DNA of 64,000 bases, from the NCBI GenBank assembly GCA_964454015.1, contig CAYVQF010000021.1, positions 13,890 through 77,889 on the forward strand. The letters run 5' to 3'. Position numbers and translations under genes: made by a program. Each line of letters begins with the position of its first letter. Position 1 is the stretch's first letter. The notes beneath the pieces were generated by a model. The model had not been told where the DNA came from. It worked only from the letters and a program-made list of their open reading frames with translations, and did no database searches. Of the stretch, positions 1-64,000 are shown in pieces. The stretch is from an uncultured Myxococcales bacterium. Lineage in GTDB: Bacteria > Myxococcota_A > Bradymonadia > UBA4248.

Positions 1-782
1 CCCATCGCGAGCTGCATGTCCCGGCCCTCCTCGAGCTGCTCGACATCCCGTACACCGGCGCCAGCCCAGCGTGCCTGGGTCTGTGCTACGACAAGAGCAT
101 CGTGCGCGCCGTCGCCATGGCGCTCGACGTGCCGGTGCCGCTGGAGACCTATGTCGCTGCCGACGATTTTGCGGGCACGGTCGCCTCGGTGATGCCAGCG
201 CTCTTGAAACCGGCCCAAGGGGACGGCTCCATGGGCATCACGGAGCAAGCCGTGGTCTTTAGCCCCGGCCAAGCCCTGGATTACCTCGCCTATCTGCGTG
301 AGATCCTGCCGGGGCGCCCCGTCTTGGTGCAGGAATTTTTGCCCGGTGCAGAGTACTCCGTGGGCATCGTCGGCAACATCGGCATTGGCTTCACCGTGCT
401 CCCCGTCCTGGAAGTGGACTACAGCGCCTTGCCGCCGGAGCTGCCGCGCCTGCTCTCCTATGCCTCGAAGTGGCAGCCCGAGTCCCCCTACTGGACCCAC
501 ATCAAGTACCGCCAAGCCCGAGTCGCAGAAGAAGCGCACCGCTTGCTGACGGACTACTCTCTGCGCCTCTTCGAGCGCCTCGACTGCCGCGACTATGCCC
601 GCTTCGATTTCCGCACCGCCGCCAACGGGGAGATCAAGCTCCTCGACGTCAACCCCAACCCCGGCTGGTGCTGGGATGGCAAGCTCAACCTCATGGCGAG
701 CTTCGATGGCCTGTCCTACACGGACTTGCTGCGGATGATCATCGAGACGGCCCAAGCGCGCCTCAGCGCCCACCGACGCTAG
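1..782 (+). CDS. ATP-grasp protein of the D-alanine--D-alanine ligase family; 5' end lies outside the window
   Basis: The frame is open from position 3 (HRELHVPALLELLDIPYTGAS...). The C-terminal ATP-grasp motifs EYSVGIVG and LLDVNPNPG match Ddl-like enzymes. Stop at 782. Confidence 0.65.
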   Translation, partial: HRELHVPALLELLDIPYTGASPACLGLCYDKSIVRAVAMALDVPVPLETYVAADDFAGTVASVMPALLKPAQGDGSMGITEQAVVFSPGQALDYLAYLREILPGRPVLVQEFLPGAEYSVGIVGNIGIGFTVLPVLEVDYSALPPELPRLLSYASKWQPESPYWTHIKYRQARVAEEAHRLLTDYSLRLFERLDCRDYARFDFRTAANGEIKLLDVNPNPGWCWDGKLNLMASFDGLSYTDLLRMIIETAQARLSAHRR

Positions 783-1077
783 CCAAGGGCGCGGCCAAGG
801 TGGGCGGTGTCTGAGCACCTTGGCCGCGGCGACTCCCAGGTAAGACGCCGCTGCCCCTTGGCCAGGTATCTCGGCACCCCACCCCTTCCATGCCGCTGGG
901 CAAGACCGCGGGCGCCACGGGAATGCCCACGGCAGCCCCGTTGCCGCCACCCTGGCCATGGCGTAGCATCCGCTGGCTTGGTGCCTCCCATGGACCCATC
1001 GCTCCCTCTCCGTTGAGTTTCTTGGCAGCCAGGAACACGCTGACCTGCCTCTCCTTGCGCGAGCCGCTTCACCGACC

Positions 1078-3318
1078 ATGACAACGACCTCTCCTCTCTT
1101 GGCCAAATTTCACGCGTCGCGCCTGTGGGTGGTGGCCCACGCCGATAGCCTGCTCGCGGGTGCTCTGGCGGTGGCGGCCTTTGTCTTCTGCGTGCGCAAC
1201 CTGGTCTTTTTTTTCCCCCGCACCGTAGACGATCTCTTCATCTACCTGCGTTACGCCGAGAACTTCATCAGCGGCGCCGGCTTGGTCTACAACCCGGGCG
1301 AGTGGGTAGAGGGCTACTCCAGCGTCACCTGGCTGCTGGTGCTAGCGGCCATCATGGGCACCGGGCTGGATGGGGTCACGGCGACGAAGATCCTAGCGCT
1401 GGCCTCCACCCTGCTCATGGTGGTGGGTTTCTATCGCATCGGCCGCGGTGTCTTTGGGATGTCGCGGGCCTGGGCGATGGCCGCCGTGCTGCTGGTGAGC
1501 GTCAACAGTTATATCCTGTCATGGGCAGTCTATGGCTTGGAGACGCCGCTCTATCTCGCCTTGTTGTTGTGGTTCGGGCATCTGGTGCAGCGGGTCGCCG
1601 ATGGCGAAGGCGGCCGGCGGGCGCGCCTCGCCTTGGCGGTGGTCGGCGTGGCCTTGGCCCTGGTGCGCCCAGAAGCGCCACTGTTCATGGTGGCCGTGGG
1701 GCTCGGCTGCGTCCGCGTGCCGCAAGGGCGCGCGCCCCTGTGGCTGACCCTGCGGCGCTTGGCTGCGCCCGCCGCGGCGGTCATCGGCGGCTACGGTGCT
1801 TGGCTCCTCGTCCGTTTCCATTGTTACGGGCTGTGGGTTCCGCACACGTATTTCGCCAAGAAAGGGGAGGGCTTCACTTGGTCGAACCTCGCTCCTCTGT
1901 TCAGCAACGGCGCCGACGCATCAGAGATCGTCTGGTGGCCAGTGGTCTTCATTTGTGGCCTCGCCCTGGCGCTGCTGACGCGTCGCTTGCTCGCCCCCAT
2001 CCTCTTCGCCGTGGGTCTATTCTTCGTCGCCCGGGTGGAGATGGACTGGATGCCGAACATGCGCCATTTTTTGCCGCTGTGGTTGCTGGCGTCGCTGTGC
2101 CTGCCCGCCATGGCCCAGCGCCTGTCCCAATGGCACAGCGCGTCGCCGCTGTGGAAGAGCGCTGCTTGGAGCGCCAGCCTGACCCTGGTGCTCGTCGGGC
2201 TGTGGACCGGAGCGTGGCTCAATCAGTTGGACTCGCGCTTCTCTCCCTACGACTTCGAGACCCATGGGCGCAAGACGCAGTGGGTGCGGCAGAAAACACC
2301 CGAGTCGTGGGCGTCGTCCCTGGCCCTGCTGCAGCGCCGCGATCCGCCGGGCTATGAGAACGCTCACCCAGACCATTTGGGCTTGATTCAAGAGCTCTTT
2401 GTCGCCGTCGAGGCTTCCAGCCAACCCGAAGCGTCGAGCTGGTACTTGGGGCGCGACATCGGGATGGTGGGCTACTACTCCCCCATCCAAATTTATGACA
2501 CGGATGGTCTCTTCACACCGCGGGCCATCCAATACACGGGCGGACGCGATCGCTTGCCCATTGCCGACGCGGCCATCTTGGAGGCCTTCGACCCGGCCCC
2601 CGTGGCCGGCATGATCTTCTTCGAATGGGCCGCCGCCTTGGGGCGCAATCAACATCTCCTGAAGGACTACGAGATCCTCATCGGTTCATTGCCGCGGCCT
2701 CACCGCTTCATGCAGAAGGCGCATCCGCGCCCAGACGCCGCGCAGTTGGCGCAGCGCTACGCGCGCATCATGGCCAAGCTGCCGCCCCATTTTCACTTCG
2801 CCGAGCTCTACGGTAACCCCGCCAGCCCAGCCATCGCCTTGCGCGCCCGGGTCGTGCAGGAGCGCCTCCAGCTCACGGAGGAGGTCTTGGTCAGCGAAGC
2901 CTCGGTGCCGCGCTTCGCTGGCGACGGCCATGTCCTGGACCGGGCCATTCGCTTGGCGGGCTGCACGATCGCACAACCTTATTTGTCGGCGGGTGAGCAG
3001 ACGCTGTTATCCTGCTATTTCTATCGCGTTGGCCCCCTTTACCGATCCTACTGGGTCTTCGTCCACGGCGACGCCCACGGTCGCCGTTTGCTCCATGCCG
3101 ATCACCCGCTGGCGCACGACACGGTAGACCTGGCCACAGTGGCGATGGGACAAGCGGTGGTCAGCCGCCAATGGTTGCGTGTGCCCAACGACGCCCCACG
3201 CGGTGAGGTGCCCGTCTTCGTTGGTCTCTTCAGCCAGGATCACCGCGCTCAGGTACACCCTGAGGCCGGCACGGACGGTGACCATCGCATTCGGGTAGGC
3301 TCGCTGTGGGTCGAGTGA
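1078..3318 (+). CDS. Large polytopic membrane protein, possibly a GT-C-type glycosyltransferase
   Basis: ATG at 1078. The N-terminal ~400 aa have 10 or more hydrophobic helices with a YLRYAENF loop motif. A large soluble C-terminal domain follows. No precise family recognised. Confidence 0.4.
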   Translation: MTTTSPLLAKFHASRLWVVAHADSLLAGALAVAAFVFCVRNLVFFFPRTVDDLFIYLRYAENFISGAGLVYNPGEWVEGYSSVTWLLVLAAIMGTGLDGVTATKILALASTLLMVVGFYRIGRGVFGMSRAWAMAAVLLVSVNSYILSWAVYGLETPLYLALLLWFGHLVQRVADGEGGRRARLALAVVGVALALVRPEAPLFMVAVGLGCVRVPQGRAPLWLTLRRLAAPAAAVIGGYGAWLLVRFHCYGLWVPHTYFAKKGEGFTWSNLAPLFSNGADASEIVWWPVVFICGLALALLTRRLLAPILFAVGLFFVARVEMDWMPNMRHFLPLWLLASLCLPAMAQRLSQWHSASPLWKSAAWSASLTLVLVGLWTGAWLNQLDSRFSPYDFETHGRKTQWVRQKTPESWASSLALLQRRDPPGYENAHPDHLGLIQELFVAVEASSQPEASSWYLGRDIGMVGYYSPIQIYDTDGLFTPRAIQYTGGRDRLPIADAAILEAFDPAPVAGMIFFEWAAALGRNQHLLKDYEILIGSLPRPHRFMQKAHPRPDAAQLAQRYARIMAKLPPHFHFAELYGNPASPAIALRARVVQERLQLTEEVLVSEASVPRFAGDGHVLDRAIRLAGCTIAQPYLSAGEQTLLSCYFYRVGPLYRSYWVFVHGDAHGRRLLHADHPLAHDTVDLATVAMGQAVVSRQWLRVPNDAPRGEVPVFVGLFSQDHRAQVHPEAGTDGDHRIRVGSLWVE

Positions 3319-3560
3319 GGGGCGCGGCTTCGCGGCACCGGCAGACACACCCTCGCCCAATGCTCACGGCGTCTTTGCCTTGGGCCGCACGCCCTTGGCC
3401 CTCCCCTGGGACAGCTAGGGGCCCCGGCTTCGCGGCAATCGGACGCTTTGGCCCTCCAGCCCCTTGCAGGAAAGGGCAAGTGCGGCGATGATGAGAGGCA
3501 AGGCGAGGGAATGCAGTGGCCCTGGCGTTTAGTCACCTCTCAGATGCAAGGATTCTGACC

Positions 3561-3836
3561 ATGAGCCTGGGATTGCGTGTCAAGCAGATTCGCGAGGAGC
3601 GGAACATCGACCAAGCCCTGCTCGCCCAGAGGGCAGGCATGAGCACGGCGACCTTGGCAGAGATCGAGGCGGGCCTGCGACACGTCAGCTCTGCCGAGAT
3701 CGAGTCCCTCTGCGTTGCGTTGGGAATTCGAGTCGACGTCCTCTTCACGGAGCGTCAGCCCCCCTCCCAAGACGAAAGCGTGCTCATCCCAGTGGACCAC
3801 CTGACGGCGCTCCTCGAGGAGATGAAGAAAGGCTAG
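3561..3836 (+). CDS. XRE-family helix-turn-helix transcriptional regulator
   Basis: LGLRVKQIREERNIDQALLAQRAGMSTATLAEIEAG is a typical HTH_3 motif. An ATG at 3561 is preferred over the GTG at 3516. Confidence 0.6.
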   Translation: MSLGLRVKQIREERNIDQALLAQRAGMSTATLAEIEAGLRHVSSAEIESLCVALGIRVDVLFTERQPPSQDESVLIPVDHLTALLEEMKKG

Positions 3837-4021
3837 ACCTTGCGTTGCTGCCCCGGCTTGGCCCCCCTGACAGCACCCCGCAACCCCAAGACCTTGCTCA
3901 GCGCGCGGAAGCGCGTTGTACTGGCAAGTGTAGCGTCGTGGATGGTGCGCCTTGCGCAGGGCAAGGGACATGGCACGCGCCCTGACCAGCCTGCCATGTG
4001 GCGCTGGTATTTTGAGCGCCT

Positions 4022-4603
4022 ATGAAAACGCTGGTCTTCGATCTAGACGAAACGCTGGTCTTCTCGAGCCTCGAAGCCACGGATGACGCCGATCACGTGC
4101 TGAGCATCGCCGGTCAGACGGTCTACGTGCAGGTGCGTCCTGGCGCCCTGGCCATCGCACGGACCATGCGGGAGCTCTTCGCTTGTCGGGTGTGGAGCAC
4201 GGGACAACCGATCTACGTCGAAGCCGTCTGCGCCGCCATGGGGCTGGAATGGATGGAGATCTGGGGTCGGGATCGCTGCCGCCGCCTCGACGCCATCCCA
4301 GAGAACCACTTCGAGCCCTATGACAAGCCGCTGCACTTGATCAGCCAAGACTTGGCCAAGATCGTCATCGTCGACAACGCCCCCGGCGCCTTCAACTGCA
4401 ACCCCGAGAACGGTATCCCCATCAACACCTGGCGCGGCGATCCGGAAGACCGCCAGCTCTTCCACCTGACTTACTACCTGCGCTGGCTCCATCACTTGCC
4501 CGACATGCGGCGCGATCACCGGGCTTGGCCGCAAGAGACGGTCATCTTGCGCAACGAGCGTCGCTGTGGCCCCCTCAAGAACACGGGAGGGGGCCTCTCT
4601 TGA
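4022..4603 (+). CDS. HAD-superfamily phosphatase of the FCP1/NIF (CTD small phosphatase-like) type
   Basis: N-terminal DLDETLV (DxDxT catalytic motif characteristic of FCP1 homology/NIF domains). Downstream IVIVDN motif. Confidence 0.6.
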   Translation: MKTLVFDLDETLVFSSLEATDDADHVLSIAGQTVYVQVRPGALAIARTMRELFACRVWSTGQPIYVEAVCAAMGLEWMEIWGRDRCRRLDAIPENHFEPYDKPLHLISQDLAKIVIVDNAPGAFNCNPENGIPINTWRGDPEDRQLFHLTYYLRWLHHLPDMRRDHRAWPQETVILRNERRCGPLKNTGGGLS

Positions 4604-5273
4604 AATGCAAGGCCAGCCTGGCGGTGCTCTGCGGCCAAGTGTAGGCCAGCGCCCCCTGAAGCACCAGATTTGGCGCCACTTCAAGCGGGGACGCGCCCAA
4701 GGCTTGCCAGTGCGCTGCGCTGCAGAGAGCCACCACGTCGCCACCGGGACGCACCAGGCGCGCCGCCAAGGGCAGCCAACGCTCGAGTGGCGCGAAAGCC
4801 TTGGACACGGCGCACCCCATGGCCAAGGAGGTGGCAGAGCCGACCTCTTCCTCGAAATCCTCGATCCGCAGCGCGTGGCGGGTGATCCCCGTCAGCGCCA
4901 GTTGGCGCAATACCAGGCCCAGAAAGGCTTGCCGCTTGGCGCGGGGCTCCACCAAGTGGACTTCCAGCTCGGGCCGCAAGATCTTGATGGGGATCCCAGG
5001 CAGACCAGCACCGCTGCCCACGTCGACCACCGGGGAGAGCGGCTGCGGGCAAACGCGCAAGACCTGGAGGCTGTCACAGATCAAGGTTTGGGCCATCTCC
5101 TCTGGGCTGAGGGGCCCCACGAGGTTGGCCCGGCGGTTGACCCGAAGGAGTAGACGCAAGTAGGACGTCAGGTGCTCCATGACCGCCGCAGAGGCCGACC
5201 CCTCTCCTTGGGCCACAAAGTCCCTGAGGTGCTGCACCGCCGGGCGCAGCTCGCGTTCGAGTTCAGCGGCCAT
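4575..5273 (-). CDS. rsmG: 16S rRNA (guanine527-N7)-methyltransferase RsmG/GidB
   Basis: VVDVGSGAGLPGIPIKI SAM-binding motif and overall RsmG-like sequence. Start chosen at MAAELE... (ATG at 5273). The longer ORF extension is low-complexity. Confidence 0.75.
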   Translation of the reverse strand: MAAELERELRPAVQHLRDFVAQGEGSASAAVMEHLTSYLRLLLRVNRRANLVGPLSPEEMAQTLICDSLQVLRVCPQPLSPVVDVGSGAGLPGIPIKILRPELEVHLVEPRAKRQAFLGLVLRQLALTGITRHALRIEDFEEEVGSATSLAMGCAVSKAFAPLERWLPLAARLVRPGGDVVALCSAAHWQALGASPLEVAPNLVLQGALAYTWPQSTARLALHFKRGPLPCS

Positions 5274-5979
5274 GGTTCTCAACGGCCAGTGGCGCCCCAC
5301 GCTTCTTGGCCCGATGGCGCTGCAATGAGCCATCCCCGCGTCGGCCTTGCAGGAGGAGCACCATGAGGTAGGCCGGCAGGCCAAGCAACGCCACGGCAAA
5401 GTAGCTGTGGAGATAGAGGGCCGCCACGGCGAGGGCCAAGAGTGCCAGGGCCGCGCCCCACATGCCGAGGCGGAACGCCTCATCGTTGCGGCGGGTCCAG
5501 AGATAAAAGGCCTCCAATCCCGCCACCAGCGCCACGGCCACCGCTGCGACGGGCCACATGGCCTGCTCCAAGGTCTCGGCCGCCCCCTGCCGCAGCAGGA
5601 TCAGGCTCGCCACCCAGGCGACCACGGCGACGCCCATGAAAATCACCATCGCGTGGCGCAGGGGGCGGAGCATCTCCCCCTGGCGCGGCGCGGCCGTCAC
5701 GAGGGTACCCAGGCGGTCTTGCTGCAGCAGCCGCACGGCCGCAGCGAGTGCCACCACGCCAAAGGGCAGGGCCAGCACGCCGCCGAGGATGCCGAGGCGC
5801 GCCCCTTGACGCGGACGCCCGCCCTGCGCGAACAGCGCCCCTGCTCCAGCCAGCAGCGCCCCCGCGGCGCCCGTCACCCCCAGAATCCACAGCCAGGGCA
5901 ACGCGACCACCGGCACGACCCACAAGGTCACGGCACCGACGAAAGCGACCACGATTCCAAGCCACAACAGCGCAGTCAT
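5263..5979 (-). CDS. Hypothetical integral membrane protein (about 6 TM helices)
   Basis: Hydrophobic helices throughout (MTALLWLGIVVAFVGAVTLWVV...). ATG at 5979. Overlaps the rsmG start by 11 nt, which suggests co-transcription. Confidence 0.45.
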   Translation of the reverse strand: MTALLWLGIVVAFVGAVTLWVVPVVALPWLWILGVTGAAGALLAGAGALFAQGGRPRQGARLGILGGVLALPFGVVALAAAVRLLQQDRLGTLVTAAPRQGEMLRPLRHAMVIFMGVAVVAWVASLILLRQGAAETLEQAMWPVAAVAVALVAGLEAFYLWTRRNDEAFRLGMWGAALALLALAVAALYLHSYFAVALLGLPAYLMVLLLQGRRGDGSLQRHRAKKRGAPLAVENHGR

Positions 5980-6224
5980 TGCTCTTCCAGGGGGGAGTAG
6001 TCGAGAAAAGACGGGGCGATCCCACGGCAGGGCGCCACTTGGCCGAAAATAGCACGCCCCACTCGGGGTGGCCACTGCTGCCAGCGCAGCAAACGGCGAG
6101 GCGGCCACCCCACGGCCAGCGCAACCTTGCCCCCCGAGGCGAAGGCCGCTAGCGTAGCCCGCGGTCGAAGGTCCGTTCACCCCTACTCGCCGCTCCGGTG
6201 AGCAGAGCCAACGAAGACGCAGCG

Positions 6225-8060
6225 ATGGCATACCTGGTATTGGCCCGCAAGTGGCGGCCGCAGAGCTTCACAGATGTCGTGGGACAGGGACACGTCACCC
6301 AGACCTTGGCCAACGCCATCCGTCAGGGGCGCGTGGCCCACGCCTTCCTCTTCACGGGCTCCCGAGGGGTGGGCAAAACCTCGACGGCCCGCATCCTGGC
6401 CAAGGCCCTCAATTGCCAAGAGGGCCCGACGCCGACCCCCTGCAACCAGTGCACGGCCTGCGTCGACATCACCGACGGCCGCGCCGTGGACATCATCGAA
6501 ATCGACGGCGCCTCGAACCGCGGCATCAACGAAATCCGCGAGGTGCGGGAGGCCGTTCGCTACGCCCCGAGCCGCGAGCGCTACAAAGTCTACATCATCG
6601 ACGAGGTCCACATGCTGACCACGGAGGCCTTCAACGCCCTGTTGAAGACCCTCGAGGAGCCCCCCAGCCACGCGGTCTTCGTCTTCGCCACCACCGAACC
6701 CAACAAAATCCCCGTCACCATCTTGAGCCGCTGTCAGCGCTACGACTTCAAGCGCGTCACCGTGCGGGATCTCTGTGAACGCCTGCGCCACATCGCCGAC
6801 GCCGAGGGGATCGACTTCACCGACGAGGCCTTGACCCTTTTGGCGCGCCACGCCCGCGGGGGCGTGCGCGACGCGCTGAGCGCGATGGACCAGGTCATCG
6901 CCTTCGCCGAACCCCCCATCAGCGCCGAGTCCGCCGCTGAGACCTTGGGCATCGCCAGCCGGGAGACCCTTCACTCCCTCGGCGAGGCGCTGGTCAACCG
7001 CGACGTGGATCGGGCCTTGCGGGTCTTGGAGAAGGTCGACAGCTATGGCCAAGACTTGGGCCATTTCTCCGTCGATCTCCTGGAGCACCTGCGTGACATG
7101 ACCGTGGTGTGCGCCGTCGCCGACCCCCAGGGGCTCACCGAGCTGGGCGAGTCCGAGCTAGAGCGGGTCAAGGCCGCCGTCAAGAACGTCAGCATCGAGC
7201 GCCTCCAGCGCATGTTTCAGATCTGGTCCGAGGCGGTGGACCTGGTCGTTCGCTCGCTCTATCCCAAGCTGTTGATGGAGATGACCGTGGTCAAGATGGC
7301 CGCCGTCGCGCCCATGCCGCCCCTGCTGCCCTTGCTCAGCCGCCTGGAGGCGCTGGAGAAATCGCTCCACGGCGACCTGCCGCGTGAGCAGGACTTGCTG
7401 GCCAAGATGCGGAGCCACCTGGCGGCGTCCCTCCGGGACTATGCGCCGCTGGGGTCCAGCGGTGACGCTCTGCCGGCGCCCTCTGAGCCACCCCCGGGGG
7501 AAAAAAAAAAGCCTGAAGCGCTAGCCTCTCGCGTCAGCGCGCCGCCGTCACCCCCGCAGCCGCCCCCTGCCACCACGGCGGCCACGCCGCACGCCCCAAC
7601 GAAAGTGGAAGCCCAAGAGACGCGGGCAGGGGCGATGGCGACGGCGGAGGTGAGCCCAGCGGAGTCTGGCGATCCTTGGCGTTCGGCCCTGCGGCGCCTC
7701 TCGCCCAAGGTAGCTGGGGTGATGGAGCAGGCCGTGGTGGTGCGTCTCGAGCCGACGGCGTTGGAGCTGGCCTTGAGCGATGGCTTGCGCGGGCTGTTGG
7801 TGGAAGCGGATTTGGCGGCCCTGCTCGACAGCCTCGCCCTGGAGTTGGGCGCACGGCCGCGCCTGCGCTTCGTCGAAGCGGCCCCAGCGGCCACCTTGTC
7901 GCTGGCCGAAGAGCGACAGCAAGCGCGTGAGCAGCATCAGGAGGCCATGCGCGAACGTATCCGCACGCATCCCTTGTTGGGCGAAGCCATGACGCGTTTT
8001 GGCGTCGACGCGAGCAGCGTCCGCATCGATTTACATCTCTATGAGGAGGATGAAGGATGA
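6225..8060 (+). CDS. dnaX: DNA polymerase III subunit tau/gamma
   Basis: MAYLVLARKWRPQSF..., Walker A GSRGVGKTS, and zinc module CNQCTAC. The C-terminal half is Pro/Ala-rich and tau-specific. It contains an in-frame A_AAA_AAG slippery heptamer at 7505-7511. Confidence 0.92.
   Translation: MAYLVLARKWRPQSFTDVVGQGHVTQTLANAIRQGRVAHAFLFTGSRGVGKTSTARILAKALNCQEGPTPTPCNQCTACVDITDGRAVDIIEIDGASNRGINEIREVREAVRYAPSRERYKVYIIDEVHMLTTEAFNALLKTLEEPPSHAVFVFATTEPNKIPVTILSRCQRYDFKRVTVRDLCERLRHIADAEGIDFTDEALTLLARHARGGVRDALSAMDQVIAFAEPPISAESAAETLGIASRETLHSLGEALVNRDVDRALRVLEKVDSYGQDLGHFSVDLLEHLRDMTVVCAVADPQGLTELGESELERVKAAVKNVSIERLQRMFQIWSEAVDLVVRSLYPKLLMEMTVVKMAAVAPMPPLLPLLSRLEALEKSLHGDLPREQDLLAKMRSHLAASLRDYAPLGSSGDALPAPSEPPPGEKKKPEALASRVSAPPSPPQPPPATTAATPHAPTKVEAQETRAGAMATAEVSPAESGDPWRSALRRLSPKVAGVMEQAVVVRLEPTALELALSDGLRGLLVEADLAALLDSLALELGARPRLRFVEAAPAATLSLAEERQQAREQHQEAMRERIRTHPLLGEAMTRFGVDASSVRIDLHLYEEDEG
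7501..7516 (+). other. dnaX: Putative programmed -1 frameshift or transcriptional-slippage site in dnaX (A10 run followed by a -1-frame TGA)
   Basis: Sequence gggggAAAAAAAAAAGCCTGAagcg. The zero frame reads E-K-K-K-P-E. After a -1 slip on A_AAA_AAG the frame reads GCC TGA (Ala, stop). This would give a gamma-like product of about 439 aa. Confidence 0.6.
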
Positions 8061-8383
8061 AGAAGTCTAAAGGAACGGGACTCAATCAGATTTTGACCCA
8101 GGCCCAGCGTCTGCAGGGCAAGCTCGGCAGGCTGGAAGACGATCTCAAGTCGAAGATCGTCGAGGCCTCGGCGGGTAACGGCAAGGTGACGGCCGTGGTC
8201 AACGGCAACCGCGAGCTGTTGGCGCTGAGCATCGACCCGTCGGTGATCTCGGCCGACAACCCGGAGTTGCTGGAAAACCTGGTGGTCTCGGCGGTGAACA
8301 CCGCCTTGAGCAATATGCGCGAGATGGTGAACACGGAGATGAACAAGGTGACGGGCGGTTTTTCGATCCCCGGGCTGATGTAG
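8057..8383 (+). CDS. ybaB: Nucleoid-associated protein YbaB/EbfC
   Basis: 108 aa with the YbaB-family pattern (LQGKLGRLEDDLK...VTAVVNGN...). Its ATG overlaps the dnaX stop (ATGA). The dnaX-ybaB-recR order is conserved. Confidence 0.85.
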   Translation: MKKSKGTGLNQILTQAQRLQGKLGRLEDDLKSKIVEASAGNGKVTAVVNGNRELLALSIDPSVISADNPELLENLVVSAVNTALSNMREMVNTEMNKVTGGFSIPGLM

Positions 8384-8391
8384 GAGCCGCC

Positions 8392-8994
8392 GTGCACAGC
8401 GAGGGTGATCCCATCCAGCGCCTCATCGAGGCCCTGGCCCGCTTGCCGGGCATTGGGCGCAAGACGGCGACGCGGCTGGCTTTTTTTCTGCTCAACGCCG
8501 ACCCGGCCTATGCCCAGGAGCTGGCGGCGGCCGTGGTCGAGGTCAAGGCGCGCATTGGCTATTGCGAGGTGTGCGCCAACCTGTGCGAGGCGGCGCGTTG
8601 CCGGATCTGCGCCAGCACCAAGCGCGACCCGCAGGTGATCTGCGTGGTCGAGAGCCCGCAAGATCTGCTGGCGGTGGAAGCGACAGGTGACTTCGACGGG
8701 CTCTACCACGTGCTGCACGGGGTGATTTCGCCTCTGGATGGGGTGGGGCCGGACGATTTGAAGATCGCGGCTTTGCTGCAGCGGGTTCGGGAGACGGACT
8801 TACAAGAGGTGATTTTGGCGACCAACCCTTCCGTGGAAGGGGAGGCCACGGCGATCTACCTGCAGCGCCTCTTGGCGCCCTTGGGGCTCAAGGTGAGCCG
8901 CATCGCCAGCGGTCTGCCCATGGGCGCGCAGCTCGAGTATGCCGACAAGGCCACCCTGGGGCGCTCGCTCAAGGAAAGGCGCACCCTGCTCTGA
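8392..8994 (+). CDS. recR: Recombination protein RecR
   Basis: HhH motif LPGIGRKTATRLAFFLL, C4 zinc finger CEVCANLCEAARCRIC and a Toprim region. GTG start with an AGGAG RBS. Confidence 0.9.
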   Translation: MHSEGDPIQRLIEALARLPGIGRKTATRLAFFLLNADPAYAQELAAAVVEVKARIGYCEVCANLCEAARCRICASTKRDPQVICVVESPQDLLAVEATGDFDGLYHVLHGVISPLDGVGPDDLKIAALLQRVRETDLQEVILATNPSVEGEATAIYLQRLLAPLGLKVSRIASGLPMGAQLEYADKATLGRSLKERRTLL

Positions 8995-8998
8995 GGCC

Positions 8999-10252
8999 TC
9001 AGGCCAGGCTCACCCAACGCACGAGCGGGGCCAGGGTGCCGATGCCGTCGTGGCGCCAGGACAGGGGAGGCCGCTGCATGTGCCCCAGGGGGCAGACGCG
9101 GTTGAGGCCGGCCAGCGTCAGGGTCGCGAGTCGTTGCGGGGTGAGGGTCGCGCCGGCCATGCCGAGGCATTGGAGATGGGGCGCGGCGGCGCTGAGGTGG
9201 GGGATGAGGTCGTCGAGGTCGGCCACGGGGTAGACCGGGAGCACCCGCGCGCCGCAGGAGGGGGTCAGGGGCTGGGCGCTGGGATAGGCCAAGATGGTGG
9301 CCCCACCAGGGGCGGTGAAGGCGTGCGCGTCGAGGAGGGCGTTCTGGATGTAGGAGCGCCGATGGGCGCGGGCGGCGGCGTCGAGAGGCCCGAGGGGGAA
9401 GCGGGCTTCGAGGGGCGGCAGGGCGTGGTGCGCCAGTTGCCGCGCCACCTCGGCGGCGTCTTTGGCGTCGCCCTGGAGGTAGAGGGCCTGCGGAGAGAGG
9501 CAGCCGTACTGGTCCCAGAGGCAGAGGTCGAGGGCGAGGTCGCTCAGGATCGCGGGCGTCGGCTCGGGGTCGGCGCCGAGGTAGGCCGCCGAGATGCGGT
9601 GTCCGTAGGGGACGAAGATCTGGTGGGGTCGCGCGAGGCGCTGCCACTGGGCGACGGCGCGGGCGCTGCCGTGGACGACGATGGCGTCGCCGGCAGCGGC
9701 CATGGCGGCGGCGCTGTCGAGATCCGATGAGGGGAAGTGGGCCAAGATGACCGCCGGCGCCAGGGCGGGGGCGCACCGCGCCAGCACCTCGAGGAAGGCG
9801 CGCATGAGCGGCTGCAAGCGCGCCGCCGCTCTGACCAGGACGGGGACGCCCGCCATGACGGGGAGCATGGTGGCCTGGATGCCGGCCGGCGGTACGGTAG
9901 CGGCGAGGACCATGGCGAGGCGCTGGGGCAAGAGGGGGCGCCAGTGGGGGTGTTCTTGGGGCAGCTCCGTGGCGAGGAAGCGGCGCATTGCGTCAGGTTG
10001 CCAGCATCGTTCCAGCTCGCCGAAGCCGAAGGCGAGGGTGGCGGCGCTACAGCCGCAGGCCTCGGCGCCAGCGGCCCAGTCGCTGGCGCCGAGGCCTGCG
10101 GCGAGCTGGGTCATGGCGGCCAGGCGCGCCTCGATGTCCATGGCTGCGAGGGCGAGGCGGGCTTGGTACATGGCCTGAACGGCCTGGGCCAAGCCCGCCT
10201 CGCCTAGGGGGGCATGCCAACCAGCGCCGCTGAAAAACCCCGTCACATCCAT
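8999..10252 (-). CDS. Acyl-CoA reductase, LuxC-like (fatty aldehyde-forming)
   Basis: LuxC-family length and motifs (AIVVHGSARAV, YGHRISAAYL). Start chosen at MDVTGFF (ATG at 10252), overlapping the stop of the upstream gene by 10 nt. Confidence 0.55.
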   Translation of the reverse strand: MDVTGFFSGAGWHAPLGEAGLAQAVQAMYQARLALAAMDIEARLAAMTQLAAGLGASDWAAGAEACGCSAATLAFGFGELERCWQPDAMRRFLATELPQEHPHWRPLLPQRLAMVLAATVPPAGIQATMLPVMAGVPVLVRAAARLQPLMRAFLEVLARCAPALAPAVILAHFPSSDLDSAAAMAAAGDAIVVHGSARAVAQWQRLARPHQIFVPYGHRISAAYLGADPEPTPAILSDLALDLCLWDQYGCLSPQALYLQGDAKDAAEVARQLAHHALPPLEARFPLGPLDAAARAHRRSYIQNALLDAHAFTAPGGATILAYPSAQPLTPSCGARVLPVYPVADLDDLIPHLSAAAPHLQCLGMAGATLTPQRLATLTLAGLNRVCPLGHMQRPPLSWRHDGIGTLAPLVRWVSLA

Positions 10253-11403
10253 AGCGACCGCTCTGCCCCGCTCAACATGGCGTCCAAAGCGATGGAGCAG
10301 CCCTTGGCCACGGCGCCAGCCCGGCCGCACAACTGCAAACAGGCGTCCACGGGCCACGGGAGATGGGCCGCCGCCTCGGGCGGCACTGGGTGACAGCGCC
10401 CCAAGTCCCCCGTGAGCACGTACGCCGCCGAATCCAAGTTGGCCAGATCCCGCAGGGCGATCTGCCCCTCTTCGCCCCAGGGCAACTCGGTCAGGCTGTC
10501 CGGGTCGAGCACGGCGAAGCGGCACCATGGCGGCCCCACGAAGCGATCCCGCAGCGCCAACGCCAGATCCCCGTGCCCAGCCAAGGCCAGCGCCATGGAC
10601 GCCTCATAGAGCTGGCTCGAGAGCTCAGACATCCCATACTCGGCCACGATCAGCGCCGCCTCCAGCCCCAGGGTCGCCACCAAAGCGGCGTGCAAGTCTG
10701 GGCGGGGAACCTGGCGGCTCAAGCCCTTGTAGCCACCGGTCTCCAATAGCCGCGACCCCGCTGGCAGACGCCAGCGCCGCCCCCCGAGGCCATCCAGAAA
10801 ATGGACGAAAGCGAAAGAGGGCCCCAACAAAAACACCGGGCGCCCTGAAGCCTCGGCCGCATCCAACGCCGCCGTGAGCCGGGGCGCGTCCAAGTTGCCC
10901 GCCGCGTCGACGAGGAAGTGCCCCCCACCGTGGTGGCGCATCAAGTGGGCGAACATATGCACCAGCGAGCTGTGCGGTGCGTCGGCGTCACTTGGGGTCA
11001 GCACCCACCATGACAGCTCGGCGCCGTCGCCCAAGACCATGGGCGCAAAGGTCGCCAGGATCGCCGTGTCCATCAACGCCAGGGTCTTGAAAACGTGACG
11101 CGAGCGCTGCTCCGCCGTCGTGCCGCTGGAAAAGAAGGTCGCCACCGCCTCGGAGGCGTCATGGGGAAAGAGGTCAGCCCGTTTGAAGGCCTCCACGGGC
11201 AGCGGCGGCAAGCCCCAGGGATCACCGCCGGGCTCGACGCCGCCGTGGCGACAATAGCGCCCATAGAGAGGGTGCGCCTGCGCCTGGTAGGTCATGATCT
11301 GCGCCGTCAACGCACGCCAAGCCTCGGGCGCGAGGCCGCGGGTCATCCCGGCCAACAAGGCCTGCTCCAGGCGCGCCCGCTCCGCTGCCCACCTGGCCGC
11401 CAT
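10243..11403 (-). CDS. Acyl-protein synthetase, LuxE-like (adenylate-forming)
   Basis: FFSSGTTAEQRSRH matches the LuxE SSGTTG nucleotide-binding motif. Length about 387 aa. ATG at 11403 shares one nt with the rex stop. Confidence 0.55.
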   Translation of the reverse strand: MAARWAAERARLEQALLAGMTRGLAPEAWRALTAQIMTYQAQAHPLYGRYCRHGGVEPGGDPWGLPPLPVEAFKRADLFPHDASEAVATFFSSGTTAEQRSRHVFKTLALMDTAILATFAPMVLGDGAELSWWVLTPSDADAPHSSLVHMFAHLMRHHGGGHFLVDAAGNLDAPRLTAALDAAEASGRPVFLLGPSFAFVHFLDGLGGRRWRLPAGSRLLETGGYKGLSRQVPRPDLHAALVATLGLEAALIVAEYGMSELSSQLYEASMALALAGHGDLALALRDRFVGPPWCRFAVLDPDSLTELPWGEEGQIALRDLANLDSAAYVLTGDLGRCHPVPPEAAAHLPWPVDACLQLCGRAGAVAKGCSIALDAMLSGAERSLWM

Positions 11404-12074
11404 CACCGCGCCTCCGGCACATCTCGCACGGCATAGGCCAGCTCCGCCAGATCCACGCTGAGCTGCTCGTCGCGCACCAGCACCCCGGGCGGCGCGACCA
11501 AGGTGGCAGGGGTGAAGTTCCAGATCGCGCGCACCCCAGCCTCTACCAAGGCCTGCATCGCTTCCTTCGGCGTCGCCGACCGACTCGGCGTGATGATCCC
11601 CAGACGCACGCCCAAGCGCCGGCACTCACGGGGGAGCGCCTTGAGGGGATACAAACTCGCCCCGGCCACCACCTCTCCCGTGGCCTCGATGTCATCGTCG
11701 AAAATGGCCACCACCGCCAGCCCACACACGGAAAAAAGCGGATAGTCCGCCAGGGCCCGAGCCATGCGCCCGCTCCCAACGATCACCGCCCCCTTGAGGG
11801 TGTCCAGGCCCAAGCGCTCGCGAATGGCCGCCAGGACCGTCGCGCCCGTGAAGCCCACGCTCGGTTTGCCCCGCAAACCGAGGGCCGCGAGATCCTTGCG
11901 CACCTGGGTCGGATCGACGCCACAGTGCTTGGCCAAGTGTTCGCTCGCGACCACATCGGACGCAACGGCCCAATCGGTCAAGACCCGGTGGTAACGCATC
12001 AGACGCTCAAAGTGGAGGCGCTTCACGGACCCGCTCCTTCGCCAAGCCTCAGCCGAGGCATTCCTTTGCTGCAC
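11403..12074 (-). CDS. rex: Redox-sensing transcriptional repressor Rex (NADH/NAD+)
   Basis: N-terminal winged helix VKRLHFERLMRYHRVL resembles the Rex KRLPLYYRFL motif. Rossmann motif IVGSGRMARALA. About 220 aa. Confidence 0.7.
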   Translation of the reverse strand: MQQRNASAEAWRRSGSVKRLHFERLMRYHRVLTDWAVASDVVASEHLAKHCGVDPTQVRKDLAALGLRGKPSVGFTGATVLAAIRERLGLDTLKGAVIVGSGRMARALADYPLFSVCGLAVVAIFDDDIEATGEVVAGASLYPLKALPRECRRLGVRLGIITPSRSATPKEAMQALVEAGVRAIWNFTPATLVAPPGVLVRDEQLSVDLAELAYAVRDVPEAR

Positions 12075-12197
12075 TTAGCACGTTGCGCCGCCAGCGTCAC
12101 TTCGTTAAAAGATCACTCGCCCCCTCATCCTGGGCGGCGAGGCGCCACGGCTGACGCCGCGCCGGCCCCCACCACACCACCCCACGCCGAGACCACC

Positions 12198-12878
12198 ATG
12201 TGCATCTCTGACGAAGTCTGGAAGAAGTGCAGCGCCTGCCGCCGCCCCATCACCTATGGTGCCGTGTATTGGGCCTGCTCGGTGTCCACCTGCAACAGCA
12301 AACGCATGGGGCTCTTTTTCTGCTCCATCGGCTGCTGGGACGCGCACCTCCCCGAGGCACGCCACCGCTCGGCGGCGGCCGTAGAGCAGCGGGCCCCCAG
12401 CGCCCCCGAGCCTGAGGCGCCCGCGCCGCAGAGCTCTGCCAAAGCAGCCGCGGCGCGGCCAGCCCTCCACGGCGATGCGCCGCGGGAGATCCTCATCGTC
12501 GCCGCCCACCTGGAATCCTACGTGGCCGATCGCGCTGGCGAGCCCCTCAAAGTGCCACCAGCGGTGCTACATCTCTTGAGTGACTACCTCCGCGAGCGTT
12601 GCGACGCGGCCATCCAGCGCGCCCAGGCCGCAGGGCGCAAGACCGTCCTCGAGCGCGATGTGGCCCCTCCCCCTGCCGCCCCGGCAGGCCCCATGCTCTG
12701 CATCGTCTCGCGGGTCAAGCACTACATCCGCGCCACGGCAGACTGCAACACCGCCGCCGCCGCCTTGGACTTGCTCTCGGCGCACGTCCGCGCCCTCGCC
12801 CACGAAGGGGTACGCAAAGTGCTGCGCGAAGAACGCGGCACCCTGCTGCCCAGCGACCTGCCGCCCAGGGCCTACTGA
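12198..12878 (+). CDS. Hypothetical protein with an N-terminal zinc ribbon and a C-terminal histone-fold-like region
   Basis: CSACRR...CSVSTC...CSIGCWDAH is a Cys-rich zinc-ribbon-like N-terminus. The C-terminus AAGRKTVLERDV resembles the archaeal/H4 histone alpha3 signature (H/A)AGRKT(I/V)xxxD(I/V). Confidence 0.4.
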   Translation: MCISDEVWKKCSACRRPITYGAVYWACSVSTCNSKRMGLFFCSIGCWDAHLPEARHRSAAAVEQRAPSAPEPEAPAPQSSAKAAAARPALHGDAPREILIVAAHLESYVADRAGEPLKVPPAVLHLLSDYLRERCDAAIQRAQAAGRKTVLERDVAPPPAAPAGPMLCIVSRVKHYIRATADCNTAAAALDLLSAHVRALAHEGVRKVLREERGTLLPSDLPPRAY

Positions 12879-13405
12879 GTCTCGATCTCGAGCACGATGC
12901 CAAAGCGGAGATGGAGCACCGCCTCGGGCTCCCACGCAGGCACCAGCGCGTGGCGCATGATCTCCCAGTCGAGGCTCACCCGCTGATCGACCACGAAATC
13001 CCTGAGGTCTTCGTGGAGGACGATGTCGAGGGAACGCTCCAGCTCCCCCGGGCGGAAGGACTTGCCCTGCACGGCGAGCACGCGCCGCGAGGTGGCAGGC
13101 TCGATGACAAAGATGTCGATGGTGGAGAACACCGAGAGATCCAGCCCCTCAGGGTTGTCGGCCTCGGTGTCGATGGCGACCCAGGCCTGGTGGAGGACGG
13201 CGTTGCGCGCTGCGGCGACATCACGCTCGAAGCGAAAGCGCTTGGCCGTGGTGAAGAGCCCCACCTCGACCCCAGGCACCTCGAGGGAGGTGGTGATGGC
13301 ATCGTGGAAGACGTTGACATCACAGCCACTGGCCAGCAACAACCCGAGCGCCAGCGCCGCAACGCCGCGGCCACACTGCAGGACACTTCCCCAGGAATCT
13401 CTCAT
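12872..13405 (-). CDS. Hypothetical lipoprotein
   Basis: Signal peptide with lipobox LLASGC after MRDSWGSVLQCGRGVAALALG. No recognisable catalytic motifs. Confidence 0.4.
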   Translation of the reverse strand: MRDSWGSVLQCGRGVAALALGLLLASGCDVNVFHDAITTSLEVPGVEVGLFTTAKRFRFERDVAAARNAVLHQAWVAIDTEADNPEGLDLSVFSTIDIFVIEPATSRRVLAVQGKSFRPGELERSLDIVLHEDLRDFVVDQRVSLDWEIMRHALVPAWEPEAVLHLRFGIVLEIETQ

Positions 13406-13556
13406 GGCGCGCCTCGAAAGTCGTGACACCAGCATCGCCGCCGTCGCCCACACTTGGGACACAGCCAAGCAAAGCTCTCCACCCAAGGGTCATCATGGTG
13501 GATGCATCGAGGCCGCGCAAGGGGCATTGAGGCCGCGCGCCCCTGCACGTGACGCC

Positions 13557-14429
13557 TCAACGCCGACAGCGGCTCGCGCTGGGGGGGCCCAGGTAGAGGT
13601 TGTCGTAATAGACGTCGGCAAAGACCTCGGCCGAGCCGGGCCCGCGCAGATCGAATCGCGCCTCATAGAGGATGCGCAGCTTGTGCCCCGGACCGGGCAC
13701 ATAACCCCAATGGGTCTGGAAATCCTGGGCGGGGTTGGTCGCAAAGGGCACCCACTGCCCCCGCACGGGCTCCCGCTGTCGCGGCGACTCGAGGAAGATG
13801 TAGTGGGCGTTGCCAATCTGGTGCGGCTGCGTCTCAGCGCCGCTGACGACGTAGCGAAGCTGGGCGTTGCCCTGGCCAACGTCGCGGCTCAAATCGATGA
13901 TGACGAGCTGAAGGTACTGCCGCTCGGCACCCCGTGACCATTTGTCCACATAGTAGTAACCCTCGATGCAGCCCGGCAACGCCTCTGTCAGCTCGACCTC
14001 CTGCACGGCGCCCCAGACGATGGTCGAGCGGGCGTCGTTCTGGGAACGCAGCGGCAAGAGCACCGAGGCGTCGCCTTCATAGGCCAGGTTGCGGCTGATC
14101 CTGAAGGGCGCCCACCCTTTGGACCACTCCAACCAGTGCCAGCCCACCTCTCCTTGCTCAAAGCCTGGATTTGCCAGGAGATTGCCCGCCTCGACGATGG
14201 GCGGCAGCGCCTCGGAGGCCACGGCGCGCTCAGCCTCAGGTGTGGCGGCAGGCGCGACCTCCTGGGTGGCTGTGGCGTGGGGCCGCAAGGCCAACCACAG
14301 CGAGAGGGCCACGACGGCCGCGGCGAGCACGAGCACGACGGTCGTCGTGGACGCCCTGCGGGCGGGGCGCCCTGCCGGTGGCGGCGATGACGTGGGAGCA
14401 CGCGGCGTTTTCTTGCTTTTCTTGGCCAT
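13557..14429 (-). CDS. Hypothetical signal-anchored or secreted protein
   Basis: N-terminal Lys/Pro-rich segment, then one hydrophobic helix (VVLVLAAAVVALSLWLAL). The rest is an aromatic-rich beta-type domain of unknown family. Confidence 0.4.
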   Translation of the reverse strand: MAKKSKKTPRAPTSSPPPAGRPARRASTTTVVLVLAAAVVALSLWLALRPHATATQEVAPAATPEAERAVASEALPPIVEAGNLLANPGFEQGEVGWHWLEWSKGWAPFRISRNLAYEGDASVLLPLRSQNDARSTIVWGAVQEVELTEALPGCIEGYYYVDKWSRGAERQYLQLVIIDLSRDVGQGNAQLRYVVSGAETQPHQIGNAHYIFLESPRQREPVRGQWVPFATNPAQDFQTHWGYVPGPGHKLRILYEARFDLRGPGSAEVFADVYYDNLYLGPPSASRCRR

Positions 14430-14674
14430 GAGCAACCTCTGAAACAGTCAACGAGCTGCCCCACTCCATAACAGGCAGCGCCCGTCATCACAAGGCCATG
14501 TGCGGCGCTTCGCGCCCAAATCGGCGCGCCCCAGGTGGCGTTGCAAACAGTAAAAGGTGCGAGATTCGTCAATATTTTACGCAGTGATAAGATCCCAGTC
14601 GCGACGCGTGGCCGTCGCCGCTTGGGCCCTGAGCTCAGCGCCTTCTTCCCATCCGTACCGGTGACGCAAGCGCC

Positions 14675-15583
14675 ATGGAAATCGTCTTCGCCCAGGCCAG
14701 TGACAAAGGCATCAGCCGCCAGGAGAATCAAGACGCCATGGGGACCTTCTCCGGTCCATGGGGTCGCCTCTTCGTCGTCTGCGACGGCCTGGGCGGTCAT
14801 GCCGGCGGTGCCATCGCCAGTCGGGTGGCGGTGCAGCGCATCGGGGCGGCCTTCGCCGAGGCCATCGCCAGCGCCTTGCCGGCAGCGGCACTGGAGGCGG
14901 CTCTCGTGAGCGGCAACCAGGCCGTGCGCGCGGCAGCCCAAAAGAGCGGCCTGGTCGAGATGGCGACGACCTGCGTCGCCCTCTTCATCCCCACGGATCT
15001 CCAGCACGCCTACGCGGCCCACGCTGGGGACAGTCGCATTTACCGCATTCGCGGGCAGGAGATCGCCCAGATCACTCGGGACCACACGGAATACCAACGC
15101 CGCCTCGACGCGGGCGAGAGCGTCCCCGAGCGGGGGCCAGGGACGGAGCTCCTCCACTTGGTCGAGCGTTCCTTGGGCCCAAGCCCAGAGCTCGACGTGA
15201 GCGTCAGCGAGCCCCTGCCCCTGCGCGAGGGCGACGTGTATTTGCTGTGCAGCGACGGCCTCACCACCATGCTCGACGACGAGGACATCCGCCGCTATGT
15301 GGGCGAGCTGCCGCCATCGTCGGCCGTCGTCGAGTTGGTGGGCCTGGCCAATGCCCGCGGCGGCTACGACAACATCACCGTGCAGGTGGTCGAGATCGCC
15401 AGCGCCCTGCATCGCGACGCTCCCTCCGAGAGTGGCTTGGTCCGCATCTCGGATCTCCTGGCCGAGCATCAGGATTTTCGGGCCCGACAACAGCGCATCC
15501 GCAAGCGCCAGCGGCTCTTCGTCACCGCCGTGGTCGTCGTCTGTGTGTGGATTCTCCTTGCATGTGTGTGGGCCGCGGTTTAG
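14675..15583 (+). CDS. PP2C-family Ser/Thr protein phosphatase with a C-terminal membrane anchor
   Basis: Motifs QENQDA, VVCDGLGGHAGG and LLCSDGL match PP2C/Stp1. C-terminal hydrophobic helix VTAVVVVCVWILLACVWAAV. Confidence 0.8.
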   Translation: MEIVFAQASDKGISRQENQDAMGTFSGPWGRLFVVCDGLGGHAGGAIASRVAVQRIGAAFAEAIASALPAAALEAALVSGNQAVRAAAQKSGLVEMATTCVALFIPTDLQHAYAAHAGDSRIYRIRGQEIAQITRDHTEYQRRLDAGESVPERGPGTELLHLVERSLGPSPELDVSVSEPLPLREGDVYLLCSDGLTTMLDDEDIRRYVGELPPSSAVVELVGLANARGGYDNITVQVVEIASALHRDAPSESGLVRISDLLAEHQDFRARQQRIRKRQRLFVTAVVVVCVWILLACVWAAV

Positions 15584-15621
15584 ATGCTCTTGACGGCGTG
15601 ACCCGCCGCCGAGGAGCGACC

Positions 15622-16839
15622 ATGGATCCGCACCCCAGCCACAATCCAGGCCCCAGCGCCGACGACGCGCGCCTCCAGGCCGACTTTGTCCGCCGCCCCG
15701 ACCTAGCGCCGGTGCCCCCTCCCCAAGCGGTCTCGACTTACGCCCAACGCCCGGCCTGCTGGGCCCACGTCTCCCAGGAGAATTGGTCCAAGTGGCGTTG
15801 GCAGATGCGGCACCGGGTACGCAGCGCCGCCGCCCTGGCGCCCATCCTCGACCTCAGCCCTGAGGACGAGGCCGCCATCACCTGGGCCGCGAGCCGCTTC
15901 CCCCTCTTGACCACACCCCACTACCTCGCCCTGGCCCAGGCCACGGCGCCGTGCGCCATCCGCGCGCAAATCCTCCCCTCTTGGTCCGAAGTCACCCATG
16001 GCCACGACGGGCTCTGGGATCCACTGGGTGAAGGGGCGCACGGCCTGCAACCAGGCTTGACCCAACGCTACCCCGACCGCGTACTCTTGGTGCTGCGCCA
16101 CAGTTGTGCCAGCCACTGCCGTCACTGCACCCGGCGCCGCAAAGTTGGCGACCCGAGCCAGGCCCCGACCCGCGCCGAGATCGAGGCGGCGCTCAACACC
16201 ATCGCCGCCACCCCCACCATCCGCGATGTCCTGGTCTCTGGCGGCGACCCCTTGTCCCTGTCGACGCGGCGCTTGGGCGCAGTGCTGTCGCGCCTGCGCG
16301 CCATCCCCCACCTCGACGTGATCCGCCTCTGTACGCGGATGCCCGTGACCCTACCCCAGCGCATCGACGCCGCGCTGTGTGAGTGTCTGCGGGCCCTGGG
16401 CCCCATCTACGTCAACACCCACTTCAACCACCCACAAGAGGCCAGCGTTGAGAGCGGCGCGGCTCTGCAGCGTCTCCGCCTGTCGGGCTGCATCCTGAAC
16501 AATCAGATGGTGCTCCTGCGCGGTGTGAACGACGACGCCGCCATCATCGAGTCCATGAACCGCTGGCTGTTGCGACACGGCTGTAGGCCCTACTACCTCT
16601 TTCAGGTGGACCGCGGCCAACATACAGGCCATTTTCGCTGCCCCCTCGCGGTCGGTCAGGGGATCCTGCGCCGTCTGCGCGGGCGCATGGGTGGCCTGGG
16701 AGTGCCACGCTTTGTGGTGGATTTGCCGGGAGGCTGGGGCAAGGCCTGTGCTGAGTTAGCCGAGGCGGCGCCCGGCGCTCGGGGCGTCCCATTGTTGTGG
16801 AGCTGGCGCGGCCTGTGGGTCCCTTACGAAGATCTTTGA
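15622..16839 (+). CDS. KamA-family radical SAM aminomutase (lysine 2,3-aminomutase-like)
   Basis: CxxxCxxC cluster CASHCRHCTRR. KamA-type N-terminal WSKWRWQMRHRV and TPHYLALA motifs. PLP/SAM region VLVSGGDPL. The 14758 ORF is an upstream frame read-through. Confidence 0.7.
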   Translation: MDPHPSHNPGPSADDARLQADFVRRPDLAPVPPPQAVSTYAQRPACWAHVSQENWSKWRWQMRHRVRSAAALAPILDLSPEDEAAITWAASRFPLLTTPHYLALAQATAPCAIRAQILPSWSEVTHGHDGLWDPLGEGAHGLQPGLTQRYPDRVLLVLRHSCASHCRHCTRRRKVGDPSQAPTRAEIEAALNTIAATPTIRDVLVSGGDPLSLSTRRLGAVLSRLRAIPHLDVIRLCTRMPVTLPQRIDAALCECLRALGPIYVNTHFNHPQEASVESGAALQRLRLSGCILNNQMVLLRGVNDDAAIIESMNRWLLRHGCRPYYLFQVDRGQHTGHFRCPLAVGQGILRRLRGRMGGLGVPRFVVDLPGGWGKACAELAEAAPGARGVPLLWSWRGLWVPYEDL

Positions 16840-16933
16840 AGGGCTCTGTCGCTGCCTCCTGGCTATCTATTAATAATAGGGTGCGCGTTAAAGGGGTTTG
16901 CGCGGTGATTTTTTCGGGTCTAGTTCTCCCTCG

Positions 16934-16963
16934 GCGATGACTTTGAGGTCATCGCTATTTTTT
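16934..16963 (+). terminator. Rho-independent terminator downstream of the kamA-like gene
   Basis: Perfect 8-bp stem GCGATGAC/GTCATCGC with a 6-nt loop, followed by TATTTTTT. Confidence 0.6.
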
Positions 16964-16964
16964 C

Positions 16965-16993
16965 TTGACACTTGTACTTGCACGGCCTATAAA
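16965..16993 (+). promoter_or_regulatory. Sigma70-like promoter P1 of the tRNA-tuf operon
   Basis: TTGACA (16965-16970), 17-nt spacer, TATAAA (16988-16993). Near-consensus in an otherwise GC-rich region. Confidence 0.55.
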
Positions 16994-17067
16994 ACGCAGC
17001 CTTACCGCAGCGCCTACGGCCTGTGGTGCCGTGGCTGGGAAACACGCTTTCCGCATGCTCATGTTCC

Positions 17068-17096
17068 TTGACAATAGAATCGAAATCGGTAATTTG
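17068..17096 (+). promoter_or_regulatory. Sigma70-like promoter P2 of the tRNA-tuf operon
   Basis: TTGACA (17068-17073), 16-17-nt spacer, TAATTT. About 15 nt upstream of the first tRNA. Confidence 0.4.
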
Positions 17097-17112
17097 GCGC
17101 CCGCGATCGGGC

Positions 17113-17185
17113 GCTGGTGTAGCTCAATTGGCAGAGCATCTGATTTGTAATCAGGAGGTTGGGGGTTCAAGTCCCTTCACCAGCA
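17113..17185 (+). tRNA. tRNA-Thr (anticodon TGT)
   Basis: Cloverleaf read manually. Acceptor GCTGGTG/CACCAGC, D-arm GCTC..GAGC, anticodon loop TTTGTAA, T-loop GGTTCAAGTCC. Confidence 0.8.
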
Positions 17186-17207
17186 TAGATCGTGGTCGTT
17201 TTTGCCT

Positions 17208-17289
17208 TGGAGGGGTGCCCGAGCGGTTAAAGGGGGCGGACTGTAAATCCGTTGGCAACGCCTACGAAGGTTCGAATCCTTCCCCCTCC
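17208..17289 (+). tRNA. tRNA-Tyr (anticodon GTA), long variable arm
   Basis: Acceptor GGAGGGG/CCCCTCC, anticodon loop CTGTAAA, long variable arm, T-loop GGTTCGAATCC. Confidence 0.8.
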
Positions 17290-17350
17290 ATTTTAAGATG
17301 ATGACGCGACGCGTGCATCGCCACGCGTCGCGGGATCATCTTTTGTTTAT

Positions 17351-17423
17351 GCGGGAGTAGCTCAGTTGGTAGAGCATCAGCCTTCCAAGCTGAGGGTCGC
17401 GGGTTCGAACCCCGTCTCCCGCT
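17351..17423 (+). tRNA. tRNA-Gly (anticodon TCC)
   Basis: Acceptor GCGGGAG/CTCCCGC, anticodon loop CTTCCAA, T-loop GGTTCGAACCC. Confidence 0.8.
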
Positions 17424-17478
17424 CTTCCACGACATCCGACGGGCGCTTGCAGAGCGCCATCGCCGTTTCGAGTGGGGT

Positions 17479-17551
<73 letters not shown>

Positions 17552-17730
17552 TGTGGGCGTCCTGGTGCATGGCATGCGTATCTTTTGCCGCAAACCGAGG
17601 GCGATCACGGCGTTTGTGCTCGACAGCAGGGGAGTGTGCTCCGGTTCCGGAGTGGTGCTTTTTTCGGTTTACTGTTAGTCTTTTTTGCGCTCCCACCCTC
17701 ATCCATTTGAATTGCGAAGGAGAAGCCGGC

Positions 17731-18921
17731 ATGGCCAAGGAGAAGTTTGAACGAAAGAAGCCCCACGTCAACGTGGGGACCATCGGCCACGTCGACCATG
17801 GGAAGACGACGTTGACCGCAGCCATCACCATGTATCTTAACAAGAAGTACTCTGGCGTTAAGATCATGAAGTTCGACGAAATCGACAAGGCGCCGGAAGA
17901 GAAAGAGCGTGGTATCACCATCGCGACGGCCCACGTCGAGTACGAAACGGCCAACCGTCACTATGCCCACGTCGACTGCCCCGGACACGCTGACTACGTG
18001 AAGAACATGATCACGGGTGCGGCGCAGATGGACGGCGCGATCCTCGTGGTGAGCGCGGCTGACGGCCCCATGCCGCAGACCCGCGAGCACATCCTCTTGG
18101 CCCGTCAGGTCGGTGTGCCTTACATCGTGGTCTACCTGAACAAAGCCGACATGGTGGATGACTCCGAGCTCTTGGAGTTGGTCGAGTTGGAAGTGCGCGA
18201 GCTGCTCTCCAGCTACGAGTTCCCTGGCGACGACATCCCTATCATCACCGGCAGCGCCCTGCAGGCGATGGAAGAGATCGACTCGCACCTGGGTACCCAG
18301 AGCATCGATCGCTTGATGGATGCCGTGGACTCCTATATCCCCACGCCTGAGCGTCAGGTCGACAAGCCCTTCTTGATGCCCGTCGAAGACGTCTTCACCA
18401 TCTCTGGTCGCGGCACCGTGGCCACGGGTCGTATCGAACGCGGTATGATCAAGGTCGGCGAGCCCGTCGAGATCGTGGGTCTGAAAGAGGCGGTGGACAA
18501 GAGCGTCGTCACGGGCGTTGAGATGTTCCGCAAGCTCCTCGACTTCGGTCAGGCTGGCGACAACGTCGGCTGCCTGCTCCGTGGTGTCAAGAAGGAAGAC
18601 ATCGAGCGCGGTCAAGTCTTGGCGAAACCGGGCAGCATCGCCCCGCACAAGACCTTCACCGCCGAGATTTACGTCCTGTCCAAGGCCGAAGGTGGGCGGC
18701 ACACGCCGTTCTTCAATGGCTACCGTCCGCAGTTCTACTTCCGTACCACCGACGTGACCGGCGTGGTGACCCTCGACAACGTCGAGATGGTGATGCCTGG
18801 TGACAACGTCTCGGTTCGGGTCGAGCTCATCACGCCCATCGCGATGGAACAAGGCTTGCGCTTCGCTATCCGCGAAGGTGGCCGTACCGTAGGCGCTGGG
18901 GTCGTTGCTGCCATTATCTAG
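17731..18921 (+). CDS. tuf: Elongation factor Tu
   Basis: [36 protein letters not shown] and NKAD GTPase motifs. Canonical RBS GAAGGAGAAG. The longer ORF upstream of the ATG overlaps the tRNA. Confidence 0.97.
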
Positions 18922-18965
18922 TTGTGTCTTGGGTCGTCGCGGCGTTCTGCGCCACGACGACCCCT

Positions 18966-19038
18966 AGGGGTGTAGCTCAGTTGGTAGAGCAACGGCCTCC
19001 AAAGCCGTGGGCCGGGGGTTCGAGTCCCTCCACCCCTG
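18966..19038 (+). tRNA. tRNA-Trp (anticodon CCA)
   Basis: Acceptor AGGGGTG/CACCCCT, anticodon loop CCTCCAAAG, T-loop GGTTCGAGTCC. Conserved position between tuf and secE. Confidence 0.8.
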
Positions 19039-19077
19039 TCTCGGCCATCTTTCTTGGCCGGAGATGAGGATTGCGCG

Positions 19078-19467
19078 ATGGATGACGTGGTTCGATGGGT
19101 CAATCTGTCGTTCGTGTTTGCTGGGATCATCTTGTGGTGGTTCTTTGCGCGCGTGAGCGAATCGGTGATGGCCTTGGTCAATGTGCCTGATAGCCAGGTT
19201 TTGGGAGAGCACCTGACGCAAGCCTCGCTCTTTGGCTTGGGTCTGGCCATTGTGGTCACCCTGGTCTTGTGGCGACACAAGCGTCTCTATGAAGGGGGGC
19301 TCAACGTCGCCCGCGAAGCCAAACGCGTCACTTGGCCCAACTACGCTGAGACGAAGTCTGCCACCAAGGTGGTGATCGTCACGACAGCGATCATCTCGCT
19401 GATTCTCTTTGCCTTCGACGCTGTTTTTCAACGTCTGACGGCCATGATTCTCGGCATCGACGGATAG
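19078..19467 (+). CDS. secE: Preprotein translocase subunit SecE (3-TM form)
   Basis: Three hydrophobic helices, with the conserved C-terminal SecE helix KVVIVTTAIISLILFAFD. Conserved position upstream of nusG. Start could instead be the TTG at 19054. Confidence 0.8.
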   Translation: MDDVVRWVNLSFVFAGIILWWFFARVSESVMALVNVPDSQVLGEHLTQASLFGLGLAIVVTLVLWRHKRLYEGGLNVAREAKRVTWPNYAETKSATKVVIVTTAIISLILFAFDAVFQRLTAMILGIDG

Positions 19468-19490
19468 CGACTGAGTGAAGGCGGCACCTC

Positions 19491-20021
19491 ATGAAGTGGT
19501 ACATCGTGAACGCCCACTCTGGGTTTGAGAACAAGGCCAAGATAGCCCTACAGGAGCGCATCGAGGCTTCCACTCTGAAGGATTTCTTCGGAGACATCCT
19601 CATCCCGGTCGAGACGGTGATCGAAAGCAAAAAAGGGGAGAAGCGCACCACGACGCGGAAGTTCTTCCCCGGTTACCTCCTCGTGCAGATGGAGCTCACC
19701 AACGAGACCTGGCACTTGGTGAAATCGACGCCGAAGATCACCGGCTTCGTTGGCGGCGGCACCACCCCACCGGCGATGCCCGATGCCGAAGTGCAGCGCA
19801 TCCTCGGCCAGATGAAGGAGTCCATCGACAAGCCGGATCTCCTGCAGAGCATCGAAGAGGGCGACAATGTCCGGGTGACGGACGGTCCCTTCTCGAACTT
19901 CACCGGCAGTATTGAACAAGTTGACCGCGACAAGGGGCGGGTTCGGGTTCTGGTCAGCATCTTCGGGCGAGTCGTGCCCGTGGAACTCGAGTTTGGCCAG
20001 GTAGAAAAAGTGAGCGCGTGA
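19491..20021 (+). CDS. nusG: Transcription termination/antitermination factor NusG
   Basis: MKWYIVNAHSGFENK (NGN domain) and a C-terminal KOW (GDNVRVTDGPFSNFTGSI). Confidence 0.95.
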   Translation: MKWYIVNAHSGFENKAKIALQERIEASTLKDFFGDILIPVETVIESKKGEKRTTTRKFFPGYLLVQMELTNETWHLVKSTPKITGFVGGGTTPPAMPDAEVQRILGQMKESIDKPDLLQSIEEGDNVRVTDGPFSNFTGSIEQVDRDKGRVRVLVSIFGRVVPVELEFGQVEKVSA

Positions 20022-20068
20022 TCGCGCTTGTGCGCACACCAGTGCCGAAACATTTGGATTGAAGTGTC

Positions 20069-20494
<426 letters not shown>

Positions 20495-20509
20495 CGGAGG
20501 GTCGGCGCG

Positions 20510-21208
20510 ATGCCATTCAGAGGAAAGAAATACAAGAACGTTTTCACAAAAGTCGATCGGCAGAAGCGTTACGACAGCGTCAGCGAAGCCATCAAACTGG
20601 TCAAAGCCACGAGCTATACCAAGTTTGACGGCTCCGTCGATGTGGCTGTGCGGCTCGGCGTTGATCCGCGGCATGCGGATCAAATGGTTCGTGGCGCGGT
20701 TGTACTGCCCAATGGTATTGGCAAGACCGTTCGCGTCATCGTTTTCGCCGCGGGCGAGAAAGAACGCGAGGCCCGCGAAGCTGGCGCTGATATCGTCGGC
20801 TCTGACGACCTCGTCGAAAAAATCCAAGGCGGCTGGCTCGACTTCGACAAAGCCATCGCCACCCCCGACATGATGGGGAAAGTGGGCAAGCTCGGCCGGG
20901 TCCTCGGTCCGCGTGGCTTGATGCCCAACCCCAAGGTCGGCACGGTGACCATGGATGTCACCAAGGCCGTTCGCGAGCTCAAGGCCGGTCGGGTCGAGTT
21001 CAAGGTCGATCGCGCTGGGATCATCCATGCCCCCATCGGCCGCGTCTCTTTTACGCCCGAGAGCCTCGAAGAGAACTACCAAGCCCTCATCGACATGTTG
21101 ATGCGACTCAAGCCGGCGGCCGCCAAAGGCCAATACGTCAGGTCCATCACCTTCAGCGCCACCATGGGTCCGGGCGTCAAGGTCGATCCGTCCGTAGCTG
21201 GCGTCTGA
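20510..21208 (+). CDS. rplA: 50S ribosomal protein L1
   Basis: L1 family sequence ([21 protein letters not shown]). Position follows rplK. Confidence 0.95.
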
Positions 21209-21500
21209 TCCTGTCACTTTGTTCCTTTCTTGGTTGACAAAGGGCCCATGAACGCGTAAACACGCCGGGCCTTTTGTCGGCGGCCCCTGCACCGTCGGAG
21301 AAGTCGGTTCCTCAACGCGAGGATTAATGCCCAACGGGCGCCGGCCGAGCCGGAAGCATGGCTGACCCGAAATGTGACTTGCCTCTTAAAGGGCATCCTC
21401 TTCGGTACAACCATCGGTTCGGAACCCACCCCACCCGGGGTTGGCCTCTCCCGCGAGAACTCGGGCGCTCTTTACCCGTTATCCGCAACCGAGGCTTGTC
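21209..21500 (+). promoter_or_regulatory. rplJ 5' leader (L10(L12) autoregulatory leader region), with a weak internal promoter-like TTGACA
   Basis: A 290-nt untranslated gap between rplA and rplJ. In bacteria this gap carries the L10 leader. TTGACA at 21234 has a weak -10 (TAAACA). Confidence 0.4.
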
Positions 21501-22019
21501 ATGAACCGAGATCAGAAACGTGCCGCCATCGACGAGATGCGGACGCTCTTCAGCGATATGGACGCCATCGTCCTGGCTGATACTTCCGGCGTCGATGTCA
21601 ACACCATCAATAAAGTCCGCAGCATCTTCCGCGCTGAGGGTGTGCACTTCCGCGTCGTGAAGAACACCTTGGCCAAGCTCGCCCTCCAAGGCACCGAGCT
21701 CGAAGGCATCGCCAGCGCTTTCGTGGGCCCAACGGCTATCGCCCTCAAAGCAGGCGACCCCATCACGCCCGCCAAGATCGCCATCGAATTCGCCAAGGAT
21801 AACCCCAAATTCGAGGTCAAAGGCGGTTACCTGCCCGGCAAAGTCCTCGATGCCCAGGGCGTCGTCGCCTTGTCGAAGATGAAAGGCCGCCAAGAAATGC
21901 GTGCTGAGCTCCTCAGCATCTTCAAGGCGCCGCAGACCCAGTTCGTGGGTGTGATGAACACCATGGTTACCCAGTTCCTGGGCGTCCTCAACGCCCGCGC
22001 CGATAAACTTGAAGGCTGA
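21501..22019 (+). CDS. rplJ: 50S ribosomal protein L10
   Basis: [40 protein letters not shown]. The ATG at 21501 is preferred over the upstream extension. Confidence 0.9.
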
Positions 22020-22090
22020 GTTTCCCTTGGCATTTTTTCCTGTACCCTGTTGCATGGCCCGTCAATACGACGGCACACTTGGAGAGCCCC

Positions 22091-22474
22091 ATGTCCATTA
22101 GTGAAGAACAAGTCATTGAGTACCTCGAAAACCTCAACATCGTCCAGCTCAACAACCTGGTGAAGACCCTCGAGAGCAAGTGGGACGTCAAGGCCGCCTC
22201 TGGTGGTGCCGTGATGATGGCTGCTGCCGCGCCTGCCGCTGAAGCCGCCGCCGAACCCACCGAGTTCAAGGTGGTCTTGGCCGGTGTTGGCGACAAGAAA
22301 ATCCAGGTGATCAAAGAGATCCGCGCCATCACCGGTCTCGGCCTCAAAGAAGCCAAAGACCTGGTCGACGGCGCACCCGGCATCATCAAGGAAGGCGTGT
22401 CCAAGGAAGAAGCTGCCGACATGAAGTCCAAGATCGAAGCCTCTGGTGCCACCGTGGAAATCAAGCCCATGTAG
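22091..22474 (+). CDS. rplL: 50S ribosomal protein L7/L12
   Basis: [33 protein letters not shown], Ala-rich hinge, C-terminal [40 protein letters not shown]. Confidence 0.95.
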
Positions 22475-22507
22475 GCCACCTGTCCGCTTGGTGTCTCGAG
22501 AGCGTCC

Positions 22508-23068
22508 GTGGGTCACCCCGGGCGCTCTTCGTCGTTGAATGCCCACGTGGACCACTGCCCCTCGAGCATAGCTTTGAGCGAAAGTATCCCTGCGCAGCAA
22601 GTCCTTCTCCGGCCCCTGGCGATCCGCGATCTCTCTGGCGTACAGGATCTCTTCCTCGCGCTGACGGCTTGCCAGAACGATGCCTTCTCCGCCCTCCAAG
22701 AGAACCCCGTGCGCGTGTCCTACGAGATGCGCCGCCTCAGGCAGAACCTGCTCGCCGAGCAGCGTTATCTCTGCTTCGTGGCTGAGCATGAGGGGCGCTT
22801 GGCGGGCTACGCTGCGGGCGTCGTCGAGGTGCAGGCACCAATTTTCAAAGTCGACACCTATTGCTCCATCAATGAGGTCTTCGTGCAGGCCTCCTATCGG
22901 CGCCGGGGGCTGGGTCGCGCCCTGGTGACGGAGGTCCTCGCCGCGGCCCAGGCGATGGGGATTGGGTGGGCCAATGTGCACCTGGTGGGTGACGCCAGAG
23001 CAGCCGAGCCTTTCTTCGCCTCCCTGGGCTTTCACGTGGGTGCTTTGGAGCTGCGCAGCGCGTTGTGA
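22508..23068 (+). CDS. GNAT-family N-acetyltransferase, inserted between rplL and rpoB
   Basis: Acetyl-CoA binding motif RRRGLGRALV (Q/RxxGxG/A) inside a GNAT-type fold region. GTG start at 22508. An in-frame ATG lies further in. Confidence 0.6.
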   Translation: MGHPGRSSSLNAHVDHCPSSIALSESIPAQQVLLRPLAIRDLSGVQDLFLALTACQNDAFSALQENPVRVSYEMRRLRQNLLAEQRYLCFVAEHEGRLAGYAAGVVEVQAPIFKVDTYCSINEVFVQASYRRRGLGRALVTEVLAAAQAMGIGWANVHLVGDARAAEPFFASLGFHVGALELRSAL

Positions 23069-23108
23069 TCCGGCCTATGCATGAAACTGGCCAATTTCAG
23101 GAATAAGA

Positions 23109-23137
23109 GTTGACATCCTTGTCGCAAGCCAGTAGAT
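23109..23137 (+). promoter_or_regulatory. Sigma70-like promoter upstream of rpoB
   Basis: TTGACA (23109-23114), 17-nt spacer, TAGATT (23132-23137). Followed by a roughly 420-nt untranslated leader before the rpoB ATG at 23558. Confidence 0.5.
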
Positions 23138-23557
23138 TCCCGCCGCCCTGGTTTTGCGCGTGCCTGGCGCTGGCTCAGGGTGGCGTGCGCATCGACGACG
23201 GTGGATGCATCCCGAGGCCCGCGGGCCCCTGGGAGCGCTTTTGCAGTGGCACAACATGAGACCCGGCGTCAGACGCGGTGACGCTTTGGGAGGAGATGGA
23301 ATGGGATGGGAAGACTGCAAAAGGACGAGCTGGCCCGTGAGCGCTTGCGTTGTGCACGAACCTCGCTTTTTTGGCATTCTACCTTCGCGATCCCGAAAAA
23401 ATATTTGCCTTCGCTGCGGCGGAGGCCTGTGAATGATGAACAGCGCACCCCATCGTCCATAGCCGCCTGAGGACGCTCGGGCTGCAGCCATGGTCTTGCT
23501 GTCCATGGCTGCCGACGATGAAACGGTTGGGAACTGACGCGATACCGAGGAGAGCAG

Positions 23558-27676
<4,119 letters not shown>

Positions 27677-27795
27677 GCCAACGTGCCCGGTGCGCCCCCG
27701 AGGGGTGGCACCGGCGGCGCAACGGTCAAGAGAGCATCGAGCGTTAACCCATTGTGTAGATCATCGCCTGCGGGCGTTGGGTCGAGAGGTCGAAA

Positions 27796-31902
<4,107 letters not shown>

Positions 31903-31925
31903 GACTCCGCCCCCAAGCCACGCCG

Positions 31926-31954
31926 AGGCCGCCTCCATGCGGCCCTTTTTTTTT
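31926..31954 (+). terminator. Rho-independent terminator after rpoC
   Basis: Stem GGCCGC / GCGGCC with loop CTCCAT, followed by a T9 run. Confidence 0.7.
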
Positions 31955-32228
31955 GCTGCCACGTCCCTACAGGCGCACCCCTCCTCTCCGGCGCGCCCTT
32001 CAGCACCTGCCACGCCGGATTCCCCCCGGGCGCGACAGTCACCCCTCCCGCCAGAACCTTCTTCGCGGTGGCCGCAGCATGGCCGCCCCGCGACCACAAG
32101 GCGCCCCCCTGCACGGACGACACGCAGCGAGTGCCCGTTGACCCCAAAGCACAGAGGAGGCATAGTGCCGCCCCCGAGAGCCTAGCCCAGGTCAACGCCC
32201 CCTTAGGGAGTTCAAGCGGAGAGAAGCC

Positions 32229-32486
32229 ATGAAAGACCTCAAAGTACAGTTGGTGAACCAGGCGATGAAAATGCTCCAGACCGACACGGCCCAGAAGGTC
32301 ATGGCGAGCCCGAGCGTCCAGAACGCCATGTCCTTCGTGTTCCAGGCCTCCTTCAAGGTCAAGAACGAAGTCCAGAGCACCAAGAGGAAGCTCGCCTCGG
32401 CCCTAGATCTGGTCACCAAAGAAGAGCTGCGCGAGCTGCGGCGCAACGTCGAACGCCTCGAGCGGCGGGTCAAGAAGGAGAACTGA
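32229..32486 (+). CDS. Small coiled-coil protein, possibly UbiK/BMFP-like
   Basis: 85 aa. The C-terminal heptad-rich stretch LVTKEELRELRRNVERLERRVKKEN is typical of UbiK/YqiC-type accessory proteins. Assignment is tentative. Confidence 0.35.
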   Translation: MKDLKVQLVNQAMKMLQTDTAQKVMASPSVQNAMSFVFQASFKVKNEVQSTKRKLASALDLVTKEELRELRRNVERLERRVKKEN

Positions 32487-33206
32487 TCAAGACACCGGAC
32501 GTGGGCAGTGGTCATAGGGGTCGCCCTCGAAGCACCACCGCCCCCGCCGCTCAGGCCCAAGGCGAGCACGCCCCAAGCGCTCGAGAAAGACGGCCCGGGG
32601 CCAGTGGGTGGCGCCGAAGCGCGCCAGGTGCTCCGTGTAGACCTGGCAGTCGATGAAGTCCATCCCCCAGGCGCCCATTTCCCTGACGAAGAGGGCAAAG
32701 GCCACCTTCGAGGCGTCTGGGCGCAGGGCAAACATCGACTCGCCACAAAACGCATTCCCCACCCCGATGCCATAGAGGCCACCGACGAGGCGCTCCTCTT
32801 CCCAAGCCTCCACACTGTGGGCATAGCCCATCTCATGGAGCTCGATATAGGCCTGCACCATCTCGGGGAGAATCCACGTGCCCCCTTGCTCTGGCCGCGG
32901 CACCCGAGCGCAGGCCTCGATGACCCGCGCAAAGGCCGTATCCATGCTCAGCCTATAGGGACGCCGGTAGATGCGCTGCCGCAGGGAGCGGGGCACGGCC
33001 AGCACCGCAGGGCTGAGGACGAAGCGCGGATCGGGGCTGTGCCACATCAGGGGGTAGTCCTCGTGGGGCCAAGGAAAAATCCCATGCCTATAGGCCAAAA
33101 GGAGGCGCTCCGGGCGCAGGTCTCCCCCGATAGCCAACAAGCCCTGGGCGTCAGCCAAGTGGGGCTGGGGAAATCGAATCTCATGGTCGAGGAGAAATAC
33201 AGGCAT
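32487..33206 (-). CDS. aat: Leucyl/phenylalanyl-tRNA--protein transferase
   Basis: Motifs GIFPWP, MWHSPDPR, LHEMGYAHSVEAW and GESMFA match Aat. The 396-aa ORF is an N-terminal over-extension. ATG at 33206. Confidence 0.85.
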   Translation of the reverse strand: MPVFLLDHEIRFPQPHLADAQGLLAIGGDLRPERLLLAYRHGIFPWPHEDYPLMWHSPDPRFVLSPAVLAVPRSLRQRIYRRPYRLSMDTAFARVIEACARVPRPEQGGTWILPEMVQAYIELHEMGYAHSVEAWEEERLVGGLYGIGVGNAFCGESMFALRPDASKVAFALFVREMGAWGMDFIDCQVYTEHLARFGATHWPRAVFLERLGRARLGPERRGRWCFEGDPYDHCPRPVS

Positions 33207-33398
33207 GACCACCTCTGGCGCAGCCGCGGCTCCAGCCTCGCGCAACCAACGATCTGAATACGCAAGCGAACATTTTCTAACTGCAAAGAATGCGCACAGT
33301 CCATAAATTCCTGCTAAACTCATCGCCGTGTGTCTTGCAGCGACCCAGCAGGTCTGGTTAACGGGAACCCACTCTCTGGGTTTACTAGGAGTTGAACC

Positions 33399-35846
33399 AT
33401 GAAGCACTGGAATCAGCGTGGCCTGGCCTCGAGCCCTTGGCTCCTCTTCTCTCTCTTCGCTCTGGCATCCTTGAGCGCCGCCTGCGGTGCCGATCGCCAA
33501 GGCCCCAGTCCCAAGATCGAACGGGTCGAGCCCAACGTCATCCACACGGCCAACCAAGACGCCACGGTGACCCTCATCGGCACGGGCTTCTCCCCTGCCA
33601 TCGAAGGGGCCCTCGACGACCCCCGCGTGATGATGCCCAAGATCGAGCTCATCGGCCAAGACGGCACGGTCTACCACATCGATCAGGCCAACGTCTCCTT
33701 CCCCGCCGACGACATCTCAGGCACACGCCTCGTGGTCACCGTGCCGGCCCAGCTCGTCCCACCGCGCGCCCTGGGCGAACCCGACGCCATCTACGACCTC
33801 AAGGTGATCAACCCCGATGGCTCGAGCCACACCCTGACCGCTGCCATCACCGTACGCGCACCCTCGTTCTTCGCCATCACCTCCATCGACCCACCTTTCG
33901 CTTGCACCTGCGCCGATCAGCTCGTCACCATCGTCTCCGACGGTGCTTTCGTGTCCACCCCCGTCGTAGGCGTGCGCCCTGCCGACCAGAGCGATCTCAA
34001 CGATCTCTCCTTCCTGCAGCGCGTGGCCTTCGTCGACGCCAACACCCTCACGGCCGTCGTGCCGGCAGGGCTCCCGTTGGGCACCTACGATCTCGTGGTC
34101 ATCAATCCAGAGAGTGACGGCCGCATCGGCCTCCTCGAGGATTCCCTCCGCATCGTCCGCTTCCCCATCCCGCGCATCGTCCACATCCTCCCTGGGCGCG
34201 GCACCACCCAGGTCAACACCGGCTTGACCATCTTCGGGCGCGACTTCCGCGGCCCGGCGCGGGTCGAGCTCCTCAACCCATCCATGACGGTGGTCGAGTC
34301 CCTGACCCCGGCCCGGGTCACGGCGGAACAGATCGATGTCCAAGTCCCCACCACCCGCATGAGCGTCGGGCCCTACCTGGTGCGCGTCGTCAATGAAGAC
34401 GAAGAGACCTACTATTCTTACGCCAGCTTCCTCGTCACCAACCCGGCTGGCAACCTCAACACCTTCGAGCAAGACAGCCCCACGGTCATCGGGCGGCGCA
34501 TGGTCGCCGGCACCTCCGTCGCCGACGATCTGGGCAACCGCTATATCGTGGCCATCGGGGGCGACACGGGCCAGAACGGTGAGGTGCTCGACACCATCGA
34601 AAGGGCCCAACTCTCCAAGTTCGGCGCCCTGAGCGCCTGGCAAGTGCAGCGCAACACCCTCACGGTGCCGCGCCGCGGCGCATCGGCCGTGGCGCTGCCC
34701 CTCTTCAACCCTGCCTACTCCCCATATATCCCCGAAAAGACTTACGTCTATGTCGTCGGCGGTCGCGACGCCAGCGGCAACGTCCTGAACACGGTCGAAC
34801 GCGCCGTCGTGCTGAGCTCGACCGAAGCGCCAACCTTGCAAGCCGAACCCGCCGCGAGCGCGGGCAGCCTCGCTGCCGGCACCTGGTACTACAAAGTCTC
34901 GGCGGTCCTCGCCGCGGACGACGCCGATAACCCGGGCGGCGAGACCCTCCCCTCAGACGAGGCGATCATCCGCACCGGCGCGAACGGCGCCGTCACCTTG
35001 TCCTGGGCGCCCGTAACGGTGCGTGGAAGCGCCGCCGTGGCCTACCGGATTTACCGCAGCCCCGAAGTCGACGGTCGCTCCCAAGACGAACGCTTCCTCG
35101 CCGAGGTGACCACGACGTCCTACACCGACGACGGCTCACAGTCCACCACCGACGCGGCGCCGCACTTTCCCGGTGCCACTGGCGTCTTCCACGAGATCAA
35201 CCGCCGCATGACCATGCCGCGCTGGGGCCACCACGCGCTCCTCGTCCAAGGCGACGACGGCAACCGCCACTTGGCCGCCGTCGCCGGCAGCGCCGGCCAA
35301 GTGGTGCTCGACACCATCGAGTTCGCCGCTTTCGACGTCGACGGCAACCTGGGTGGCTTCAACCCATCGGCAGAAGTGTTGGCCGTCGGCCGGGTCTTTC
35401 CCGCGGCCGTGGTGCAGACCAAGGCCAACGTCGCCACTTACGACCAGAACGGCTCGCGCTTGTGGCTCGCCGGTGGCTACACCTCGACCGCCGCCACGGA
35501 CACCATCGAGTGGGCCGATTTCGGCACCAGCCTCGGTGCTTGGGAAACCCTCGGCAAGAAGGTGCTGGCCCGCGGCGGCTCCATGGCGGTCATCACCAAC
35601 CAGAAAGCCTTTTTCTTGGGCGGCGCCGGTGGCACCCCTGAGGCGCCGACGGCAGTGCGCACCGATGGGCGCGACTCCCAGTTCGACGGCGTAGGGATGC
35701 TCTCGGGCGCCGTCAACTCGACCGCCAGCTCTCTCCTCAGCCCGCGCGCCTTCGGGGTGGCCATCACGGGCGCCGGCTTCATCTACTTCGTCGGCGGCAC
35801 ATCCAACGGCGTCGACGCGGCCAACGCAGTGGAGCGCACCTTCTAG
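33399..35846 (+). CDS. Secreted lipoprotein with IPT/TIG-like and Kelch-type beta-propeller repeats
   Basis: Lipobox LSAAC. Repeated ...VVGG/AIGG... blades (YVYVVGGRDASGN, RYIVAIGGDTGQNG, FIYFVGGTSNG) typical of Kelch propellers. The N-terminal Ig-like segments are Thr/Val-rich. Confidence 0.5.
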   Translation: MKHWNQRGLASSPWLLFSLFALASLSAACGADRQGPSPKIERVEPNVIHTANQDATVTLIGTGFSPAIEGALDDPRVMMPKIELIGQDGTVYHIDQANVSFPADDISGTRLVVTVPAQLVPPRALGEPDAIYDLKVINPDGSSHTLTAAITVRAPSFFAITSIDPPFACTCADQLVTIVSDGAFVSTPVVGVRPADQSDLNDLSFLQRVAFVDANTLTAVVPAGLPLGTYDLVVINPESDGRIGLLEDSLRIVRFPIPRIVHILPGRGTTQVNTGLTIFGRDFRGPARVELLNPSMTVVESLTPARVTAEQIDVQVPTTRMSVGPYLVRVVNEDEETYYSYASFLVTNPAGNLNTFEQDSPTVIGRRMVAGTSVADDLGNRYIVAIGGDTGQNGEVLDTIERAQLSKFGALSAWQVQRNTLTVPRRGASAVALPLFNPAYSPYIPEKTYVYVVGGRDASGNVLNTVERAVVLSSTEAPTLQAEPAASAGSLAAGTWYYKVSAVLAADDADNPGGETLPSDEAIIRTGANGAVTLSWAPVTVRGSAAVAYRIYRSPEVDGRSQDERFLAEVTTTSYTDDGSQSTTDAAPHFPGATGVFHEINRRMTMPRWGHHALLVQGDDGNRHLAAVAGSAGQVVLDTIEFAAFDVDGNLGGFNPSAEVLAVGRVFPAAVVQTKANVATYDQNGSRLWLAGGYTSTAATDTIEWADFGTSLGAWETLGKKVLARGGSMAVITNQKAFFLGGAGGTPEAPTAVRTDGRDSQFDGVGMLSGAVNSTASSLLSPRAFGVAITGAGFIYFVGGTSNGVDAANAVERTF

Positions 35847-35996
35847 CTCGGTCGCTGCGCAGCCGAGTAGCCGCCTGGCCGCTGGGGCGCTCGCGCCATC
35901 GTCGTTGACAGCCAAGCTGGCATTGGGCATGGTCGCCCACAGCGATGCCAGCCGACTTCACACAGACGATCGGTTGAGAGAGGGTGGCGCAACAAC

Positions 35997-38900
35997 GTGA
36001 TGGGCGACGGAATTTTCCTCAACGATCGTTACCGTATGGGTGACCTCCTGGGTGAGGGCGGCATGGGCCGTGTCTTCCGGGCTCAGGATCTCCGTCTCCA
36101 GCGCGACGTGGCGATCAAGTTCTTGCCACGCATCGACAAGGCGAGCATGGTCGAGCGCTTTCGCGCCGAAGCCATGGCCGTGGCCCGTCTGAATCACCCC
36201 AACATCGTGACGGTCTTCGACTACGATTACCTAGAGGGCAACCACGCGGCCCTGAGCGCTCTGGGTCTGTCGCAGAACCCGCCCTGCCTCCCCGGGGACG
36301 ATCTCGCTGGCGAGCTCCAGCGTGGCCAACCTTTCATCGTCATGGAGTATCTGCCGGGGAAGAGCATCCGCGAGGCCGAGCTCAGCGACGCCGTGGCCAT
36401 CCTCGACGTGGGGCTCGCCCTGTGCGACGCCCTCGACTACGCTCACCGCGAAGGGATCGTGCACCGCGACGTCAAGCCCGACAACATCCGCATCACCGAC
36501 GATGGGCGGGTGAAGCTCCTCGATTTTGGCATCGCCTCCTTCTGCCACCGGCGGCGGATCACCCTGGACGGCGAGGTCCTGGGCTCTCTGGTCTATATGT
36601 CACCCGAGCAGGCCCTGAGTGAGCCCATCGACGCCCGCTCGGACATCTACGCCCTGGGTCTGGTCCTGTACGAGTTGCTGGCAGGGCGGCTGCCCTTCGA
36701 TGTCTCCAGCCCCATGCGCTCCTTGGAGCAACGCACCTCGGGGACCTTGCCCGGCCTGCGCAAGTTTTGCCCCAAGCTGCCCCTGGCGTTGGAGCAGGTC
36801 TTGGCGCGGGCCTTGGCGCGCCAGCCCGAGGGGCGCTACGCGACAGCGAGCGACTTTGGCCAAGCCCTCCGCGAAGTGCGCGACGCCATGGCCCAGAGCA
36901 TGGCCAACGCCACGACCTTCGGCCGCTATGAGCTGATCAAGCTCTTGGCCGTTGGCGGCATGGGGGAGATCTACCTGGCCCGCGTCAAGGGCCCCGCCAA
37001 CTTTGAGAAGCGCTGCGTCATCAAGAAAATCCTGCCGCATCTGGCCACCGAAGAGGAGTTCGTCACCAAGTTCATCGACGAAGCCAACACGGTGGTTCAG
37101 CTCACCCACGGCAACATCGTGCCGGTCTTCGACATGGGTGAGCACCAGGGGGAATACTTCATCGCCATGGACTACATCCCTGGCGTCAACCTGCGCACCC
37201 TGCTCAAGGCCCGGGCGCAGCGCCAGAGTCCTCTGCCGGTGGCCATGTGCATCCACCTCCTCTGTGAGGTGTGTAAGGGTCTGAGCTACGCCCACCGCAA
37301 ATGCGGCACCGACGGTCAAGCCCTGGGGATCATCCACCGCGACATCAGCCCCTCGAACATCTTGGTCTCTCTCGAAGGAGAAGTGCGGCTCGTCGACTTT
37401 GGCATCGCCAAAGCGACCTCGCGGATCACCCGCAGCGTGACGGGTCGCCTGCAGGGCAAGTTCGGCTACATGAGCCCTGAGCAAGCCAGTGGCGCCCCCC
37501 TCGATCTGCGCTCGGACATCTTCTCGGCTGGCGTCGTTCTCTACGAATGCCTGACCGGCGCCCGTCCTTTCGAAGGGGAGTCAGACCTGGCCTCCCTCGA
37601 GGCCGTCAAGAGTCACGAGGCGGCGGCACCCAGCACGTTGCGCCCAGGGATCGCCAAGGAGCTCGACCAGATCGTCGCCAAAGCGCTGGCCAAGAAGCCA
37701 GCGGATCGTTTCGCCAATGCCGACGACTTCCTCGACGCGTTGCTGAAGTTTTTGGTGACCACGGGCCAACATGTGACGCCGCAGGACCTGGCCAAAGAGG
37801 TCGCCGCCGACATGGACGGCGGCGACGACGCCATGGGCGGCGCTGCCTGCCTCGACGCCTTGCTCGGGCAGGAGGTTGACAGGCTCATCGCCGCAGAGCG
37901 GCGCCAGAGCGCGCAGACGCTGACGGCAACGGCCGACTCGAACCGCACGAACGACGGCGCCGCGCTCCTCGCCCCGCTCAGCGAAGAGGACACGGCGACC
38001 CTCTCGTCACCGGGGCAGACCCCTACGGCGCCACCACGCGATGAGCCTAGCCCTGCCCCCAAGCGCCAGGGCTCGCGTCGGTGGCGGTGGTTGGCGGCCC
38101 TGCTGCTCGTGGGGCTGGTGCTCTTCCTCGGGCAACAGTGGCTGGCCCAACGCAGCGGTCAAGCGCCTCAGCAGATCACGCCTGCGGCGGCGGCCGCCGC
38201 TGCGGCGCCGGAGGTGGATCCAGAAGAAGCCGACGTGGAGCCACCCCAGGTCCCGGCCCAGACTGAACCCGTCGCGCGCTGGCACAGCTTCGACTTCGTC
38301 ACCAGCCCGGAAGAAGCGCTGATGGTCGTCCAATCGGGGCTCGCCGATGTGGACCACAGCGCCGATCTGGTGCGCCTCAACACGAGTCGCCAGGCGTCGC
38401 TGACCTTCTCCGCCGAGGGATATGCGGCCTGCACGCTGGACTTGCAACTCGCGCCCCTGATGGGCGAGCCCGTGCAGGTGCCCGTCCTGCACGCCAAAGG
38501 CTGTCTCAGCGCCTATATCGCCGGGGGATCCCCCCTGCCCGATGGCACACTGAGCATCGCCGTGCAGCTCGCCAAGCTGGACGTGGTGGTCGAGGTTGCG
38601 CCGCCCGACAGCGGCGAGGGCAGCGTTGCCAATGGTTCTTCCCGCAGGGATGGCAACGGCAAGCGGCCCAAGGAGGGGGAGCGCAGCCCGCGGGCGCTGG
38701 CCGTGACGGTGCGCTCCAACGTCGAGGCGACGGTCAGCCTCGGTGATCGCAGTGGTGCGGCGCCCTTCACGGCGCAGGTCAACCGCGGCCAGGACGCCGT
38801 GCAGATCAAAGTGACGCCGCGCGGGCTGGGGCTGCCTTGGCAGCGCAGCTTCGATCCGGCGAGCGTAGAGCGCGGCTTGGAGCAGACGGAGATGGAGGCG

Positions 38901-39161
38901 CGTTTCTGCCCGGTGGTGGTACACGTGGTGGAGCCGCGCATCCCCGACGATCCAGCGCCTTATGGCGTGGCAGACGTCTACGTGGGTGAGGCGTTGATCG
39001 CGCGCGGGGTTTCGCGGGCTTCCTTCGTGGTGCCCTGTGGGCGGCACAAGGTCAGCTTGCGCTATCGCGGCGACGACGTGGAGTTGCAGGGCGAAGCGTT
39101 GGTGGACGCCAGCAGCGACAAAGCAGCCAGCGCCTCGATCGCCATGCAGCGGGTCCGATAA
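35997..39161 (+). CDS. Membrane Ser/Thr protein kinase with two tandem kinase domains and C-terminal PEGA-like extracytoplasmic region
   Basis: Domain 1 has GEGGMGRVF, VAIKFL, HRDVKPDN and DFG. Domain 2 has GGMGEIYLA, VIKKIL, HRDISPSN and DFG. A TM helix WRWLAALLLVGLVLFLG follows, and the C-terminus carries a PEGA-like VYVGEALIARGVSRASFVVPCGRHKVSLRY. Confidence 0.8.
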   Translation: MMGDGIFLNDRYRMGDLLGEGGMGRVFRAQDLRLQRDVAIKFLPRIDKASMVERFRAEAMAVARLNHPNIVTVFDYDYLEGNHAALSALGLSQNPPCLPGDDLAGELQRGQPFIVMEYLPGKSIREAELSDAVAILDVGLALCDALDYAHREGIVHRDVKPDNIRITDDGRVKLLDFGIASFCHRRRITLDGEVLGSLVYMSPEQALSEPIDARSDIYALGLVLYELLAGRLPFDVSSPMRSLEQRTSGTLPGLRKFCPKLPLALEQVLARALARQPEGRYATASDFGQALREVRDAMAQSMANATTFGRYELIKLLAVGGMGEIYLARVKGPANFEKRCVIKKILPHLATEEEFVTKFIDEANTVVQLTHGNIVPVFDMGEHQGEYFIAMDYIPGVNLRTLLKARAQRQSPLPVAMCIHLLCEVCKGLSYAHRKCGTDGQALGIIHRDISPSNILVSLEGEVRLVDFGIAKATSRITRSVTGRLQGKFGYMSPEQASGAPLDLRSDIFSAGVVLYECLTGARPFEGESDLASLEAVKSHEAAAPSTLRPGIAKELDQIVAKALAKKPADRFANADDFLDALLKFLVTTGQHVTPQDLAKEVAADMDGGDDAMGGAACLDALLGQEVDRLIAAERRQSAQTLTATADSNRTNDGAALLAPLSEEDTATLSSPGQTPTAPPRDEPSPAPKRQGSRRWRWLAALLLVGLVLFLGQQWLAQRSGQAPQQITPAAAAAAAAPEVDPEEADVEPPQVPAQTEPVARWHSFDFVTSPEEALMVVQSGLADVDHSADLVRLNTSRQASLTFSAEGYAACTLDLQLAPLMGEPVQVPVLHAKGCLSAYIAGGSPLPDGTLSIAVQLAKLDVVVEVAPPDSGEGSVANGSSRRDGNGKRPKEGERSPRALAVTVRSNVEATVSLGDRSGAAPFTAQVNRGQDAVQIKVTPRGLGLPWQRSFDPASVERGLEQTEMEARFCPVVVHVVEPRIPDDPAPYGVADVYVGEALIARGVSRASFVVPCGRHKVSLRYRGDDVELQGEALVDASSDKAASASIAMQRVR

Positions 39162-39498
39162 AAACGGACCGAGGGGTGGAATAAGAAAATTGCCGCTGGA
39201 CTTATGTCGTAACGTGCGCAAATTGCCTGCCGGTTCAGCCGACGGGTCAGGCGATGGGTGGCTGCCAGACGTCGATGTAGGTGTTAATCGCCTATTCAAC
39301 ACGTCACCATCTTGCCAAGGCCAGAGAGATGGTTAAGATGTCGGGCGAAGTGGCTGACCACTTTGTGAGTGTATTGCGATCGTCCTTTGAGGCGCTGTTG
39401 ACGTGGTATGTGCGACGGCGTTTTTTGTTCCGAGACCAACGGCTCGCGGTCTAAACAGCGAAATGGGCGGGCCTTTTCTTATGCCAAGGAGAAACGTG

Positions 39499-40104
39499 AT
39501 GAAGAAAGTTGCATTGGTAGTGGCGCTTGTTCTCGGTTTTGCGGTGGTGGGCGCGGGTACGGCATCTGCGAAAGACATGAGCGGTCGTTTGGGCGTCGGC
39601 GCCGATTCTACGCTGGGCTGGGGCTACGTGGCCCAGGATTCCGCGATGGGTCCGATGAATCAGGGCCTGTCCATCGTCTACCAGGTTTCGAAAATGTTCG
39701 GCCTCCAGCTCATCGCCTCGGTGGGTTTCGGCATGGCCTCTGACGACGACGTCGACTACTCGGCCAATTACTGGGGCGTCTCGGTGCGCGGCCTGGTGCC
39801 CATCGCTTTCACCAACGACGTGAACCTCAACGCGGTGGTGGGTTTCAGTGTGGCCGGCTCGGGTTGGGCCATGGAATCTGAGGCCGGTGATGTGGACGGC
39901 TCTAAGACCCACATTTGGTTCGACCTCGGTCTCCGCCCCGAGTGGTTCATCACGGATCACTTCAGCATCCACACCCAGGTCGGCGTGGCCATCTCGCTGT
40001 TGAATGAAGACAACATCGGCCTCGAGGATGGCTCTGGCGTGTCCTTCAACATCTTTGGCAACCCGCACCTCCTTGGCAACGCCGGCTTCACCTTCTACTT
40101 CTGA
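39499..40104 (+). CDS. Outer-membrane beta-barrel protein (OmpW/OmpA-like small barrel)
   Basis: Signal peptide MKKVALVVALVLGFAVVGAGTASA. Alternating amphipathic beta-strands. C-terminal aromatic FTFYF. Good RBS AAGGAGAAACGTG. Confidence 0.6.
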   Translation: MKKVALVVALVLGFAVVGAGTASAKDMSGRLGVGADSTLGWGYVAQDSAMGPMNQGLSIVYQVSKMFGLQLIASVGFGMASDDDVDYSANYWGVSVRGLVPIAFTNDVNLNAVVGFSVAGSGWAMESEAGDVDGSKTHIWFDLGLRPEWFITDHFSIHTQVGVAISLLNEDNIGLEDGSGVSFNIFGNPHLLGNAGFTFYF

Positions 40105-40370
40105 GCCGCACGCGCTACGTGAGTCGCCGTCAGTGACGGCGTGAGCAAAGGCCGATGACTGCGTCATCGGCCTTTGCTCTTTGCTGTGACGAGTGGTCGC
40201 GAGATGCTGACGTAGTCTGCGTGGAATTGTCGGCCCGACTTGTGCTAAGGATGAATAGTGGCGTGCCGTACCGACGTCTCTGACCGCAACCGGTGGTGGC
40301 TTCGGCCGACACGCCCCCATTTTCCCGCACCCTAGGTCTCGAGGGACCCACGCCGCCGCGGAGTACCATC

Positions 40371-42344
40371 ATGCGCGCACTGTCCACGCCCCCCCCAGTC
40401 CCCCCTAGACCACGCTTCAACCTGCTGTGGCTACTCATCATCCTTGGGGTTTACGCGTTGTTTTCCGCTTCCGGATGCCGCATGCTGGATCGGCTGATGG
40501 GCAACACCGGCGCCCCGTGCAGCACGGACGACAACTGCGCCACGGGCTTGGTGTGTCTGACCGAGTTCCCAGGGGGCTACTGCTCCATGCAGACCTGCTC
40601 CCAGGGTGGCTGCCCTGGCATGTATGCCACCTGTGCCATGTTGGATGCTTCCCGCAATGTCACGGCGTGCGTGGAGGGGTGCAACTCCAACATCGACTGC
40701 AGGCAGGGCGAAGGCTACGTCTGCGCCGATCTCGACGGGTCGCGCGGCTGTATGCCGGCGCAGCAATCCACGGGTAGTGCCGGCGAGATCGGCTCGAGCT
40801 GCACCCGTGACAGCGATTGTTCAGGCGACCTGACCTGCCTCACGAACTTCGTCTTTGGCTATTGCTCCCGCGCCTGCTCCAGCCACAACGACTGCGGTAG
40901 CGACGGCCGCTGCATCAACCAGGGTGGCGATGTGATGCGCTGTATGCGGGCGTGCCAGAACAACAGCCAGTGCCGCTTCTCCTATGCCTGCCAGCAGGTG
41001 GACGGGCAGAATGTGTGTGATGCCGATGATTCGTCTACAGCGGTACGCAACCCCAACGGCACCCCGGACGGCCAGGGCTGTACGGTGGACGTGGCCTGTG
41101 TGGGCGGTACCTGCATCACCGGGACGGACTTCCCCGGCGGTTATTGTACGACCCGCAGTTGCGACGTCGTGGGCTGCTCCGACGCCAACTCGGTCTGCGT
41201 CGGTTTGGAACGCGAGGCGCTGTGCTTCGTTCGCTGTGAAGATAGCGCACAGTGTCGTGAGGGCTACCGCTGCACCTCACTGGATACGGGCGAGAAGGTG
41301 TGCTACGCCCTGTCCCCGATCCGGGCACCGGAGATCGAGGGCGGGGCTATCGAGATCCGCTGTGATGCCACCTCGTCCGGGCGGGTGCGCACGGCGACCT
41401 TCGAGTTGCCGGCAGGGAGCGTGGGCTTTGCCATCGTGCCCTTCAGCCCCGCCAACAGCGAGGTGACCCCGCTGCGCCTGCGCGCGCCCGACGGTTCGGT
41501 GCTCAACTTTGCTCAAGACTATAGTTTCCAGACGATCAACTCGCTGCTCTTGGGGACCATCGTCCCGATGTCATTCCCGGGCGCACCGGCCTTCGAACGC
41601 TTCATCCAGGCGGGTACCTATCGCTTCGAATACGAGACGGATGACGCCAGCTCTTGCTACTTCGTGGTGCCCCAGGCTTCCGTGGGTCGGCAGCTCGATC
41701 TGAACTTCTACTTCGTCGGCGTTCCTGGCCTCAACGCGGGCAACGCGGCGAGCCACACCCAGTTCCAAGCGACCATGCAGGAGGTGCGGACCATTTTCAA
41801 CAACGCGTCCATCACGATCGGCACGGTGCGGACCTTCGACATCAGCGGCGACAACGCCACCCGCTACAGCATGATCCGGGATTTCAGCGACATTTACCGT
41901 CTCCTCGCCCTGAGCAGCGCCCCGGGCCCGAGCCGCGATGAAGCGCTGAGTCTCAATGTCTTTCTCATCAACGATTTCAACATCGCCGGCCTGCCTGGTC
42001 TCTTGGGTTTGTCAGCAGGGATCCCTGGGGTACCGGGCGTCCATGGCAATGGCGGCGCCGGACTGGTTTTCAGCAGCGTCAACTTGCGCGATGCCCCCAC
42101 CGCCCTGGGACAGACCTTGGCACACGAGGCGGGTCACTTCTTGGGCCTGCGGCACACGAGCGAGCGCGGCGGCACGGAGTTCGATCCTTTGGATGACACG
42201 CCGCGCTGCAACAACCCGGAGAACCCCTACTCCTGCCCCGACGTGAACAACTTGATGTTCCCCTTCAGCGTCGACGTCGAGCAGCGTCAGATCACGACCA
42301 ACCAACGTTTCGTCATTCAGCGCAACCCACTGGTCAAGCCTTAG
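40371..42344 (+). CDS. Lipoprotein metzincin metalloprotease with about seven N-terminal myxococcus-type cysteine-rich repeats
   Basis: Lipobox LFSASGC. Repeats follow the pattern C-x-DxDC-x-G-x-C...(F)PGGYC...C. The C-terminus has HEAGHFLGLRH (HExxHxxGxxH zinc site). Confidence 0.75.
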   Translation: MRALSTPPPVPPRPRFNLLWLLIILGVYALFSASGCRMLDRLMGNTGAPCSTDDNCATGLVCLTEFPGGYCSMQTCSQGGCPGMYATCAMLDASRNVTACVEGCNSNIDCRQGEGYVCADLDGSRGCMPAQQSTGSAGEIGSSCTRDSDCSGDLTCLTNFVFGYCSRACSSHNDCGSDGRCINQGGDVMRCMRACQNNSQCRFSYACQQVDGQNVCDADDSSTAVRNPNGTPDGQGCTVDVACVGGTCITGTDFPGGYCTTRSCDVVGCSDANSVCVGLEREALCFVRCEDSAQCREGYRCTSLDTGEKVCYALSPIRAPEIEGGAIEIRCDATSSGRVRTATFELPAGSVGFAIVPFSPANSEVTPLRLRAPDGSVLNFAQDYSFQTINSLLLGTIVPMSFPGAPAFERFIQAGTYRFEYETDDASSCYFVVPQASVGRQLDLNFYFVGVPGLNAGNAASHTQFQATMQEVRTIFNNASITIGTVRTFDISGDNATRYSMIRDFSDIYRLLALSSAPGPSRDEALSLNVFLINDFNIAGLPGLLGLSAGIPGVPGVHGNGGAGLVFSSVNLRDAPTALGQTLAHEAGHFLGLRHTSERGGTEFDPLDDTPRCNNPENPYSCPDVNNLMFPFSVDVEQRQITTNQRFVIQRNPLVKP

Positions 42345-42529
42345 CCCCTTCACGAGGCTAACAGAGCGACATCCTTGCCGCGGCGACGCGTTCTGGGGCT
42401 CCGGCGCTGGCGCGGACCGATGCTGCCTGGACATTGGAGCCGTCACTCGTTAGAAAGGCGACGTTCATGGCCGCCGCGCTCGAGGCGGCGTGGCCCGACA
42501 TGACTCCCTTTTGGTGTGGGTGATAGACG

Positions 42530-45500
42530 ATGACGGACTCGAAGAATCGCGGCTATGAGAAGGTCGAAACGTGGATCGACTTGGTGGCCAATGAGCACGA
42601 GGTGCTGGCCTATTGGCAGCAGGAAGGCATCTTCGACAAGTTGCGCGCGCGCAATGCCGACGGCGAGGTCTTCTCTTTCCTCGACGGTCCCATCACCGCC
42701 AACAACCCGATGGGTGTCCATCACGCCTGGGGGCGCACGCTGAAGGACGCCTTTCAGCGCTTCCACGCGATGCACGGGCGCGCCTTGCGTTATCAAAATG
42801 GCTTCGACTGCCAAGGCCTGTGGGTCGAGGTGGAGGTCGAGAAGGAGCACGGGTTCCGCTCGAAGAAGGAGATCACCGACTTCGGGATCGACCGCTTCGT
42901 CGAGGCCTGCAAGGCGCGCGTGCGCAAGTACTCCGCCGTGCAGACGGAACAATCCATTCGCTTGGGGATGTGGATGGATTGGGACGACTCCTACTACACC
43001 ATGTCCGATGAAAACAATTATTGCATCTGGACTTTCCTGAAGAAGTGCTTCACCCGGGGCAAGATCTATCGCGGCTCCGACGTGATGCCTTGGTCGGGTC
43101 GCTCGGGTTCGGCTTACTCACAGATGGAGGTCATCGAGGGGCGCAAGCTGGTGGCCCACACCTCTCTCTTCGTCAAGTTCCCCCTCCGCGAACGCCCAGG
43201 CGAAAACCTTTTGGTGTGGACCACGACGCCGTGGACGCTCACATCCAACGTGGCCGCGGCGGTCAACGTCGATCTGGATTACATCAAGTTGCGTTCGCGT
43301 CGCGACGGCGAGCTTTTCTATTTCGCGGCAGAGAACCTCAACTTCAAGCGCCTCGACAAGCAGTACAAAGAGAAGCGCTGGGTCGACGGGGTCCCGCGCC
43401 TCAAAACCATCGCCCAGATCTTCAATGAGCGCGGTGGCTTCGATCTGGAAGGCACGGTCAAGGGCGCCGATCTCGTGGGCCTGAGCTACGTCGGCCCCTT
43501 CGACGAATTGGAAGGGGCACAGCTCCCTGGCGGCTTTCCCTTCACCAACGCCGCCGTTGCCGACAGCGCCGTGACCGCGCACCGAGTCATCGACGGTGGT
43601 CGGGACTCGCACGGTGGCGCCGTGGTCGTGGCGGGCGAAGGTACGGGCATCGTGCACATCGCCCCGGGTTGCGGCGACGTCGACCACGAGCTGGGGGTGA
43701 AGCTTGGCCTCCCCATGGTCGCTCCCCTCGACGAAGCGGCGGCTTTCTTGCCACCCTTTGGCTTCCTCGCGGGTAAAAACGCCACTGCCCCTGAGACGGT
43801 GGAGCTCATCGTCAACTATCTGAAAGAGCGGGGCACCCTGGTCGCGACGGAGCTCTACCCTCACGTCTATCCCCACTGCTGGCGTTCTGGCGAAGAGCTG
43901 GTCTTCAGGATGGTCGACGAGTGGTACATCAAGATGGATTGGCGCGACGAGATCATCAAAGTGGTGGACGACATCCGCTGGATCCCGGACTACGGCCGGG
44001 ACCGTGAGATCGAGTGGCTGACCAACATGCGCGACTGGATGATTTCCAAGAAGCGCTTCTGGGGTTTGGCCCTACCCATTTGGGTCTGTGAGAAGTGCGA
44101 GCACTTCGAGGTGATCGGCTCACGGGAAGAGCTGCAAGAACGCGCCGTAGCGGGCTGGGACGTCTTCGACGGCCACTCTCCCCACCGACCGTGGATCGAC
44201 GCCGTGAAAATCGCCTGCAGCCAATGCGGGGCCCAAGCCAGCCGCGTCGAAGACGTGGGCAATCCCTGGCTCGACGCCGGGATCGTGCCCTATTCGACGG
44301 TTCACTATCGCTCGGACCGCGACACTTGGCGGAAGTGGATCCCTGCAGACCTGGTCCTGGAATGCTTCCCGGGTCAGTTTCGCAACTGGTTCTATTCCCT
44401 CCTCGCCCTGAGCACCATGATGGAGGGGATCGCCCCCTTCAAGAACCTCTTGGGGCATGCCTTGGTCCGTGACGGCGAAGGCAAAGAGATGCACAAGTCC
44501 ACGGGGAACGCCATCTGGTTCAACGACGCCGTCGAAGAGGTGGGCGCCGACGTGATGCGCTGGCTCTACGTGTGGCAGAACCCGGTGGTGAACTTGAACT
44601 TCAGCATCGGCGATGGCGACAGCAACGCGAGCGGGGCCTGCCGCTCGCTGCGCGAGGTGCGCGGCGGCTTCATCAATACCCTCTGGAACACTTACGCCTT
44701 TTTCACCAACTACGCTCGCCTGGCGAGTTGGCGTCCGGGCGAGGGCGAAGCGCTGCCCTTTGCGGCGCGCCCCGAGTTCGACCGCTGGATTCTGACGGAG
44801 CTGCAGCAAAGCATCGGCGAGTGCCGCGCGGGCTTCAACGACTACGACACGCGGCGCGCCGCCATCGCCATCGAGGCTTTCGTCGATGACCTGTCGAACT
44901 GGTACGTGCGCCACAACCGACGGCGTTTCTGGAAGACCGAAGGCGACACGACCCAGTCCAACGCCGCCTTCGCTACCCTGTGGACCTGCCTCTATGACCT
45001 GACCCGGCTCATCGCGCCGATGATGCCCTTCTTGGCCGAGACCATGCACGCCAACCTGGTGCGCAGTGTCCTGCCCGATGCACCGTCTTCGGTGCACCTC
45101 GAGAGCTACCCCCAGGAAGACCCGGCGCTGGTCGATGAGAGCCTGCGCGACGAGATGCGCGCCATCATGCGGATCACCAGCCTGGCCCTCTCGGCCCGGG
45201 ACTGCCAGAAGCTCAAGGTGCGGCAGCCGCTCGCCAAACTGACCATTGGCCCCAACGACGCCGTGGAGCACCAAGCGGCCCTGCGCTTCACGTCCATGTT
45301 GTTGGAAGATCTCAACGTCAAGACGCTGCACGTCGAAGCGCCCGGGACCCCGAGCCCGCTGAGCTACGAAATCAAGCTCAACTTCAAGACCCTGGGTCCG
45401 CGCTATGGCAAGCAGATGAAGGCCATCAGCGCCGCCCTGGAGTCGGTGCGTGAGCCGTTGCTGGCCGCGGTCAAGGCCGAGTCCCCCTACACCTTCTTCG

Positions 45501-45883
45501 TTGAAGGCGGCCAGGTCACCCTCGACAAAGAAGACGTGCTCTTGGTCGCCCAAGCGTCACCGGACCTCGCCGTCGCTGAAGAGAAGGGGACCTGGGTCGC
45601 CCTGGACACCCACCTCGACGACGCGCTGCGGACAGAAGGGATGATGCGCGACCTCCTGCGCCGGCTGCAAATGCTGCGCAAGGAGATCGGCTTGGAGGTC
45701 GAAGACCGCATCGCCGTGCATTGGCACAGCACCTCCCCGGCCCTCCAAGCGGTCTTCGCGACCTGGGATGCCTACATCGCGGACGAGCTCTTGGCGCAAC
45801 TCGAAGCACAACCCGAGGGCGACGGCGGACACCACCTCGACATCGAAGGTGAGCGTCTGTGGCTTCGCATCACGAAAATCTGA
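42530..45883 (+). CDS. ileS: Isoleucine--tRNA ligase, type 2 (eukaryote-like)
   Basis: 1117 aa. HIGH-region PMGVHHAWG. KMSKS variant EMHKSTGN. An editing domain is present. Length and C-terminus fit type-2 IleRS. Confidence 0.8.
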   Translation: MTDSKNRGYEKVETWIDLVANEHEVLAYWQQEGIFDKLRARNADGEVFSFLDGPITANNPMGVHHAWGRTLKDAFQRFHAMHGRALRYQNGFDCQGLWVEVEVEKEHGFRSKKEITDFGIDRFVEACKARVRKYSAVQTEQSIRLGMWMDWDDSYYTMSDENNYCIWTFLKKCFTRGKIYRGSDVMPWSGRSGSAYSQMEVIEGRKLVAHTSLFVKFPLRERPGENLLVWTTTPWTLTSNVAAAVNVDLDYIKLRSRRDGELFYFAAENLNFKRLDKQYKEKRWVDGVPRLKTIAQIFNERGGFDLEGTVKGADLVGLSYVGPFDELEGAQLPGGFPFTNAAVADSAVTAHRVIDGGRDSHGGAVVVAGEGTGIVHIAPGCGDVDHELGVKLGLPMVAPLDEAAAFLPPFGFLAGKNATAPETVELIVNYLKERGTLVATELYPHVYPHCWRSGEELVFRMVDEWYIKMDWRDEIIKVVDDIRWIPDYGRDREIEWLTNMRDWMISKKRFWGLALPIWVCEKCEHFEVIGSREELQERAVAGWDVFDGHSPHRPWIDAVKIACSQCGAQASRVEDVGNPWLDAGIVPYSTVHYRSDRDTWRKWIPADLVLECFPGQFRNWFYSLLALSTMMEGIAPFKNLLGHALVRDGEGKEMHKSTGNAIWFNDAVEEVGADVMRWLYVWQNPVVNLNFSIGDGDSNASGACRSLREVRGGFINTLWNTYAFFTNYARLASWRPGEGEALPFAARPEFDRWILTELQQSIGECRAGFNDYDTRRAAIAIEAFVDDLSNWYVRHNRRRFWKTEGDTTQSNAAFATLWTCLYDLTRLIAPMMPFLAETMHANLVRSVLPDAPSSVHLESYPQEDPALVDESLRDEMRAIMRITSLALSARDCQKLKVRQPLAKLTIGPNDAVEHQAALRFTSMLLEDLNVKTLHVEAPGTPSPLSYEIKLNFKTLGPRYGKQMKAISAALESVREPLLAAVKAESPYTFFVEGGQVTLDKEDVLLVAQASPDLAVAEEKGTWVALDTHLDDALRTEGMMRDLLRRLQMLRKEIGLEVEDRIAVHWHSTSPALQAVFATWDAYIADELLAQLEAQPEGDGGHHLDIEGERLWLRITKI

Positions 45884-45888
45884 GGCCG

Positions 45889-46779
45889 ATGGTCGCCAGC
45901 TCCAGCACTTCCCCCGGTACGACGCCGCTGCGCATGGGCGCGGTGCCGTGGATCGACGCCGGCCATGCCGTCACCAGCTATACGGCCATCCTCCTCGATG
46001 CCTACGGGGTTCTGGTCGACGCCTCTGGCGTGATCGCTGGGGCTACGGCCTTCATCGACCACCTCAACGCCCAGGGCAAGCCCTACTACATCCTGACCAA
46101 CGACGCCGCGCGCCTGCCGCAGAGCTGCGCCGAATTCTACCAGTGCCATGGTTTGGCCATCGCGCCCGAGCGCATCATCACCGCGGGCTCGCTCCTGGCG
46201 CCCTACTTCGCCCAACACGGCCTACACGGAGCTCGCTGCGTGGTCCTCGGCCCCCGTGACGCCAGCACCTACGTCCGTGAGGCCGGCGGCGTGGTCGTTG
46301 CGCCCGACGAAAGAGAGAGCGTCGATGTCGTCGTGGTCTGCGCCACGGAACGCGAGATGGTGCCCCAAATCGACGCGGCGCTCTCCATGTGTGGCCGCAA
46401 GCTGGAAGCCGGCGGCCCGCCACCCCAGATCCTCTTGCCCAACCCGGACATCATCTACCCCAAGGGCGACGGCGCCTTTGGCATCACGGCAGGTGCCGTA
46501 GCGGCCATGCTGGAGATCGCCTTGCGCGCCCGCTTCCCTCACGCCGAGGTGCGCGCCCATCCCATGGGCAAACCCTATGCGCCCATCTTCGAAGCGGCCA
46601 TCGCCGCCGCCGGGACGCGCCGAGTCCTCCACATTGGGGACCAAATCGACACCGACGTCGAAGGCGCCTGGGGCGTGGGCATCGACTGCGCCCTCGTCGC
46701 CACAGGCGTCGCGCGCCTCGACGACGACGTTCGCATCACCCGCGCCCCGACCTACCGCCTCAGAGATCTGCGCCTCTAA
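45889..46779 (+). CDS. HAD-superfamily hydrolase, subfamily IIA (NagD/UmpH-like)
   Basis: ILLDAYGVL N-terminal motif, ILTND motif II, and the HIGDQIDTD motif IV region. Confidence 0.6.
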   Translation: MVASSSTSPGTTPLRMGAVPWIDAGHAVTSYTAILLDAYGVLVDASGVIAGATAFIDHLNAQGKPYYILTNDAARLPQSCAEFYQCHGLAIAPERIITAGSLLAPYFAQHGLHGARCVVLGPRDASTYVREAGGVVVAPDERESVDVVVVCATEREMVPQIDAALSMCGRKLEAGGPPPQILLPNPDIIYPKGDGAFGITAGAVAAMLEIALRARFPHAEVRAHPMGKPYAPIFEAAIAAAGTRRVLHIGDQIDTDVEGAWGVGIDCALVATGVARLDDDVRITRAPTYRLRDLRL

Positions 46780-46842
46780 AGCCGAGCGCGCGCGCTTTGG
46801 GCCCGATGCGCGCTGCAGTCAGCACGGCGTGCGCAGGGCGGC

Positions 46843-48132
46843 TCAGTCTTGGTCTTGTCCCACGGGTCCATCCAGGCGCGGCGAGCGTCCGCGCAGGACC
46901 TCATAGGCGACCCGGTTGCCGTACTGAGCCGCGCGGGAGAGCGAAGAATAGCTCAAAAACTCGAGCTCCGCCGCGTGCTTGAGACTGTTGGGGACGGAGG
47001 CGCGGTGGTAGCGATTGGCAGCCACGTCGTGCAGGAGCGCCGCGAGGGCAGCATCACCGGCGCCGCTGGTGTTGCACAGGCGCTCTGGTCCACCCAGATA
47101 AGGGTGGATGTGGCTGAAGATCTGGAGGGGGCGATGACAGTCGCGCCGCCGCACCAGCCGGGAATACTCCCAGCGGTTGTAGTCGGGGATGGACTTGGAG
47201 ACGATGGCCTCGCGGGTGAGGCGTTTGACCGAGTCGTCGGTGTAACCCGCCAAGGTCAGGCCGCGCGATCCCTCGGTGACCACGGCCACATCGACCCAAT
47301 CGAGGAGCTTGCGGCAGGCCAAGAGTGGATCCGATTCGTCCGTGAGGGCCTCGGCTTCACGCGCGTTCATGGCGGCGATGGTGACGTAGCCGTCGAGGAG
47401 GTCGATGAGCTCTTTGCGCATCCGCCGCACCAGGGTCGCCGTCCCCAGGCCAAAAGCGATGGGGACATCCGCGGCATGGGCGACCTCCATCAGACGCATG
47501 GCAGCTTGGGCGATGGGTCGATCCGGGTTGGCCAGGCAGTAAAGGGAGGTCAAAGCGACCGAAGCGCCTTGAACCACCTCTAGGGGGATCGCCTCGGCCG
47601 GGTAATCTCCTGAAGCCCCAGGTGAGACGGCAAAGGAACGCTCGCCGTCGGGGGTGAAGCAGGTCACGGCGGTCCCCACTTGGCCGCTGACGGGGATGAG
47701 GTGGTCGAGGGAGAGGGCTTTGGGCGACTGGGCAACGTAGGCAAAAGCCGCGCTGTGGGGCGCGATGCTCTCGGGGATGGTCCCCAACAAGATAGCCGGC
47801 TCACCGCTGAGGTGGGTGAAGTTGCTCAAGGTGTTGGCCACGGTGCCGCCGGCGGCGTAGCGCCAGCGCAACCCCGCCGCGCGAATTTTGCTCAAGAGCA
47901 CCTCGAGCATCTCCGGCGCAAAATGCACCGACTCCCCGGGGATGAGCCCGAGGTCGTGGAGCAGATCCAGCGGGCAGGCTTGGATCTCGAGGTCGACGAG
48001 GACCTCGTCGAGGCCTACGGCATACCAACTGGGTTCGGTCTGCACGTCGACCCCGGCCACCACGGTGCGCTTCTCAGTGACGGGAAAGTAGTACTTGGCT
48101 TCGCGTGGTCCTGGGAATTGCACAGCGCACAC
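46843..48132 (-). CDS. gsk: Inosine-guanosine kinase (PfkB family)
   Basis: Collinear with E. coli Gsk across the length: KYYFPV, GGTVANT, MNAREAEALTDESDPLLA...LDWVDV, NTSGAGDAALAALLHDVAANRYHRASVPNS, SPRL tail. Confidence 0.85.
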   Translation of the reverse strand: MCAVQFPGPREAKYYFPVTEKRTVVAGVDVQTEPSWYAVGLDEVLVDLEIQACPLDLLHDLGLIPGESVHFAPEMLEVLLSKIRAAGLRWRYAAGGTVANTLSNFTHLSGEPAILLGTIPESIAPHSAAFAYVAQSPKALSLDHLIPVSGQVGTAVTCFTPDGERSFAVSPGASGDYPAEAIPLEVVQGASVALTSLYCLANPDRPIAQAAMRLMEVAHAADVPIAFGLGTATLVRRMRKELIDLLDGYVTIAAMNAREAEALTDESDPLLACRKLLDWVDVAVVTEGSRGLTLAGYTDDSVKRLTREAIVSKSIPDYNRWEYSRLVRRRDCHRPLQIFSHIHPYLGGPERLCNTSGAGDAALAALLHDVAANRYHRASVPNSLKHAAELEFLSYSSLSRAAQYGNRVAYEVLRGRSPRLDGPVGQDQD

Positions 48133-48301
48133 CTCTCTTGGGGGTCACCCTAGGGCGAACCGCGATAGGCCAGGCAGGGTAAGGTCCTTTGTCTCCCGAT
48201 GCAACCAAGATCGGACGCGTGGCTCCCCCCAGCGGCGCTCGCCCATGCACCGCAACGCCGCACGCTTTCTCTACCTCGGCGCGCTTGGCGCGCGCCCCAT
48301 A

Positions 48302-48349
48302 CCCCACCAAAAAAGTCAGCTACCGCTCTGGTAGAGCTTCAAGCGGTAG
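48302..48349 (-). terminator. Rho-independent terminator of the DnaI-like gene (minus strand)
   Basis: On the minus strand, stem AGCTCTACC/GGTAGCT overlaps the last codons, then GACTTTTTTGG follows. Confidence 0.45.
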
Positions 48350-49134
48350 TCGCTCCCGATGAGCGACATGGGCTCGCACATCTGGTAAATCCGGCTCTCG
48401 GCGCGCTCGCCGATGCGGTCGTCGAGGGCGTCGGCCTTGGCCCCGCTGGGCTGCATGGCCTTGGGAAAGTAGTTGGAGGCAAAGAGCGTGGTCAGCGAGG
48501 TGTCGTTGTAGCGCCGGGTGATGAGCTCGTCGACGATGCGCAGCTCAAAGTCATTGCAGCGACCTTTCCCGAGCTCGTCGATGGCCAAGACGGGCACCTT
48601 GACCAGGGGCTCGAGGATCTCGGCCTCGGAGCGGTTCTCCGCATAGAGCTTGCGCAGCTCCCCGAGGAGGTGGCTGAACTCGATGTAACGACAGGCGACC
48701 CCCATCTCCAGGCTCATATAGCGCAGCATGGCGACCAAGAGGTGGGTCTTGCCGGTGCCGACCCCGCCGACCAACAAATAGCCTCGGGCTCCGGGTCTGA
48801 AACGCGCCAAGTAGGCACCAATCGCTTCGAGCAATGGCCCGTGATTGGCCTGGTGGGGGATGAAGGTTTCGAGGCTGGCCTCGGCATAACGCGCCGGAAC
48901 GCGCGCCTGATTGAAGCGCTCGATGCGGCGGTCCAGCGACGCCCCCGGGCACGGCCTCAAGGTGCGGTAGCCCCGGGCATCGTAGCTGGCGAGGTGCGCT
49001 GTCCCTTGGCAGAGCGGGCAGTGGTCGATGTTGATGGCCGGGCGCTCTGCCACGGCCCACGCCCCTTGGGCGCGAACCAAGGGCTGGCCAACCTTGGCGA
49101 GCAAACACTGGGTGAGATCATGGGGAGCGCTCAT
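48316..49134 (-). CDS. DnaC/DnaI/IstB-family AAA+ ATPase with an N-terminal zinc ribbon (putative helicase loader)
   Basis: N-terminal CPLCQG...C zinc-ribbon-like motif. Walker A GGVGTGKTHL, Walker B LAIDELG, and an Arg-finger region RRYND. No adjacent IstA transposase. Confidence 0.65.
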   Translation of the reverse strand: MSAPHDLTQCLLAKVGQPLVRAQGAWAVAERPAINIDHCPLCQGTAHLASYDARGYRTLRPCPGASLDRRIERFNQARVPARYAEASLETFIPHQANHGPLLEAIGAYLARFRPGARGYLLVGGVGTGKTHLLVAMLRYMSLEMGVACRYIEFSHLLGELRKLYAENRSEAEILEPLVKVPVLAIDELGKGRCNDFELRIVDELITRRYNDTSLTTLFASNYFPKAMQPSGAKADALDDRIGERAESRIYQMCEPMSLIGSDYRLKLYQSGS

Positions 49135-49149
49135 CGGACCTCGTCGCAG

Positions 49150-49797
49150 TTAGGGACCCACATCCAACAAAGCATGCACGGCGAAGTGACGCAAGAGGGC
49201 TGCCTCGAAGTGCGCCTGCACATAGGCGGCCGCGCCTTCTGGGCTCATCTGGGCCGCGCGCGCTTGGCATTGGCGCTGGCTCTCATGTCGCAGGTGCCCA
49301 CACTCACCCTTTGGCAAGGCAGCCTCCAGCTCCACCATGATCTGCCGGCGCACCCGCAGCCATAATGCCGTGGGATCCACCCCCTCTTCAATCTGCGCGC
49401 GGTGCAGGCTGACCCAGGCGCGGCGCAAGACCCGCTTGGCCGCGGCCGGCGTGTCGCCCTGCGTCCCCAAACGCTCGATGAGGGCGCAGTAACGCGCCAC
49501 GGCCGGCGCGGCAGCGGGCGCATCAGCGCCCCGAGCGGGGTGGGCCTGGTGGTAGGCCTTGATGGCCGCCTCCACCTCGCGGCTGAAAGCGGCGAGGGTG
49601 CGCGGGGTGGTCGTCGCGCGCGCCAGCGCACGATCCAAGGCGCGGATCACCGCGTCGGCCGGCACGCCGCTCTCTTCCCACTGCAGCACCACCGCCTGAT
49701 CCCGCGGCGAGAGGTTGAGACCCGCGCCAAGGTTGTGCCCTTTCCAAGCCTCGAGGGCGGCGAGGAAGGCCGCCGATGGACGCGACTCATGCATGCT
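49150..49797 (-). CDS. Hypothetical protein upstream of the DnaI-like ATPase (possible DnaD/DnaB-like partner)
   Basis: Alpha-helical Ala/Arg-rich protein. Same strand, 15-nt gap to the downstream AAA+ gene. Overlaps the fabH 5' region by 11 nt. Confidence 0.3.
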   Translation of the reverse strand, partial: SMHESRPSAAFLAALEAWKGHNLGAGLNLSPRDQAVVLQWEESGVPADAVIRALDRALARATTTPRTLAAFSREVEAAIKAYHQAHPARGADAPAAAPAVARYCALIERLGTQGDTPAAAKRVLRRAWVSLHRAQIEEGVDPTALWLRVRRQIMVELEAALPKGECGHLRHESQRQCQARAAQMSPEGAAAYVQAHFEAALLRHFAVHALLDVGP

Positions 49798-50806
49798 GCG
49801 CCGACCACCGCAACAGGGCGCCGCCCCAAGTGAAGCCAGAGCCAAACGCCACCAACGCGAGCAAGGCCCCCGGAAAGATCCGCCCGGCGGCCACGGCCTG
49901 ATCGAGGGCGATGGGGATCGACGCCGCCGTGGTGTTGCCCACCAGAGCGATATTGGTGAGCACCTTCTCGGGGGCGATCTCTAGCATGCGCCCCAGCAAC
50001 TCGGTGATGCGCTGATTGGCCTGATGTGGCACCAAAAAATCGATGGCGGCCACCTCGAGACCCGCCGCGTCGAGGAGGCCTTGGGTGCACTCGCGCATCC
50101 GGGTGACGGCGTGGCGAAAGACCGTGCGCCCGTTCATGCGAGGCAGGTGGATGCCTTCGGCCAACAAGTCCGGGCTGACGCGCTGCGGGAAGCGAGACGA
50201 CGCCGGACCCTCGCACCACAGTTCGCGGGCGTGGGCGCCTTCGGCCCAGACCTGCGTGGCCACGACCCCACGCACGTCTTCGGCGCAGGCCTCGAGGACG
50301 ACTGCCCCGGCGCCATCACCGAAGAGCACCGCCAGGTCCCGCCCTGCTGGCGAAAAATCGAGGCCCGTGGACTGCAACTCAGCCCCGATGAGGAGGACGC
50401 AGCGGTGGACGCCAGCGCGGATGAGGGCGTCGGCGACTTGCAGGCCGTACACGAAGCCCGCGCATTGGTTGCGCAGATCGTAGGCCGCTATCGGCGGACC
50501 GCCCAGGGCGGACTGCACCAAGCACGCGCAACCGGGAAAGGTGTAGTCAGGCGAAAGGGTGGCGAAGAGGATGGCGTCAACATCGCTCACCTGGCGTCGG
50601 GCGGCGCCCAGGGCGCGCTCGGCGGCAATGGTCCCCATGACCGAAGCGGTCTCACCAGGCGCCGCATAGTGGCGCGCCTCGATGCCCGTGCGCGTGCGGA
50701 TCCACTCGGGATCCGCGCCGCAGATGGCCGCGAGCTCAGCGTTGCTCACCACCCGCTTGGGTAGATAATGGCCAGTACCGGTGATCCGTGCGGCCAGGGC
50801 GGGCAT
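49787..50806 (-). CDS. fabH: 3-oxoacyl-[acyl-carrier-protein] synthase III
   Basis: MPALAARITGTGHYLPKRVVSNAEL, active-site region NQCAGFVYGL (Cys), His and Asn regions (VPHQANQRI, GNTTAAS). GGAGGAG RBS. Confidence 0.92.
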   Translation of the reverse strand: MPALAARITGTGHYLPKRVVSNAELAAICGADPEWIRTRTGIEARHYAAPGETASVMGTIAAERALGAARRQVSDVDAILFATLSPDYTFPGCACLVQSALGGPPIAAYDLRNQCAGFVYGLQVADALIRAGVHRCVLLIGAELQSTGLDFSPAGRDLAVLFGDGAGAVVLEACAEDVRGVVATQVWAEGAHARELWCEGPASSRFPQRVSPDLLAEGIHLPRMNGRTVFRHAVTRMRECTQGLLDAAGLEVAAIDFLVPHQANQRITELLGRMLEIAPEKVLTNIALVGNTTAASIPIALDQAVAAGRIFPGALLALVAFGSGFTWGGALLRWSAQHA

Positions 50807-50850
50807 AGGGGCTCCTCCGATAGGGCATGACAGCCGTTGCGCTGGGCGCG

Positions 50851-53706
50851 CTACCCGATCTTCTCCAAGCGCTGCAAGCCCGCCAAGAGCTTGACCCGAT
50901 CCGCCGCGAGGGCGTTCATCTTGTCGCGCTCGGCGGCGACCACGTTCTCGGGCGCGCGATCGACGAAGGCCGGGTTCTCGATCTTTTTGGTGACCTGGGC
51001 GAGCTCCTTGTCGAGCTTGGCCAGGGCCTTGCTCAGGCGCGCCTTCTCTTCGGCGAAGTCGATGAGGTCTGCCAGGGGCACCACCAGCTCCATGCCGTCG
51101 GCCACGGTGGTGGCGCTGGGCGTGGGGCGCGCCGCCTGCGCCGGGTGCACGGCGATGGCGCTGACCTTGGCCAGGGCTTGGATGAAGGGCCCCATGAGAT
51201 CACAGCAGGCGCGATGCTCTTCTTGGTCGGTGAAAACATGCAGCAGGGCGATGCGCTTGCCCGGCGGGATATTGGCCTCACCGCGCACATTGCGCAGGGC
51301 CTGGATCATGGCGATGGCCTGCTGGGCTGGCTTGGCACGCCCGTCGGCTTTGAAGGCTTCCTGGACCTTGGGCCAGGGCGCCAACATGATCGAGCGTGGA
51401 TGCCCAGGCGCCTTGGGCAAGCTCTGCCAGATCTCTTCGCTGACGTAGGGCGCAAAAGGGTGGAGGAGGCGCAAGACCGTCTCGAGGACATGGACCAGAA
51501 CCTGGCGCGTCACCGTCTTGGCCGCGTCCTTGGCCGCGTCCTGGTCGTAGAGGATGGGCTTGGCCAGCTCGATGTACCAGTCGCAGAAGGTGCTCCACAA
51601 AAAGTCATAGATGCCTTGCGCGGCGTCGTTGAAGCGGAAGTCCTCCAGGCTCTGGGTGACGCGGGCCACGCATCCTTGCAGGGCGTCGAGGATCCAGGCG
51701 TCCACGGGTGAGAGCTGCGCCGGCGTGAAAGGCAGGGTACCCTCGGCGCTACTGCCGGCGGCGCTCACCGTGGTGCCCTCCAAGTTCATGGCGACGAAAC
51801 GCGCCGCTTGCCAGAGCTTATTGATAAAGGCGCGATAGCCCTCGACCCGCCGCACGTCGAGGCGAATGTCGCGCCCCTGGGCCGCGTACATCGCCAAGGT
51901 GAAGCGCAAGGCGTCCGCACCCTGCGGCTCGATGCCCTCGGGGTAATCATCGAAGAGCTGGCGGCAGGCCTCGCGCTCATCTTCGGGGACGCTCGCCGGC
52001 GTCACGCCGTAGACCACGTGCAGGGGATCGATGACGTTGCCGTAGGTCTTGGACATCTTGCGCCCTTCCTTGTCGCGGATGAGGGCGTGAAAATAGACCG
52101 TCGCAAAGGGGGCCTCGTCCATGAAGTACTCGCCCATCATCATCATCCTGGCCACCCAGAAGAAGATGATGTCCGCTGCGGTTTCCATGACCGTCGTGGG
52201 ATAGAACTTGCGCAGCGTCGCCGTCGACTCGGGCCAACCCATGGTGCTGAAAGGCCACAGGGCCGACGAAAACCAAGTGTCGAGCACGTCCGGGTCTTGG
52301 ATGAAGGTCGTGCCACCACACTCGGGACAGGTCGCGGGGCACGCGCGGTCGACCAACGGGACGGCGCCCGTCCCGATGCGCAGCTCGGCATCGGCGTGGC
52401 CCGGATGATGGATGCGGTGCAGGTCCTTGCCCGAACACTGGGTGCAATACCAGGCCGGGATCTGGTGCCCCCACCAGAGCTGACGCGAGATGCACCAGTC
52501 GCGAATGTTGTGCATCCAGTTGAAGAAGGTCTTCTCCCACATGGCGGGGATCATGCGGGTGCGGCCGCGCTCGACGGCCTCGATGGCGGGCTTGGCCAAG
52601 ACCTCGGCGTTCACCCACCACTGCGGCAGAAGCAGCGGCTCGACCAGGGCCCCCGAGCGCTGAGAGCGCGCCGGCATGAAGGTGTGGGCCTCGACGCGCA
52701 CCAAATAACCCTGGGCCTCGAGATCGCGCACCACCGCCTCGCGACACGCCTCGCGGCTCAGGCCGCGGTAGGCTTCGGGCGCGGTGTCGGTCATGCGGGC
52801 GTCCAGGCCAATGACCTGAATGCGCGGCAGGCGATTGCGCACGCCACAGGCGAAATCGTTGAAGTCGTGGGCCGGGGTGATCTTGACAGCCCCCGTGCCA
52901 AAGGCGGGATCGGCTACAACCCCATCGGCAATGATGGGAATGGTGCGCCCCGTGAGGGGCAGCAGGCATTGCTTGCCGATGACGTCTTGGTAACGCGGGT
53001 CATCAGGGTGCACCGCAACGGCCGCGTCGCCGAGCATGGTCTCGGGGCGCGTGGTCGCCACGACGATGCGGCGGTCCGTCCCCTCGATGGGATAGGCGAT
53101 GTGCCACAGGTGCCCAGCCTCGGGCTCCTGATCGACCTCGAGATCACTCAGGACGGTCTGGGCCACGGGGTCCCAATTGACCAAGCGCTCGTCGCGGTAA
53201 ATCAGCCCCTCCCGGTGCAAGCGCACGAAGGCTTCCCGCACGGCGACGCTCAAGCCCTCGTCCATGGTGAAGCGCTCACGCTCCCAGTCACAAGCCGCGC
53301 CCAAGACCTTGAGCTGGCTGATGATGTTCCCCCCTTTCTCCTCCTTCCACTGCCAGACGCGGCGCAAAAAGGCCTCGCGCCCCAGGGCGTGCCGACTCAG
53401 CCCCTCCTTGGCGAGCTGCCGCTCGACCATGACCTGGGTGGCGATCCCCGCGTGGTCCGTCCCGGGCAGCCACAAGGCCTCAAAGCCCTGCATCTTCTTA
53501 TAGCGCGTCAGGATGTCCTGAATGGTCACGAAGATCGCGTGCCCCATGTGCAACTTGCCCGTGACGTTCGGCGGCGGAATCACGATACAGAAGGGCTCTT
53601 TGTTCGAGTGCTCGTCGGCGTGGAAGAGCCGCTCTTGCAGCCAAAAGGCGTACCATCGCGCCTCGACATCATGGGGGCTATAAGCTTTGGCAAGTGACTG
53701 AGACAT
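50851..53706 (-). CDS. valS: Valine--tRNA ligase
   Basis: 951 aa. HIGH PPNVTGKLHMGHA. KMSKS KMSKTYGN. C-terminal coiled coil. Confidence 0.95.
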   Translation of the reverse strand: MSQSLAKAYSPHDVEARWYAFWLQERLFHADEHSNKEPFCIVIPPPNVTGKLHMGHAIFVTIQDILTRYKKMQGFEALWLPGTDHAGIATQVMVERQLAKEGLSRHALGREAFLRRVWQWKEEKGGNIISQLKVLGAACDWERERFTMDEGLSVAVREAFVRLHREGLIYRDERLVNWDPVAQTVLSDLEVDQEPEAGHLWHIAYPIEGTDRRIVVATTRPETMLGDAAVAVHPDDPRYQDVIGKQCLLPLTGRTIPIIADGVVADPAFGTGAVKITPAHDFNDFACGVRNRLPRIQVIGLDARMTDTAPEAYRGLSREACREAVVRDLEAQGYLVRVEAHTFMPARSQRSGALVEPLLLPQWWVNAEVLAKPAIEAVERGRTRMIPAMWEKTFFNWMHNIRDWCISRQLWWGHQIPAWYCTQCSGKDLHRIHHPGHADAELRIGTGAVPLVDRACPATCPECGGTTFIQDPDVLDTWFSSALWPFSTMGWPESTATLRKFYPTTVMETAADIIFFWVARMMMMGEYFMDEAPFATVYFHALIRDKEGRKMSKTYGNVIDPLHVVYGVTPASVPEDEREACRQLFDDYPEGIEPQGADALRFTLAMYAAQGRDIRLDVRRVEGYRAFINKLWQAARFVAMNLEGTTVSAAGSSAEGTLPFTPAQLSPVDAWILDALQGCVARVTQSLEDFRFNDAAQGIYDFLWSTFCDWYIELAKPILYDQDAAKDAAKTVTRQVLVHVLETVLRLLHPFAPYVSEEIWQSLPKAPGHPRSIMLAPWPKVQEAFKADGRAKPAQQAIAMIQALRNVRGEANIPPGKRIALLHVFTDQEEHRACCDLMGPFIQALAKVSAIAVHPAQAARPTPSATTVADGMELVVPLADLIDFAEEKARLSKALAKLDKELAQVTKKIENPAFVDRAPENVVAAERDKMNALAADRVKLLAGLQRLEKIG

Positions 53707-53981
53707 CGCGAAACTCCTGCATCATCTAGCGAACCGCGGCGCCAAGCGCGCGGAAAGGCGTATCATAGCGATCGAAAACGGCGGCACAAGGTTCCTCGTG
53801 GCCTCGCTCTTTGGGAGCCACGCGCCACGGGGCGTGCGCCCATTCATCTGCGTTGCCGCCCGCTTGGCTTTGCTCTTCCCGCCCGAATCGAAGATTGACC
53901 CACAGGCCGCACTTTCTTATTCTGCCCTAGGCGGCGCGGCGCAGCCGGCACGCGCCCACCCACACTGCAAGCAACGCGGGA

Positions 53982-56168
53982 GTGCGCATGGGAACGCTGC
54001 GGATGCACTGGCGAGCACCAACACTGGGGTGCGCGCTCTTCACCTTGGCTCTGCTGCCACTCGACAACCTCGCCTGGGGCCAAGACCCACCCGACCCGGC
54101 GGCGCTGCTCGATCAAGCAGACGCCCGCTATGAGCTCGGGGACGATGTCCAGGCGAGCCGCCTTTACGCCGAAGCCTTGGCCCATGGGCAAGCCGCGGCG
54201 GACCTGCTCATCCAGGGACGCGCCCTCAGCGGACAGGCCTCCCTCGCCCGCGAGGCGGGCGATCTCGACGCGGCCGCCCTGACCTTCGACGCCGCCCTCC
54301 AAGTCTTCACCCAAGCAGGTGACGCCGGCTGGCAAGCCGTCACCACCTACCAACTCGCCATGACCGCCCTCCAGCGCGAGGACACAGCCCAAGCTGAGCA
54401 GCATCTGCGCAGCGCCCTCGAGCTCTTCAGCCGGCGGGCGGGCCGTAGCGAAGCGACGCGCCGCTGGGAGGCCACCGTACGCATGGCCCTCGGAGAGTTG
54501 CTGAGCACCAGCGCCCCGGCCGAGGCCGAAGGACTCTTCCAAGAGAGCGTCAAGATTTTTGAAGGCCTCCGCGACCGCCTCGGCGAAGGGCACGCCCACT
54601 ACGCCAAGGCCTCCATCGAGTGGCAGCAAGCCAACCATGCCCGCGCTGGACGCACTTTCGAGCTCGCCCTGCGGCGCTACCGCGAAGCCGACGCCCCGCG
54701 CGAGGCGGGCCTCACCCAGCTCGCCATCGCCAGAGTGCGCCAAGACGAAGGCCGCTGTGACGAAGCGCTGAGCCGCTACGAGCTGGCCAAACAAGAGATG
54801 GCCCTGCTGGAAGACACGGACACCTACATCCTCTATGCCTGGTTTGGCATCGCCGAATGCCAACGCATCGCCGGGCGCTACACCGAAGCGCTGGCCGCAT
54901 TCAACGAGGTCATGGCCTCACCCCTGTTGGTGGAATCGGACTTCCTACAAGCTCAAGTCGGGCAGGCCATGGCCCGCGTGGCCCTCGACGGCAGCGACGA
55001 GCGCCTGGCCGAGCTCCGCCTGGCCATGCAGGCCCTCGAGGCGGCCACCCCCGATGCCAGCATCTTGGCCGAAGGGCGCTCCGCCCTTGGCCTGGCCCTC
55101 CTCCAGCGCGGTCAGCACAAGGAGGCCATGGCCTACCTGGCCGCGGACCCCGCCGCGCGCGAGCAGCTCGCCGTCGAGGATGTCCTCAACTACGCCCTCG
55201 CCCTCGAGCAGGGCCACCAAGACGGCGAGGCCCGGGAGTGGCTCCTGAGTTCCCTCGACCGCCTCGGGCGCAAACAGAACAGCGAACGGGCCACGGTGCT
55301 CGCAGCGTTGGCGCGCATCGACCTCCGCGGGGGCGCCTGGAACGACGCCCTCGGCCGTGTCAAAGATGCAGACAAGCTCTATCGCTCTCTGCGCAAGACC
55401 ACAGGCCGCGCTGAACTCGCCCTGCTCGCCGGCCAGGCGCACCTCGGCCTCGAGGACCCCAAGAAAGCCATCTCGGCCTTTGAAGATGCCCTCGAGGCCT
55501 TTGACAAGGGCAACGAAGCGGCCCGCGCCAACCACGCCCGTCTCCTCCTCATCGACGCCATGATCCAGCGCGGCGAAGGGCGCAAGGCCCTGACTCATCT
55601 CGAAGACGCGAGCGCTTACTTGGGCGACCAAGGCGAGCCTCGCGACCGGATCAAGGTCAACCTCCTCTTGGCCCAAGCCCACATGGGGCAGCGCCGCGCC
55701 GCCCAAGCCGCGCCCGCTCTCGCCGCGGCCAAAGAGGCGCTGGCCCAAATAAGCCCCGAGGAGCGCGCCAAAATCGCGGACGTGGAAGCAGAGCTGCTGC
55801 TCTATGTGGTTGAAACCACGCCTGAAGATGAGGCCGCTGCGGCTCAGGCAGACGTGGCTCAGGCCGCGGCGCTCATCGAAACGCACGCCCTCGGCCACTT
55901 GCGGCTGCGTGCCCTCAGGGCCCAAGCCAAGGTGGCCAGCGCCGCCGGGGAGCGCGCCAAAGCGCTCCAACATTTACAGGCCGCAGCGGAGCTGGTTCAA
56001 GGAGATGAGGCTGCGGCTGACCTCGCCATGGCCATGGGTGAGCTCCTCGCCGAGGAAGACCCGGCCAAGGCCATCGCCTACTTCGAGCAGGCCAAGGACC
56101 AGTACCGCAGCGCCCGGGCCATGGCCAAGTCGCGAACGGCCTCACGGGCCGCGCGCGCCTTGCGTTGA
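53982..56168 (+). CDS. Secreted tetratricopeptide-repeat protein
   Basis: Signal peptide LGCALFTLALLPL. More than 15 Ala/Leu-rich TPR-like helical hairpins (…YAEALAHGQ…, …FEDALEAF…). Confidence 0.6.
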   Translation: MRMGTLRMHWRAPTLGCALFTLALLPLDNLAWGQDPPDPAALLDQADARYELGDDVQASRLYAEALAHGQAAADLLIQGRALSGQASLAREAGDLDAAALTFDAALQVFTQAGDAGWQAVTTYQLAMTALQREDTAQAEQHLRSALELFSRRAGRSEATRRWEATVRMALGELLSTSAPAEAEGLFQESVKIFEGLRDRLGEGHAHYAKASIEWQQANHARAGRTFELALRRYREADAPREAGLTQLAIARVRQDEGRCDEALSRYELAKQEMALLEDTDTYILYAWFGIAECQRIAGRYTEALAAFNEVMASPLLVESDFLQAQVGQAMARVALDGSDERLAELRLAMQALEAATPDASILAEGRSALGLALLQRGQHKEAMAYLAADPAAREQLAVEDVLNYALALEQGHQDGEAREWLLSSLDRLGRKQNSERATVLAALARIDLRGGAWNDALGRVKDADKLYRSLRKTTGRAELALLAGQAHLGLEDPKKAISAFEDALEAFDKGNEAARANHARLLLIDAMIQRGEGRKALTHLEDASAYLGDQGEPRDRIKVNLLLAQAHMGQRRAAQAAPALAAAKEALAQISPEERAKIADVEAELLLYVVETTPEDEAAAAQADVAQAAALIETHALGHLRLRALRAQAKVASAAGERAKALQHLQAAAELVQGDEAAADLAMAMGELLAEEDPAKAIAYFEQAKDQYRSARAMAKSRTASRAARALR

Positions 56169-56237
56169 GGGCCCCATCCTTCATCGCCAGCGCTCCGCAA
56201 CGCCAGCCTCGTGGCTAGGCTTCAACGAGATTTCACC

Positions 56238-57305
56238 ATGCCCTCGCCCCAAGCCCACCCCTTCGCGCTCACCTCGCCTCAGGCAGAAGGCGTCGTTGGC
56301 GTCGTGTTGTGCGCCGGCTTCGGCACGCGCTTGCGCCCCCTGACGGAGCACTTCGCCAAGCCAGCTCTCCCCTTTCTCGGCCGGCCGCTGGCTCACTACG
56401 CCTTCGCCAACCTCGCCCGGGCAGGCATCAGCACCGTCGGCGCCAACTATCACCACCTACCCCACACCATGGACGCCGCGCTGCAGCCGCTGGCCCCGGC
56501 CCTCACCCTGACCAGCCACACCGAAGAGGGAGAGATCCTCGGCACCGGCGGTGGGCTGCGCGAACTTTGGCGCCGACTCGGCCCGGACAAGACGGTGGTC
56601 CTCTGTCATGGCGATGTGCTCCTGGGGGCCGAGCTCAGGCCCATCGTGGCCGCCCACCTGGCCTCGGGCGTCGACGTCACCTTGGTACTGAAAGTCCGCG
56701 AGCCCGGCATGGACCTGCGCGGGGTCTTCACTGACCAATCGGGGGCGGTGGTGCAGATCCTCAAGCACCAAGGTCCTCGTCTGGCGCCGCCCCTCATGGA
56801 GCACGCCTTTTCGGGCGTACACATCCTGTCGCCGCGGGTGCTCGAGCACATCGCCACCGCCGGACCAGACTGCCTGGTGACCCGGGTCTATCCGGCCCTG
56901 CTAGCCCAGGGGGCAGCCATTGGCGCCTACCTCACGACGGCCTTCTTCGCCGATCTCGGGACCCCAGCGCGTTACCTCAGCGCACAAGCCACAGTACTCG
57001 CCATGCCCTGGTGTCTCCCGGGCGTCGACAGCGCCACGGGCGTCGCTGGAGCCGCCCTGGGCGCAGGTGAGATCACGGGGATGGCGGGCGCGCACATGGA
57101 TGGCCCCGTTCATGTCGCCGGGCACCTGCACCTGGATGAAGACGTCGTCATCGGCCCCAACGTCGCCCTGAGTGGCCACATCCACCTGCAGCGCGGCTGC
57201 CACCTGGACCACTGCGCCGTGTGGGGGCAAGGCACGCTGCGGGGCACCCACCAGAACGCCCTGATCTACCTCAGCGGCGAGCAGGCCATCATCGCGCCTG
57301 CCTGA
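56238..57305 (+). CDS. Sugar-phosphate nucleotidyltransferase with a C-terminal left-handed beta-helix
   Basis: VVLCAGFGTRLRPLT matches G-x-G-T-R-L. Downstream hexapeptide repeats (HLHLDEDVVIGPNVALSGHIHLQRG). Start could be 56211. Confidence 0.65.
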   Translation: MPSPQAHPFALTSPQAEGVVGVVLCAGFGTRLRPLTEHFAKPALPFLGRPLAHYAFANLARAGISTVGANYHHLPHTMDAALQPLAPALTLTSHTEEGEILGTGGGLRELWRRLGPDKTVVLCHGDVLLGAELRPIVAAHLASGVDVTLVLKVREPGMDLRGVFTDQSGAVVQILKHQGPRLAPPLMEHAFSGVHILSPRVLEHIATAGPDCLVTRVYPALLAQGAAIGAYLTTAFFADLGTPARYLSAQATVLAMPWCLPGVDSATGVAGAALGAGEITGMAGAHMDGPVHVAGHLHLDEDVVIGPNVALSGHIHLQRGCHLDHCAVWGQGTLRGTHQNALIYLSGEQAIIAPA

Positions 57306-57469
57306 GCGGCCACGCCTGCTGCGCGACGATCACATCGATGGCAGCTCACAAGGCCAACCAATTTGCCGCTGCTCTTGTAGGCGGCCAGACAATCCGCTAT
57401 GAAGCCCTGCGTTGGGTTGGCTGCGCGTGTCACCACTGCGCAGCATCACTTGTAGCTGAAGGAGAACAC

Positions 57470-58324
57470 ATGAACTTTTCTCGAAAAAACAACGAAAGCC
57501 TCCGCCTGGCGCTCATGCTGGCCCTGGCGCTCTCGATCTTCGCCGTTGCCGCCTGTGACGACGAGACATCGGACCCCAAGCCCGCCGACACCCAGGACAC
57601 CTCGAACTCCGACTTGGTCGTTCCTGACGTCACGGAGCTCGACGGCAGCGAACCCGACGTCACCGAGCCTGACGTCACCGAGCCCGACGTCACCGAGCCC
57701 GACCTCACCGAGCCCGACCTCACGGACATCGCCGAGCCCGACGTCACGGACATCGCCGAGCCCGACGTCACGGACGTCGCCGAGCCCGACGTCATCGAGG
57801 TGCCCACCGAGGAGTGGATCGGCGCGAGCTGCGCGTGCGAAGGCAACGGCTGCGTGACCTTGGGCGTGCCCGTACCCAACGGCGGCACGATCGTCGGCTG
57901 CGACAACGTGCCCACGGACTTGACTGGCGCCGAGCTGGTGTGCTTGCGCACCTACGTCGGCGAGGGCGGCACCAAGACCTATTTCGCCAACGGTTACTGC
58001 TCGCTGATGTCGGTGGCCTGCACGGGCAGCGATGTGATCTGCACTCCGGCGACCATGGGGGATCACACGGCGATGACGCGCTGCCCCGCGGGTTCGGCGA
58101 TGGTGGAGTCGACCATCGACGTCAACGTGATCATTTTCGATGCGACCGTTTCGAACAAGACCTGCGCCCTGCGCTGCGAAAGTGACGCCGACTGTCGCTT
58201 GGGCGAGACGGATCCGGTGTTGAATGACGCGCCGTCCCAGTACGCTTGCGTCGACGGCGGCACAGCCAAGTTCTGCTATGATCCCAGGAACTTGCCTGCA
58301 GAGTACACAGTCACGCCGTTCTGA
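57470..58324 (+). CDS. Lipoprotein with an acidic (E/D)PDVT tandem-repeat linker and a C-terminal Cys-rich domain
   Basis: Lipobox FAVAAC. About 10 copies of EPDVT/EPDLT/DIAEPDVT. A C-terminal domain with about 12 Cys. Confidence 0.6.
   Translation: MNFSRKNNESLRLALMLALALSIFAVAACDDETSDPKPADTQDTSNSDLVVPDVTELDGSEPDVTEPDVTEPDVTEPDLTEPDLTDIAEPDVTDIAEPDVTDVAEPDVIEVPTEEWIGASCACEGNGCVTLGVPVPNGGTIVGCDNVPTDLTGAELVCLRTYVGEGGTKTYFANGYCSLMSVACTGSDVICTPATMGDHTAMTRCPAGSAMVESTIDVNVIIFDATVSNKTCALRCESDADCRLGETDPVLNDAPSQYACVDGGTAKFCYDPRNLPAEYTVTPF
57651..57800 (+). repeat. Tandem 15-nt/24-nt coding repeats (GAGCCCGACGTCACC family)
   Basis: Five consecutive 15-nt units, then three 24-nt units GAGCCCGACGTCACGGACATCGCC, with point variants. 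Confidence 0.85.
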
Positions 58325-58622
58325 GCTAGGTAGCGCCGGGTCACTTGCTTAGATCAAGAGGTGCTGGCGACATCCACCTTGCGTTGCGGCACAAGCTTGG
58401 GCACCGGGCTCCAACGCAGCCCACCGTTGCCGCAACGGCAAAGAGCAGCAGGGAGTGCCTGCGCAGCGTTGGGCCCCTGGCGCGCGCCGCTGAGAGCTCC
58501 ACGCTCCCCCGAGCCAGCGAGCGGCAGCGCCATGTACCTTGGAAGTAGCACCCAAGGCAGGCCTGTGGTAGTGCAAGGAGTTGCCACGCAGGCGCAGCGG
58601 CGCCAGCGTGCCTTTGGGTATC

Positions 58623-61451
58623 ATGGAGAAAGCGATGGGCGCACGCAGAATGAGCTTCGTCGATGAGAAGCGTTGGATCCTGGACCTGAGCGATCTGGTC
58701 GAGCGTGACGTCAAGCCCGCCCGCTTGCGTCAGTTGCGCATGCGCGTCGGCGGCAAGGCGCTCAACTTGGCACGGATGGCATCCCTGGGACTGGCCGTGC
58801 CCGACGCCTTCGTCATCACCACCGAGGCCTTTCGCTTTGGCTTGGATCGCATGCTGCGCCATGTACCCGACCTGCGGCACGCCGCGCAGACCCTGCGCAC
58901 GGCCCCGCTCCCACCCGCTCTTGCTCAGGCGTTGGCCGAAGCTTACGCCCAGCTAGGGCCCGACGCCACGGTGGCCGTTCGCTCCAGCGCCACCGATGAG
59001 GACGGCGAAGAGCGCTCCTTTGCGGGTCAACAGGCGACCTTTCTCAACGTGCGCGGGGCTGCCGCCGTCGATCAAGCCGTGCGCGACGTGTGGGCGAGTC
59101 TCTTTGGCGTCGAGTCGCTGCTGTACCGGGGCCGCTTGCGCCTGGATGAGCGGCCACCCGAGATGGCCGTGGTGGTGCAGCGTTTCGTGCGGGCTGAGGT
59201 CGCAGGCGTGCTGTTCACCACCAATCCCCTAGACAGTGAGGCCGACGAGGCCATGATCTGTTCGGCCTACGGTATCGGCGAGAGCGTGGTCGCTGGCCAC
59301 GCCGCCGACACCTTCTACATTCACCGCAAGCGGCGCACCATTCGGCGGGCCGTACGCCCCAAGACCTCGAAGTTCGAGGCTGCCGACCGCGTGGGTCTGA
59401 AGCTGGTGAGCCTCCCGGAAGACTTGGCCGAGGCGCCCAGCTTGAGCGAGGCGCGGGTGCAACACCTCCTCGACTTGGGACTCTCTTTGGAGCGCTATTT
59501 TGGTGAGGCCCAGGACATCGAGTTCGCCTTCGCCCCCGAGAGCGGGGCGCTCTCGGCGGGCCAGGCAGAAGATGGTCTCTACGTCTTGCAGGCCCGCACC
59601 ATTACCGGCCGCCGCGAGGCCTCACTGGTGCCGGGTCCAACGAGCACCCTCTATTCCAACGCCAACGTCGGCGAGGCGTTGCCTGGGGTCGGGACACCCA
59701 TCACCTGGTCGATCATCCGCGGCTACACGCGCCGCGGCTTCGACAGCGCCTTTGGCGCCCTCGGTTTGCGCGTGCCGCGGGAATACGCCATGGTCGCCTC
59801 CTTTCGCGGCCGTGTCTATTTGAACATCTCCGAGTTCGTCTCGGTGGCGTCACAGATTCCCCTGCTCACCGGCGAGACCTTGGCGCGCCTTGGCGGCGTC
59901 CTGAATGCCACCGGTCTTGAAGGCACCTACACCCGGATGCGCCCGGGCGCCTTTTTGCGCCGCCTCCCCATGACCTTGCCCCGGCTGGCCATGAGTCAGT
60001 TCGTGACGCCCCTCCGCGCCGCCTGGTGGTCGCGCCGTTTCGTCCACCGCCGGGATCACATCCTGCAGCGGGATTTGGGCAAGCTCGAGAAGCACGCCCT
60101 CCTGGACCTCGCCCATGAGATCGACGCCATTTTTCATCAGACAGGCGAGCTGATGCTGTCTTGTGCGGCGAACTTCCTCATGAGTTACGCCGTTGTCAGC
60201 CGCGCCCTCGAGGTCGTGGGTGGCGCTGAGGCCGCCCGAGAGGAGACGGAGCTCTTCAGCGGCCTGACCCGGGTACGCAGCGCCGCACCAGGTCTGGAGC
60301 TTCTGGCCCTGGCGGCCTACATCCGTGCGCGGCCTCTGTTGCGCGCGCGCTTTGGCCAGGGATGTTGCCAGGATCTGCAGGACAAAGACTGCGGTGAGGC
60401 CCTCCTGGCCACCTTGCGCGAGAGCGCCGAAGGGCGAGAGTTCCTCAAACGCCTCGACGCCTTCCTCGCCCGTTGGGGCCTGCGTGCCTTGCGCGAAGCA
60501 GACATCGCCACGCCGCGCTGGCGCGAAGATCCGAGCTTTCTCCTCGGCGTCTTACAGCGCCACGTCAGCGCCGAGCACCTCCCGCACCCCGAGAGCATCG
60601 AAGCCGAGCAGGCACGCCAGCGCGCCCAGGCGACCCACTTCATTCGCCGCCACTTCTTTCCCGGCCTCGGCGTGGTCTTTCGCTCGCTCTTGGCCTGGTC
60701 ACAGGCCTATGCCCGTCTGCGCGAGGAGTGGCGCGCCAATGTGGTCGACAGCATCGCCCTCTACCGGCATTTCTTCCTGGAGATTGGCCGGCGCCTGGTT
60801 GACCACAACCTCCTCTGTGAGCAAGAGGACGTCTTCTTCCTCACTTACCCTGAAATCGTCGCCTGGCTCGAAGGCGGCGGCGAGCTGGTCCACGCGGCCC
60901 GCCGCTGGGTCGCCTTCAGGCGCGCGCAGTATGACGCCTTCGTCGAGAGCCCGGATCCACCGGACACCTTCCTTTTGACCCACGCCCAGGAAGTCCAAGA
61001 CGTCGCGCCACCTGCCATCGAGGGAGACAACCTCTATGGTCTCCCGGGCTCGCCCGGCGTGGTCAGCGGCAGAGCGCGGGTCATCGAGTCCCTCCAGGGC
61101 GCCCACATCCCGATCCAGACCGGGGAGATTCTCGTCACCACCTTCACCGACGTCGGCTGGACCCCTCTGTTCTTGCTCGCCGCAGCGGTCGTCACCGAGC
61201 GTGGCGGTCCCTTGTCACACTCCTGTGTCGTCGCCCGCGAGTACGGCATCCCCGCGGTAGCCGGCGTCACGGGGGTCATGCAGCGGGTGGCCAACGGGGA
61301 TCTCATCACCGTCGATGGGAAGGCGGGCCGCGTGGTCATTCACCGCGACGCGAGTGGCACGGCGGCCCACCCCGACGCGCCAGGCCACTCACCCGAGCCC
61401 GTTATCGGCGAGAATGGCACGCACATCCACAAAGGGCACGTCGTCGTCTGA
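58623..61451 (+). CDS. PEP-utilising-domain phosphotransferase of the rifampicin-phosphotransferase (RPH)/PEP synthase-like family
   Basis: N-terminal PPDK-N ATP-grasp region (RVGGKALNLARM..., VAVRSSATDEDGEERSFAGQQATFLNV). C-terminal swivel phospho-His domain GGPLSHSCVVAREYGIPAVAGV. No C-terminal TIM-barrel PEP/pyruvate domain. Start is uncertain (TTG 58581, ATG 58623 or 58635). Confidence 0.65.
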   Translation: MEKAMGARRMSFVDEKRWILDLSDLVERDVKPARLRQLRMRVGGKALNLARMASLGLAVPDAFVITTEAFRFGLDRMLRHVPDLRHAAQTLRTAPLPPALAQALAEAYAQLGPDATVAVRSSATDEDGEERSFAGQQATFLNVRGAAAVDQAVRDVWASLFGVESLLYRGRLRLDERPPEMAVVVQRFVRAEVAGVLFTTNPLDSEADEAMICSAYGIGESVVAGHAADTFYIHRKRRTIRRAVRPKTSKFEAADRVGLKLVSLPEDLAEAPSLSEARVQHLLDLGLSLERYFGEAQDIEFAFAPESGALSAGQAEDGLYVLQARTITGRREASLVPGPTSTLYSNANVGEALPGVGTPITWSIIRGYTRRGFDSAFGALGLRVPREYAMVASFRGRVYLNISEFVSVASQIPLLTGETLARLGGVLNATGLEGTYTRMRPGAFLRRLPMTLPRLAMSQFVTPLRAAWWSRRFVHRRDHILQRDLGKLEKHALLDLAHEIDAIFHQTGELMLSCAANFLMSYAVVSRALEVVGGAEAAREETELFSGLTRVRSAAPGLELLALAAYIRARPLLRARFGQGCCQDLQDKDCGEALLATLRESAEGREFLKRLDAFLARWGLRALREADIATPRWREDPSFLLGVLQRHVSAEHLPHPESIEAEQARQRAQATHFIRRHFFPGLGVVFRSLLAWSQAYARLREEWRANVVDSIALYRHFFLEIGRRLVDHNLLCEQEDVFFLTYPEIVAWLEGGGELVHAARRWVAFRRAQYDAFVESPDPPDTFLLTHAQEVQDVAPPAIEGDNLYGLPGSPGVVSGRARVIESLQGAHIPIQTGEILVTTFTDVGWTPLFLLAAAVVTERGGPLSHSCVVAREYGIPAVAGVTGVMQRVANGDLITVDGKAGRVVIHRDASGTAAHPDAPGHSPEPVIGENGTHIHKGHVVV

Positions 61452-62087
61452 GAAGGGCAACCCTTGGGCGGCAACCCGGCGCATGGCCCGGTCGAAGTGT
61501 GCATCGACCCGATCCGCGCTGGGACACATCCGGTAGTAGGCCCATCCGGTAAAGAGCCGCCTGATCCCACCCCAGGTCGGCATCTCCTTGCGCAGCCAAT
61601 AGGAGATGCACAGGTCCATGGTGTAGCCCCGGACCTCGGTCCAAGTACGCCAGGGCGCAGGCCACGGCGCCAAGGCCAGCAGGAAGAGCAAGAAGAGCCA
61701 GCCCCACGGGGTCCACCACGCGCTCACGGCGCCGAGCGCTCCCAGGACGGCGAGTTGGGGCATCAGGTACCCGAGGGAGAAGCGCCAGCGCGACTGTTTG
61801 GCGTCCCACAAGTGCACATACTCGTGGGCGAGAGTCTGCCAGGCCATGCGCGGGTATTTCTGCACATCCGCCCGAGTCGGGAAGTAGACCCGCGGGTAAA
61901 TGGCCGTGGTATAGTCCCGCATATAGCCCGCGACAAAAGGTCGCAGCAGCCAGCCCAAGAGGCGCTGCTGCCGCGACTCATCCTTGTAGTGAATGGCAAA
62001 GCCAGGAATCCGCTCGGCCATCCTCTCACAAAGCGCTGCCAATATCTGTTCGTCGACGCTCTCGACGCCTTGCACCACACGTTGCAT
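61389..62087 (-). CDS. Hypothetical membrane-associated protein with an HExxH motif (possible zinc metallopeptidase-like)
   Basis: HEYVHLWD, then a hydrophobic helix LAVLGALGAVSAWWTPWGWLFLLFLLALA. Its 3' end overlaps the convergent RPH-like gene by about 63 nt. Confidence 0.35.
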   Translation of the reverse strand: MQRVVQGVESVDEQILAALCERMAERIPGFAIHYKDESRQQRLLGWLLRPFVAGYMRDYTTAIYPRVYFPTRADVQKYPRMAWQTLAHEYVHLWDAKQSRWRFSLGYLMPQLAVLGALGAVSAWWTPWGWLFLLFLLALAPWPAPWRTWTEVRGYTMDLCISYWLRKEMPTWGGIRRLFTGWAYYRMCPSADRVDAHFDRAMRRVAAQGLPFSDDDVPFVDVRAILADNGLG

Positions 62088-62099
62088 GATCGCGACTCA

Positions 62100-63509
62100 T
62101 CAGCGCGTTCGCGCCGCGAACTCTCCCGTAATGGAGTAACGCGGCTTGCCGCTCTCGGAACCCTGCTGCGGTACTGCACCCTGGATCTGTTGGCGCAATA
62201 GCTGCCGCCGACAATCGGCGACGCGCGCCTCCAGCGCTTCCGACAGCGACACCACGTCGACAGGCAAGACCATATGCTTGTCGACGCCACAAAAATTGAC
62301 GGCCGCTTCGAGCATCTGGCCGTTGAGCTTGGCAGAGATCAGCAGCCGCTGGCTCGCTGGCATGTCGCGCAGCGCGTGCAGGACCCGGCTCTGCACGATG
62401 ACGTGCAGATCGCCAAAGAGCACCAACCACGGCGGCTGCACCTCGCCCGCGAGCAGGGCTTTGGCCTCGCGCGCCGCATCGTCGCGCGAGATCTCGATGA
62501 TGTCATAGTGGGAGGCCACCGTCCGCACGCGCTCGATGAAGACCTGATCCACCGCGGGATCACCCGAGAGGATCCAGATGCTCGGGTTCTCGCTGACGCC
62601 GCCGCCGTGACTCTCAGGGGCCGCAACCGCTCCCATACGGCCGCTGCTGTGGCGACGTTGAATGCCAGCGAAGGTGTCCGTGATGTCCACCGCCGCTACC
62701 GCCGTGTCGAAGGCATCCAGAAACTCCAAGGCGGTGTGATATCGCCGCTCCGGCTCTGGCGCCCAGGCCACAGCGACCGTCTCTACCAGACGCTCCCACA
62801 GATCCCGCGCGCTATCACTCAGCTCTTCTGCCCGGTAGCTGCACTCCCTCACCTGGCCAAAGAGGCACACACGCAAGACCATGCCAAGGGCATAGAGGTC
62901 AGAACGCACGGTCGGCGGCTCAGCAGCGAGCAGCTCGGGCGCCAAAAAGGGCAGGCGCTCCGCCTCCGCTGACAGCGCGCGGAGCCAGTGTGCCGGGTGC
63001 AGCGCCTGCTCGAGGCCATAATCGATGAGCGTCGCGTGTTCCGTGACGGCGTCATGCTCGGCCAACAAGATCGTGTGGGGCGAGATCTGCCGGTGCATCA
63101 GCCCGTTGCGGTGCCCCTCTGCCAAGGCGCCGAGGAGCTGTCGCGCCAGGTTGAGCACCCGCGCTGGCGCCAAGCGCCCCTCGCGCCGCAGGTGCTCGTG
63201 CAGCGTGTCCCCCAGGATGTACTCCATGACCACATAGGGGCCATGCACCCCGCCGATGTCGGCGGCGCCAGCGTCGATGACCGTACAGTTGTGCGGATGT
63301 TGCAAGCTCGACAGCGCGACAATCTCATTCTGAAAGCGTTGGGTCGCTTCGGTGATCTGGGTGGCCAGGAGGCGGATGACCACATAACGTCCCAGGTTGA
63401 CCTGACGGGCCAAGTAGGACGTGAAGAGCGTATTGCCGCCAAGGCGCTCCAGAATTTCGTACTCTTTGAGGTTGAGGTCGTCGAACTTCATCTTGGCCCT
63501 GATCACCAC
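62100..63509 (-). CDS. Degenerate protein-kinase-like (pseudokinase) domain fused to a receiver-like C-terminal domain
   Basis: Kinase-like fold with degraded catalytic motifs. The Gly loop is LGGNTLFTSY, HRQISPHT replaces HRDLKPxN, and DYG replaces DFG. The C-terminal 130 aa resemble a CheY-like domain (IWILSGDP...LVLFGDLHV). Confidence 0.5.
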   Translation of the reverse strand: MVIRAKMKFDDLNLKEYEILERLGGNTLFTSYLARQVNLGRYVVIRLLATQITEATQRFQNEIVALSSLQHPHNCTVIDAGAADIGGVHGPYVVMEYILGDTLHEHLRREGRLAPARVLNLARQLLGALAEGHRNGLMHRQISPHTILLAEHDAVTEHATLIDYGLEQALHPAHWLRALSAEAERLPFLAPELLAAEPPTVRSDLYALGMVLRVCLFGQVRECSYRAEELSDSARDLWERLVETVAVAWAPEPERRYHTALEFLDAFDTAVAAVDITDTFAGIQRRHSSGRMGAVAAPESHGGGVSENPSIWILSGDPAVDQVFIERVRTVASHYDIIEISRDDAAREAKALLAGEVQPPWLVLFGDLHVIVQSRVLHALRDMPASQRLLISAKLNGQMLEAAVNFCGVDKHMVLPVDVVSLSEALEARVADCRRQLLRQQIQGAVPQQGSESGKPRYSITGEFAARTR

Positions 63510-63624
63510 GCCGGAGTATCAGCCTCGAGGCCATCGGCCCCGGCAAAACCGGTGCATTGTCTGTTTTGCCACGGGAAACGCAATGTCTATTTTCCCCTCT
63601 GTTGCGAAAAATCAGCCTCGCCGC

Positions 63625-64000
63625 CTACTCCGACGCATCGAAGTAGAGGTTCAAGTGCCGCCCGTCGGAGACCATCGCCCGCTTGGGTTCACTGAACTTC
63701 TTCAAGTCGACGAAATAGACCCGGACCGTGTGGTTGCCGTTGTCGACCTTGAAACGGGTCAAGGGGGTCTTGGAGGCCACCAGCTTCCCATCGATATAGA
63801 CCTGGCCGCTGGGGTTGGAGTTGACCGTGAGGAAACCCGCACCATCGACCACCTCGGCCACCGGGTCTTCTTTGCTCTCCAACGGTGGCGGGGCGGCGCT
63901 GGCCATCTGCACGGGAGCAGCGCTCGTCGGCGCGGCGCTCGCCTTGTTGGTGGCCCCCGAGAGATCGACCACCAAAATCCGCGCCTCTCCCTTCTGCAGC
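63625..64000 (-). CDS. PEGA-domain protein; 5' end lies outside the window
   Basis: C-terminal PEGA signature GQVYIDGKLVASKTPLTRFKVDNGNHTVRVY. The ORF runs to the window edge. Confidence 0.5.
   Translation of the reverse strand, partial: LQKGEARILVVDLSGATNKASAAPTSAAPVQMASAAPPPLESKEDPVAEVVDGAGFLTVNSNPSGQVYIDGKLVASKTPLTRFKVDNGNHTVRVYFVDLKKFSEPKRAMVSDGRHLNLYFDASE

Follow-up and report, generated by a model that had tools for sequence, protein, structure and literature searches.

A fused RPH/PigC-superfamily dikinase from an uncultured Myxococcota bacterium, probably with an acceptor of its own

When a protein joins an N-terminal ATP-grasp domain to a terminal phospho-His domain without a PEP/pyruvate barrel between or behind them, is it an antibiotic-inactivating enzyme, a kinase for an endogenous metabolite, or a damaged enzyme of central metabolism? 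The question is raised by one gene in the 64,000-nucleotide stretch of myxococcal DNA analyzed here (the window), which lies convergent to, and overlaps, a gene for an HExxH protein. In total, the observations outlined below favor a reading to which we assign a probability of roughly 0.85: the gene would encode an intact, fused, ATP-dependent dikinase of the RPH/PigC superfamily with a conserved acceptor of its own, most likely something other than rifamycin or the prodigiosin precursor MBC, and the overlap would be functionless.

An intact gene for a three-domain dikinase

The open reading frame spans 58581 to 61451 on the plus strand and closes with a TGA at 61449-61451. The original prediction had the gene run from 58623 to 61451, an extent borne out by the list of open reading frames, and translation from that ATG gives 942 amino acids. 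A second ATG at 58635 gives 938, and it is the likelier start because a GGAG lies 6 nt 5' of it and because other annotations give a 938-aa product; public collections contain such a protein (P0001), 100% identical to the dikinase. The codon signature is coding-like (GC3 0.82 versus GC2 0.48), and three assemblies agree on the sequence of the region, since a Logan contig and a k141 contig from ENA both match the window at 100% identity with 0 gaps. The gene is intact. Its features are listed below, and residue numbering throughout follows the 942-aa version that starts at 58623.

58635-61451, plus strand: dikinase coding sequence, 938 aa (from the list of open reading frames)
58743-59621, plus strand: N-terminal PPDK_N ATP-grasp domain, residues 41-333 (Pfam PF01326, E 2e-67)
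59640-60992, plus strand: central domain, putatively acceptor binding, approximately residues 340-790 (hhalign; Pfam PF27448)
59652-59867, plus strand: putative acceptor-site block, residues 344-415 (YSNANVGEALPGVGTPITWSIIRGYTRRGF...RGRVYLNIS...), mapped residue by residue with MAFFT and confirmed with hhalign
60720-60734, plus strand: catalytic "block 9," R700-E701-E-W-R704, invariant in 27/27 clade members
61116-61328, plus strand: phospho-His swivel domain (PEP-utilizers mobile domain), residues 832-902 (Pfam PF00391, E 7e-22)
61341-61451, plus strand: unique C-terminal tail, residues 907-942 (HRDASGTAAHPDAPGHSPEPVIGENGTHIHKGHVVV), plus the TGA, with no counterpart in 26 homologues

The architecture was predicted to be that of rifampicin phosphotransferases (RPH) rather than of PpsA or PPDK, and the Pfam domains, full-length alignments to RPH and PigC, the AlphaFold model, and the lack of a barrel downstream all agree with this prediction. 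Pfam finds PPDK_N and the PEP-utilizers mobile domain and nothing further, just as anticipated, and the precomputed matches add a newer model, PF27448 ("Rph_4th"), that covers part of the central region. Based on hhalign (100% probability), the central domain is homologous both to the RIF-binding domain of RPH and to the substrate-binding domain of PigC/HapC. Over the full length (100% probability, 823 to 854 columns), PigC aligns with a score of 962 (E 9e-121) and RPH with a score of 798 (E 1e-99). The AF2 model of the dikinase (pLDDT 83.7, pTM 0.84) has a single full-length structural match in Foldseek, RPH-Lm of Listeria monocytogenes, over 920 to 947 columns.

The residues expected to carry out catalysis are in place. 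K45, R120, and T139 of the ATP site align with K22, R117, and T136 of RPH-Lm, where the roles of this Lys/Arg/Thr set are known (PMC4844700), and they are conserved within the clade. Block 9 corresponds to R666-E667-x-x-K670 of RPH-Lm and R692-E693-x-x-R696 of HapC; it acts in the second phosphotransfer, as established by mutagenesis of RPH-Lm (PMC4844700) and inferred by docking for HapC (PMC13534948). The His motif quoted in the original prediction, GGPLSHSCVVAREYGIPAVAGV, is present in the protein, with the codon for His866 at 61218-61220. The swivel motif, T858-E-R-G-G-P-L-S-H866, fits the T/SxxGGxxxH phospho-His motif described previously (PMC12167813), and H866 aligns with H825 of RPH-Lm. 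Both half-reactions retain their full set of catalytic residues in 27/27 clade members. Every one of these domain comparisons places the protein, as far as sequence can, in the already known superfamily of RPH/PigC-type three-domain small-molecule dikinases.

The same superfamily holds the two-component phenolic dikinases (HpeHI, CreHI, and the phenylphosphate synthase PpsAB) and the Bacillus zearalenone phosphotransferase, whose substrate is zearalenone. HpeI (PDB 9goj) matches the ATP-grasp domain of the dikinase, and HpeH shows homology to two further domains, the RIF-binding domain and the swivel domain (PMC12167813). In contrast to HpeHI, CreHI, and PpsAB, which consist of two polypeptides and act on phenolic substrates, the dikinase described here is one fused chain.

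Which acceptor does the dikinase serve?

A search of genome contigs with the single protein found no relative, and an alignment-based profile search of species-representative genomes gave 335 species-level relatives, the best 80 of which are almost all from Myxococcota. By its sequence, then, the dikinase is a member of an uncharacterized orthologous clade spread across that phylum. The most conserved segment of the clade is the acceptor-site block (71% mean pairwise identity versus 47% overall), which contains G350-E351, where RPH has Q336-Q337, and R370-R371. Because the clade has a strongly conserved acceptor pocket of its own, we think it most likely, from conservation only, that its members share one conserved acceptor, different from both rifamycin and MBC.

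Does the genomic setting suggest what such an acceptor might be? The window is core chromosome (rpoBC, IleRS, ValRS, DnaX, and kinases), and the neighbors of its dikinase are not conserved among relatives, so that synteny offers no clue to the substrate. A TetR gene, however, lies one or two genes upstream on the same strand in 24/75 related loci, usually in the order tetR-cutA-dikinase, and the acceptor-site residues are common to the TetR-linked orthologues and the window protein. Characterized relatives also take xenobiotics, namely, rifamycins (PMC4844700), lignin-derived phenolics (PMC12167813), and zearalenone. Could the clade therefore be a ligand-inducible detoxifying kinase for some xenobiotic or antibiotic outside the rifamycins, such as a phenolic or a macrolactone from sediment or prey? 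We regard this as possible but doubtful. The tetR-cutA placement is confined to a Bradymonadaceae/Lujinxingiaceae sublineage, and neither a TetR nor a CutA gene adjoins the window dikinase or its nearest relatives. The very high, phylum-wide conservation of the acceptor block and the core-chromosome setting are explained no less well by a fixed endogenous acceptor, and the conserved Arg370/Arg371 pair would point away from a hydrophobic acceptor and toward a polar or anionic one. In two related loci (L006 and L007), the upstream genes encode secreted TSP3/DUF7107/EB-repeat proteins of 741 and 747 aa that are homologous to each other only.

A second possibility is a PigC/RedH-type condensing enzyme that activates the bipyrrole aldehyde for a prodiginine or tambjamine pigment. 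HMMER left the first half of the central domain unalignable to RPH-Lm, even with a family profile, and for this reason full RPH and PigC sequences, taken from plasmid records (misfiled or annotated), were compared by MAFFT and hhalign. Among 333 plasmid-borne relatives, the best full-length matches are three genuine PigC genes, which lie in pig clusters between PigB-like and PigD/E/F genes, and true PigC receives the top pairwise and profile scores. Four traits are common to the query clade and PigC and absent from RPH: the G-E motif (a TGE/VGE motif common to the dikinase and PigC, HapC, and RedH), an Arg at the position of K670 (here R704), the deletion of F479, and the RGxVYLNIS block. The His-mediated phosphotransfer logic of PigC, HapC, and RedH (PMC13534948) would presumably be common to the dikinase as well. 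NCBIfam RedH and PigC models are among the top matches, and one source calls a homologue PigC. On this basis, the nearest characterized relatives of the dikinase appear to be the PigC-type condensing enzymes, and the clade lies somewhat closer to PigC than to RPH, a placement that rests on profile scores and shared motifs and indels across three clades (query, PigC, and RPH).

Resemblance to PigC does not extend to the features that would define its function. Identity to PigC is just 29.5 to 31%, and the scores against NF052631 and NF052632 are far under the cutoffs (414 versus 1300 for PigC and 416 versus 1350 for RedH). The residues proposed to form the substrate cavity and gatekeeper of HapC are T346, G347, V350, T351, A694, T695, and P697 (PMC13534948). 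Motif and alignment mapping gives V349, L353, P354, E702, W703, and A705 in place of T346, V350, T351, A694, T695, and P697, and G347 alone is retained, as G350. Unlike PigC and RedH, moreover, the dikinase has no pig/red cluster: pigA/B/D/E/F-like genes are absent from the window, with its core-chromosome gene content, and pig genes are absent from the recurrent neighbors in 80 related loci. We consider a role in pigment condensation very improbable.

The original prediction offered two options, an antibiotic-inactivating enzyme or a kinase for an endogenous metabolite, and the first, in its rifampicin form, has fared badly. The case for a genuine rifamycin-inactivating RPH that confers rifampicin resistance begins with RPH-Lm (PDB 5FBS/5FBT/5HV1), which fuses the same three domains in identical order and has in common with the dikinase the ATP-site K/R/T, the phospho-His, and the Arg-Glu of block 9. 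Some sources use "rifampicin phosphotransferase" for homologues, and the RpoB encoded in the window retains rifampicin-sensitive residues, so that the cell would benefit from an RPH. Against this, the dikinase is 26% identical to RPH-Lm and 30% identical to a Streptomyces rph, whereas members of the validated RPH clade of Stogios et al. (2016) exceed 42% identity to RPH-Lm (PMC4844700). The NCBIfam cutoffs are not reached for NF041857 (RIF_Ptrans_rph; 346 bits versus 999) or NF000283 (Rph; 237 bits versus 1700).

Alignment with characterized RPH enzymes, the comparison originally proposed, finds no identical rifamycin-binding residue. The rifampin contacts Q336, Q337, Y351, T354, P356, and A357 become G350, E351, I365, Y368, R370, and R371 in the MAFFT alignment, and M359, V368, L387, L478, F479, and M673 become F373, L382, V408, F504, a gap, and V707. 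Thus, 0/10 hydrophobic contacts are kept, and two are turned into Arg. MAFFT and hhalign agree on the replacement of Q336/Q337 by G350/E351; beyond this pair and block 9, the pocket mapping is a sequence alignment at approximately 26 to 30% identity, and the two methods place parts of the 351-387 region differently. Indirect evidence points the same way. A homologue from a distant clade conferred no RIF resistance when tested by Stogios et al. (PMC4844700), and the type strain of Bradymonas sediminis, FA350, is reported to be "extremely sensitive" to rifampicin (PMC7188933), although this species has a clade member (P0089). Rifampicin resistance as the function of the dikinase is strongly disfavored on these comparisons, and we place it slightly below the pigment reading.

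Finally, an ordinary PEP synthase or PPDK that lost its C-terminal TIM barrel to a frameshift or assembly error, as the naming of relatives "phosphoenolpyruvate synthase" by several sources and NCBIfam PRK06241 models might suggest, is effectively refuted: the three plus-strand frames of 61300-64000, where the original prediction had allowed that a barrel might continue past 61451 through a missed frameshift, have no Pfam match at E of ≤1 and hence no PEP/pyruvate barrel; two genes on the minus strand occupy the DNA 3' of the dikinase and show a coding signature; the same sequence stands in three assemblies; 26/26 aligned homologues stop within approximately 25 residues of the swivel domain; and PpsA/PPDK structures match the ATP-grasp and swivel parts only (≤476 columns). 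PpsA and PPDK have homologous ATP-grasp and swivel His domains and would share the dikinase chemistry (ATP to AMP plus Pi, or PPi), but they possess a TIM barrel, carry the His domain centrally rather than terminally (PMC4844700), and are without the Rph-type central domain. The labels that annotation pipelines give to relatives vary among PEP synthase, pyruvate,water dikinase, rifampicin phosphotransferase, and PigC, and for this clade all four are wrong or unsupported.

A passive convergent overlap

The 3' end of the dikinase gene lies within a convergent gene.

61389-61451: convergent overlap of the dikinase tail and the HExxH gene 3' end, 63 nt, in codon-aligned antisense register
61389-62087, minus strand: HExxH gene, 232 aa, with no Pfam domain, HEYVH at nt 61812-61826, and a hydrophobic stretch at residues 112-146

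An overlap of about 63 nt had been predicted and described as unusual. The length is exactly 63 nt, and L001 and L002, from two other assemblies, show no difference in sequence; the description does not hold, in that 13/155 convergent pairs (~8%) in related loci overlap by at least 60 nt, an approximate baseline that comes from our own heuristic gene calls. The overlap is unremarkable because an unconserved, disordered tail meets a codon-aligned antisense reading in a high-GC genome. The 36 residues after the swivel domain are unconserved, and residues 911-942 are predicted to be disordered (pLDDT ~25). In a codon-by-codon listing, the HExxH gene has a single TCA (Ser213), whose reverse complement is the TGA of the dikinase, and TTA, CTA, and TCA together make up 0.39% of codons. 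We posit that the dikinase frame would run on through its disordered tail until the first rare codon of the neighbor reads as a stop in antisense. A scan for promoters and terminators around the two genes found no terminator within the overlap. The overlap is passive, a by-product of high-GC codon usage, and has no function.

The HExxH protein has 72 homologues of similar length, its C terminus agrees with the family consensus, and its AF2 model (pLDDT 92.6) has a confident C-terminal helix at residues 217-228. The gene was not found beside dikinase homologues of other organisms, and it is not functionally linked to the dikinase.

Proposed mechanism and significance

The chemistry of swivel dikinases has been worked out by mutagenesis and structures of RPH-Lm (PMC4844700) and in studies of HapC (PMC13534948) and HpeHI (PMC12167813), and we infer the mechanism of the dikinase from its homology to these enzymes. 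In this model, His866 on the swivel domain would attack the beta-phosphate of ATP, with the gamma-phosphate released as Pi and AMP leaving. The swivel domain would then move to the central domain, where E351, R700, E701, and R704 would hold the phosphate, and the phosphate would be transferred to an oxygen of the bound small-molecule acceptor. The outcome could be a phospho-product, or else an intermediate that the phosphate activates, as in PigC.

What would an orthologous clade of this kind mean for the family and for its hosts? The failure of the RPH comparisons spares resistome surveys an erroneous call of antibiotic resistance in soil and sediment metagenomes, where Myxococcota are common. 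The overlap illustrates that genomes of high GC content can acquire long convergent overlaps passively. The clade is a large, well-conserved branch of a family that acts on antibiotics, pigments, mycotoxins, and lignin phenolics, and its cultivable hosts include Bradymonas, Persicimonas, and Lujinxingia, in which the substrate could be sought. We speculate, with less confidence than we attach to the main reading and only tentatively, that the clade represents a new acceptor specificity, with an extremely conserved, Arg-rich pocket (G350-E351, R370-R371, F373, and R704) that could suit a polar or anionic molecule different from every substrate known for the family, and that in Bradymonadaceae and Lujinxingiaceae a tetR-cutA-dikinase module, inducible by a ligand, may have the dikinase as its output. 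If true, this would for the first time propose a functional context for CutA beside a phosphotransferase, and it might tie the dikinase to the predatory lifestyle of these two families.

A dikinase that ends after its swivel domain

The features of the RPH/PigC-type small-molecule dikinase (the query), in the residue numbering of its 942-amino-acid form, are as follows.

58581-61451, plus strand: dikinase open reading frame; 942 residues from the originally proposed ATG at 58623
residues 41-333, plus strand: PPDK_N ATP-grasp domain (Pfam, E 2e-67)
residues 832-902, plus strand: PEP-utilizers mobile (swivel) domain (Pfam, E 7e-22)
61218-61220, plus strand: codon of the phospho-histidine, H866
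61389-61451, convergent: 63-nt overlap with the gene for an HExxH protein (61389-62087, minus strand, 232 residues)

A GGAG 6 nt 5' of the second ATG makes that codon, at 58635, a likelier start than 58623; a 938-residue protein 100% identical to the dikinase is already present in public collections. The whole gene pair matches an ENA MEGAHIT contig and a Logan contig at 100% identity with 0 gaps, and different assemblers thus reproduce both sequence and overlap, the sample possibly being common to the assemblies.

The original prediction of an RPH (rifampin phosphotransferase)-type architecture, as opposed to that of PpsA or PPDK, is borne out. Pfam places only PPDK_N and the mobile domain, with none further; precomputed matches also include a newer model, PF27448 “Rph_4th,” in mid-protein, and the predicted His motif is present around H866. 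A PEP synthase with its barrel hidden downstream can be dismissed: the three plus-strand frames of 61300-64000 gave no Pfam match at E ≤ 1, and this DNA is taken up by two minus-strand genes (HExxH protein and Ser/Thr kinase) with a coding-like GC3 signature. All 26 of the 26 aligned homologues end at most ~25 residues past the swivel domain, and Listeria RPH structures are the only ones that the AlphaFold2 model (pLDDT 83.7, pTM 0.84) matches from end to end (920-947 columns, E 1e-44), whereas PEP synthase and PPDK structures align with the model's ATP-grasp and swivel parts only.

Catalytic positions established by mutagenesis and structure in the Listeria monocytogenes enzyme, RPH-Lm (PMC4844700), were transferred to the query by alignment.

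ATP site: RPH-Lm K22, R117, T136; query K45, R120, T139
Phospho-histidine: RPH-Lm H825; query H866, inside TERGGPLSH
Hydrogen-bond network: RPH-Lm T523; query S553
Block 9, second phosphotransfer: RPH-Lm R666, E667, K670; query R700, E701, R704

Because all of these positions are invariant or nearly so across 27 members of the clade (the query's Myxococcota-wide relatives), the swivel dikinase mechanism is plausibly intact in both of its half-reactions, on grounds of homology.

The convergent overlap

The overlap of about 63 nt noted in the original prediction is real, at exactly 61389-61451, but it is not unusual: among related loci, 13 of 155 convergent pairs overlap by at least 60 nt (heuristic gene calls). 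On the dikinase side it encodes the last part of a 36-residue tail, which has no counterpart in any aligned homologue and is predicted to be disordered (AlphaFold pLDDT ~25); the opposite strand encodes a C-terminal helix conserved in the HExxH family. The frames lie in codon-aligned antisense register, and the plus strand can therefore stop only at a TTA, CTA, or TCA of the neighbor; these make up 0.39% of codons in the window's long genes, i.e., an open run of ~254 codons, and the dikinase stop codon pairs with the HExxH gene's single TCA on the opposite strand. Among the other related loci compared, these genes do not neighbor each other. The overlap follows passively from high GC content and does not serve regulation. 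In a related locus, L007, a called 95-residue candidate open reading frame (10619-10906, minus strand) overlaps the dikinase 3' end by 64 nt.

Comparison with RPH and PigC

The validated RPH clade is marked by >42% identity to RPH-Lm and conserved rifampin (RIF) contacts; distant clades retain the catalytic block only, and one such protein conferred no resistance (Stogios et al., PMC4844700). Full-length RPH-Lm and further rph genes were recovered from annotated sequence records for comparison. The query shares 26% identity with RPH-Lm and 30% with a Streptomyces rph, and its NCBIfam RIF_Ptrans_rph score, 346 bits, falls short of the cutoff, 999. Q336/Q337 of RPH-Lm are G350/E351 in the query (MAFFT and hhalign agree), and 0 of 10 hydrophobic RIF contacts are kept, two having become Arg; no HMMER alignment of RPH residues ~332-540 to the clade profile was obtained. 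The query is thus not an RPH, and the earlier suggestion of antibiotic inactivation is strongly disfavored for rifampicin. The type strain of Bradymonas sediminis, a species with a clade member 41% identical to the query (linked to that strain at species level only), is reported as “extremely sensitive” to rifampicin (PMC7188933). The B. sediminis gene is located behind a TetR, which could repress it, and the sensitivity is therefore indirect evidence.

The window also carries rpoB (23558-27676, plus strand) and rpoC (27796-31902, plus strand), ~31 kb upstream of the dikinase. RpoB is wild type at D516, H526, and S531 (E. coli numbering) in rifampicin-resistance-determining cluster I, and the polymerase therefore looks rifampicin sensitive. 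G+C is 0.59-0.62 over ~16-30 kb, including rpoB and the start of rpoC, versus 0.65-0.69 elsewhere in the window.

PigC, a prodiginine-condensing enzyme, is a closer relative. Of 333 plasmid-borne relatives, three align in a single piece over 93% of the query, each inside a pig cluster ordered PigA-like acyl-CoA dehydrogenase, DUF6041/FAD oxidoreductase PigB, dikinase relative, PigD, PigE (class-III aminotransferase), and PigF (methyltransferase). Pairwise scores are 295-312 bits against PigC versus 246-271 against RPH, and profile-profile scores are 962 versus 798; the clade and PigC share a G-E motif, an Arg where RPH-Lm has K670, a missing F479, and an RGxVYLNIS block. However, the query scores 414 for NCBIfam PigC (cutoff 1300) and 416 for RedH (cutoff 1350), the proposed HapC/PigC cavity and gatekeeper residues are not retained, and the window, which is core chromosome (rpoB, rpoC, IleRS, ValRS, DnaX), holds no pigment genes. 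Judged by these comparisons, the query is nearer to PigC than to RPH, yet it is not a PigC.

Within the clade, conservation peaks in the acceptor-site block (residues 344-415), where mean pairwise identity is 71% versus 47% overall and 42% in the ATP-grasp domain; we therefore read this block as under selection for one fixed acceptor. Arg370/Arg371 occupy positions that touch the hydrophobic rifampin core in RPH, a hint that this acceptor may be more polar or anionic.

A Myxococcota clade and its gene neighborhoods

When species-representative genomes were scanned under the guidance of a profile, 335 relatives emerged, and the 80 best came almost entirely from Myxococcota (among them Bradymonadales, Lujinxingia, Persicimonas, Microvenator, Polyangiales, and Sandaracinus); a protein search gave >1,000 matches, of which the first 120 each share at least 39% identity with the query.

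In the window, the dikinase lies near genes for a TPR protein, an NTP-transferase, a Cys-rich acidic-repeat protein, the HExxH protein, and a Ser/Thr kinase, none kept beside homologues in the related loci compared. A systematic comparison of 81 loci yielded one recurrent arrangement, tetR-cutA-dikinase on a single strand, with TetR in 24/75 loci and CutA1 in 22/75 (confirmed by Pfam). Examples, the genes of each lying on one strand, are as follows.

L030: 6432-10345
L048: 6905-10547
L044: 6939-10553
L003: 9319-12703

The arrangement, of which we know no earlier description, is limited to a Bradymonadaceae/Lujinxingiaceae sublineage, with TetR first and CutA1 in most, and suggests ligand-inducible dikinase expression there.

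Immediately 5' of the query, 57470-58324 (plus strand) encodes a 284-residue protein with no Pfam match. Its N terminus is signal- or lipoprotein-like, and it carries ~10 copies of an acidic tandem repeat (EPDVT/EPDLT) and a C-terminal half rich in Cys. In two loci with relatives 46 to 47% identical, L006 (5712-7937) and L007 (5743-7986), a secreted protein of 741 or 747 residues, with thrombospondin type-3 repeats, DUF7107, and EB modules, lies directly 5' of the dikinase; the two share 62% identity and have no counterpart in the window. Elsewhere in the window, two separate Pkinase matches in a 1,054-residue protein (35997-39161, plus strand) suggest a tandem-kinase Ser/Thr kinase. An IstB_IS21 (IS21 helper ATPase) match at 48316-49134 (minus strand; L001 1-500), between a PfkB-like kinase gene and a FabH-like/ValRS block, indicates an insertion-sequence remnant within an otherwise core region.

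In total, the query is uncharacterized yet ordinary: it belongs to a known enzyme superfamily and, by sequence relationship, to a large Myxococcota-specific clade. Its value, which is modest, lies mainly in a caution against resistance-gene annotation and in offering a tractable target for substrate discovery.

Follow-up and report, generated by a model that had tools for sequence, protein, structure and literature searches.

Organisation of the locus

At one end of the stretch of DNA analysed here (64 kb, hereafter the window), a single open reading frame (ORF) on the minus strand spans positions 62100-63509, i.e., 469 amino acids when counted from the GTG at 63509. This in-frame codon brings six extra residues relative to the ATG at 63491, which is the conserved start and agrees with public gene calls as well as with the starts of homologues (MKFDDLN or MRFEDLN); residue numbers given below follow the 469-residue (GTG 63509) numbering. 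The gene, the regions of its product and the two flanking genes are as follows:

62100-63491, minus strand: pseudokinase-receiver gene, 463 amino acids from the ATG at 63491, stop codon at 62100-62102 (ORF list, codon check)
62709-63461, minus strand: Hanks-type kinase-like domain, residues 17-267, catalytically degenerate (Pfam Pkinase match, PknB alignment, codons)
62586-62708, minus strand: linker, residues 268-308 (poorly conserved in alignment A1 and of low pLDDT in the two models)
62175-62585, minus strand: divergent receiver (REC, CheY-like) domain, residues 309-445 (predicted fold)
62103-62174, minus strand: C-terminal tail, residues 446-469, ending in R-x-S-[IL]-T-G-x-F-A-A-x-T-R
61389-62087, minus strand: downstream gene, 232 amino acids, starting 12 nt past the pseudokinase stop, with HEYVH (HExxH) at residue 88 and a hydrophobic stretch
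63625-64000 and running past 64000, minus strand: 3' part of an upstream PEGA-domain gene (Pfam PEGA, E 5.4e-8)

An identical protein of 463 residues (P0001) is called on 9 public contigs. No transmembrane segment was found in the window protein (maximum Kyte-Doolittle mean over 19 residues of 1.36), which by its sequence is a soluble protein. The motif closing the C-terminal tail is kept in the closest relatives only, where R457, S459, T461, G462, F464, A465, A466, T468, and R469 form invariant columns of alignment A1 and where the tail of P0082 reads GRFSITGAF; in the structure model, the tail is predicted to be disordered (pLDDT 61-66). The full-length structure model, built from a 4-sequence alignment, was poor (pLDDT 42.7) and uninformative on contacts between domains. 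When contigs of species-representative genomes were scanned with the single protein, the matches were generic kinases from unrelated phyla only, so that either the organism and its family are absent there or the search patterns missed them. On the strand of the pseudokinase-receiver gene, scanning 61200-64000 for promoters and terminators yielded no interpretable result.

The downstream gene is probably co-transcribed with the pseudokinase-receiver gene, since it starts 12 nt after the stop codon of the latter. Its product gives sub-threshold Pfam matches only, namely to Peptidase_M61 and DUF3267 (E 0.066 each); the gene adjoins the identical pseudokinase gene on L001-L004 and was not found beside P0002, P0003, or P0082, i.e., the three closest relatives. 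On the upstream side, the PEGA-domain gene is located on the same strand, as the original prediction had it, and encodes on public contigs (L002) a 236-residue protein with an N-terminal hydrophobic signal or anchor; no homologue of this gene was found beside P0002, P0003, or P0082. Because neither neighbour is found beside homologues, both remain unsupported as functional partners, and the proposed association with the PEGA gene is not retained. At L005, an unrelated PEGA protein is encoded about 2 kb away on the opposite strand.

A tandem kinase (35997-39161) had also been counted into an elaborate Ser/Thr signalling neighbourhood around the locus. Located 23 kb away, possessing two intact catalytic domains and lacking a receiver-like C-terminal domain, it was rejected as a related gene, and this part of the proposal does not hold. 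Myxococcota-type genomes contain very many Hanks kinases, and two of them within 64 kb are thus unremarkable.

The kinase-like domain

Residues 17-220 match the Pfam family Pkinase (PF00069; E 1.3e-21, 77.7 bits against a cut-off of 31.7), and a phmmer search against PknB structures aligns residues 16-263 (E 6e-24). As judged from these matches, the window protein belongs by fold to the Hanks-type, or eukaryotic-like, kinase superfamily. Its catalytic residues were assigned by alignment to Mycobacterium tuberculosis PknB, with a motif table and a codon check. The glycine loop GxGxxG is replaced by GGNTLF, of which GGN is kept in orthologues; the beta3 Lys of the VAIK motif is replaced by Arg46 (VVIR), a change that had gone unnoticed in the original prediction; and HRDxKxxN reads HRQISPHT, where Q141 stands in place of the HRD Asp, S143 in place of the catalytic-loop Lys and T146 in place of the Asn. 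The losses of the glycine loop and of the catalytic Asp put forward originally are thereby borne out, and careful alignment gives no ground for reading the protein as an ordinary kinase with intact catalytic residues. The DFG motif, on the contrary, had been listed among the losses in error: it reads DYG, the metal-binding Asp163 is retained and DYG is common among family members with the other catalytic residues intact. The protein further keeps its alphaC Glu (Glu62) and an APE motif. Without a catalytic base, a beta3 Lys, a glycine loop or the Lys and Asn of the catalytic loop, the kinase-like fold, as read from its motifs, cannot perform ordinary phosphotransfer.

Conceivably, the domain could still be an atypical active kinase, in which Arg46, Asp163, and a relocated catalytic residue would allow phosphorylation of its own receiver-like domain or tail. 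The retained Glu62, Asp163, and APE motif are consistent with such activity, and ATP binding has been proposed to tolerate a beta3 Arg in proteins of the DYD family (PMC12599244); however, the glycine loop is lost jointly with the catalytic Asp and with the Lys and Asn of the catalytic loop, likewise in orthologues, and no compensating conserved acidic residue was identified, which makes this explanation improbable.

The same catalytic substitutions are carried by P0002 (about 55-56% identity) and P0003 (48%), which argues against chance and points to selection for a non-catalytic state. As such, the view of the gene as a kinase gene in decay, left without function, is barely credible: several catalytic residues are indeed lost, as decay would have it, but 9 independent contigs carry an intact and identical ORF, the orthologues (about 48-56% identity) are full-length with the same substitutions and the N-lobe and receiver-like segments are strongly conserved.

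A role as a phage-defence kinase of the PD-T4-6 type is suggested by matches to the PD-T4-6 models of PADLOC, which reach E 2.9e-42. These matches, though, are confined to the generic kinase domain (residues 1-297), the models themselves describe generic PknB-like kinases, and both the C-terminal domain and the neighbour genes are unmatched in PADLOC. Moreover, the window protein lacks catalytic residues presumably required of a defence kinase, and the neighbours are housekeeping-type genes rather than a defence island. This candidate was rejected as a generic kinase-domain match, and a defence function of this type appears very improbable.

The receiver-like domain

Structure prediction assigns to the C-terminal domain, with high confidence, a (beta-alpha)5 receiver fold, flavodoxin-like, and the best structural matches of its model are all receivers of response regulators, namely those of RpfG-type HD-domain regulators (PDB 3hv2 and 2rjn), XynC (6swl), and HupR (2jk1). 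At the sequence level, the relationship is far more remote: the window protein has no match to Pfam Response_reg (PF00072) even at E<=1, only 1 of 84 family members is matched by it (E 0.0026), and the family profile matches receivers in the PDB weakly (best E 4e-4). The CheY-like module recognised in the original prediction thus stands as a predicted fold, whereas its assignment to the receivers defined by Response_reg and by the conserved Lys does not.

The phospho-acceptor pocket, for which a check had been advised, is kept in part. D317, D367, and S392 sit at the positions of D13, D57, and T87 of CheY; on the other hand, the D12-D13 pair reads G316-D317, so that only the second acidic residue is present, and K109-P110 is replaced by L415-P416. 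Across the 84 family members, the D57 position is occupied by Asp in 61 and by Gly in 13, the D12 position by Gly in 38, the D13 position by Asp in 71, and the T87 position by Ser in 71, while the K109 position is occupied by Leu in 57, Lys being outside the six commonest residues tallied there. A Lys of the CheY K109 type, which stabilises the acyl-phosphate, defines functional receivers. Given the Leu at the K109 position and the Gly at the D57 position in 13 of the 84 members, the C-terminal domain, as read from these alignments, is not a standard two-component receiver.

Receiver function in the classical sense, i.e., phosphorylation of D367 by a histidine kinase or a small phospho-donor switching the pseudokinase scaffold, which is how the original prediction can be read, is for these reasons judged rather unlikely. 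It would fit the three aligned pocket residues, the prevalence of Asp at the D57 position and the fact that all top structural matches are phospho-accepting receivers, but is difficult to reconcile with the loss of the K109-type Lys, with the Gly at its D12 position, with the Gly that 13 of the 84 members have at the D57 position or with the near-absence of Response_reg matches; besides, none of the genes nearest to the locus encodes a histidine kinase or an Hpt protein.

The identity of the receiver-like domain to two relatives is 70% and 54%, against about 55-56% and 48% for the whole protein, which makes it the better-conserved half of the protein. Residues conserved specifically in the family are W312, P360-W361, F365-G366, H369, and N396, and a Cys at position 407 is kept in 52 of the 84 members. 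In the subfamily of the window protein, the S-T-H-x-N motif of the family is swapped for S-A-K-L-N.

An unnamed family and its genomic context

About 109 clusters at 50% identity, all of them metagenomic, share the receiver-like domain and make up an unnamed family, in which this domain is fused to (i) a kinase-like domain, (ii) an active kinase plus a pseudokinase, or (iii) a zinc ribbon. In an exhaustive search seeded from the window subfamily, P0001 matches the family profile with E 1e-92; against the profile of 84 sequences, the score of the window ORF is 143.5 bits, a value that is not independent because this profile includes its own domain and those of its two closest relatives. A word-indexed search with the 84-sequence alignment returned P0082 as sole match.

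All four catalytic residues are present in the kinase-like domain adjoining the receiver-like domain in 30 of 54 single-domain proteins and in none of the 22 tandem proteins, where it is the distal kinase domain that keeps all four (19/22). In terms of their motifs, the tandem members are thereby arranged as an active kinase together with a regulatory pseudokinase. Against this background, the window protein reads as an offshoot, now fully dead, of the unnamed family that tethers a receiver-like domain to kinase-like domains.

The distant members of the family share a genomic context: a gene for a TusA-DsrE2-like fusion or for DsrE adjoins all seven of those whose contigs were read, together with a rhodanese gene in six of the seven. 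In the 64-kb window, no homologue of TusA, DsrE, or rhodanese was found, nor do the contigs of P0002, P0003, and P0082 carry an annotated one. Tentatively, and at well below even odds, it can be proposed that in uncultured Myxococcota-like bacteria this receiver lineage gave up aspartyl-phosphate chemistry, gained a new pocket and links Hanks kinases or pseudokinases with a cytoplasmic sulfur relay of TusA-DsrE and rhodanese, the window protein being a non-catalytic offshoot recruited away from that role. The new pocket would be formed by the motifs F-G-D-[LM]-H-V, S-T-H-x-N, and N-x-C-G, with no Lys and a variable Asp, and the receiver-like domain might either sense the state of the relay or be its Ser/Thr-phosphorylated switch. 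That the window protein itself would still regulate such a relay, with partner genes elsewhere in the genome and a pocket sensing the relay rather than a phosphoryl group, seems doubtful at best: the linkage in distant members and the retention of C407 in much of the family would be in keeping with it, but relay genes are missing from the window and from the annotation of the closest relatives' contigs, and the window subfamily has exchanged the S-T-H-x-N motif.

A putative non-catalytic adaptor

The reading favoured here, to which we would give a probability of roughly 55%, is that the window protein is a soluble non-catalytic signalling adaptor built of two disabled signalling folds. What is kept is the set of structural motifs of the kinase (alphaC Glu, DFG Asp, and APE) and an acidic receiver pocket (D317, D367, and S392). 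The kinase-like domain could serve as a docking or allosteric surface and the receiver-like domain as a pseudo-receiver independent of phospho-Asp, i.e., a module for dimerisation or partner binding. Regulation may come from outside, e.g., from an active Hanks kinase phosphorylating Ser/Thr residues of the linker, of the receiver-like domain or of the RxSITG tail, and signalling would most likely proceed by partner binding rather than by phosphate transfer. Counting against this adaptor reading, phosphorylation of D367 is possible by sequence as D317, D367, and S392 are all present, and the closest relatives do not share the neighbour genes; likewise, several eukaryotic "pseudokinases" later proved capable of ATP binding or of catalysis along non-canonical routes (PMC12599244).

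Compared with the receivers of RpfG-type regulators, XynC, and HupR, the C-terminal domain has no PF00072 match, a Leu for K109 and a Gly for the first acidic residue; it also lies C-terminal to a kinase fold, where response-regulator receivers lie N-terminal to an output domain. Receivers lacking the aspartate do exist, and KaiA, CikA, and FrzS are known as pseudo-receivers or atypical receivers. Like them, the window domain has a receiver fold without the full phospho-acceptor set and is presumably an interaction module, but its family mostly keeps the acceptor Asp and misses the Lys, and it is not known to be related to them in sequence.

The JH1 and JH2 domains of JAK and the plant tandem kinase proteins are kinase-pseudokinase tandems, and 22 family proteins similarly carry a catalytic domain followed by a degraded one. 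The window protein differs in having the degraded domain only, the bacterial tandems differ in ending in a receiver-like domain and their sequences share nothing specific beyond membership of the kinase superfamily. In bacteria, the pseudokinase domain of M. tuberculosis MviN is a non-catalytic docking platform. The T7SSb pseudokinase EssB/YukC is likewise a bacterial kinase fold acting non-catalytically as a docking platform (PMC12599244). MviN and EssB/YukC are membrane-anchored parts of cell-envelope machines, unlike the soluble window protein with its receiver-like fusion.

Seven families of bacterial Ser/Thr pseudokinases have been described, namely ActPs1, ActPs2, ActPs3, GLW, CP1, DYD, and DLHK (PMC12599244). 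The window protein resembles all of them in being a Hanks-type fold with degraded catalytic motifs, CP1 and DLHK in being cytosolic with extra domains and DYD in the change of the beta3 Lys to Arg and in the Tyr following the DFG Asp. The DYD family is described as membrane-associated, found in Actinobacteria and Firmicutes, with a beta3 Arg, without the alphaC Glu and reading D-Y-D (PMC12599244). By contrast, the window protein is predicted to be soluble, comes from a Bradymonadales-like (Myxococcota-like) host, keeps the alphaC Glu62, reads D-Y-G and lacks the HRD Asp; on the basis of motifs and architecture, membership in DYD as published was therefore rejected.

Experimental work on bacterial pseudokinases is scarce, and a receiver domain has not been described for any of the seven families in the review of them, where the terms receiver, response regulator and CheY are absent (PMC12599244). 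A literature search found no paper on a pseudokinase-receiver fusion or on a kinase-TusA-DsrE cluster. With two apparently disabled signalling folds in one soluble polypeptide, the window protein makes a compact bacterial model of signalling without catalysis. Within its family, members grade from kinases that appear active and carry a receiver-like domain, through an active kinase and a pseudokinase with a receiver-like domain, to the fully dead form; on such a series, the loss of catalysis and what replaces it could be tested directly. If functional, the linkage of the family to TusA-DsrE-rhodanese genes would join Ser/Thr signalling to sulfur trafficking.

Gene organisation and immediate neighbours

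The gene under study and the features to which it has to be related are organised as follows:

running off the window edge at 64000, minus strand: 3' part of a PEGA-domain ORF (Pfam PEGA, E 5.4e-8)
62100-63509, minus strand: complete ORF of 469 aa from a GTG codon in the ORF listing, i.e., the pseudokinase-receiver gene
61389-62087, minus strand: ORF of 232 aa, beginning 12 nt past the pseudokinase stop codon
58581-61451, plus strand: 956-aa PEP-utilising enzyme (PEP-synthase / Rph / PigC type), convergent with the 232-aa gene
35997-39161, plus strand: tandem kinase of 1054 aa with two Pkinase domains

The ATG at 63491 was taken as the start, since the identical protein P0001 (463 aa, nine contigs) is called from it in public data and both full-length homologues begin at the equivalent MKFDDLN / MRFEDLN; residues are numbered in the 469-aa frame. 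The PEGA-domain gene is indeed upstream on the same strand, as the original prediction had it, and on public contigs its full-length product has 236 aa and a hydrophobic N-terminus. The 232-aa protein exhibits a HEYVH motif (HExxH) and a hydrophobic stretch, and a Pfam search assigned it to no family. The order PEGA, pseudokinase and 232-aa gene recurs unchanged on four public contigs, all from this or a near-identical organism, and no homologue of either neighbour was found beside the closest relatives, namely P0002, P0003 and P0082 (on contigs L006, L005 and L093, respectively). As neither neighbour is conserved there, a functional link with the PEGA gene product finds no support.

The 232-aa gene overlaps the 3' end of the convergent gene by 63 bp. 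The 956-aa enzyme, comprising PPDK_N and PEP-utilizers domains, is nearest to models of PEP synthase, RedH/PigC and rifampicin phosphotransferase, all with scores far below cut-offs. The ORF at 57221-58324 (plus strand) encodes a hydrophobic N-terminal segment, acidic EPDVT / EPDLT / AEPDVT repeats and then a Cys-rich C-terminal region, and its product resembles secreted or lipoprotein-type repeat proteins. On public contig Ga0334884_1006955 (L002 4534-5742, just past the right end of the window), the PEGA gene has a DDE_Tnp_1 transposase gene immediately upstream, so that the PEGA-pseudokinase pair adjoins an insertion sequence; genes for HypF, arginase and spermidine synthase lie beyond.

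The tandem kinase, originally seen as part of an elaborate Ser/Thr signalling neighbourhood, is real. Both of its kinase domains have intact motifs (GxGGMG, Lys, HRD, Asn, DFG), the first being interrupted by an insertion, and they are followed by a hydrophobic segment and a C-terminal region of ~400 aa without Pfam match. It is, however, 23 kb and about 15 genes away from the pseudokinase gene, and a family-profile search found no receiver-like domain in it. Hanks kinases number roughly a hundred in Myxococcota-type genomes, so that two in 64 kb are no evidence for a dedicated neighbourhood, and this claim was overstated.

A kinase fold deprived of catalytic residues

The N-terminal half matches Pfam Pkinase over residues 17-220 with E 1.3e-21, which passes the curated cut-off, and structures of Mycobacterium tuberculosis PknB over residues 16-263 (E 6e-24). 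Motifs were called from the PknB alignment, from 99 family kinase domains aligned with PknB by MAFFT, and from a codon check.

Kinase motifs (motif; canonical; window protein; state)
Glycine loop; GxGxxG; G-G-N-T-L-F; lost
beta3; VAVK; V-V-I-R46; Lys replaced by Arg
alphaC Glu; Glu; Glu62; retained
Catalytic loop; HRDxKxxN; H-R-Q141-I-S143-P-H-T146; loss of Asp, Lys and Asn
Metal binding; DFG; D163-Y-G; Asp retained
End of activation segment; APE; APE; retained

The loss of the glycine loop and of the catalytic Asp in HRQISPHT is borne out as first read. DYG had also been counted as a loss of DFG, but the metal-binding Asp163 is present and DYG is common in relatives with all other catalytic residues intact; conversely, the replacement of the beta3 Lys by Arg46 had been overlooked. 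Residual atypical kinase activity is improbable, given that the glycine loop and the catalytic Asp, Lys and Asn are lost. The subfamily's other two full-length proteins, P0002 (55% identity) and P0003 (48%), retain GGN, V-x-I-R, H-R-Q-x-S-P and D-Y-[GA]; as such, the non-catalytic state is conserved rather than accidental, which makes a dead gene unlikely. Models of the PADLOC phage-defence system PD-T4-6 match the window protein, but only within the generic kinase domain, and a phage-defence kinase is likewise unlikely.

A strongly diverged receiver

Residues ~300-469 have no match in Pfam or NCBIfam. With the three subfamily sequences (P0001-P0003) as seed, a HMMER profile search run exhaustively over 1.84 billion cluster representatives returned 109 proteins at E <= 1e-3, 66 of them at E <= 1e-10. 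The AlphaFold2 model built from an 84-sequence alignment (A3) is confident (mean pLDDT 91.4, pTM 0.82), with a predicted topology of five strand-helix units, the last helix being long, and Foldseek against the PDB places receiver domains on top, i.e., 3hv2 (E 1.1e-6), then 3snk, KdpE, HupR, XynC and PmrA. The family profile reaches PDB receivers only weakly (3hv2, E 4e-4; 6swl, 7e-3, whole domain covered), Pfam Response_reg is touched by just one of the 84 members (E 0.0026) and NCBIfam response-regulator models by a few (1e-3 to 1e-4). With a receiver fold in the predicted structure and weak profile matches, the domain is on this model a strongly diverged receiver, unrecognised by current libraries.

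For the phosphorylation pocket, the HMMER alignment to 6swl agrees with the hhalign alignment to Escherichia coli CheY (weak score, though full-length and in register).

Pocket positions (CheY; window protein; residues in the 84-sequence alignment)
D12; G316; Gly 38/84, Asp 25/84
D13; D317; Asp 71/84
D57; D367; Asp 61/84, Gly 13/84
T87; S392; Ser 71/84
K109; L415; Leu 57/84, Lys outside the six commonest residues
P110; P416; Pro 73/84

The CheY-like module is correct as a fold, whereas its pocket is kept only in part (D317, D367 and S392, with Lys and the first Asp replaced) and a "two-component-like" function was overstated. The receiver Lys, one of very few residues that are nearly universal in such domains, makes contact with the phosphoryl group. 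That the family lacks it and can dispense with the Asp argues against its working by aspartyl phosphorylation. The main rival, phosphorylation of D367, draws on the retention of this acceptor Asp in the window protein itself; with Leu at its Lys position and Lys so uncommon among the 84 members, it is a minority possibility.

Family-specific conserved residues are W312, P360-W361, F365-G366, H369, N396, N405 and C407-G408, and the motif after beta4 is S-T-H-x-N family-wide and S-A-K-L-N in the window subfamily. The C-terminal tail (62103-62174, minus strand), probably disordered according to the model, carries R-x-S-[IL]-T-G-x-F-A-A-x-T-R, shared without change by P0001-P0003, still discernible in P0082 and missing from the wider family; this extreme C-terminal motif could be a phosphorylation or docking site. 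Among the other relatives the closest is P0082 (57-59% identity over the pieces that match). Its locus, L093 7030-8399 on a long-read contig, is broken up into four short ORFs, probably by frameshift errors and not because it is a real pseudogene.

Architectures and lineage

The receiver-like domain occurs in three architectures:

single kinase-like domain and receiver-like domain, about 440-540 aa (type of the window protein)
two kinase domains and receiver-like domain, about 650-890 aa
N-terminal CxxC...CxxC zinc ribbon directly before the receiver-like domain, about 170-210 aa, no kinase (P0103, P0113, P0121-P0123, P0125, P0135, P0142, P0154, P0158, P0166, P0174, P0178, P0181)

The zinc ribbon is putatively of the MJ0042 type. 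In tandem proteins, the beta3 Lys, HRD Asp, Asn and DFG Asp are all kept by the distal domain in 19/22 and by the domain adjoining the receiver-like module in 0/22. Single-domain proteins keep all four in 30/54 and the GxG loop as well in only six, some of the 54 being 627-686 aa long, so that a second domain may have escaped detection in them; the window protein belongs to the fully degraded single-domain forms. Every family member is metagenomic, the sole attached names being "serine/threonine protein kinase" and "Deltaproteobacteria bacterium". The valyl-tRNA synthetase of the window shares 70% identity with the enzyme of a "Myxococcota bacterium" MAG, 65% with that of a Bradymonadales MAG and 54-55% with those of Persicimonas, Bradymonas and Lujinxingia, which assigns the organism to an uncultured lineage related to Bradymonadales.

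Sulfur-carrier genes beside distant members

Genomic context was sampled for seven distant members representing separate 50%-identity clusters (P0083, P0120, P0194, P0095, P0087, P0094, P0097). In all seven, the gene directly adjoins a TusA-DsrE gene (1-5 TusA repeats with CPxP motif, fused to a DsrE2-like domain) or, on L095, a DsrE-only gene; a rhodanese gene (~210-240 aa) also adjoins it in 6/7, and on L094 and L095 two paralogous kinase-receiver genes flank the sulfur-carrier gene.

Kinase-receiver/TusA-DsrE clusters (DsrE alone on L095)
L087/L088 6001-10703
L089 6001-10320
L090 6001-8774
L091 6001-8579
L092 5441-9593
L094 3196-8990
L095 3140-8953

This family-level link was unexpected. 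It does not extend to the window gene, as the 64-kb window contains no homologue of TusA, DsrE or rhodanese, so that either the window subfamily left the association or its partners are encoded elsewhere. An ongoing role with a distantly encoded sulfur-relay module is, on the same absence, doubtful.

Proposed function and novelty

The window protein combines a kinase fold without the residues for canonical phosphotransfer and a receiver fold without Lys, and is soluble, no transmembrane segment being found by hydropathy. Both halves are conserved among relatives, the receiver-like half more strongly. Every functional statement on it is one that we infer: it would be a non-catalytic protein that serves as adaptor or allosteric element, a reading given a probability of roughly 0.55. 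Receivers commonly dimerise or bind partners through the alpha4-beta5-alpha5 face, and the receiver-like domain would supply dimerisation or partner binding, while the kinase-like domain, by analogy with regulatory pseudokinases, would supply a docking surface; more speculatively, an active Ser/Thr kinase may regulate the protein at its tail and linker.

The latest review of Ser/Thr pseudokinases in bacteria distinguishes seven families, namely ActPs1-3, GLW, CP1, DYD and DLHK, and mentions no receiver (PMC12599244). The DYD family shares with the window protein the beta3 Arg and the Tyr after the DFG Asp, but every other listed feature differs. In a literature search, neither a Hanks pseudokinase-receiver fusion nor the kinase-TusA-DsrE-rhodanese cluster was found described, which is weak evidence as most subscription journals lay outside it. 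The original prediction was largely correct, its reading as a fusion being right. Both folds are individually well known; the window protein is unusual and undescribed, and belongs to an unnamed lineage of Lys-less receivers tethered to kinase and pseudokinase domains, of which the window gene is the fully non-catalytic form.
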